From Salpingoeca rosetta (taxonomy: Eukaryota; Protista; Choanoflagellata), in contig JAWQFM010000010.1 in the NCBI GenBank assembly GCA_033442325.1, forward strand, positions 817,727-881,726: a DNA stretch of 64,000 nucleotides, written 5' to 3'. Below, piece after piece: positions 1 through 64,000 of this stretch (positions within the stretch are counted from its first letter, which is position 1; the number at the start of each line of letters is the position of its first letter). The translations under genes and the position numbers were made by a program. Under the pieces are notes generated by a model. That model searched no databases, was not told where the DNA came from, and worked only from the letters and a program-made list of their open reading frames with translations.

Positions 1-941
1 TCGCCTTGAGCGCATCAAGGTCGGCAGCACCAAGCACAATGTCCACAGCTGTCAGGCTCTGTCGCGTCACATCACCAGCAACGAGCTGGCGCGTGTGCTG
101 CACTGCACCGCCATTGACACCATCAGCGTCCTGCACGACAACGCGGGTCACATTCAAAGCAGCCGCCTGCACTGTTTCGTCAAATGTCAGCTGCAGCAGC
201 CCGCCGTTGACGCCGTGGTTCAGGCTCAGGCTGAAGCTCACCAGCGCCGGGGCACGCGTGTCGCTGACATACGTGTGTGCCTGCACGCTGTGGCTGTCCA
301 CAACGGCGTTGTCGCTGGTATCGGTGAGGGCGCCGGCCTCCACCAGCAGCCAGCTTGTGTCGCCGCTCAAGAGCAGCGGCGCCGCATCCTTGATGCTGTT
401 CATGTCGGAGACGTCGAGGTGGATCACCGCCACCCGCGATGCACTCACGCCCTCAAAGTTGCCCAGTGCAGCCACGTCCGGCACAAGCTCCACGCGGCAG
501 GCGCTGCTCAGCCTGTGCGATGCAAAGGCGGTGCTTGCAGCCTGCGTGCCGTTTGATTGCACAACGAGACGGGTCACGTTGATGCTAGCGGTGAGGACGG
601 GCTCGTCAAACGTCAGCGTGAGCTGCCCTTGCTGCATGTCGACCGCCAGGCCCACCAGCGCCGGCGCCACCGTGTCCCCAGCAAATGTGGAGGCGCGCAG
701 GGCGCTTCCGTCCACAACGGGCTGCACGGGGTTGCCCTCCAGGTCAGCAAAGGCTGTGCTGGAGACGGTGAGGTAAGTGGTGTTGCGCGAGGTGGCCAGC
801 TCGGGCCGCAGCTTGAGCGCTGCGAGATCGTCTGCGCCGAGCGACACGACAAGGCGGGTCAGGTTCACCACGCCTGCCGTGCTGCCAACAACAGATGCCG
901 TCGGCGCGCGAAGTGCCACCGACCGGCTCGTGTCCAGGCGC
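1..941. repeat. Intragenic duplication B' (copy of 14341-15281, offset 14340 bp, in frame; probably continues past the left edge)
   Basis: Direct comparison: identical except 6 substitutions seen at 128, 131, 170, 173, 179 and 182, all synonymous third positions in the giant ORF. Identity ends at 941/15281. Confidence 0.95.
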
Positions 942-3900
942 GTACGTGTTGGATGGTGCTGTAAACGAAGCCCTTGCAATGACGCAGGCGCCGCGACTGG
1001 TTCATTCAAATGAAGCGTCAGTTGTTCCTTGACGAAATCCACGTCAAATCCCACAATGCCTGGCCCAGTGGTATCAGGGCCTGCTGCAATTGCAACGGCT
1101 GTGACGTTATCGAATGCATTACCGGCCATATCCAAGTTGTTGGCGGCCAGCGTGATGTTGGGCGTGAGCCCACGCACCAAGATTGCCGCCTGCAACTCTG
1201 CAAATGCCTCAATGTTGAGGTCGCACTCAAAGTGGGTCACGTTGTTCTGGCGCATGCCACTCTGACATGGGTTCTGCGTCGCCTTCCGGCCTCCAAGAGC
1301 GAGCGTGAGTCCCGATGGCAACGTTTGTAGTGGCTCACTAACATGCAACTCAAGCACAGCATCGTTACGTCGCAGGTGGGCAGAGATGAGGCGGGGATTG
1401 GTGGTATCTGGGACAAACAACACTGCCGGCTGCGGCCTCAGTGCGGACACACGCGACACCTGGTTCCCATCCAGTCCCTTTGCAAAATCAGGCGTGAGCG
1501 ATACAAACGAAGAGTCTAAGGAGACGGCGACGCGCTGGGTGACGAGCTTGACAAACTCGAAATGTGTCAACTGCACAACGAGCGACTCATTGGCAGCAGC
1601 CACAACAACGCTGTTTGTCAGCGACACCTCGACGGCGCCGTTAATCAGCGTCAACTGGTCAGGTCGAATCGTGCTGGTATTGAGTGCTTCAGAGAAGCGA
1701 AGGGTGACTTGTTGAGTATTCAGGTCCATCTCAAACTCGACCAAGCTGGGCGAAACCGTGTCGGGCTCAATAATCACTGTGAGCGTTGTCGTTTGGACTG
1801 GATTTGAGCTGACGTCCACCAGTGCGCCTGCAAGAATGCGACACTGAATTGGCCTGAGCTTGGCCTGAAAGACCCACCGTCTCAACAGATTCGCTTCCTG
1901 GAGTGTGAAGGAGTAGACGAACCCGAAGTCAGTCTGCTTGATGGCAGTGATGCTGTGGTTTGCCAACACCAACTCGCCTTGTTGCTCCGCTGCAAGGGAT
2001 ACTGCGGAGATGGCAAGCGCACTCGGAATAGTTAACACAGGCTCAGCCATGACGAGCTCCAGGGAGTCTGTGCTGAGACGGAGATAGATTGCGTCGACCT
2101 CCGGTACGGTCGCGTCTCCCGTGAAATGGCGCACGTCAAGGCTGTACACGGGAACCATGGTATTTGGTGTTAGCTCCTCATCGACAACAGCAGGGGTACG
2201 GCAGCTCAAGGACGAGGCATTCGTGAGACCTATACGACTGAGCTGCATGGCTTGGATGGAGTCTGGGATAATGCTGAGGTTGAATGAGACAGAGCCATCC
2301 GTTGCGATACCGACCTTCACAGGGTGCTGCACGACCAAGCTCACATTGCTGCGAGCCACATAGTCACCAGTGTTGAAAATCACAAACTGCTGTGGTGCAA
2401 GCAGCGAGGATGGTTCGATGGGTGCGGAGAACGTCAGTGCCAACCGCGCGTCGTTGACGCTGAGATCAAAGCTGACCAGCGTGGGAGGCGAGCTCTTGGC
2501 AACGAGAACTTCGGGAAACATGCCCATGGGCACTAAGCTCGGGTTGTCGTAGGCATCTAACACAAACCCTCGCACAAGGTTGATCCAGCACAGATTTTGA
2601 GTTCTGCACAGGCGTGTCTCGTCGAGAAGGCGGCTGAGGGTGCGTGGTCCCAAGGCAAGGACAAGCACGCTGCTGATTGTGGCAGGCGAGGTGGGGTACA
2701 ACTCTAGCCCCCCGAGTTCAACATCTGGTGTGCGATAAAACGAAGCAAAGGTCAGTCGAGAGCTGTTGACAGATGCTGCCTGCACGGGCTCCGAGAACAG
2801 CAATTCAATCACGCCCGACGTGCGGTTTAGCAGTCGAACTTGCAACAACTCAGGTGGTGTGCTGTCAGCGATCACGACCGGGGCCAGCGTGCGCGGAACA
2901 ACAGCATTGCCTGAGGGATCTGAAATCGCCCCAGCAGCGACTGAGACTAGGCAGGCCGATGTGTTTCGGCAAAGCGCCTGTGACTTGATGGGCTCGATAA
3001 GAGAAGCGGAGATGGGCAGAACAATGCTGGTCGCTCTCTCAGTCGTAACATTATTTGGCACCAACTGCTGCATCTCGTGAGCGTCTGCGATTGTAATCTC
3101 TGACACGTTGAGCGTGACAGGATCCACGACTTCACTAAAATCAAGTGTCAGCGTGAAGGCCTCGATGTTGAACTCCGCACCAACAACCCGTGGGCGGCGA
3201 ACATCTGAGCTGACTTGGTCGATGGTTGCATTTGTCACTTGCAGTTCGTTCTGCTCAAAGTCCACAACGTAGGATACCAGGATGATGAAGAAGGTTTGAT
3301 TTGCAGAAGCCTGCAGCTGTGCAGATACGGCGTTGAACTCGGGTGATGTCAGATTGACCGCAACAGCGCGAGGGTTTGAAGCACGAACAAATGGGACGCC
3401 GCTGAGCTGTGTCCGCTGTTGATTCACTTGCACTTCGGCGCTCGAGTCCAATAAGTTCACAAGCACGGGCTCGTCAAACTCCAAGACCACTTGCCTCGCA
3501 CTCAAATCAAGAGAAGCAGTGACCAGTGTCGGGTGTGTCTGATCAAACGCCATGGATGTCGACACAAACACGACGGCGGAAGCGCCGTTGTGATTGAGAT
3601 CCGTCACAAAGTCACTTGCACATGACAGGTATGCGCGGCTGTGCATCCCACGCTGCAACAGCTTCAAGTCGTCAAGAAGCGATGCCGGCAGGGTGCAGGA
3701 CGCTTGGGTACCAGCGGTGTTTGCGAAGGAGCAAGAGATGTCGCCCAGATCCTTGGCTGAAGCTGAGTTTGCGGTGTCAAAGTACACAGCGCATTGGCCT
3801 GGCATCAAAGACGACGTGTCCACGGGTTCTGAGAAGGAGAGGGAGATGAGGCCTGCGCCGTCCATGCTCACGTTGAAGCTGACAAGCTCCGGCCGCACAA

Positions 3901-6900
3901 AGTCGCCGTAGAACGCACCCGCACCGCTATCAGCAGCAACCGCGCGCCCAAGCGGCACCCCAGCTATCCCGTTCCCAAACATGTCCCGCACGCTTCCACC
4001 ATCAACACCCACGCGCGTCGTCGCCGCACTCACACACAGCGCAGCGTCAACCTTCACCGCCTCAAGGTCGCCGTGCCCAAGCTCAACAACAACGCTCGTC
4101 GACGCGTCGCCAGCAACGCCAACAACGCGCGTCCCCGCACGCCCAAGCCGCACAGCGTGCGCACTCGTCCCGTCGCCAGTCAGCACAAGCCCGCTCACAT
4201 TCACGCTGCTCACCCGAACCGTCTCGCTGAAGCCAAGCCAGAGCTCCTCGCTCGTCAGGTTCAGCCGCACCGCCGTCAGCTCCGGGCGCACAACGTCACC
4301 CGCATAGGCGCCCACGCCAAGCCCCGCTCCCACGCCAACAGCGCGCACAGCGTTGCCCACAGCTGCCATGTCAACCACAGCCCCGCGCCCAACAGCAACA
4401 TACGACGTGGCTGCGCTCGACACAAGCGGGTACAGCGCCTTGACCCTGTCCAGCTCCTCGCGCCCAAGCGCAATCACAACCACCGTGCTGTCGCCGGCAC
4501 TGACAACGGTGCTCTCGCCCTCGCGCAGGCGGTACGCAATGGCGTCTGCCGCTGTTCCGTCTGCCTTGCTCTGCAGCACCACGTGGCTCACGTTCACGCT
4601 GCTCACCAGGACCGTCTCGTCGAAGCTCAGGGTGAGGGTGCCTGCGGTCATGTTGAGGGCGGCGCTGCGCACCTGTGGCGCCACGCTGTCTGCAACAAAC
4701 GCATCCACCTGTCGAGCCGTCAGCCCGCTCACAAGCGGCACAACAGGCCTGCCACTTGTGTCGCGAACCAGGCGATCCGACGCAATGACAACGGTTGCAC
4801 CTTGAGTGCGTCCGATTCGAAGGCGTTTGAGCTCGTTCAGCTCATCGTCTGTGGTGAAGAGAGTGACCTCAAATTGGTCCTGTGAGACACTGAAGTTGCT
4901 GTTGACAAGCGAGAGACTCGTTGCTGCAGCAATTGTCGTAGAGAGTGTGAGTTCTGAAGGGTGCACAGAGAGTGGGTCGATGGGCTCAGAAAAGTTCAGC
5001 GTCACTCTTCCGAGACGAGCATCAAACTTGGCGAACGTGAGGCGCGGTCTGTTCACATCGCCCACCACCTCCGCGGCACGCAAGGGCACACGCTGCGTCA
5101 CAATCTCCGCTCGGTTCCCGGCCATGTCATCGATCATCTTTCCTCCATAGTAGCGCAGCTGCACGTTGTCGATGGCCACGCGCCCCGTCTCATTCTTGCT
5201 GAACGTGATACGCATGTTTTCGCCGCTGGCCGCCATTGCTGTGGACACCTCAAACTCCCGGTACACTTGGCTCCAGGAGCCGGTAATGCAGCACGCTTCC
5301 TCCACCGCCCAAGACTGCAGCAAGGTTTTATTGGTCGCAAGGCTGGCATTTAGCCCCGTGAATTCTTCGGCGTCAATGCGGTACCCGCGTGCGGTGTAGA
5401 ACTCAAACGCATACACGCCCGCCTGAACTGTCCAGCTCAGCCCCTGTGTGAGTGAGGCCCCTGGTTCGGCGCCAGAGAGGAAGGCGAAGGCATCACCGAA
5501 AGGTGTCTGTGGAAACGCAGAGGCCTGGCAGCACCCACCTCTGATGCTGTTGCGCATGGTCGTGGGTGCACTGGAGAATGACCAGTGGTTGGCGGGGGCA
5601 AAGTCATCGCCGGGGCTTTCAAAGCCCGCGTTCTGCATAACAACGGGCTCCACGCGCGACGTCAGATAGAGGGTGCCGTTGTCGCGGATCATCCCGGGTC
5701 GGCGCTGCAGCTCAAACGCGTCTGTATCTGTCAGGTTCATGACGAGGTTCCCGGCAGAGTTTGCAACCACGGATCCCCCAGTCAGGGTGTATGACTCGTT
5801 CAGCTGTGGTGGCAGGGACGTGGAGAAGTGAATCGCGCCTGGATTCAAGCTGCTTCCGTTGACAGTCTCTGAGAAGGACAAGAAGAGCTGCTGTGCTGTC
5901 ATGTCAAGGACGAAACTCTGGACCTGTGGTCGTGTTCTGTCGCCAACAAACTCGTCGATGGTCAAGTTGGTGCGACCGTTTGGAGTGTCCACTTGGTCAA
6001 GAACCGCGGCTCCGAGCAAGACCACCTGACAATCACCGTCTCCAACCCTGCACACGCTGGCCTCTTCCTTGAGCAAATTGAGGTCGTTCAGGCCAAGGTT
6101 CACCTGCAAAATGGGGCTGTCGGTTTGGCTGGACGTGGAGTCCAGTGTCAGCGACACCGGGGCCTGTGCCATCGCCTGTTCCGATTGCAACGCAATGCGT
6201 TCAACCTTCAAGGTGTCGGCACGAACAATCTCGTCAAACGTCAGGCGAAGCACTTCGTCGGTCAGATCTAGGGATGCTGACAGCAGCAGTGGGCTTTGTG
6301 TGTCTGGGAAGAGCGTGGACAAGGGCAGCACTGCGGTTGGCACAATGTCGTTGCCGCTGGCATCGGTGATGGACATCTCCAGACAAACAACGGTGACATC
6401 CGTGGCACTGCGGAAGCGCAGGAGCTTCACGTCATCCAGGTCAGGCGTGCTCAGGGAAATGTTGAGTGTGGTTGACAGCACAGTTGTGGTGACTTGGGAA
6501 CGGGAGAGGGACGTGGACATGTTCCATGCCTCCCGCTGCAACAACACACCCGACAGGTTTGTCAGCTGCGGATTGACGACCTCATCAAAGGTGAGCACAA
6601 GGAAGCTGGCGTCCAGGTGAAGCGTGGCGCCGAGCAGGACCGGGGGCTTTGTGTCAACGGTGTACAGGTCGCATACCAGCGGGTCTGCTCGGTCAATGGC
6701 CTGTAGAGCGTTTCCGCTCATATCCAGCACAGCACCAGCGTCAGCAGCCAACACAATGTCGGACACCTGGGGTTCAGGTGGCAGCAGAGCACGAAGGCTG
6801 TTCAGCCAGTCGGCCTCCATCTGCAGCTGAATGAACGTGTTGTTGTCCGAGACCACAAACGCAGGACTGCCGAGATCAAGAAGCTCATCAAAGGTGTTGC

Positions 6901-9900
6901 CGATGTAGATGTGCGTCGGGTCGAGCGAAAGCGCGTGCACCGTCTCGTCAAAGAACAGCGTCACTTGAGCCGACGAAACGTTCAAGGCGAATGAGGTGAG
7001 GCGGGGCCGCACGGCATCCTGCACATATGAGGTGCACGGGAACCCGGCTCGATCGGAAATGCCCACCAACTCGTTGCCAAAGTAGTCTGCCACGCTGGCC
7101 GCGTCCATTGCCAAGAACGTGCTGGGGCGACCAACAGCCAACGTGATACTTTGGGTGACGGCATCCACATCTTCCTGAAGCATGTGCACGCGAAGGACGT
7201 GCATGTCCAAGTTCACGACTGACCCGCCACGCAGGCGACGTGTGGCACGGCAGTCAACGCCACCAGCTCCACAATCCGGTGCGTCAAGGAGGCGGATGCC
7301 AGACACATTCAGGGCGGCGCTGGCAATCGCTTCCGTAAACGTGAGGGTGAGTGTGTTGTTGTCCAGGTTCAGCACAAAGTCCTGTATCTCAGGGGGCACC
7401 GTGTCCGCGGTAACAGTCGCAAACTGGATGGCCGTCGCAGGTGCCGGGTTGGCAAACACATCGTGAACGAATGCGCCTGCAGCGACAATGGCGACAGGGC
7501 CCGGGAATCCGCCACGTTCAGCGTGTTTCTTGAGGCGGTTGGCATCCCTCCAGAGCAAATCAACGTAGACCACAGTGTGGTTGTCAGAGGATACCTCCCC
7601 GCCGTTGATGAGCGTGGCTGGTGACACGCGCGTCCCGTTGAAGTCTTCGGCAGCGGGGCCCACGATGGCACCGTACTGGTTCACACCAGCGTTGTTCACC
7701 GTGTTGAACCACCACCACCACGACTCGTTGTGTGGCGGCTGTGGCCCGAAAACAAGCAGTTGCAGGTCTGTGACAATAAGGCTTCCTGCGTCAACGGTTT
7801 CGTCAAACTGCAGTTGCAGCACGCTTGTGTTCACGTTCAAGTTGGCTTCAACCACCAAGGGCACACGAGAGTCCCTGACGTACACGTTCACTGGCATCGC
7901 GTTGGCCGGCGAACGCGGGGTGACTTTGTTGATGCGACGCAGGGGATCCTGTACCGGCACAAACTCCTCATCCAACAGCGTCATGTCGGAGACGAGGTTC
8001 TCCGGGAAACTCAGATACACGTACTTGCGCGCCTTTGCCAGGAACGCCAAGGCCTTGATGGCATTCAGATCCTCAACACCAAGCGCCACGCCAATAACGG
8101 TGTCGTCCAGCTGCGTTGATGTGGCTGCCCGAAGTGTGTATGCAGCGATGGGCGAGGCTGAGGCTGCCGTCTGCAACGTGAGCAGGGACGTGTTCATGGT
8201 GTCCGCACGCATGGTCTCAGAAAAGGTCAGGGACAGATGGCCACTCGTCATGTTCAGGCTGTACGCAACCAACTCAGGAGGCGTCGTGTCCTGCGTGAAG
8301 TTTGTGGGAAGCATTCCCTGCTCGAGCGTGACAGGCACGACCGGATTTCCGGCCGTGTCCTGCATCATCTGCGAGGAGATGGTCAGGTAGCAAGTGTCTG
8401 GCGAGACAGCAAGTTGCGTGTCCAGCTTCAGCTTGTTCCAGTCACTCGAGGCGTCCGTCAGATATGTGGGGAAGGTCAATTCAAACACGGTGCTGCGGCG
8501 CTGCGTTTGCGCACCCTGCGTGAACGTGAAGCTGCTGCGACTGCTACCTGCAACGCTGGTGTTGTGCGAGTGCAGGGTCACCGTTCCGGGCACGTATGAC
8601 AGCGCCTCAATCACCTCGGAAAAGGTGAAGCGAAGCAGACCCTGATCCACGTCCAGTTCAAATGACAGCAGGTGTGGCGACGTCATGTCGGGCACATAAT
8701 CACTGACTTGCAGTGCCGAGGTGGAAGGAATGGGTTCAATCTGCAGCCCACGCTCGTCTGTCGATATGCGCAACGTGAACCACAAAAAGGTTGTGTTCAC
8801 GTTCTCCGCCAGCCCGCGCAGCTGCTTCAGCTTGTCCGTGTCAGCCTTTGTCAGCACAAACTCAAAGTCGTACCCGTCAATGCTCTCGGAGTATCCCCCG
8901 GTGAGCTGCCGGTGTGGTACCTCTGTCAGCGCGGCGTCAGCGTTGCTGGTGTTCTGCAGCGTCATCTCAGTGTACTGCAGAGAGGACGCTCGGTGTACGT
9001 CATTGAAAAACAGGTGCATGCTCGCGCGCGTCTCCGTAAAGTTCATGTTGAGGGCGAACGAGTCGACGCCCACAAACAAGCCGTCAAATGCATACGAGGT
9101 CGCCTGAAGTGCAGAGCTGCTCTGGATGGGGGCTGCCAGGTTGCCGCTGACGTCGCGAATGACCTGTGCAGTCACAGACATGAATGTCTTAGCCCTCGAG
9201 AAAGCAATCTCGGGTGCGAGCTTGATCGCCCGCTTGTCCACCAGTGACCACTCGTACAAGATTTGGCGGAGATCAAGGCTCTGCCACAGGACGCTGCCGC
9301 CCGTCTGGGTGTAGGTGTCCGCAGATGCACCGTCTGCGCCAGACTGCCACGTAATCTGTGTCAGATCCAGCGTGGTCACATTCACCGCCTCGTTAAAGGT
9401 GAGGTGCACGCGCCCCGTTTGCATGTCCACGGCAAAAGAAAGAAGCTCGGGCGCGATGGCGTCGCGCACATACTTGCTGACCTGCACTGTCTGAGCTGGC
9501 AGCTCGTTGCCGTACATGTCCGAGATGGGCGACGCTGCAAACTCAACGAAGCAGTCGTTGATGCTCGTACACAACCGCGTGTTGTTCTGGAGCAAGCGCA
9601 CGTTGGCGGCGTTGAACCGCAGTGCCACCTGTGCCTCATTCTCTGTGGTGAGCACAGTCCCGCCAGTCACCTTCACGCTCTGCTCTGGATTGGCTGCGCT
9701 GGAGTGGAAGGTGAGGGTCCTTGGGTTCAGCGTGGAAAACCGAACCACCTCGTCGAAGAACACGGTGATGGAGGTGGCGTTCATGTCAACCGTAATGTCC
9801 CAAACATACGGGTGCTGCACGTCGGCGAAGAGCTGCAGCGCCTGGTCCGCGTCATCAAACACGTCCTGCAGAGCTGGGTCCACCCGGTTGCCAAACACGT

Positions 9901-12900
9901 CTTCAATCAACAGGGGTGAAAAGCGCACCCAGCACTGGGAAATCAGCTCACACAGCGTCTCCTCCTGCTTGACGTGGTTCACGTCCGGCACAGAGGGCGT
10001 GATCTGCACCCACGTCTGGTCGGCAGACACGTGGCGGATCGAGGCCGCAGCCGTCCCAACCTTCACCAGCGGCACAGACAAGAAGTCACTGGACCTGTCG
10101 CGGAAGTTGTCGTGAAGCTCCAGCGCTGTGGCGTTGAATGTCGACAGCACCACTGGCTCGTCAAAATGAAGCTCCAGCGTGCCAGAGCTCATGTTGTAGG
10201 AGAAGAAGCGGAGAAGCTGAGGCGCCGTGGTGTCGGGGATGTACACAAATGGCTGTAGCAGCACGCTCGCGCCATCTTGAAACTGAAATGATGCCATGTC
10301 CCTCACGAGCCCGTTGCCAAACCTCAAGTAGCAGTCTGTGGACCCAACGAGGCAGATGGAGAGACGCTTCACCGCATTCAGGTCCACGATGGTCAAGGCA
10401 ACAGACAGCGTTGTACCGTATCCAAAACTCGTGGTGCCGCCGCTGAGCTCTTCCTGTCCAAGGTAGACAGGCACAGTGCTAGAACCGCCGGTGCCAACAA
10501 GGGAAAAGACGGTGGCATTCGCCGAAGTCGCCATGTCCTGGAGCATGATGTGATCAACCAGCAGGGTGCTCCGGTTCACAGGCTCATCAAACGTCAGGTG
10601 CAGTCTGCCAAGATTCATGTCCACGCTTGCTTGCAGCACGGTGGGCGGAACAGCATCCGCCACGTACGTAGCCACTTGCTGTGCAGCCGCAGGCGTAATT
10701 GCTTGCAAACCAAACCCCCGCATGTCTTTCATTAAGGTGGAATCAACACTGAGGTATGTGGAGCTGGCATCAGTGGCAAGGGCGGCAAGTTCCTTGATGC
10801 TGTTGATGTCGTGCACGGACATGTTCACCCGCACAATCGTGGAATTGAACGTGGAGCCAACCGTAAATGTGTCGCGGAGAAGGCTGTCTGGGCCGCCCCA
10901 GGAGAGCCGATAGGACACAGCACCAGCAGCGGTACCATCACGCATGTTTTGCAGCGTCGCCCCTTCAATATCCAAGGTGGCTGCATGAACAACTTCCGAG
11001 AACGTGAAGGAGATAACACCACTCTGGTCCTCCAGACTGATGTCCAAGTCGAAGCTGACAAGTTCCGGCACAGTCGCATCATCAACGAAACTGGCCACTG
11101 CTGCAGCTGCTGCCGACGATACAGGAACGATGGAATTGGAGTTCATGTCGGCGACAAGACTTGCTGAAAAGGAAAGGAAGGTGGTCGACGATGACACGAC
11201 AAGACCAGGCGTGGCAAGAAACTTCAACTGATCCAGGTCTTCGACGGAAGGGACAATGTGCAGCACAGGGGTCGCGACAGTGGTTGTGCTGAATGGTAGA
11301 ATGCTCCCCGTCTGAAGCGTATGTGAAAGAGCGCTAGAGCTGGCAGAAGACTGCAGCACAAGCTGAGACACATGGAAGGTCGATGCATTCACGGGCTCTG
11401 AGAAGGAGAGGGAGATGAGGCCTGCGCCGTCCATGCTCACGTTGAAGCTGACAAGCTCCGGCCGCACAAAGTCGCCGTAGAACGCACCCGCACCGCTATC
11501 AGCAGCAACCGCGCGCCCAAGCGGCACCCCAGCTATCCCGTTCCCAAACATGTCCCGCACGCTTCCACCATCAACACCCACGCGCGTCGTCGCCGCACTC
11601 ACACACAGCGCAGCGTCAACCTTCACCGCCTCAAGGTCGCCGTGCCCAAGCTCAACAACAACGCTCGTCGACGCGTCGCCAGCAACGCCAACAACGCGCG
11701 TCCCCGCACGCCCAAGCCGCACAGCGTGCGCACTCGTCCCGTCGCCAGTCAGCACAAGCCCGCTCACATTCACGCTGCTCACCCGAACCGTCTCGCTGAA
11801 GCCAAGCCAGAGCTCCTCGCTCGTCAGGTTCAGCCGCACCGCCGTCAGCTCCGGGCGCACAACGTCACCCGCATAGGCGCCCACGCCAAGCCCCGCTCCC
11901 ACGCCAACAGCGCGCACAGCGTTGCCCACAGCTGCCATGTCAACCACAGCCCCGCGCCCAACAGCAACATACGACGTGGCTGCGCTCGACACAAGCGGGT
12001 ACAGCGCCTTGACCCTGTCCAGCTCCTCGCGCCCAAGCGCAATCACAACCACCGTGCTGTCGCCGGCACTGACAACGGTGCTCTCGCCCTCGCGCAGGCG
12101 GTACGCAATGGCGTCTGCCGCTGTTCCGTCTGCCTTGCTCTGCAGCACCACGTGGCTCACGTTCACGCTGCTAACCAGGACCGTCTCGTCGAAGCTCAGG
12201 GTGAGGGTGCCTGCGGTCATGTTGAGGGCGGCGCTGCGCACCTGTGGCGCCACGCTGTCTGCAACAAACGCATCCACCTGTCGAGCCGTCAGCCCGCTCA
12301 CAAGCGGCACAACGGCCTGCTCATTCATGTCCCATGCCGCCGCTGCGCTCAGCACCACAAACGTTGTGCTGGCACTGCGCCCAACACCAACCCGCTTCAG
12401 CTCGTTTGCGTCGGCCTCCGCAACCTGCACCACCATCTCCGTGCCCGGATCGGCTGTCACAAGCTGCGACCCGCGCAGCGCAACAGAGGCCCCGTTTCCG
12501 TCAAACGCGCTCTGCAGGAAAATTGCGCTCACGTTCACGCTTTCCGGCGCAATGGGCTCGCTAAACACAAGCGCAAGCTCGAGCGACGACATGTTCACAC
12601 GCGCCTGCACGACCCGCGGCGCCGTTACATCGTCAACAAACTGCTCCGCCCGCAGCACGCCAGACACGGCGTTGTCGTTGCCAGCAGCATCTTGCACTGC
12701 TCCAGCCACAAGCTGCACGAAAGTGGTGTTGACGGCTGTGGCGAGCACTCGATCAGCCTTGATGGCGTGCGCCAGGCTCACCTCAAGCCCAACAACCACC
12801 CGCTTGCTCGTGCCGTTGCTCACGACGGTCGTCTCGGCAAGCAGCTTCTCGCTCACGCCAGCGCCGCCAAGCACGCCCGCGCTTGCAAGTACGCCGCGAC

Positions 12901-15900
12901 TGCCATTCCACGTGCCCGACCGCACAGGCTCGTCAAACACCAGATACACCTCTGCGTCATCAAGGTCAAGGCCAAACCGCATCAGCCGTGGCGCAGTCAC
13001 ATCTGCGCGCACCTCTGCTGCCGCTTGCCGCGTCTCACTGACCCCGTTGCCAAACGTGTCGAGCACAGCCCCACTTGCGAGCCCAATAAACGTGTTGCTG
13101 GTGCTGGTCGCCACATCGTCAGATGCCTTGAGCGCATCCACTGTCGCCTTGTCCACAGAAATAACCACCATCTGCGTTGGCAGGGCGCTCTGAACCACCG
13201 TGCTCGCAGCGAGCTCGCCCACAGCAACACCGGCGCCAGGCACCACAGGCCCGACCGCTGCTGCAGAGGTGCTGCTCACACGCACCCGATCCAGTCGCAC
13301 ACTACCCGTCAGCACAGGCTCATCAAACTCGAGGGTCACCGTGGACGTGTTCATATCCAGCGTGAATCGCTCCAGGGATGGCGCAGCGCTATCTGCCGTA
13401 AACACAGCACACCCAAGTGTTCCGGCATGGGACGGGTTGCCGTTCAGGTCCTCCACAAAGCCAGCACCGACGCTCACCGCGCTGGTGTTGACCGATGTCC
13501 ACACGCCAACCTCCGTCTTGAGCACGTTCAGGTCTGCCGTGCTCAGCGCAATCGTCAGCCACATGCCCGTGCTGTTTGCTGCCTTGCTCGATTCAAGCTG
13601 CAGCAGGCCCGTGCCAACACCAACAGGGACTACCGCGTATCCTGCAGCTGCCACGGCCTCGGCTTGGCTGGCCGTGGTCGCGTCGCCGCTGTGCGCCACG
13701 AGCAGGCTCAGGTTCACGCTGCGGCCGTACGCGGGCTCGTCCAGTCGCAGCTGCAGCTCCCCGTTCATGTCCAGCCGGCACTCCTCGATGCTGGGGCGCG
13801 ACGTATCAAACACAATCCGGTCAACCGTCACGTTTGCGGCGGCAAAGTCGTTGTCGTTGTGGTCCACAACAAAGCCCTCCGGCAATCCCACGCGCACGTC
13901 GCTGCTGTCCGGCAGCCTCCCCAACACCTCCACTGCCCGGTTGAAGTCCGTGTCATACAGCGGCATCGTCACCGTTCGTCCGTCGCTGCCGATGGTGGCG
14001 CTGCTCGGCTCCAGCACATCGTACTTGCCCGTCGCAGTGCTCATAATTCCCACCTTCAGCTGGCTCCCAGTAATCGCCGTTGCGATTGTTTCGTCCAGCC
14101 TGATAGTGACATCCCGACTTTGCAAGTCAATTGTCACGTTTACGACGTTTGAAGCTTGTTCATCCTGGGTGTATGTGGTGATGGGCAGCGGTGTGGCAGT
14201 GCCGTTGATGGCGTTGCCTTGCCAGTCATACACAGCGCCAGCCAGCAGGCGCACAAACGTGTCCGTACTCACAACGTCCACGTCAGCGGTGGTGCCAGCG
14301 ACAATACGCTGCACAATTGTCGGTGTTGCGAGTCCATCCGTCGCCTTGAGCGCATCAAGGTCGGCAGCACCAAGCACAATGTCCACAGCTGTCAGGCTCT
14401 GTCGCGTCACATCACCAGCAACGAGCTGGCGCGTGTGCTGCACTGCACCGCCATTGACACCATCAGCATCTTGCACGACAACGCGGGTCACATTCAAAGC
14501 AGCCGCCTGTACCGTTTCATCGAATGTCAGCTGCAGCAGCCCGCCGTTGACGCCGTGGTTCAGGCTCAGGCTGAAGCTCACCAGCGCCGGGGCACGCGTG
14601 TCGCTGACATACGTGTGTGCCTGCACGCTGTGGCTGTCCACAACGGCGTTGTCGCTGGTATCGGTGAGGGCGCCGGCCTCCACCAGCAGCCAGCTTGTGT
14701 CGCCGCTCAAGAGCAGCGGCGCCGCATCCTTGATGCTGTTCATGTCGGAGACGTCGAGGTGGATCACCGCCACCCGCGATGCACTCACGCCCTCAAAGTT
14801 GCCCAGTGCAGCCACGTCCGGCACAAGCTCCACGCGGCAGGCGCTGCTCAGCCTGTGCGATGCAAAGGCGGTGCTTGCAGCCTGCGTGCCGTTTGATTGC
14901 ACAACGAGACGGGTCACGTTGATGCTAGCGGTGAGGACGGGCTCGTCAAACGTCAGCGTGAGCTGCCCTTGCTGCATGTCGACCGCCAGGCCCACCAGCG
15001 CCGGCGCCACCGTGTCCCCAGCAAATGTGGAGGCGCGCAGGGCGCTTCCGTCCACAACGGGCTGCACGGGGTTGCCCTCCAGGTCAGCAAAGGCTGTGCT
15101 GGAGACGGTGAGGTAAGTGGTGTTGCGCGAGGTGGCCAGCTCGGGCCGCAGCTTGAGCGCTGCGAGATCGTCTGCGCCGAGCGACACGACAAGGCGGGTC
15201 AGGTTCACCACGCCTGCCGTGCTGCCAACAACAGATGCCGTCGGCGCGCGAAGTGCCACCGACCGGCTCGTGTCCAGGCGCCGCTTCGTTTGGAACTCCT
15301 GCAGTGTGATGTTCGTCACGTCGACGGTCATGCCATTGATCGGCTCCGACACGAGCAGTTCAAGTCTTGCCCTGTCCACATTGAGGGAAAATCCCGTGAT
15401 CACTGGCGAGACCGCGTCCTGCAACAGCCGCAACTGAACCACCTGGGCAGCATTTGCATTGCTCGCCGTATCGTTGAATGTGCCCGCGCTCAGGTTCAAT
15501 GAGACGGTATGACCGTTCAGCTGCGCAAGGGCAATCTCATACCCGGTTTCCCTAGTGAGTGAAAACTGTGTTGTTGTCTTGTTGACCCGAATTGGTAACG
15601 CGTTGCTCTCGACCGCAATGACTTGGCTTGAGTTCAACACAACAAACGTTGCCCTGGCAACTGCAATGCTGAGGAGGTCAATTGGCTCGTCCGTGGTGAT
15701 GATGAGGGTCTGGAAGTCTGAGAGATCGAATGTGGCCGCAAAGACCACTGGTGCACGGACGTCCTGCCCCACGACAGCCACCGACAGCGTGCGTGCTGGC
15801 ATTGGGCGTCCAAACGAGTCCTGCACGAAAGCTGCGGTTGTCTGAAGCTTCGGCACAGCGGCCCCCATCAGGTACAGCTTGACGAAGTTCAACGTGTCCA

Positions 15901-18900
15901 CACTCAGCTTCATCTTGACTGCGTGGGTGGACGTTGCTGAGACGACGACATCGCTGGCGGTGAGTTGTTTGCTGTATTGGCCGAGTTGGAGCGTCGCCTC
16001 CTCCTGCAGGACTGAGGTGAAGCCCAAGACATCTGTGCCTTCCACAATGAGGAACCCCGATGTCATGTTGAGGGTCGCACTGGTGAGGATGGGCACGGAC
16101 GTATCCGCAACAACGTCAATGCTGGTCAATGAAGTCGCAGCAAGTGCATTGCCAGCTGTGTCGTTTGCTGCTGCTCGTGGCAGCTGCAAGTCAAAACGAG
16201 CTGTCGTGTCGCCCTCTGCAAGGTCAAAGGCGGCCTTGATTTGGTGAACAGAGTCCTCAGTCCAAGCGTAGACAAGGGTCATGGAGAGCGCGTCCACGAC
16301 GGCCTCAAACTGCAATTGCAGGGGCAGCGACAAGGACTGATTTGACAGTGTTGCCGTGAATGTCTGTACGCCACGCACTGGCTCTGAGAAGACGAGCTGG
16401 AGCTTGTTGTTCTCGGCGTCGAGTGCTGCTGAGGCGGCGCGGGGAGGCAGCTGGTCTGCCTGGAATGGCACTGCCGCTATCACCGCAGGTTGAACGGCGG
16501 ACACGACCAGCTGGTTTGGCTGCGCCGCCATGTCCTGGACCAGGCCCTCAGGGGCGGCGATGAACGCCGTACTGGCGTCATCAAACAGAGCGGGCGTGGC
16601 CTTGAGTTCAAGCGCATCTTCTTGGCTGAGAACAACAGTCGCATCCAGGTACCCGGCGAAAACTTGGCCACCTGTGAGCGTGTAAGACGGGCACCCTAGG
16701 GAGGCGTTGCTGCAGCCAAGCAGCGTGAAGCCCGCGGCAAGGAAAGGCCGTACTGGCTCGTTAAACGACAGGCCGATGCGAAGGCTGGACATGTTGGCGG
16801 ATGCACTCAGCAAGACGGGCGGCACCACGTCTGGCACGAACAGGACGGGAAGCAAGGGTTCCGCCACAGTGGTTTCGCTGGGGTTGCCTGCAATGTCCAC
16901 GACGGCTCCATCCGTCAACACAACGTGGCAGTTGCCAGGCGTGGTGCAAAGCCCATCCTGGGCCTTGATGAGGTTCAAGTTGTCAGGGTCAAGGCTGACG
17001 TCGAGCACGAGGCCTTCGTCGCTGGCGGAGAAGTTGGCAGACACCACAGCACATGGGCAGTTGCCAAGGCTGTCCGTGACCAGGACCATGGTGAGGTTAT
17101 TGGCGCGCACGGGCTCGTCCGCCTGCAGGACCACGCTGCCGGAGGTCATGTTCCAGGTCAGCACTTCCAAGCCTCCGGGCGGCGTGGTATCTGGGGTGAT
17201 GGCTGAGACGGTGGCGTTTGTGGACAGGGGAAGCGCCAGTCCCGCCATGTCCTGGATGAGAGCAGACGGCAGAGCCGCGCCGGGGTCTGCAGAAACGAGT
17301 GTGCAGGGTGTGGCTGGCAACTGCGCACACGACCTGCTAAGCTTCAGCGCATGCAGGTCCGAGAGCGCCAGGGTCCACGCAATTGTGTCAAACGCAGGCT
17401 GAGCGACCACTCCTTCCAGCGCTGGTGCAAACTGCAGTGTTGCTGGCGAGGGCGCAAGTGATTGTGAAACGAGACGCAGGCCGCTCGGGTTGAAGGAGGT
17501 AAGGTTGACGCCTTCGCTGAACTGGACGCGAAGTTGGCCAGCGTTGATGTTGAGCGTCACGTTGAGGATGGCGGGAGCGGTGATGTCTGGGGACCAGGAC
17601 GCGACCGCAAGTGGGTCGTTGGCGGGAATATCGCGCATGATGTTGTTGGCAAAGTCGCGGCCAATGGGGATGGAGATGGCGGCCCGGACGTACTCGTGCT
17701 CCCAGCTGAGGTAGCAGGTGCTCACAGATGCGCAGATGCCAAGCGTGAGGGCGTCGAAGCGGTCTGCTTCCTCGAAGGAAACAACCAATGTGCGGCTGGA
17801 CGACTCGTTCACCAGAAGGCTTGCTGAATCGAGGACCTTCGTGTCTGCATCAACGGCGCCACTGGTAGGGCTCGCAAGCAGCCTGATGCGCGACGCCTGG
17901 ATGGTGCTGAGCTGCACAACCTCGGAGATGTTGAGGGTGATGCGGCGAGTGTCAAGGTCGAGTGTCCAGCTGGTCACGCGGGGAGCCGTTGCGTCGCCAA
18001 TGAAGACGCTGATGTTGAAGGGGCTGGGTGGGGAGATGATTTCAATCTCGTTGGAAGCAACATCTGCCACAAACTTGCCCGTGGAGAAGAGGAGGGCATT
18101 TGCTGCGCTGGTGGCGAGGGACGGTCGCGCTTTGATGACGTCTGTGTCGGGTCTTCCCAGGACGATCGACACGGTCTGGTTGTACCGGCTGGTGCTCTCG
18201 TGCCAAGGGTGGACGCGTGCTGCCCGCAGAGCGTACGTGAAGTTGTCGGATGGGTCCACGAGGCCGAGCAGTAGCGGCTGCATTGTGGAGATGTTGACAA
18301 CCTCGTTGAACGTCAGGTGAAGCATGGAGGCATCCATATCCAGCAGCGCCTCGGACACGCGGGGCGGCGTCAAATCAGCCGTCCAGTTTGCCACGCGAAT
18401 GGCATTTGCATCAAGCACGGGATTGCCAAACACGTCGGCAATGGCGTTATCTTCGAGCAGCAGGTGCGTGCTATTTGGGTCTTTGCCAAGGCGCCGCTTC
18501 AGCCGCAGATCTTGCACATCCTCTTCCGTCAGCTGCACCTCAATCTGATCCGAGTTGCTGTTGATTTCCCCCCCTGAAGCCATGTCCAGCCAGTGCACAT
18601 AAGAGATCATGGATGAGTGGTTGCATGGTTATGTGTTTGTGTTCGTGTTCGTGGTTGCGTGTGCGCACGTGTTCATGGTTGCGGTTGCGTGTTGAGAAAG
18701 CATGTGAGCTTCAGCACCCAAAGGTGCTGAGGTATGTTGAGAAATTGGGTGGGATGTGTGTTTTGGTGTGAAGCGCTGCAGCAAGCGAGGATACAGGACA
18801 TGGTAGGCTGGTTTCCAATAATGCATGTAGGTGTGTTGTGATGTGCACTTTTGTTGCTCGTGGGGCTGGCAAGCGAAGCTTGCAAGCAAACCAGCTGAGC

Positions 18901-21900
18901 AAGACACGTGTGCAGAAGTGGCTTACGTGGTGGGAGGACAAAGACGATTGTTTGTGTACTTGTGACGTCAATGGGTGATGATGCCGAGGCAAGGTCAAGG
19001 CTCAAAGTGAAGGTGCCCGGCTGATCCTGGGTGACGTTTGCAAACGCACGGCCGCGGTGCAGGGTGTATGGCGTGGAGGAGAGCAAAGCACCCGCCTGCG
19101 ACACCTTGAAGATGAAGGAGGTGTTTGCGCTCGTTGCCACGTTGTCGTACTGGTCGCGAGCCTGTACAGCGGCTTGGATGGTCCGGTTGACGAAACCGTC
19201 GGTGGGGTCGATAATGACGAGGCTGCGAACGCGACCGGGGGAAACAAGAGCTTGGCGTGGTGCTGAAACCGCAAAGCCAAGCGAGTTCTGCACGGAAAAC
19301 TGACGGATGCCTGGGGTCGGCGTGGTAAACACAGCGACGCCGCTGCCATTCTGGATGGTCACAGAGAGGGTCTGCTCCACCACCGTTCCGTCGGATGCCT
19401 CGAGGTTGACGACGCCCACGGTTGCCGCAAGGCCGCGTGCATTCGGCTGCTGGTTGCCGTGTTGGTCCAACGCGTCCACGCGCAGAACTGCGGCTTCGTC
19501 AACGGTGAAGTTGGCAACGGGGTTGAGCGAGATTGTGGTGACGGCACCGGGTGCAAGGGAGAACTGTGTGAGGGAGGACGGAAGACCACGCGAACTCCCT
19601 GTTGCACGGTACGCGCCAGCGGTGGTCAGCGACAGCTGAAACATGGCCTGGCCACCCATGGCTGTCAGCTGAGCCGAGGTGTTTTGCGGACCAAAGACGT
19701 CCAAGGCAAGTGTCCTGTTGAAGAAGTCAACCAAGTTGTCGTACGCGTCGAGTGCAGATACTACCACGTATGTGTCTCCATCTGCAACGGGTGTTCCCAT
19801 CACAGTTGTGCTCAACTGTGTCGCATTGCCTGCCATGTGCGTATGTGTGTGTGTTTGTTTGTATGTGGGATGAGCGGGTTCACGCGGCAGCGTTCACTTG
19901 GGGTTGCTGGTTCACGTGGGGTTTGTGTCCAAGGGCGCGCCGTTGGGATTCTCGCCACAAATGCATGCATGACAGGCGCGCGGCTTCGCAGGTACATGTG
20001 TCTTATGTCACATCGCGTGGAACACAGGTGATGTGCTTGTGTGGTGCAGCAAGAGTACGCACGACACACATACACACACAGGAAGGTTCACACTTCGTGT
20101 TGCAGCAATAGCGATGCCAATGACACCATACCTGGCTGGATAGTTACATCAATGGTGGCATCTAAGGAAGAGGCAAGACCAAAGGATGCAGCAATCTGGT
20201 AGGTGCCGGCCGTTGTGAGCACAAAGGTCGTTGCCTGCTGGCCGCTGTTGAGCAACAGAGACTGTGGAAGGACGGGAGCCACGACACTCGAGGTGGCGCT
20301 GAGCACAAACGCATCCGACGCATTGACAATGGTGTTGTTGAACTGGTCGACAGCGCGAGCGGCGACGTTTAGCGCGTTGCCTGCGACTGCCGTTGGTGCA
20401 GCGACCAACTCCGTCCTGTGCCACACATCTGCGGTAATTTGGATTTCAACGAGAGAACATCACAAGCTTGGCATGAGACTGCGTGATACATTGAAGCAAA
20501 GTACCAAGAGTACAAGGGTCAACAGTGTGTTACCCCACAGCTGCGCATCGGTCGTGCAACCCTCCATTCACGTAAGACTCAACAAACATACGCACAAGCA
20601 CACACGCACAAGCACACACGCACAAGCACACACGCGCACGGTGCATCACCTCGACTATCACCGCCATCATGCACCATTACACCATACACCACACACATTC
20701 CACTGGTGGAGGCCACTTCGCACACCACACACAACTGCAAAAGTGTTACTGCTACGGACCTGGCTTAACAGTCAGTGACTGCTGTCCAGCAGCCACAACG
20801 CCGCCGGGAAGCGTTTCGTCAAGAGTCACGGTGATCACCTCTGCTGCTGTGGGTGTTGCTGTTGCCGAACCAACGCCATTCACAAGCGTAACCGGCACGA
20901 CGAAGCTGCCCAGGCTGGCGCTGGCTACCTGGAGACTGACGGTGCTGTCGAGGATGGCGGTGTTCTCAAACTGATCTACAGCGCGGATGTCAGCTCTAAC
21001 GTCCTGTCCGGCAATCACTGTGCTTGGAACGCTCGAGAACTCAACACCGACAGGGCCGTCTGACGCAAGCCCATGCCCAAAGTGACGGTGATGACACCAA
21101 TGTGATGAGTCCAAGACGATGGTAGTGGGGTGGACATGCGCAGTTGTGTGTATTTGTGTACTTGTACAATTGTGTGTGTGCGTGTGTGCGTGTGTGTGCG
21201 AACACTTGCAACATTCGGTCATCACGTGCGACACGAGTAAAACATGGGGTTCCATGCCTTTGGTTCAACTCGAGAACTCAACTGCATACTATACAGCCGC
21301 TGCATACACAAGCAAACACACACGCACACGCACAAGCACACACACATACACACACACACACACACGAGAACCACACTTGGAATTCACACCTGCGACGAAG
21401 AGGATTGAGGTTGTGTTGGATGTGCTGATGCCGGTGTGCAGACGATCGAGAAATGACAGGGTGATTCGCTCAGCGACGTTGTCTCGGATTCGAATCGTGC
21501 CTTCGCCGGCAAAGACGCTCACATCGCCTTCGCCAGCGGCAGCACCATCCAGCGCAACGTACACGGTGGTGTCCAGTGGAAGCAGTTGGCCCGCTCGGTT
21601 CACAACGGCAATGTCAATTGCCTGACTGGTACCCACGACAGCTTGCGTGGGCCAAGACGAAAACTCAAAGTTGGCGTCGCGGTAAAACGTCACGACGAGG
21701 GAGTCCGTGGGCTGGCTTGAGACGTCGCCCGTGGTCAGCTGCACATCGATCGAGCACACCTGCGGCGTGTTGCTGTGGATGGTGATGTCCAGCACGCCCC
21801 CACCAAAAGAAGAGGTGGTGGTGGTTGTCAGCGTCGTGCAGTTGGTGTCGATGCTTGCACCTCGCGCCTCGTGCGTGGCTGCATTGCCAAAGGCATCAAA

Positions 21901-22060
21901 TGCGCGCACTGTCAGGAACACGTCGTCCCCTTCAACAGCATGATTGGAGAAGCGGCTCTTGACGTCATCCAACCCAAGGTCGTCAAATACGATGCTCTTC
22001 GTGGGCCCTGCAACCAAGCAATTGTGTTTGCGTGCGTGCGTGTGTGCGTGTGTGTGTGTG

Positions 22061-22124
<64 letters not shown>

Positions 22125-23286
22125 GTGNNNNNNNNNNNNNNNNNNNNNNNNNNNNNNNNNNNNNNNNNNNNNNNNNNNNNNNNNNNNNNNNNNNNNNNNN
22201 NNNNNNNNNNNNNNNNNNNNNNNNNNNGTGTGTGTGTGTGTGTGTGTGTGTGTCTGGCAGTGCTTCTGGCATCACCACCGTTGCCACCATCCTCCCGCCG
22301 CCTTGGTTTCGCACACACGACATTTACCTGGCGTGAATGTGATGAGCTGCACTGCGGGGCCCTGGATTGGTGCTGTGGCGATGACAAGGACTTGCACTGT
22401 CTCTGACACGGTCGTGACAATGGGTACGTCCCTTTCCCCGTTGGAGATTACTACGGAGGAGGGCATGCTCAATGAGGAGGCGTTGCTCCGAAGCGTGACG
22501 GTGAATGGATCTGCCACAAGGTTTCCGAGGTAGTCGATGCCTTGCAGGTGCAGTTGTTGCGTGGTGTTGACGATGGCGGTATCCGGGAGAGGCGACACAA
22601 TGATGGTGTCAAGCGGCGCTGGGAGCCACGTCAGCTCCAGCGTCGCGGTGTTCATGTCGAGGCCCGTACCGAAATCATCTCGCGCAAATACAGTGACGGT
22701 GCTCGAGGACAGCGTGCGCAGCAGCACTGTGGCCTGCCCAACTTGCAGCTGAACCGTCTGCGCCGTCGTGACATCGCCTGTGTCGTCGATGACGATGCTG
22801 CCGAAGAAGGTCCTGTCTCGATCGCCATTTGCATCGGCCGCAGTCACCGTGACGAGGATGTCCTCGCCTACTTCCGCCTCGTTGGAGATGGTGGTCAGAA
22901 GAATCGACGTGGCTGTGCACATGAAGGGAGGAGAAGGGAATGTGAAAAGTAAATGAGGGTTTGGCGATGGTGGTGCGTGCGTGTGTGTGTGTGTGTGTGG
23001 CATGTGGTGTGCATGTGCGTGTGCGTGTGCGTGTGCGTGCTTTGTGCGTGCTTTGTGCGTGCGTGCGTGCGTGCGTGCTTGTGTGCACATGCTTTTCTGT
23101 GCGCGCCTGTGTGTGGGTGCATGTCTGTGCGTGTGTTTGCGTGCAAAAGACACATGTGCATGGCGACAACTGAGCGAGCACAGAAATCACACCTGCTGCC
23201 GCATGGCTGGAGTGAGCAGCCAACGTCAACGTGAGGGATAACAGCAGAGTGTACGCTGCGAAGGCGCGCATGTGCATGTGCGCCAT
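1..23286 (-). CDS. Giant secreted/cell-surface repeat protein (>7,100 aa within window, 3' end beyond left edge): signal peptide, ~9 Ig-like modules, ~45 tandem bacterial-Ig-like repeats; probable adhesin or extracellular-matrix protein
   Basis: Exons assembled by hand from GT-AG junctions that keep frame: 23286-23193 (MAHMHMRAFAAYTLLLSLTLTLAAHSSHAAA, signal-peptide-like), 22912-22328, 22007-21390, 21059-20760, 20428-20132, 19829-18927, 18573-<1. The last exon reads RGEINSNSDQIEVQLTEEDVQDLRLKRRLG... at 18.5 kb and ...SLTAVDIVLGAADLDALKA at position 2 in the same frame. The ORF track lists no minus-strand ORF in this frame between 1 and 18.6 kb, which is consistent with no internal stop. The repeat motif D-x-x-x-P-x-L-x-x-F-x-L-D-M...L-x-L-T-F-x-E-P-V...D-L-x-x-L-K...D-x-x-G-N recurs about every 350-420 bp. 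Confidence 0.9.
3821..4744. repeat. Intragenic duplication A' (copy of 11390-12313, offset 7569 bp, in frame)
   Basis: The ORF track gives identical translations at 3981/11550 and 4276/11845. Only 2 differences seen (3827/11396 and 4604/12173), both synonymous. Confidence 0.95.
5150..5645 (-). other. CBM4/9/22-like (galactose-binding-domain fold) module inserted inside one repeat of the giant protein
   Basis: Translation VVMQNAGFESPGDDFAPANHWSF...ASLTQGLSWTVQAGVYAFEFY...GSWSQVYREFEV...MRITFSKNETGRVAIDNVQLRYY has the N-terminal NxGFE and C-terminal IDNV.L hallmarks of these beta-sandwich modules. Confidence 0.7.
11390..12313. repeat. Intragenic duplication A (partner of 3821-4744)
   Basis: Near-identical ~924 bp block, see A'. 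Confidence 0.95.
14341..15281. repeat. Intragenic duplication B (partner of 1-941)
   Basis: Near-identical block of at least 941 bp, see B'. Confidence 0.95.
22128..22227. other. Assembly gap (100 N) inside a (GT)n tract in intron 2 of the giant gene
   Basis: Run of n flanked by GT repeats. Confidence 0.99.
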
Positions 23287-23779
23287 GCTCTTAAAGGAAC
23301 TGCAATGCTGGAGGAAGAACGGTGGAGTTGGGTTGGCGGGTGGCGGCAAGAGATATGATGCCGTGCTTCCTTCGCACGAGCACAAGGTTCTTTTGTTGGG
23401 CGTGAAGCGCTGGGCTTGCACGCAGCGTGAACTCCTTTTCGGCCTTTCGTGCACTCTTGCTTCTTGACAATGTGTTGCAGTGTGTCAGGTTCAGCTTCAG
23501 TTGAAGAGGAGAGGGTCAGAATAGAATGTGTGATGCGAGGGGGAAGTACAGTGGCGGTGCTTGCTGCCAACGGTCCAGACACCAACAAGCCAGCGACAGG
23601 GAAGATGACTTGTTTGACCACACAACACAACAAACACACAACAACGACTAGCCAACCAAACAAGGGTGCTGCAGGGGTGAAAGCGTCGGGAAGTGTGATG
23701 AAAACTTGCGTGGACATTCCCACAAGAATTTGCGTCTATGACATGTCAAACTTGTTTTTTGCCTGCGGACGACCGGATG

Positions 23780-23844
<65 letters not shown>

Positions 23845-24079
23845 TGTGTGTGTGTGTGTATGTATGTGTGTGTGTGTGTGTGTTGATGGGGTAGCAAAAC
23901 AATGATGCTCGACCACAACTGCGTGTAGTCGCAGACGTGCTGTAGGCCTGAATTTGTGCCACGAAAGCTGCAAGGAGGATGGTGGCTGGGCTGCACACCG
24001 GCTAAAACGGGTTTAATAGCAAGAGTACAAGCAACATCCATCAGGCGACGACGATTGTACTATGGTCATCAAGTTGCGG

Positions 24080-24836
24080 TTAGGACGTGTCAGAGAATGA
24101 TGTTTCGTGCAAGAGAAACACGGTGGATGGAAGACGGTCGGGTGCTGGGGCCAGCAGCTTGATCGAATCGCGCTCCTCGTTGTAGCTTTCAATGACGACA
24201 AACCCACACAATGCACTGTACTTGATCTGATCAGAGTTTGCCGTCATCTCGCATCCCACCACAGAAACCACGTGCCGAAGCAGGTCTGCACAAATCAAAG
24301 GACCATGTGTTGAGTATTTTGTGTGTGTGTGTGTGTGTGTGCGTGCGTGTGTGCGTGCGTGCGTGCGTGTGTGTGCGTGCGTGTGTGCGTGCGTGCGTGT
24401 GTGTATGTGTGTGTGTGTGCGTGCGTGTGAGTGCGAATGAGACGTGGTGGAGCCAAGGCGGCAACGTGAAACAGAAGAAGCGCCCGCAACAGTAGCCCAC
24501 CCCTTGTCGACAAGCAATACATACGCCCAGTATCTATTGCATACACACACGCACAATGACAGACAGGCCAACAAACAAAACCACACGCGTGGCAAACGTA
24601 CCGACGGAGAACTTGAGGATGGGCTCAAGCTCGAGTTCGTGTTCGGTGCGCTTGGCGCCAATCGGCAAACAATCCAGTGGCACCTCCGGTGCTGCAGGGC
24701 GAATAACGCACATGGGCAGCAAACCCAGGGCAAGCGCAGCACAGACAGCATAGTCAGTGCTGTTTCAGCAGAGTCATGGCAGCGTGCAACCCATGGTAGC
24801 ACAACACCATTTACATCACAAACACACAAGTACACA

Positions 24837-24883
<47 letters not shown>

Positions 24884-26192
24884 ATACACAGACAGCACAC
24901 GCACAAACACACACCAAGAGTCAGAACGCACCGCCAACTTTGAAGAGGCGCAGTCTTGAAAAGGGGATGGAGACTGAGTGGGGCATAAACGGGTTATGGT
25001 GGGGGACGCCATAGAAGTACTGGCGAATGCGCTCCTGTGTTCGCCGCAGCTTGGCCTCTGTTTCCAGTGGGATTACCTGTGGGTGTCCGACGCGCGAGTT
25101 GCAGCCATTTTGATACAGTTAGAGCGTGCTTGCAGAGCAACGTGGTTGCGTCCATGACCAAAACACATCCATTGTCACACACACAGACGCACGCGCACAC
25201 AGACGCACGCACACAGAGATACACACATAGAGACACAGACACACACAGGCACGCGCGAGACGAGATAAGCAAGAATGACACGTGGGTGCTGCTCCACGCC
25301 GGGACTGAAACTTACACCACCAGACTTGGGAATTTTGAGAATCTTTACCCCGTCCACCTTCATTGAGAACCGTACACATGTGTGCAATTAGCGCCATCAA
25401 AACAAGACAAAAAAAAAAAAAAAAGACACGCTTTGCGAAAAGACGTTTGTCACTTGTCACCCAAACACCCACGCCCACGCCCACACCCACGCCCACACAG
25501 GACACCGGAGACAGATACACGAATGTGCAGGCACACGCACGCGTACCGCGACACAAACAACCAAACAACCAAACAAAGCAAAGCACACAAACAAACAAAC
25601 GAACAAACAAAGCAAAGCACACAAACAACCAACCAACCAAACAAACAACCAAAGCAAAGCACACAAAGCAACGCACACACCTTGGAAGCGGTAAGCTTGC
25701 GCTTGAGTTCGTTCACGAGGCGTTCTTGGTCCAGGACGCAAATCACATCACCTGAAGGCAGAGCGAGGCAAGAGAAGGGAAGAGACAAAGTAGGGAAGGC
25801 GGCAATCACAACGATAACCATACCGTGAAATGGGTTGAGTTCCAGGCGAAGCAACTCACAACAAATCACCACGAACAAACGCTGCAAGCTGACAGCATAC
25901 TCGGGCAGTGCCACCCACACCCTGACGCGCTCGCCATGACAATGATGACAACAGCAATATGACAAGACAGCAGCAACATGTACTGGACCCACAATTGAAA
26001 GCGGCCTGAATCTGAAGAAGCGTATCGGAAGGGCACGTGGGGCAGTTGACAACGACCCCAGATGCCCGCGCCTTGTCATCCTAGCACGAAAGGCATAAGG
26101 GAGGAGGCAAGATAAATGCCAGTCATGGCGACAGCGTGAGCGAGAGCGAGAGAGATGCTGCCCGAGCACTTCTTGATATCAATCAAGGCCTT

Positions 26193-26247
<55 letters not shown>

Positions 26248-27123
26248 ACCGCCAGTCAGCAGCAGGCAAGCTGCCGCCGCTACAGGCCAGCAAAGCAGCG
26301 GCTCAGTGACTCAGCAAGCGCACTCAAGAGCACGCGTGCAGCCGACGAACGCACCTCGCTGAGTTTGGCCTGCACGGTCTTGCCAAGGCGCTCCACCGCT
26401 TTCGCATAGAACTTTGAATTCCCCTTGACGGTGGTGTGGCCAAAGTGGAAAAACTGCAGCACGCCACCATGTGTGGTTGTGTGCATGGAAAAGAACAACA
26501 CACATGTCAGGCATATGCAAGAGTGATGCTCACAAAGGACGGAAACAGAGGAGAAATCTCAATAGGTAAGCAAGCAGACAGGCGGACAAGGGAGAGAGGG
26601 GTTGGAGACCACAGAGAGTCCAAGCACACACACACACACACACCCACACCCACACACACACGTACCACTGGTGTTGCATCAACAAAGCCCGATATGGCGT
26701 CGGCTGGTTGCGTGACAGGCGCAGCGGCAACACAGCACGGCATGCCAAAGAAATTCTGACATTCACACACACACATACATACATAGACAGAGAGATTCAT
26801 GAATGTCCGAACATGGGCATGGCGGTACGGATGAGCAGGCTTGATGCGCGGGTACGATTAACAAAAACGGGAGACAGCCAACAACGGTCCAGGAGGAGAG
26901 AAGAGCACCACGGCAGTTGCAACCACCCACAACAGCAAATACAGCCACAGTGACGACACGCTGCTCAAACCACAACGGGCACGTACATCATTTGGATCAA
27001 CATCGACGAGGATGGGCGTGCGGTACATGCGACAGGCGTAGTTGGCAAGAATCCTACAGCAGCTCGACTTGCCGGAAAAGTCTGGACCCACAACCATGAT
27101 CTGTGCCCACAGCCAAGTACAAA

Positions 27124-27171
<48 letters not shown>

Positions 27172-28031
27172 AGATTGGAGTACCACACACGAAACACAAA
27201 CTACAATGCTGAGCTGACATGTAGGATTGGTGCACGGGTCTGGATCCGAGAGTTGTTGCATACCCTTGGGCCCTGGCCGTTGGAATCATGCGCTTTTTGT
27301 CTCTGGTTCTCCAAAGCCGCGTGCAGGTTCAGCATCTGCCGCATGGGCGTTTCCCTGTGATGCGCAAGGCAGCAGCAAGGAATTCCAGTGAGACGCAGTG
27401 GCAGTTGAGAGACTCAAAAACAGCAGCATGATGGCAGAGTGGTTACAAGTCGGAACTTGCACGCACAACAAGGAGTCAGGAGAATAACTTAACAGCAAGG
27501 TTGAGCGTCAAGCAGGATCATGCAGCGGCGAACTATGCATGAAGCACCATCCCGTCCCCATTCGCTCGATCTTTCTGCACAGCAGAACAACAGAACGTAC
27601 TCTGCGACATAAGCTGCATCCGTGGTTGCGGTGTGTGCGATGGAGCAGCCGTGCCAAGTGAAGATGGGCTGACTTTCACTGCTCAATTTGTACTCCTTGC
27701 CTGCGACAAGCTCTGTGCCTAGCAGCTCGGCTTTGCCAAAGTTGACCTGCAGCAAGGCAATAAACCAAGACCACGGCAGAGCAGTGCAGATGTAAAGAGC
27801 AGTGCAGATGGAAAGAGCAGTGCAGATGTAAAGAGCAGTGCAGATGTAAAGAGCAGTGTAGATGTAAAGAGCAGTGCAAATGTAAAGAGCAGTACAGATG
27901 TAAAGAGCAGTGCAACCACACACACACACACACACACACACCTTGACGGAGACCGGCTGCTGTGGCTGAGCCTCCACTCGCAGCTCCTGCCCTTTGCTCA
28001 GCGTCTCTGTCGTTCGCGTTTGTTCTTCCAT
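24080..28031 (-). CDS. CLP1: Clp1 polyribonucleotide 5'-hydroxyl kinase / pre-mRNA cleavage factor subunit (multi-exon)
   Basis: Exon peptides [20 protein letters not shown]..., [11 protein letters not shown]...[46 protein letters not shown] (P-loop), [35 protein letters not shown]...[18 protein letters not shown], ...CGFVVI...[10 protein letters not shown] follow the order of human Clp1 motifs. Some internal exon boundaries are approximate. Confidence 0.92.
27778..27914. repeat. 18-bp minisatellite (GCAGTGCAGATGTAAAGA) x ~7.5 in CLP1 intron 1
   Basis: Visible tandem units with single-base variants. Confidence 0.95.
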
Positions 28032-28176
28032 CTCCGTTGCTGGCTTTGCGGAAATTTTGATAATGATTTGCAGCAATCGCCAACAATCACCAAATCGAAT
28101 CGTCTGACACAGCAACACAACCAACCAAGACGACGAAGCAAGCCCTCATCCCCTCATCCATCCATCCGCCAAAGTC
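28032..28176. promoter_or_regulatory. Putative compact bidirectional promoter between CLP1 and UBE2J1
   Basis: Divergent start codons at 28031 (-) and 28177 (+) leave only 145 bp between them. Confidence 0.65.
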
Positions 28177-31100
28177 ATGGCGTTTGCACATCGCTCCCCG
28201 AGTGAGTGAAGAACCTCCCGCAGCGTCCGTCCTGGCTACGAAGGCCAAACACATCACACACACACACACACATCACACACACACGCAAATACAGGCATGT
28301 GTGATCCATTGCAAGCGTTGATCCATTCCTTAATGGTCGAGAGTTCTGATGTTGTTGTTGTGGTGTTGTTGTGGTGTTGTTGTGGTGCTGTTGTTTGCGT
28401 TTGGAACCTCAGGCACGAAGCGCATCCTGCGCGAAGTGAAGGAACTGGCAAAGCCCACCTATGACTACGTTGCGTACCCCCTTGAGGTAGTCAGCCTGTC
28501 AACTCTGCATGGTTTTGGGTGCTGGCGTGCTGTGTTGTTGTTGTTGTGCTGCGGCTACGTAATGTTGTGTTGTGGTGTTGTCGTTGTGTTGTCGTGTCGT
28601 GATTGCGTTGTTGTTGGGTCGGGTCCTCTGTCCAGCTTCGGCAGTCCACGCGTCCACACTTTGCTTTGATCCTCTTGTCTTCTTCATGTCGACATCTTGA
28701 CGTCTGATGCTGCTCACCCTCTGTCTTTACTTGTGCGGCACACCCCCTCGTTTTCCCTCGCTTCAAGGACAACTTGTTTGAGTGGCACTTCACGATTCGC
28801 GGTCCAGAGGGCACCGAATTTGAAGGAGGCATCTACCATGGCGTGATTCGTCTACCACCAGAGTATCCACTCAAGCCTCCGGCCATCCTCTTTCTCACAG
28901 TGAGTACCTGTGCAGGCAAATGCATGGGCATCACACCAGAGACGGGTGCGGGTGATGTCTTGGGCGAGCGAGGCAGACCACCGACAGGTCTGCAGCTCAC
29001 ACAAGGTGCTCTGGCGTCTTCTTTCACGAGCGCTCACCTGCCGTGGCGGATGTATTTTCTTGCATGCTTGCGTTTGGGCTCTCGTGTCGACGTACAGCCA
29101 AATGGCAGATTCAAGGTCAATGATCGGGTGTGCTTGAGCATCTCAGACTACCATCCAGAAACATGGCAGCCAGCGTGGACAAGTGAGTCGCGTGAGTGTA
29201 TGTGTACGTGTGTACGTCAGTTCGTTTGTGTGTTTGTGTGTTTGTGCGTTTGTGTTTTTGTGTGTTTGTGTGTTTGTGTTTATGGATGTTCACGTGTTCA
29301 CGTGTATGAGTGAATGTGCGTGTGTGTGTGTGTGTGCTGCACACGTTTCTGTTCCTCTCTTTCTCTCTCTGCGACTGGGTATGCACGCGTGCTTCTGTTT
29401 TTCTTCTAATTCTTAGTGTGGGGGCAGCTCACTCATATTATGCAGTGGTGGGCGTTGAACCCCAACCGCGAATCTGATGTTGCGAAAAGTGCTCTGCCTC
29501 GTCTGAACTGTGGGTCGTATGTGTGTTGGTGGTCATGTTCAAGTCAGCACTCACACGACCACGGTTCGCCAACCTTGCCATCTTGCCCTCTCAACGGTCA
29601 TGCCCGCCACTCCTTGCCTCCTCCTCCTCCTCCTCCTCCTCCTCCTCCTCCTCCTCCTCCTCCTCCTCCTCCTCCTCCTCCTCCTCCTCCTCCTCCTCCT
29701 CCTCCTCCTCCTCCTCCTCCTCCTCCTCCTCCTCCTCCTCCTCCTCCTCCTCCTCCTCCTCCTCCTCCTCCTCCTCCTCCTCCTCCTCCTCCTCCCTCGT
29801 TCTCTCTCTTTCTTTCTGTCTTTGTGATTCCCCTCTGCTAGTCCGGACAGTGTTGGTGGCGCTGATTGCTTTCCTGCCGACGCCAGGTCGTGGCGCTGTT
29901 GGCTCCATCGACTGCGCGCCCGCGGAGCGACGAAAGCTTGCGCGACAGTGCGTTTGGATTCCGCTCTTGTTACTTGTGTTTGTGTTTGTTGCGTTTTTGT
30001 TTGCTGGCTTGCGTTGTTATTGTTTGTTTAGTTGCTTGTTTTGCTTGCTTTTGACTTTTTCATTCATCTGTTTGTTGGGCATGCTTGTGTGTATTCGAGT
30101 CGCTGTTGCTCAAGACGACTGCTTTCAACGCTCATATGTGTGCGCTACCTCATTCGTCCACACCTCTGCAGGTCTGTCAAGTGGACGTGTTCAGAGTGCG
30201 GGCACACGCCCAGTCATGACTTGGAGCGGGAACGCAAACACAGGAGCGCCGATGATGAAGAAGCAAACCGCGTCGCTTCACAGCTCTTGGCAGGTTCGTG
30301 GTTGTGGCTTGGTCTGTTTGTCTGTTTATCTGTCCGTCTGCCTGTCTGTGTCTCTCTGTCTGTCTGGCTGTCTGCCTCTCACATGCATGCTTGATTGTAG
30401 TGGGAGCAAGGGTCATCCACAAACAGACGCGCAAGCGCGTGCCACATTGCGTCGTTAATGCTCGCTTTGATTTGCACACATGCATCCACACACGCTTACG
30501 CACACATGCACACATACACATGCACGTGCACATACACGGACACGCGCATAGCGGAAGCCAAGGAGGCAGATCAGAAGAAGAAAGAGGGCCGACAGGAAGG
30601 CGGAGAGAAGAGCAACCAAGAAGACACAGCAAGCACTACTCTGACGACTACAGCTGCAACAGCAGCAGCATCTGAGAGTCAGAGCGCAAGTGACAGCACA
30701 CCGTCTTCCTCATCTTCAGCAGCTGCAGCCAGGTCACCGGCAACAACGTCGGCACGCAGACGAGCTGGGACTGGTGACGGCGGTGCTGAGCAGCAGCACA
30801 CACAGGCAGCGGCCACAACAGAGGCATCAACACCAGAAACAGCAGCAGCAACAGCGCCGAGCAGCTCGCGTCGTAAAGGCGGGCAGCGGCGGAGTCGCAC
30901 GTCATCGGCGCAGACGGCTGCACGGCCCTTGCCGCCACCAGACACGCGGTCCTACGATATCATCATCGCAGGTGCGGTCGCTGTTTGTTGAGTTTGCGTC
31001 AGCGCGCGCGCGTGTGTTCTTGTGTGTGTATGTGTGTTCCTCTGTGTGTGTATGTGTGCATGCTTGCTTGTGCATCTGGTTGAAGTCGCTTCATCCCGTT

Positions 31101-31214
31101 CGAATACACCCACCCCCACCCCACCCTTTTCTGCTGCTTGTGGTTGTTTGCTTGTTTGCAGGCATCCTGATTGCAATACTCGCCCTCCTCGCACAGCAGT
31201 GGCTGTCATCCTAG
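28177..31214 (+). CDS. UBE2J1: Ubiquitin-conjugating enzyme E2 J1 (Ubc6-type, ER tail-anchored, multi-exon)
   Basis: MAFAHRSP|STKRILREVKELAKPTYDYVAYPLE|DNLFEWHFTIRGPEGTEFEGGIYHGVIRLPPEYPLKPPAILFLT|PNGRFKVNDRVCLSISDYHPETWQPAWT|VRTVLVALIAFLPTPGRGAVGSID...; C-terminal hydrophobic anchor YDIIIAG|ILIAILALLAQQWLSS*. Confidence 0.93.
29617..29793 (+). repeat. (CCT)59 perfect trinucleotide repeat in a UBE2J1 intron
   Basis: 177 bp uninterrupted CCT run ending about 47 bp before the 3' splice site at ~29840. Confidence 0.97.
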
Positions 31215-31804
31215 CTGAGCAGACACATGATGATTGATGCATGTGCGCACGCGCGTGTGCTCGTGTCAATTCTTGTTGTTACAACAATCTGTCAAGTCAT
31301 TTGGGTGATGTGACAACAGCACGTCTTGTTTCTCCCCCACACCAGCCGGAAATTCGCCTGGCAGCACCAACACACACCCATCACACACACCCATCACATA
31401 CACAATCTGAGGAGGGTTTATTGCACACGGACCGACAAACAGAAACACCCTACGGCAAGTACATTGGGGGGGGGGAGAGCGCGACACTGGGTGCTGCCGA
31501 CACAATGAACTGGAAGGCATCACGATATCAACAGCACGTGATCAGCGGCGGCAATGGCAACAGACACAACAGGGACGACAAAGGGCAGTTGCGGCAAAGA
31601 AGGAAAGAAGGAAGATGATGGTGAAACGAAACAAAGTGACGCAAGACAAGCAAAGATGGAAGCAGCCAATGTTGGTCCAATACGCACAGGCAAGTGTGCA
31701 AATGGGATTGGGATTTTGGGGGTGGGGGTGTTGCAACGCTCTGCACCGTCAGGCTATGAATCTCTGACACCGGCACGGGGGGACAGCCCAAGTTGTTGGT
31801 TCGC

Positions 31805-32451
31805 TTACGCACGGTCCTCCATGGCCTGATCACAGCAATGGCAATGTGAGTTGACGACGGCAACAAGAAATGACAAACAAAGGGTCGATCTGGGTGGGTA
31901 TTGGTACAACTGACGCGCCGCGCCCACCGACGCATCAAACGCGCGTGCGCCTCGGATAAACCACCACCCACCCTCCTCCTCTCTGCTCATCATCTCAGTA
32001 GCACAATTGATCACGCACCTGCTTCATGAGGGTGCCCATCTGGGCGGGGGACTTGGCAACAATGACACCAGCGTCCTCAAGCGCAGCAATCTGTCGGAAG
32101 AGGGAAAGGGAACGGTGAGATGAAGATGAGATGGGTGTCGCGTTGGTGGTGAGGTGGAGACAACGTTGACAGGCAGTGCACTCGCCAAAAACAACAGAAG
32201 CTAAGAAGGCTGATGCCCAACTCTACTCAAAGTTCTCAACACCCACAACCATCGCCACCATGACCACTGAAGAAATGACACGAAGCCTCCCGACAAGCAC
32301 GTGTGCGCACCTTCTCTGCTGCGCCGCCCTTTCCGCCGGAGATGATGGCACCGGCGTGGCCCATGCGGCGGCCAGGGGGAGCAGTCAGGCCAGCAATGAA
32401 CGACACAACAGGCTTGCGGTTGGGGCCCTGTTGGCGGCGGTCGAGGGAAGA

Positions 32452-32530
<79 letters not shown>

Positions 32531-34909
32531 GGGGGGGGTGGGATTGGTGAGAAACCCGTGCTGACAGAAAAAAAAAAGTTGTCCGTGCGACGCTGAAGCA
32601 GGATGATGAGAACACGCACACAACAAGAACAAGAACAAGAGCAAGAACAAGAGCAAGAACAAAGAAACCACCACCACAGCCACAACAACAATTTATGCAC
32701 GGACCGAGTTGTTCTGCTTGAGGAACTCAGCAGCCTCCTCCTCAGCGGAGCCACCAATCTCGCCAATCATGATGATGCCTGAGAGGAGTTGGAGAAGCAG
32801 CAATAGCAATAGACGGCAGCCGATTGAGATCATGTGAGACATGACACGGTGAGTTGAGAGGGGGAAGAGGAAGAGGGAAGCAGAGGCGAAGACGAGGAAG
32901 AAGAAAGCAAGACCGCAAACATTCGCACATCCGCATGCGCAGACAAGTAACGACTGCAGCAACAGCAACACGCGACGACTAACCGTGCGTGTCTGGGTCC
33001 TTGAGGAAGACGTCGAGGCAGTCAATAAAGTCCGTGCCGTTGAAGGGATCGCCGCCAATGCCTGCACGATACAAATGTGGGAAGACGATACAGCCGCGAG
33101 CACGTGTGATGTCGTCAGTTCCAACAACGATGAGACCCACCAAGGAACACCCACGCCCACACCCACCCACACGCACGCACACACACCCGCACACACGCAC
33201 ACGCACACACGCACACCCACACGAACACACGCACACACGCACACGCACACACGCACACACACACCCACACACAAGAAGCGGGGTGAGGGCGCACTCACCG
33301 ACGCAGAGGGACTGGCCGAGGCCAACGGTGGTGGTCTGGCCAACAGCCTCGTACGTGAGGGTGCCGGAGCGCGATACAACACCTAATGACGTCAAATACA
33401 AGTTGAGCAGGGCAGGGCGGTCAGGATCAAGAATGTGCCTCGGGTTGTCAGCATGCAGCAAAAGGCAAGCAACCAAGCACGAAACACACAATCGCAGGGA
33501 GAAGAAGGGCGCACACCGACGTCAAGCACAGGAGCACTCACCGATGTTGCCTGGGGTGTGAATGTGGCCGGGCATGATGCCAATCTTGCACTCGCCAGGC
33601 TTGATGATGCCGGGGCAGTTGGGGCCTAACCAAATGCGCAAACGCGTACAAGCCCACAAGTACACAAGTGCACAGAGACAAGTGCAGAAGTGCACAACAA
33701 CACAAACAAACAGGCACACGCGCACAGGGAGAGTGGAGAGAAAGGTTGAGAAGAAAGCACGTTGGTGTGAGGTTCAAAGGTACCATAGCGTGCACGATGC
33801 GTGCGGAGAACAAGGTCAATTCTTCAAGCCCTTGGAAGGAATAACTGTTGACGCACCAACAAGACGAGACTTGTCCTGCTGGAGAAGGGCGTGCTTCACG
33901 CGAACCATATCCTGATTGGTGCACGCGCAGCCACAAGCAGTGAGGCGAGGGGATGTTCTCAATCAGTGGTTGGCCAGCGAGTGTGTGCTCACCTCTTCAA
34001 ACCCACACGGGGGCGAGCAAGCAAACGAACAAGCCAACAAACGAACAAGCCAACAAACAAACAAACAAACAAGCAAGCAAACAAACAAGCAAGCAAGCAA
34101 GCAGGCAAGCACGCACGCACGCAAACAAACAAACAAACAAGCGAACAAGTAAACAAACAAACAAACAAGCGAACAAGTAAACAAACAAACAAACAAGCGA
34201 ACAAGTCAACAAACAAACAAACAAGCGAACAAGTAAATAAACAAACAAACAAGCGAACAAGTAAATAAACAAACACACGCAAACCAACCTGTTGGGGAAT
34301 GCCCTCTGTGATGCAGACAATGAGGGGAACCTCGGCCTCCATGGCCTCCAGGACGGCGGCTGCGGCGCCAGGGGGAGGGACGTAGACGACAGTCGCATCA
34401 GCGTTCGTCTCCCGCTTTGCCTGTGTGTTTAAGGCCGGAAGGTGAGTGGAAAAGAGTGGGTACGGAGTACAAGCAGGGGCAAAGATCAAGAACCATTAGC
34501 CTTCGCCTCACAGTGCACAAGGAAGAGCTGTACACTTTTGTTTTGTGTGCGTGTGAATGTGCCTGCGTGCAAGCGGTGGCTGTTCGGATGGTACCTCCTC
34601 AACGCTGCCAAAGACGGGAAGGCCAAGGTGCTCCTGGCCGGCCTTCTTTGGGGACACGCCGCCAACCATGCGTGTGCCGTACTCAATAGCGGCCTCGCTA
34701 TGGAAGGTACCCTTCAGTCAGAGAAGAGAATCCACACAACACGGTGCGAGTGCGAGTGTGAGTGCGTGTGTGCGTGCTTGTGTGTGTTTGTGAGTGGTTG
34801 AACTAGATAACACAACTCGCACAGCATACACACAGCGTACACAACCCGCACAGCATACACACAGCGTACACAAACACACACACGCACACAGACACACACA
34901 TGTACATAG

Positions 34910-34949
<40 letters not shown>

Positions 34950-35461
34950 GCGCACGCACAAACACCCGTGAGCACATGGTGCGAGGGATGTCTCAGGGGT
35001 TGTGTGGCAGTACCTGACGGCCAGTGAAACCCTGGCAGATGACCTTGGTGTCCTTGTTGATCAGCAGGTTGGGGCGGGTGGCCGTGTACATGGTACGAGC
35101 GGCAAAGGCGGCGCGGGCCGCTGCCATCGAGTGAAGGCATGCAATGCGTGCGTGTAGTGTCGGTGTAGTGTCGGTGTAATGTCGGTGTAGTGTCGGTGTA
35201 GTGTCGGTGCGGTGTGGTGGGAGGGAGTTGTGTGAAGGGGTTGTTGGCCAAGCGCACAACGCACACACGCACACACACATACACGTGTACACACACACAC
35301 ACACACACGCACACACACGCACACACACATACACGCGCGCACACACACACACACACATACACGCGCGCACACACACACACATACACGCGCACACACACAC
35401 ACACCACCCATTCAAGTCCGCGCCTCACTGCACCTGTCCTCGAAGCAGCAAGCATCATCAT
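31805..35461 (-). CDS. SUCLG1: Succinyl-CoA ligase alpha subunit, mitochondrial (multi-exon)
   Basis: MMMLAASRT|[36 protein letters not shown]|[25 protein letters not shown]...|[19 protein letters not shown]...[11 protein letters not shown]|[26 protein letters not shown]|[13 protein letters not shown]|[16 protein letters not shown]|IIMIGEIGG|[17 protein letters not shown] (phospho-His motif). The last exon end is approximate. Confidence 0.96.
34015..34275. repeat. Degenerate (AAAC)n / AAACAAACAAGCGAACAAGT-type intronic minisatellite
   Basis: Visible repeated units in a SUCLG1 intron. Confidence 0.8.
35152..35208. repeat. 11-bp tandem repeat (GTGTCGGTGTA) x ~5 in SUCLG1 intron 1
   Basis: Direct inspection. 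Confidence 0.85.
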
Positions 35462-36197
35462 GGCTGGCGATGTGGCTGTAGCTGTTGGTTGGTGTTGCTG
35501 GTTGGTGGTGGTAATGACGATTATGGGTATCTTTGCCAATATGTCGACACTGCGAGTTGTGCGCGCGTGCAGAAATGCAAAACTCTGTGCATGTCGCAAT
35601 ACTGGAAAAATGCCGGCTTCCCTCCATTTCCTGCACGGTAGCATTATATACGCATGGAATCATGGCTCATAAATCATATTCTACTTTTGCTCGTCATTCA
35701 ACGTGTGCTTCTGTGCCGGACTCTGCGCGGTATCTCGTCATCCACTCACAACACCGACCGACCGAGCACGTTGTCTCGAACACGCCGTGTCTTCGCTGGT
35801 GCGTGAGCCGTTGTGACATGATGTTAACAAACTGTGCGTGTGGGTGACATGACGGCGACACTGTACAAAGCACAAAACACTCAAGACAACATCCCGCCCG
35901 TCAGGCGTCTCATGTCATCATTTCATTTATTGGTCTTCCTCCTTCCGCGTCATCAAGCAACTCAACTGTTACGGCAACATAGCTTACTCACATCACATCA
36001 ATCACGCGTGCGAACGCTCAAACCACACACTACTCGCTCTACTTCTTATTGTTGCGTTCGACGCTGCTCGCCTGGCCGCGCTTGTTCTCAGACTCGCAAG
36101 CGTCGCTTTGGGAGGAGATTGTTGAGTGAGCTGCTGATTAGCTTGGCTGGCCGGCTCACACGCCGCCCCTCTCCTGCTTCGCATTCCCCACGTCACC

Positions 36198-44545
<8,348 letters not shown>

Positions 44546-44670
44546 GCAATGAGGGATGGGTGTGCCAGCAGAGAGGGCAGAGACGACGACTTCTTTAAAT
44601 TCAACACCATAAACAGTAGATCAGATATATCGCGCGAGCAACGCAAACACACACACACAAACCCCAAAAA

Positions 44671-44813
<143 letters not shown>

Positions 44814-44882
44814 CGGGGATACAACGCATTGCGGTCGATGAGGTTGAGGCGCAGCTGCAGATCGAGATCTGCAGGGAGCTGG

Positions 44883-44984
44883 ATGCTCGGCGTGGCAACA
44901 CGCCATGGCGTCGCCGTTGCGCTGTTGCTGTCGACCCTCGCGTGCTCCAGCGTCTTGTTCAGCTCCACAAACGCCGGTGCGTGC

Positions 44985-45042
<58 letters not shown>

Positions 45043-46675
45043 GTGTGTGCGTGCGCGCGCGCGCGTGTGTGTATGTGTGTGATCTTGTATGCGCGTGTGG
45101 TGGCGGAGCCGCAGAGCGCGTCCTCGACGCCTACGAGTGTGTGCAATTACGTCGTCATCCACCCCAACACAGTTCACACAGCAGACAACAGTGAGCTCTC
45201 ACCTCTTCATTGTTTCCTCTCACACATGCACGCACGCACACACACACACGCACGCACACACACACACACATGTGCGCATACACAAACGCACCATTGCACG
45301 ACAATTTGCAGGCACAGTGATGATGGAGACGGAGCATGGCACGCAGCTTGGCTTGCAGCACTTTGACGTGTCCTGGCACAGGCAGATTTACACCCGCTTT
45401 CGGCTGTTCATGTTCTTCTATAACCAAACGGGCGCGCCGGACCTTGTGGCCGAGAAGGAGTGCCCGCAAGACACGCCCGAGGTGTGCCACTACCTCTTCA
45501 ATCACACCTACAGCGTCGGCCTTCACACAGCGAGGGTGTTTGTGCAGCACCATTTCTTGGAGGAGCGCTGGGAGCCCGAAGGGTCTGCGGAGGTGACCTT
45601 CTTCACCCCGGCCAACCTCACCTCGTGCCAAGTGCAAGGCCCACCAGAGCAGGCCGTGCGGGTGAACGCGCCATTTGAACTCACGGTGTCCGTGTTCCCG
45701 GACCCGGCACTGACGCGCCCGACCACGTATCGCTGGAACGGCCTCAACCCACACACGGCCGTGGTCACGCACACGCCCAACGTCACGTACGCCCTCAACA
45801 CCACGGGGGTGCACACCATCCGCACGGCTGCAGAGAACGAGTGGTCTGCATCCACGTGCACCTACAACTTGGAGGCGCAGGCGCCCGTGTCCATCCTGAG
45901 CATCGACGCGAGCATCACGTCACCCGGCGGTGGGCCTGGGACAAGGAGCAGAAGGGACGACGGCAGTGTCGGCAGTCCTGGCAACACTGACAGCGGCCCA
46001 AGTTATCATGATGATGGTGGCGGTGGTGCTGGCAGTGCTGCTGCACGTGACCAGGCATACAGCGGAGGTGCGCCAGCGTCGCCATCATCGCGATCGTGGT
46101 GGTGGCCGTCGTCATGGTGGGGTGAAGCCAGATACGGCAGGGGTGACAGCCACAGTGGTGCTGGTGGTGTTCGTGGTGTTGACCACGAAGGCAGTGGTAT
46201 TGGTCGACAGGGCCGACGCCGAGCACCGCGTGCCGTGCATGCAGTGCCTGTGGAAGAGTTTGGGGACCTGAACAACATCACCAAGAGCATGAGTGTGTAT
46301 CTTGGACAGGAGCTGCTGATCAACTGCACCTTTAACGGCACGCGGCCGCTGTTTGCGTACCACTTTTCCGACGACAACACGACTGTGTTTGCGGAGGACG
46401 AGTGCCGGGCGTCCCACATCTTCAACAGCACGGGCAAGCACGTGGTGCTGCTCACCGCCAACAACGCCATCAGCATCTCCAACCACGCCCGTCTGAAGGT
46501 CTCCGTGGAGCGCCGGGTTGACAAGATTGTCGTTCCCGCCGTTGCCGCCCCGCTCATCATCACCATTGTTGTCCTCCTCGTCATGTTCTCCGTGCACAGG
46601 TGCGTGTGTTTGTTTGTTTGTGTTTGTGTGTTTGTTTGTTTGTGTGTTTGTTTGTTTGTGTGTGTGTGTGTGTTT

Positions 46676-46722
<47 letters not shown>

Positions 46723-47037
46723 CTGTGTGTGAAATTTGAGCGCGTCGTGCCTTTTTGTCCCCTCGTTACGTGTCAATTATTCGTGTCCACATGTCCACAT
46801 CCCTGAATGCCTCCCGTTTGCGCGCTCACAACACCCCCTACAACATGTACCACCACCACCACCACCACCACCACCACCACCTTGCAACCCAGGTACCACC
46901 GGTGGCTCGTGTCGACGCGAGGGCTGGAGGTTGCGCGGCACGACTTTGTCGAGTCGCCGGGAAACCGCAACCGCAACCGCCCGCGCCCGTCTCCGCTGAA
47001 GAAGAAATACGGCACCGTGGAGATGTTTGCGATATGA
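44883..47037 (+). CDS. Type I membrane protein with PKD-like domains, TMEM130/PMEL-family-like
   Basis: Main exon ~45312-46599: TYRWNG...NVTYALNTTGVHTIRTAAENEWS and FAYHFSD...ASHIFNSTGKHVVLLTANNAIS (PKD-type), many N-glycosylation sequons, TM IVVPAVAAPLIITIVVLLVMFSV. Last exon 46893-47037: YHRWLVSTRGLEVARHDF...KKYGTVEMFAI*. A signal-like exon lies at 44883-44976, but the 5' splicing phase is unresolved. Confidence 0.7.
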
Positions 47038-48228
47038 TCGATAGTTTGGGGGGAGGAACAGATGAGATGCACATGATCGGAGATGGCCGGACAGGGTGAA
47101 GTATCGTGATATGTGGGGACTTGGATGTGGTGGTGGTTCGGATGAATGGTGTGGTGTGCGCGTCCTCCTTGGTTGACGGTGTGTTCATCACCCTGCTCTT
47201 TGCTGCTCCTGTGAGCTGCGGGCGGCGACGATGCCAGCGCCGTTCCGGTTCCCACTGCTGGCTGGGGATGCGTTTTTGCTTCGCTTCTTGTGGTGTTTGA
47301 CTTTTGTTTTGTTTTGTTGCTTTGTTGCTTTGAAGTTGACCGCGTATTTGGCTCTTTTTCGTTTGAGTCCAGTCGTTACCCTTTTCATATCTGCACAGGC
47401 AGCCATGATCACCTGTGCGTGCACACTGTTCAAGCACCTGTCTCATCGCATCACCCACTCACCCCACGCACACACACGAACAGATGCCATTGCCATGCTA
47501 CTCTGCTCTCTCCTTTCCTTTGCTGCTTCTTGTGTTGGTAATTGCTCACATTTCGTTGACCGCGTCGCTGTCAGCGCAGTTTTCCTTGCGGTGCCTTTCT
47601 TTCTGTTTCAACTGGCTGGCTGCTGTGTGCATGGTGTTGCGCTGTCGTGACTTGGTGTCGTGCTGCCGGCTGTGTTTGTGTGTTACTGTTGCGCGTCAGC
47701 CCCTTGTCCACTCAAATCATACAATAGGATCTCCGTTTTGCTTTTATTGCATTGAATAAGGTGCAACAGCCAACAACACGCTCGTAGTGCACAGGAAAAA
47801 CGAACAGCAACTTGCACAACAAACAGCACAGAACAGAAAGACAGAGATAAGCAGTGGGGTGGGGTGGGGGGGGGGGGGTCACAGCAAGCAGCCGGGCGTA
47901 CAACGCCCTTGGATAACGAGAGCCAAGCAACGACAAAGAAAGGTCAAAGAAGCACGCACCACCTGTGACATGACGGTGTGATGCGATGTGACTTGAGCAA
48001 CCGACACACAACACGGTTCGAGAGCGGCGACAAGAAGCAACAGCGCAGGGGCTGTGTCCCATTACACGCCATCATGCACAACAGCAACAGCAACAGCAGC
48101 GACAAAAAAAGCACATTCACTCTCACACATAAACAACACATTCACTCTCACACATAAACAACACATTCACTCTCACGTACACACATCCACGTACAAACAT
48201 AACCAAAGCATCAATGCTCGAGCTATGA

Positions 48229-48540
48229 CTACTGGCACTTCCAGACCAGGACAGCCAGGTTTCCACCAAAGAACATGTACATCATGTTTGATGTTTGGTG
48301 GGTGATCTCGAAGCCAAATGCCTCGCCGATGATCACGTTCCTGGGAGCAGGCACACAGGGTGTTTGCAGGGGCGATTTCGTTTGAGCATTGGTTGCATTC
48401 TCACTCTTGACTGCACTCTTGACTGCACTCTTGACTGCACTCTTGACTGCAACCCAAACCACAACTCACGCGTGTGTCGACTCACCATGGGGCGCCAAAT
48501 TTCTTGTCCATAATGCCCTTGAGCATATTTGCCGCATCCT

Positions 48541-48614
<74 letters not shown>

Positions 48615-49016
48615 GGTCTTGTGAGGGGATAAACGTGTTTGTGTTGTGTTTGCGTGTATGTTGTTGTGCGTGTGTTTGTGCCTACACGCTTCTCGAGTAC
48701 AATGCAGTATAGATGCAGACGCCAAGGGAAGCAGTGACGTTGATGCAACACACATAGGCATACACACACACACACAGAGGCATACACACACAGAGAGGCA
48801 TACATACACACAACCACCGTACGACACGTGCCACCGGACCTCGTTGCTTTTGGAGTGCTTTTCAATCGCGGTTTGTGCGGATTCCGTGCATTCTGCCAAC
48901 ATCTCCTCGTTCATGTCTGTTTTCTGTGTTGGAGGAAAGCCGGAAGTGCCGATGAGCTTGGCGAGGAAGAAAGGAAGGTGCGAAGGAAGAACACGCACAC
49001 CACTCCTCGATGGATC

Positions 49017-49084
<68 letters not shown>

Positions 49085-49173
49085 AACAGAGCACCCACCA
49101 CGACGAGTGCGTAGTTGAAGTTTCGCCTGATGTCGACCTCCTCAGGCTTGCTGCCACCAGCATCGTCCCCCAT
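48229..49173 (-). CDS. DNAL4: Axonemal dynein light chain 4 (LC8 family)
   Basis: MGDDAGGSKPEEVDIRRNFNYALVV|KTDMNEEMLAECTESAQTAIEKHSKSNE|DAANMLKGIMDKKFGAPW|NVIIGEAFGFEITHQTSNMMYMFFGGNLAVLVWKCQ*; matches the recalled DNAL4 pattern (MDKKFGSSWHVVIGEGFGFEITHE...GGTLAVCVWKCS). Confidence 0.92.
48403..48450. repeat. 12-bp tandem repeat (CACTCTTGACTG) x4 in a DNAL4 intron
   Basis: Direct inspection. Confidence 0.9.
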
Positions 49174-49806
49174 CCTGCTGCACTGTGTTGGTTGTTGGTT
49201 GTTGGCCGGTTGGCAGGGATTTGCTTCAGAAAATGCTGACTCAGCGAGTCCCAGCTCTGCTACGCTTTATCATGCATTGTTGATGAATTTGCATCTTTCG
49301 CAAACAATCGATTCATTGCAAACAATCGACATCATTTTATTTTTTTCTTCCATCCAGTGCTGTATTGTGTTGGCGGCAAGCAGCACGAGTGTCTTCCCTT
49401 GTTGTTGGTTGCTTGTCGTTGTTGCCGCGCTTACTGGCCTTTTTCCCATTCACTCGCTCTCGGCCAACCAACCGTCGTCGTCTCCGCCTTTGTTGTTCAC
49501 GGTGTGTGTGTGTGTGTGTGGTGTGTGTGTGTGTGGATGTGTGTGTGTGCGCGAGGCTGCAGCCAACGCTGTCGTGGATGAAGGGAGGGAACATTGAGAG
49601 CGCACCTCGCCCCATATGTGTATGTCAGTGTGTGTCTCGACAGCGTTCCCTCCTTTTTGTGGCTATCTATCTGGGTGTCCTCCATCGCGATCGTCAGCAC
49701 ACGGCCCTCACGCACAACCCACTTTGCACCTTGTCTCTTGCTTGTCTTTTTGTCTGTGCCACAGAACAACTGCGACTTTCGTTCCCTTCCGACCAAAAAG
49801 CCAACC

Positions 49807-49960
49807 ATGTCTGATACCAAGGCCACAAACGTCACGGCTGTCAAGCACAACGTGACCCGCTCCAAGCGCGCCCAAATCCTCGGTGTCGATGTCAAGTTCC
49901 GTGGCTGCACCATCTGGTTCACTGGTGCGTTGCCGGAATTTGCGCAGCCCCATGTGTGGC

Positions 49961-50008
<48 letters not shown>

Positions 50009-52003
50009 ACGAACATGCATACGGATGCACCATCATGCGTGCATGCATGACTTCTCGCATCGCAGATCATCAACACACCACGACACCCCCACACATGTAC
50101 ATGCACACGTACATTCCTCTGCTTTGCTGTTCATCCTCTCACGTTCGCACGGCATATCATCTCTACCTCTTCCACTCCCTGCAATTCCCCCCCCCTTCTT
50201 TCTCCCCCTTCTTTCTCCTCCCCATGTCCCCTCTTCCTCCTTCGCCCTCCTTCCTCCTTGTTCTGCTTGCTACACACAGGTCTGTCTGGTGCTGGCAAGA
50301 CCACGCTGAGCTTCGCTGTGGAGGCTGAGCTCTGCCAGCGTGGCATCCCTTGCTACGGCCTCGATGGCGACAACATGCGCACGGGCCTGAACAAGAACCT
50401 GGGCTTCTCTCCCGAGGACCGCGCAGAGAACATCCGCCGTGTCGGCGAGGTGGCCAAGCTCTTCGCCGATGGCGGCATCATCGCCCTCGCCTCCTTCATC
50501 TCCCCCTTCCGCGCCGACCGCGACAGCTGCCGCAAGCTGCACGAGGACGCCGGCCTCAAGTTCATCGAGTGCTACGTCGGCACCCCGCTCGACGTGTGCG
50601 AGGCGCGCGACCCAAAGGGCCTCTACAAGAAGGCCCGCGCCGGCATCATCAAGGGCTTCACTGGCGTCGACGGCGTGTACGAGGCACCCGAGAAGCCGGA
50701 CATCACCGTCGGCACGCGCGGCGAGTCCGTCGCCGAGAACGTGCGCCAGGTGCTGGCTTACCTCGAGGAGGAGGGCATCATCCCCAACATGCACCCTGCC
50801 GCGGAGGAGCTGTTTGTGCCCGAGGCCGAGGTCGCCGCCAAGACGGAGGAGGCCGCCGCCCTGCCCAAGCTCAACATTGACAAGCTCACCACGCAGTGGC
50901 TGCAGGTGCTCTCCGAGGGCTGGGCCTCCCCCCTGCGCGGCTTCATGCGCGAGAAGGAGTTTCTGCAGACCATCCACTTCAACGCGCTGCGCAAGGCCGA
51001 CGGCAGCATGACCAACATGTCCGTGCCCATTGTGTGCCCGGCGACGACGGAGGAGAAGGAGCAGCTGAGCTCCGCCAAGGCCATCACCCTGGTGTACGAG
51101 GGCAAGGACCTGGCCATCATGCGCAACCCAGAGTTTTTCGAGGCGCGTAAGGAGGAGCGCTGCGCGCGCCAGTGGGGCACCACGGAGGCCGGCCACCCGT
51201 ACATTGCCCAGGTGATGGCTGCCGGCGACTGGCTTGTTGGCGGCGACCTGGAGGTGCTGCAGCGCATCAAGTGGAACGACGGCCTGGACCAGTACCGCCT
51301 CACCCCAAAGGAGCTCAAGGCCGAGTTTAAGCGCCGCAACGCGGACGCCGTCTACGCCTTCCAGCTGCGCAACCCCGTGCACAACGGCCACGCCCTGCTC
51401 ATGCAGGACACGCGCCGCCGCCTCATTGAGAAGGGCTTCCGCAACCCTGTGCTGCTGCTGCACCCGCTCGGCGGCTGGACCAAGGCCGACGACGTGCCGC
51501 TGCCCACGCGCATGAAGCAGCACGAGTGCGTGCTCAACGAGGGCGTGCTGCCGGAGGAGTCGACGGTGGTGGCCATCTTCCCCTCGCCCATGATGTATGC
51601 CGGCCCCACGGAGGTGCAGTGGCACGCCAAGGCCCGCATGAACGCCGGCGCCGACTTTTACATTGTTGGCCGCGACCCGGCCGGCATGAAGCACCCCGGC
51701 AAGGAGGACGAGAACCTGTACCACGCCGACCACGGCCGCGAGGTGCTGCAGATGGCGCCCGGCCTTGAGAGCCTCACCATCATCCCCTTCCGCGTCGCCG
51801 CCTACAACAAGCAGAAGGGCAAGATGGACTTTTTTGACCCGGCCAAGGCCGAGGACTTTGAGTTCATCTCCGGTTCCAAGATGCGCAAGCTTGCGCGCGA
51901 GGGGCAGAACCCACCAGACGGCTTCATGTGCCCCTCTGGCTGGAAGGTCGTCTCCACCTTTTACCAGGAGCGCGCCAAGCAGCAGGCCGCTGCCCAGAAG
52001 TAA
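49807..52003 (+). CDS. PAPSS: Bifunctional PAPS synthase (APS kinase + ATP sulfurylase)
   Basis: Exon 1 49807-49924 [10 protein letters not shown]...FRGCTIWFT|G, exon 2 50280-52003: [59 protein letters not shown] (HxxH), [16 protein letters not shown]. Kinase-first domain order as in animals. Confidence 0.98.
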
Positions 52004-52353
52004 AGAACTCCCCCGATCATCCATCCACTTTCAACAGCCTTCCTTTTGTGGATAGAAGGGAAGCAGACAAGACAGACACCAGCAGCCTTGATAGGCATGT
52101 CTTCTTTGTGTGTTGTGTTGTTCGGTGGTGTTGTGTCGTCATGTTTGTGGTGGATGTGGTTGATGTGGTCGTGTGGTTTGTTTGTTTTGTTGGCCGCTTT
52201 CGTTGTTTGTTATGTTAGACTCTTTCCCTTTCGCGCCCGCTTTGTTGGATGTCAATCTGGGCAACTGTCGTGTTCTTGCGACCCCATGTGTGCTGTTTGT
52301 TGTCGTTGTTAACATACAACTCGAGCACGCATGCCACGGAACAACGGGAGAGA

Positions 52354-52405
<52 letters not shown>

Positions 52406-53165
52406 GCAAGCACTCGGTAACAGCCACCCACTCCACGTTTGTTGTTGTTTGTGTATTTTTCTTTTCCATGTTTGAATTAATGTCACGGTGGGTACAAGCG
52501 CGTGCTTTGTGTGTGTGTGTGTGTGCATGTATGGTGCGTGTTTTCTGAACTGTAGGAAAGAGGAGCGGCAGGGGAAGAGAAGCGGTGGCAGGGATGGCAA
52601 GCCAATCAATACAAAGGGGCTGGACAGAGAGCGAACATCGCATCAAGCACAGCCCACTCGTGGCATCAGCCACCGCCACCACATGCATGTGTACATGAGC
52701 ACGCGCGCACACAGCACGGAATCCCCACAATTAAAGCTACATAATGGGGGAGAAAAAGCGGCAACAGAGGCAACAGAACCTGTAAGAGGATCCATCACAA
52801 TCACATCCACGTCGACTACTTCCACTTGTTCACGAGGAGATAAGACAAGCAGCCAAACAGGCGGGCAGAACCGATTAGAAGGCGGGGAAGAAGAGAAGAG
52901 AAGAGAAGAGAAGAGAAGAGAAGAGGGGGCGGGGCGAGGGAAGGAAACACATGGTGGAGATGAGAGGAGAAACGGGAGAAGAGGGGTTGCTGTGACACAA
53001 AACACCAGTCGGGGCAGCAATTGATCCGCCACAGAGAGGGGGGGGACTGTTACGTGAACAGCCATCGTTGCCCTTGTGCTGCGTCATAGATGGGAGTAAC
53101 TGAGCAAGCGTGGTCGGGTGCTGCTGCCATTGTTTGGTGCTGGCGCTGGGGCGGTGAGGAGCTTA

Positions 53166-54116
53166 TTAGCACACGCCTCGGCTGCGCACGTTTTCCTCGT
53201 AGTGGCGGCTGAGCTTCTCCTTGTACAAGGCCGGGTTTGACCACAGCTCTGCTGCGTGGCAGTTGAGCGGGCTGTCGACGTTGGGGTCTGCGAGCAAGCT
53301 CTGGATGGACAGCAGGACCGTGCGCACGTCGTACGAGGGCGACCACTTCTCCTTGAGAATGTCCAGGCAGATGTTGCCGTGCGTGTCCACGTTGGGGTGG
53401 AAGCATGGTGTGTCAAAGGTCACGGTTGGCGCGGTGTACGGGTAGTCTGTTGGGAACTTGATGGTCAGCTTGTACTTGAGATCTGCATAGCACTGTCCGT
53501 TGGATTGGGATGGGGGGAGGGAGGGAAGGCAGGAGGTCAGAAAGTGCAACGTGAGGGTTTGAATGGAGGTGAGGAGGAGAAAGGGAAGAGGGTGAGGAAG
53601 GAAGGAACAGAGCAAGAGACGTTGAGATACAGAGAGAGAGAGAGAGACAGCCACAGAGAGAGACAGCCACAGAGAGAAACAGAGACAGAGAGAGAGAGAG
53701 AGAGACAGAGAGAGAGAGACAGACAGAGACAGAGACAAAGACAGAGAGCCAGAGAGGCAGGCAGACACCATAGACAGAGAGTACTTACGGTGCCTTCAGC
53801 GCCCACGATGGTGGCCTTCCATTGGAAGAGGTTGTCGCCTTCAGGGAACGCCTTCATGGATGCATCCTTGGCCATCATGATGCCCATGAGCTCCTGTCGC
53901 AGCCTGCAGCAAAACAAACAAAACAGCACAGCACAAGTTGAAGCGAAGCGATGTGAAGAAAAGGCAGCAATACCAACAACAACACCAACGAATCTTGTGC
54001 ATACAGAGCACAGCCAGACAGACATACACACATACACACGCGCAGAGCACACACACAGACACACAACACACGCAACACACACACACACACCTCTTTGTGA
54101 CGCCTTGTCCAGACAT
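53166..54116 (-). CDS. UBE2C: Ubiquitin-conjugating enzyme E2 C (UbcH10-type, APC/C E2)
   Basis: MSGQGVTKR|LRQELMGIMMAKDASMKAFPEGDNLFQWKATIVGAEGT|CYADLKYKLTIKFPTDYPYTAPTVTFDTPCFHPNVDTHGNICLDILKEKWSPSYDVRTVLLSIQSLLADPNVDSPLN...*. Confidence 0.92.
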
Positions 54117-54478
54117 TGTGTGATTTGTTGTGGTAGGTGTGGTGGTTGCTCGATCAAGCCAAGGGCTGATGTGAACAGATGGTTTGCTGTCGTGTGAATC
54201 GCTGAGCGGTGGCGTGCCTCTGCTTCGGTAGTTGGTTTGGTTGGTGGAAAATGGTGTGCGGTGGTGGCGTGCGGGAACTGGCTGGGTGGCATGCAGCGGA
54301 GAGGGTATCTGCTTTGCTTGCTTGTCTGCTGTCTCTCGTCGCCAAAACACAAACACAACCGGAAGTTGTTGCTGTTGCTTGTGGCTGGCGCGGAAAATTT
54401 TGGGTCGGGCACATGGTTTTCCCGCTGCCATAGCCGTTCTTTTGTGCTGTCGCAAGCGGCGTTCTTTTGAATCACAAC
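54117..54478. promoter_or_regulatory. Putative bidirectional promoter between UBE2C and the NF-YB-like gene, with E2F-like (TTTTCCCGC 54417-54425; GGCGCGGAAAA 54387-54397) and CHR-like (TTTGAA 54466-54471) motifs
   Basis: 362 bp between divergent ATGs. The motifs are short, so chance occurrence is possible. Confidence 0.4.
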
Positions 54479-55815
54479 ATGAGCGGACTGCCGCCACCTT
54501 CCCACCACCACCACCACCACCATCCTCATCCGTATGGTGGCGGTGTTCATGATGAGGATGAGGACGAGGATGAGGATCTGTTGGAAGGGGCACCAGGTGC
54601 AGACGATCAACGCCACAACGTTCTTCAAGAAAGCCAAGTCAGCGAAGAAAGCAGAAAGAGGGAAGGGGGAGAGGGGTTGTTGTTGTTTGGACGACGACGA
54701 CGACGATGATGATGATGATGATGATGTGGGCTTGTCGGGCTTGTCTGTGTTGTCTGTTGAGTAAAGTTGCTGTTGCTTGGTTGTGATTGCTTGGTGGTTT
54801 GGTTCGTGCGTTGTTGCACTCACAAGCTTGTCTTGTGCATTTGACGTTTCCAGGATCGGCTGTTGCCACAGGGCAACGTGTATCGCATCATGAGGACCAC
54901 TGTCAACACAAAGGTGCGCGTTTGTGTGTTTGTATGTCTGTGTGTGTGCGTGTGTTTGTATGTCTGTGTGTGTTTGTGTGTGTGTCTGTTTGTGTGTTTG
55001 TTGGTGTGTGTTTGTGTGTTTGTTGGTGTGTGTTTGTGTGTTTGTGTGTGTGTGTTTGTGTGTTTGTGTGTCCGTTTGTGTGTGTCCCCCACTGCCTGGT
55101 CCCCCCCCCCCCACTGCCTGGTCCCCCCACTGCCTGGTTCCCCCACTGCCTGGTCCCCTCTCCCCTCTCCCTCCCGTTGGCAATGACAACTTCTGCGTTC
55201 AGGCCTGACGATTTTCCTGCTTTGTTGTACGTAATGTAACCTCACCACGCACCAACAGATTTCCGACTCGTCAAAGATTCTCATGCAGGAGTGCGCGTCA
55301 GAGTTTGTGAGGTGTGTGTGTGTGTGTGTGTGTGTGAATGATGATGTCGGGTCTGTTCGCTACTGGTGCTAACGTCGACGGCCATCACTCGACGTCCTTG
55401 CCTCATGTTCGTGTTCGTGTTCATGTGCATGTGAATGTGAATGTCTGTGACGGCAGCTTTGTCACGAGCGAGGCTGCAGACCGAGCAGAGAAGGAAGGCC
55501 GCAAGGTGCTCAGGTGCGAGGATCTTCTCGAGGCCATGAATGCGCTTGGCTTTGAACACATTGCAGAACCTTTGGCCGAGTATACCAAAGCTTGTCGACA
55601 GGTGTGTGTCTGTGTGTGTGCGTGTGTGCGCGTGTGTGTGCGTGGGTGAGAGAGAGAGTGTGTGTGTGTTTATGTACCTGCTTGAGTGAGAGTGCGTATG
55701 CGCGCACACACATGCTGCCTCTCAACTGTGCCTGCGTTTTGGCGTTTTCGTGATGCGCTTTTGCACAAGACGTGTGCGCCGTGTGACATAACCGCGACAC
55801 ACACACACACACACA

Positions 55816-55900
<85 letters not shown>

Positions 55901-55943
55901 CCCGTAGCTGCTGCCTCGGCATAATGTCGGTCATGTCATGTAA
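54479..55943 (+). CDS. NF-YB/HAP3-like histone-fold transcription factor subunit (divergent)
   Basis: [18 protein letters not shown]...DEDEDEDED...|[20 protein letters not shown]|[18 protein letters not shown]|[39 protein letters not shown]...; matches NF-YB (LPIANVARIMK...QECVSEFISFITSEA...EKRKTINGEDILFAMSTLGF). The last exon (55908-55943) is tentative. Confidence 0.85.
55086..55158. repeat. Short minisatellite (CCCCACTGCCTGGT with variable C-runs) x4 in an intron
   Basis: Direct inspection. Confidence 0.8.
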
Positions 55944-56744
55944 GTAAACGAAGCACCATCCAACCGCAACGACATCACATTCACACGCCACGAAATTTAA
56001 GTGCGATGACGAGTGCTCTTCCCACTCGTGGCGAAATGTAAAACCGCAGAAGCAATTAACGCAAGAGGGCCACCGTGATGATGGTTCAAGATGGTGGCAG
56101 CTTTCGCTGCTCTTCGTCGACGGCATGAGCCTGCCACACACGGCTGACCCTGGCATGGCCGTTTGCCTGCCGCCTGCCACACACTTCAGGGCAGTCCTCA
56201 CTTATTGTTATTCGTTTCGCTGCTTGCTTGGCGGAAGTTCGACACACAACGCCACACACAAACACCGATCAACGCAAGCAAGTGTCGCTTCTTGGCGATG
56301 CGTGATCATTGTCGGCAGCACCAAGAGCATCAACAACATCAACCTTTCGTCTGCATTGATGATGTCGGCAGTGGCAACATCGTGCGCCAACCTGAAGGTT
56401 CCAGAAAGGCACCCGTACGTCCACAAGCGCACAAGCGACCAACACCGCACGCGCACACACGCACACATGCACCTTGCTGACACGAGCTTCATGTCGCGCA
56501 GTCGCTTCACTCAAGATACAGAGCAACCACAAGACTGCAAACGCAACACACGTTCTCACAGGCTCCCTCCATCCTTTCTTTCCCTCCCCCATCCACTTTA
56601 CCACTTTTCTCTCACCAAGCCCTCGCCCCCCCCCCACCATCTCGGTCACTTACACACTGACTGACACCAATCCTCACCCAACGTCCTCACCCACCTCCTC
56701 TCCCCTGTTGACCCTGAACCCGCTGTGTGGGATTCGTTGAAGCA

Positions 56745-64000
<7,256 letters not shown>

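Follow-up and report, generated by a model that had tools for sequence, protein, structure and literature searches.

Proteins built from domain repeats are known to expand by duplicating several domains at once in the middle of the array, as seen in the super-repeats of nebulin and titin (Bjorklund et al. 2006, PMC1553488). Among bacterial surface proteins, the Periscope proteins are adhesins of variable length in which highly identical repeats follow one another in tandem (Whelan et al. 2021, PMC8201768). Here we place in this context a giant gene of the choanoflagellate Salpingoeca rosetta, which is partly contained in a window of 64,000 nucleotides from contig JAWQFM010000010.1 (C10 in what follows). 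The minus strand of this window carries a long frame free of stop codons that encloses both pairs of duplicated blocks seen in the window (Table 1). The gene extends ~10 kb further to the left, to C10:807760, crossing a run of 4,282 Ns, and its intronless array totals ~65 to 75 tandem Ig-like domains of ~125 residues each. Pairwise amino acid identity among the 63 visible domains has a median of 24% and a 99th percentile of 43%, and at the DNA level the other repeats match only in 41-nt patches when the window is compared with itself by blastn, in keeping with an earlier reading of the sequence alone that called these repeats highly diverged. Ancient, diverged sequence makes up 90% of the array, and identical sequence is confined to a few dispersed cassettes. 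A word-based protein database search found no annotated protein of 3,415 to 10,866 residues corresponding to the gene itself, and the ~28-kb gene is either unannotated, annotated piecewise, or annotated outside this size range. In a local tblastn of selected loci of this genome, S. rosetta PTSG_12324 matched at 100%.

As a whole protein, the array scores 30.4 and 41.5 bits against Pfam Big_5 (PF13205; cut-off, 23.6), single stretches alone all falling below the cut-off, and a precomputed PF13205 assignment is present on several homologues. The predicted model of a single domain (pLDDT 95.6) finds its top match among 48,161 PDB chains in SbsC domain 258-358 (2ra1; Z 9.1, rmsd 2.7 Å, 101 residues), and SbsC in 4uj6 aligns similarly (Z 8.9, rmsd 2.6 Å over 101 residues). 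These structural matches were obtained by the VIA wide search; a Foldseek search of the domain model against the PDB gave no significant match. The domain is thus predicted to adopt an Ig-like β-sandwich superposable on an S-layer Ig domain, and the gene would encode a giant extracellular protein whose anciently diverged Ig-like domains are of the Big_5/SbsC type known from bacteria.

The blastn comparison of the window with itself recovered both of the in-frame block pairs that the sequence-only reading had proposed. Blocks A and A' differ by 2 mismatches at an offset of 7569, and blocks B and B' align without gaps at 99.36% identity (6 mismatches) at an offset of 14340, both offsets being multiples of 3. 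These dispersed blocks are the only strong self-matches (>900 bp), and there is no tandem run of near-identical repeats. The larger cassette S' has a C-terminal portion of 2,040 bp that recurs beyond the left edge of the window, at C10:811405-813444, with 99.9% identity (2 differences) and reaching the gap edge. Block A is therefore present in three copies, one of them left of the window, block B in only two in the assembly, and the middle of S' (13416-14340) occurs a single time in the assembly. With 99.4 to 99.9% identity versus a median of 24% at the amino acid level, and no DNA similarity elsewhere, the blocks are indeed young compared with the remaining array. Three extensions of this picture were rejected. 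A longer match of block A, to 4752/12320, requires a gap and is a chance extension; an older large segmental duplication, suggested by a 1,900-residue blastp match at 51%, reduces to ~680 identical residues on a ~24% background; and a special kinship of the block-flanking domains with the donor flanks (39-47% for domains 17/35, 20/38, and 20/54) reflects the shared portion of these domains.

Table 1. Features of the giant S. rosetta gene, in window positions unless a contig is named
Feature	Position	Strand	Description
In-window stop-free frame	2..18628	-	6,209 codons, 48 Big_5/SbsC-like Ig domains
Cassette S'	11376..15281	-	Contiguous upstream copy; 3,906 bp, 1,302 codons; domain 10 state 46 to domain 20 state 32; ends recur at window 1-941 and C10:811405-813444
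Block B'	14341..15281	-	N-terminal end of S'
C-terminal 2,040 bp of S'	11376..13415	-	Domains 15-19 and start of domain 20
Block A'	11390..12313	-	Last 310 codons of S'
Block A	3821..4744	-	2.4-domain cassette in its third copy; joined to unique flanks in chimeric domains 35 and 38
Block B	1..941	-	Probable N-terminal end of downstream copy S''; cut by the N run at base 1
B/B' difference patch	128..182	-	All six differences, third-position synonymous transitions

The first base of the window is also the first base after the 4,282-N run, and on either side the run is bordered by sequence belonging to copies of S', the two bordering points being 925 bp apart when placed on S'. Block B, which adjoins the unique domain 46 at 941/942, and the block left of the window probably represent opposite ends of a single ~3.9-kb duplicate (S'') that repeats the ten domains of 11376-15281 in direct orientation, and the last 310 codons of that ten-domain cassette are present a third time as block A. 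The N run presumably conceals the middle of S'', which is on no other contig of the assembly; it exceeds the length needed for a faithful S'' by 3,357 bp and may hide further copies or something else. In the coding direction, the order is S' (B'...A'), unique domains, A, unique domains, and S'' (B, gap, ...A''). What had been taken for swapped order is thus an effect of truncation by the window edge and the assembly gap, and the argument for module shuffling built on it is not supported; in its place stands one large direct duplicate, with its 2.4-domain end copied once more. Even on this account a minimum of two copy events is required, and the cassettes are not all of the ~2-3 repeats first proposed, with S spanning ~ten domains and A 2.4. 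Simple tandem duplication by one unequal crossover was rejected, since unique domains spanning 6.6 kb and >5 kb lie between the copies, which are not adjacent and have two junctions each instead of one.

The junctions fall directly after FSEPV (HMM state 27), a few residues past the motif equivalent to DxxGN (state 109), and in mid-domain (state 46), all three as previously placed. At each junction the two copies are at an identical HMM state, and the resulting chimeric domains have their full length. The two flanks of a block do not complement each other, the left flank of S ending at state 45 and the right flank resuming at state 33, with 108 and 28 as the corresponding states for A. Resident sequence was therefore replaced, which excludes simple insertion. 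Four independent C-side junctions lie within states 26-32 of 125 (P ~5e-4), and the C-side junctions in this gene and its paralogues all fall at the FxEPV motif, the coding region of which is the peak of nucleotide identity among the repeats (0.57 versus a background of ~0.3). On the N side the junctions are more scattered (states 109, 46, ~125, and ~10). In-register junctions as such could come from selection for foldable domains alone, and the recipient sequences that preceded the events are lost, along with any record of microhomology at the exchange points.

The few differences between copies have been filtered by selection. Eight of nine are synonymous, compared with 27% expected by chance (P = 2e-4), and there are no indels. 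The six differences between B and B' all lie within 55 of 941 bp, with none in the other 886 bp (clustering P ~1e-6). This bias and this clustering indicate that the copies are separate sequences that are translated, under selection, and mosaic in their history. A search for a third, diverged source of the 55-bp patch gave none; the assembly contains only two copies of B, and the next-best protein matches are ≤43% identical.

These features bear on an assembly artefact, in which the reads of one true copy were reused two or three times, or unique segments were misordered, so that copy number and architecture would be unreal. The S. rosetta contigs were assembled from 400-800-nt Sanger/454 reads (PMC4054682), with Hi-C used later solely for re-scaffolding (PMC10232365), and a gap at a 3.9-kb repeat of 99.7% identity is therefore expected; the N run most likely represents a scaffold gap in this assembly. 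The blocks (0.9 to >2 kb) are longer than these reads, and the assembler's gap falls exactly here, within the gene and with repeats on both sides. A paralogous locus at C13:85-95 kb has near-identical blocks of a similar kind and is riddled with gaps, and sponge homologues assembled from long reads are free of such blocks. We nevertheless consider an artefact unlikely. Each copy has its own unique, in-frame, and in-register junctions, with A bordered by three different C-side flanks, and such distinct junctions are not obtainable from one copy in a haploid genome. Differences that are synonymous in eight of nine cases and devoid of indels are unlike sequencing error, 454 error especially, and other orders through the repeat graph retain the same domain content. 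The gap nonetheless marks a mis-resolved spot of the reference genome inside a ~28-kb gene, and the gene model, domain count, and expression estimate for this locus are provisional.

Recent, motif-guided intragenic gene conversion or recombination is in our view the best reading, with a probability of roughly 0.7 as the whole explanation. Very recent nonallelic, in-register recombination between repeats of one gene would have produced two copies of cassette S (~ten domains, 3.9 kb) in direct orientation and a third copy of the 2.4 domains at its end (A, 0.93 kb). This would have proceeded by gene conversion or template switching, or equivalently by paired unequal crossovers, with the donor tract overwriting domains of the recipient and an intact chimeric domain being left at either end. 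Exchange would occur preferentially at the few codons common to all repeats, above all the FxEPV-coding stretch. The locus displays the marks expected of gene conversion, namely, a near-identical tract amid diverged repeats, in-register ends with replacement, and mosaic divergence. The sequence-only reading had spoken of ongoing ectopic recombination or gene conversion; a homology-guided, conversion-like process does fit best, given the replaced flanks and the 55-bp patch, and we infer that such events may continue today. If so, an ancient, diverged domain array in a close relative of animals still undergoes partial remodeling through in-register cassette copying, and there is a slight but consistent indication that a conserved structural motif may double as a preferred site of exchange.

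The diverged repeats share too little DNA identity to support classical homologous recombination, and one N-side junction is at the poorly conserved mid-domain state 46. Both observations would suit nonhomologous segmental duplications with random breakpoints, arising by replication slippage or by MMBIR without register guidance, from which selection kept the in-frame, in-register products, with no conversion involved. We regard this origin as quite improbable, as noncomplementary flanks would require each event to include a matching in-register deletion as well, all four C-side junctions lie within seven states at the most conserved codons, and six synonymous differences clustered amid identical sequence point to repeated exchange.

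The paralogous giant genes, where the sequence-only reading had suggested looking for the same cassettes, contain in-frame blocks of the same kind on other contigs. These include a 1,763-bp block with 2 differences on C16, a 449-bp block on C1, and blocks of 92-99.8% identity shared between loci on C13. Among giant homologues in other organisms, an internal block of this sort is present in only 1 of 38 (P0007), where it is tandem, with a period of 630 residues and 92% identity; this count is to be read in light of short-read assemblies being biased against such blocks. The giant Ig-repeat genes of S. rosetta might often swap multidomain cassettes within and between loci, with the FxEPV-coding stretch as a built-in hot spot, and so form a eukaryotic counterpart of the variation in length and composition of bacterial adhesins. 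We consider this broad generalization improbable; were it true, isolates or clonal lines would be expected to show structural polymorphism. A dedicated variation system, in which frequent and selected cassette exchange within and between these genes diversifies or resizes a surface protein in the manner of adhesin or antigen variation in microbes, is very doubtful, for although blocks of several ages (92-99.9%) occur at at least four family loci and junctions share a hot spot at one motif, we find no silent donor arrays and no recombinase or other dedicated element nearby, the differences indicate purifying rather than diversifying selection, and the bulk of the array is old and stable.

Compared with known systems, the individual domains resemble the Big_5/SbsC bacterial Ig-like domains, with a whole-protein Big_5 score above the cut-off and SbsC as the nearest structure. 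They differ in their length of ~125 residues with an additional helix, in that no single stretch passes Pfam, and in their host, a choanoflagellate with giant relatives that include sponge proteins. As in Periscope proteins, a surface protein would carry a long rod of Ig-like repeats altered by recombination between repeats; however, Periscope repeats are tandem and highly identical, whereas S. rosetta has a few dispersed identical cassettes, in a eukaryotic host and as seen in a single assembly. Classification as a Periscope-type protein was rejected, the blastn self-matches lacking a tandem high-identity run, and the likeness to variable microbial adhesins that the sequence-only reading had drawn is one of analogy. 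With ectopic gene conversion and concerted evolution the locus shares near-identical tracts, abrupt in-register ends, a retained donor, and patchy divergence in a diverged context, but donor and recipient share only ~24% amino acid identity here, far below the classical requirement, and a few conserved codons could at most have served as guide. Finally, as in the expansions described by Bjorklund et al., cassettes of 2.4 and ~ten domains were copied in frame inside an array of the same family and not at its ends. The S. rosetta copies differ in being dispersed rather than tandem, in starting and ending within domains at conserved motifs, and in replacing resident sequence, and the intronless array offers no exons to shuffle. 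Cassette copying of this sort is a known kind of event that belongs to the ordinary evolution of repeat genes rather than a new mechanism.

Comparison of window bases 1 to 19000 with themselves by blastn returned exactly two strong off-diagonal matches. Block B (1–941) matches B' (14341–15281) at 99.36% identity with 6 mismatches and no gaps, and 3821–4752 pairs with 11390–12320, with a gap-free core (3821–4744, block A; 11390–12313, A') that harbors 2 mismatches. The offsets, 14340 for B/B' and 7569 for A/A', are each divisible by three, and both block pairs share one minus-strand stop-free frame of 6,209 codons that runs from 18628 to window base 2. Besides these two blocks, inter-repeat matches consist of 41-nt patches with 85 to 88% identity. 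The duplicated in-frame blocks described in a sequence-only reading of the window are confirmed, with correct coordinates and offsets and all other repeats diverged as claimed; the interpretation placed on them there is partly supported.

A domain HMM made from the gene's own repeats identifies 63 contiguous visible domains of ~125 aa, of which 48 lie inside the window, with a median domain-pair identity of 24% and a 99th percentile of 43%. No further domains were found upstream of ~18733 or farther than ~9,985 bp from the window's left edge. Pfam Big_5 (bacterial Ig-like) scores weakly and at the whole-protein level only. The AlphaFold model of domain 18, based on an alignment of 42 sister domains, has a pLDDT of 95.6; its top match among 48,161 PDB representatives is an Ig-like domain of SbsC (S-layer; Z = 9.1, rmsd of 2.7 Å over 101 residues), and Foldseek alone gave no significant match for this model. 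The sole non-Ig module seen in the array is an HpiC1-like insert. Giant relatives that share 25 to 29% identity over 1,500 residues include sponge proteins, proteins of many other assemblies, and S. rosetta PTSG_12324, and the closest named ones are from the sponges Corticium candelabrum (LOC134194325) and Ephydatia muelleri (EMCRGX_G018704). A collection of 5.8 billion proteins, in which the paralogue PTSG_12324 is present, contains no protein of 3,415 to 10,866 aa identical to the 6,209-codon frame, and the giant gene may be unannotated or split. Upstream of the point where the open frame begins, at a distance of ~3.5 kb, a 100-N assembly gap (window 22128–22227) could conceal the gene's promoter or 5' exons.

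Features of the giant gene and of related arrays (window coordinates unless a contig or protein is named; U1, U3, U4, and U6 are unique segments around the cassettes)
Feature	Location	Strand	Details
S' (upstream cassette copy)	15281 to 11376	−	3,906 bp; from state 46 in domain 10 through state 32 in domain 20
A	4744 to 3821	−	between U3 and U4
S'' (downstream cassette copy)	941 to 1, the N run, and the 2,040 bp adjoining it on the left	−	between U4 and U6
HpiC1-like insert (CBM-like fold)	5060–5623	−	188 aa, non-repeat; between domains 34 and 35; Pfam E = 3e-7
N run	C10:813445–817726 (window −4281 to 0)		4,282 N; inside the giant gene's frame; ends one base before the window
C16 in-frame duplicate	C16:434477–436239 and 443978–445740		1,763 bp, 2 differences, offset 9,501
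C1 in-frame duplicate	C1:1868594–1869042 and 1870142–1870590		449 bp, offset 1,548
C13 copies	C13:85001–95000 versus C13:339–344 kb		first locus gap-riddled, with 92–99.8% copies of PTSG_12324 N-terminal domains plus internal tandem copies
P0007 tandem duplicate	residues 2106–2677 and 2736–3307		6,201 aa, ENA assembly; 630-aa period, 92%

The window covers C10:817727–881726. With 40 kb left of the window added to the analysis, the minus-strand frame stays open to C10:807760, for a total of 9,532 codons including an N run. In this extended region, window 11376–13415 matches C10:811405–813444 over 2,040 bp with 2 mismatches (blastn) up to the edge of the N run; because this match extends past A', A' is the mere tail of a longer repeat, and block A is present in three copies. 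In the upstream copy, the gap edges fall at 13415 and 14341, 925 bp apart, and the intervening 925 bp occurs once in the whole assembly. The simplest architecture would read, in the coding direction, U1–S'–U3–A–U4–S''–U6, that is, one direct ~ten-domain duplicate with a middle unplaced by the assembler, and with its last 310 codons present a third time. The arrangement B...A...A'...B', previously taken as swapped, is a product of the window starting mid-S''; at least two copy events are still required. The N run exceeds the length needed for a faithful S'' by 3,357 bp, which reflects either a poor gap estimate or extra hidden sequence, possibly with more copies, and the true protein length is therefore ~8,400 to ~9,530 residues. 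The assembly could have placed the unique inter-repeat segments in the wrong order; alternative repeat-graph paths leave the domain content unchanged.

The published S. rosetta assembly was built by Newbler and ARACHNE from 454 (~400 nt) and Sanger reads with 3- to 40-kb mate pairs (PMC4054682), and the later chromosome-scale version contains the same contigs, merely re-scaffolded by Hi-C (PMC10232365); every read is shorter than the duplicated blocks. Both edges of the 4,282-N run lie inside near-identical repeat copies, and further irregular N runs (408, 8,786, 174, 1,031, and 803) are found nearby and in paralogous loci. The 4,282-N run is probably an original scaffold gap of estimated size caused by the flanking repeats, and gene models that cross it are provisional. 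Judged from three sequence features, the blocks are real with a probability of roughly 85%. Each copy joins unique sequence by its own junction: past FSEPV, A diverges from both A' and A'' (the A copy at the S'' end), A' and A'' remain identical for five codons more and then part, and B and B' differ in their N-side flanks. In a haploid clone, a single copy with three different flanks is impossible, which argues for real copies. Nine substitutions and no indels distinguish the copies; since eight of the nine are synonymous, at third positions, compared with 27% expected for random substitutions in the same codons (P = 2e-4), the differences are evolutionary and filtered by purifying selection rather than errors, with both copies constrained at the protein level. 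All six B/B' differences fall inside 55 bp (window 128–182) of the 941 bp (P ~1e-6), a mosaic that suggests either repeated exchange or a third donor, since lost or still hidden.

All junctions are in register with the repeat, as had been proposed, in that the first or last shared residue occupies the same HMM state (positions 1–125 of the domain model) in both copies. The resulting chimeric domains 35, 38, 46, and 54 are full length, with HMM scores like those of ordinary domains. Simple tandem duplication is not what the locus shows, and simple insertion into one domain is ruled out by non-complementary flanks: unique sequence flanking S stops at state 45 on the left and picks up at state 33 on the right, and around A, these states are 108 and 28. 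Resident sequence was therefore replaced in register. We infer that the replacement came about either through a single conversion or template switch for each cassette or through a pair of in-register unequal crossovers. Domain-pair identities reveal no special relatedness of the flanking domains to the flanks of the donor, and thus no older duplication supplied the homology.

Six-frame searches of the same genome reveal paralogous giant arrays on C1 (9,148-codon frame) and C16 (4,918 codons) and at three C13 loci, with PTSG_12324 (3,781 aa) corresponding to C13 at 100% identity over its full length. These paralogous arrays hold similar in-frame blocks on C16, C1, and C13. The C16 junctions fall after DxxGN and at FTEPV, the C1 duplicate has its C-side junction at FDEP, and several C13 blocks, some inside one locus and others shared across loci, have 92 to 99.8% identity; C13:85001–95000 represents either an exchange of cassettes between loci or a duplicate gene that was badly assembled. 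Four independent C-side junctions map to states 27 (C10-A), 32 (C10-S), 28 (C16), and 26 (C1), at or just past FxEPV, the motif ending strand B; four junctions would fall within 7 of 125 states by chance with a probability of ~5e-4, for a window set post hoc. Nucleotide identity of non-duplicate repeats is highest at FxEPV (0.57 versus a background of ~0.3), with smaller peaks at DxTxP (0.53) and DxxGN (0.51). The N-side junctions are more scattered (states 109, 46, ~125, and ~10). This pattern, from a small sample of four C-side junctions, fits exchange guided by the few codons common to all repeats; the exchange is perhaps polar, and selection favoring chimeras that can fold may play a part.

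In other organisms, P0007 alone among 38 giant homologues harbors an internal block with at least 85% identity, and this block is tandem; the comparison is limited by short-read assemblies, which would break at such repeats. S. rosetta may be unusually active in cassette copying, or its old assembly may be unusually prone to error at this locus. Ectopic gene conversion between paralogous repeats is a classical process. Domain arrays usually grow by mid-array multi-domain duplications (Bjorklund et al. 2006, PMC1553488), and bacterial Periscope proteins change length via recombination among near-identical tandem repeats (PMC8201768). The locus shares logic with all three but is not of the Periscope type, because most of the S. 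rosetta array is ancient and its identical cassettes are dispersed. The event belongs to a known kind, of which this locus is a further example, and its breakpoints within domains, at a conserved motif, are a modest addition to the known picture.
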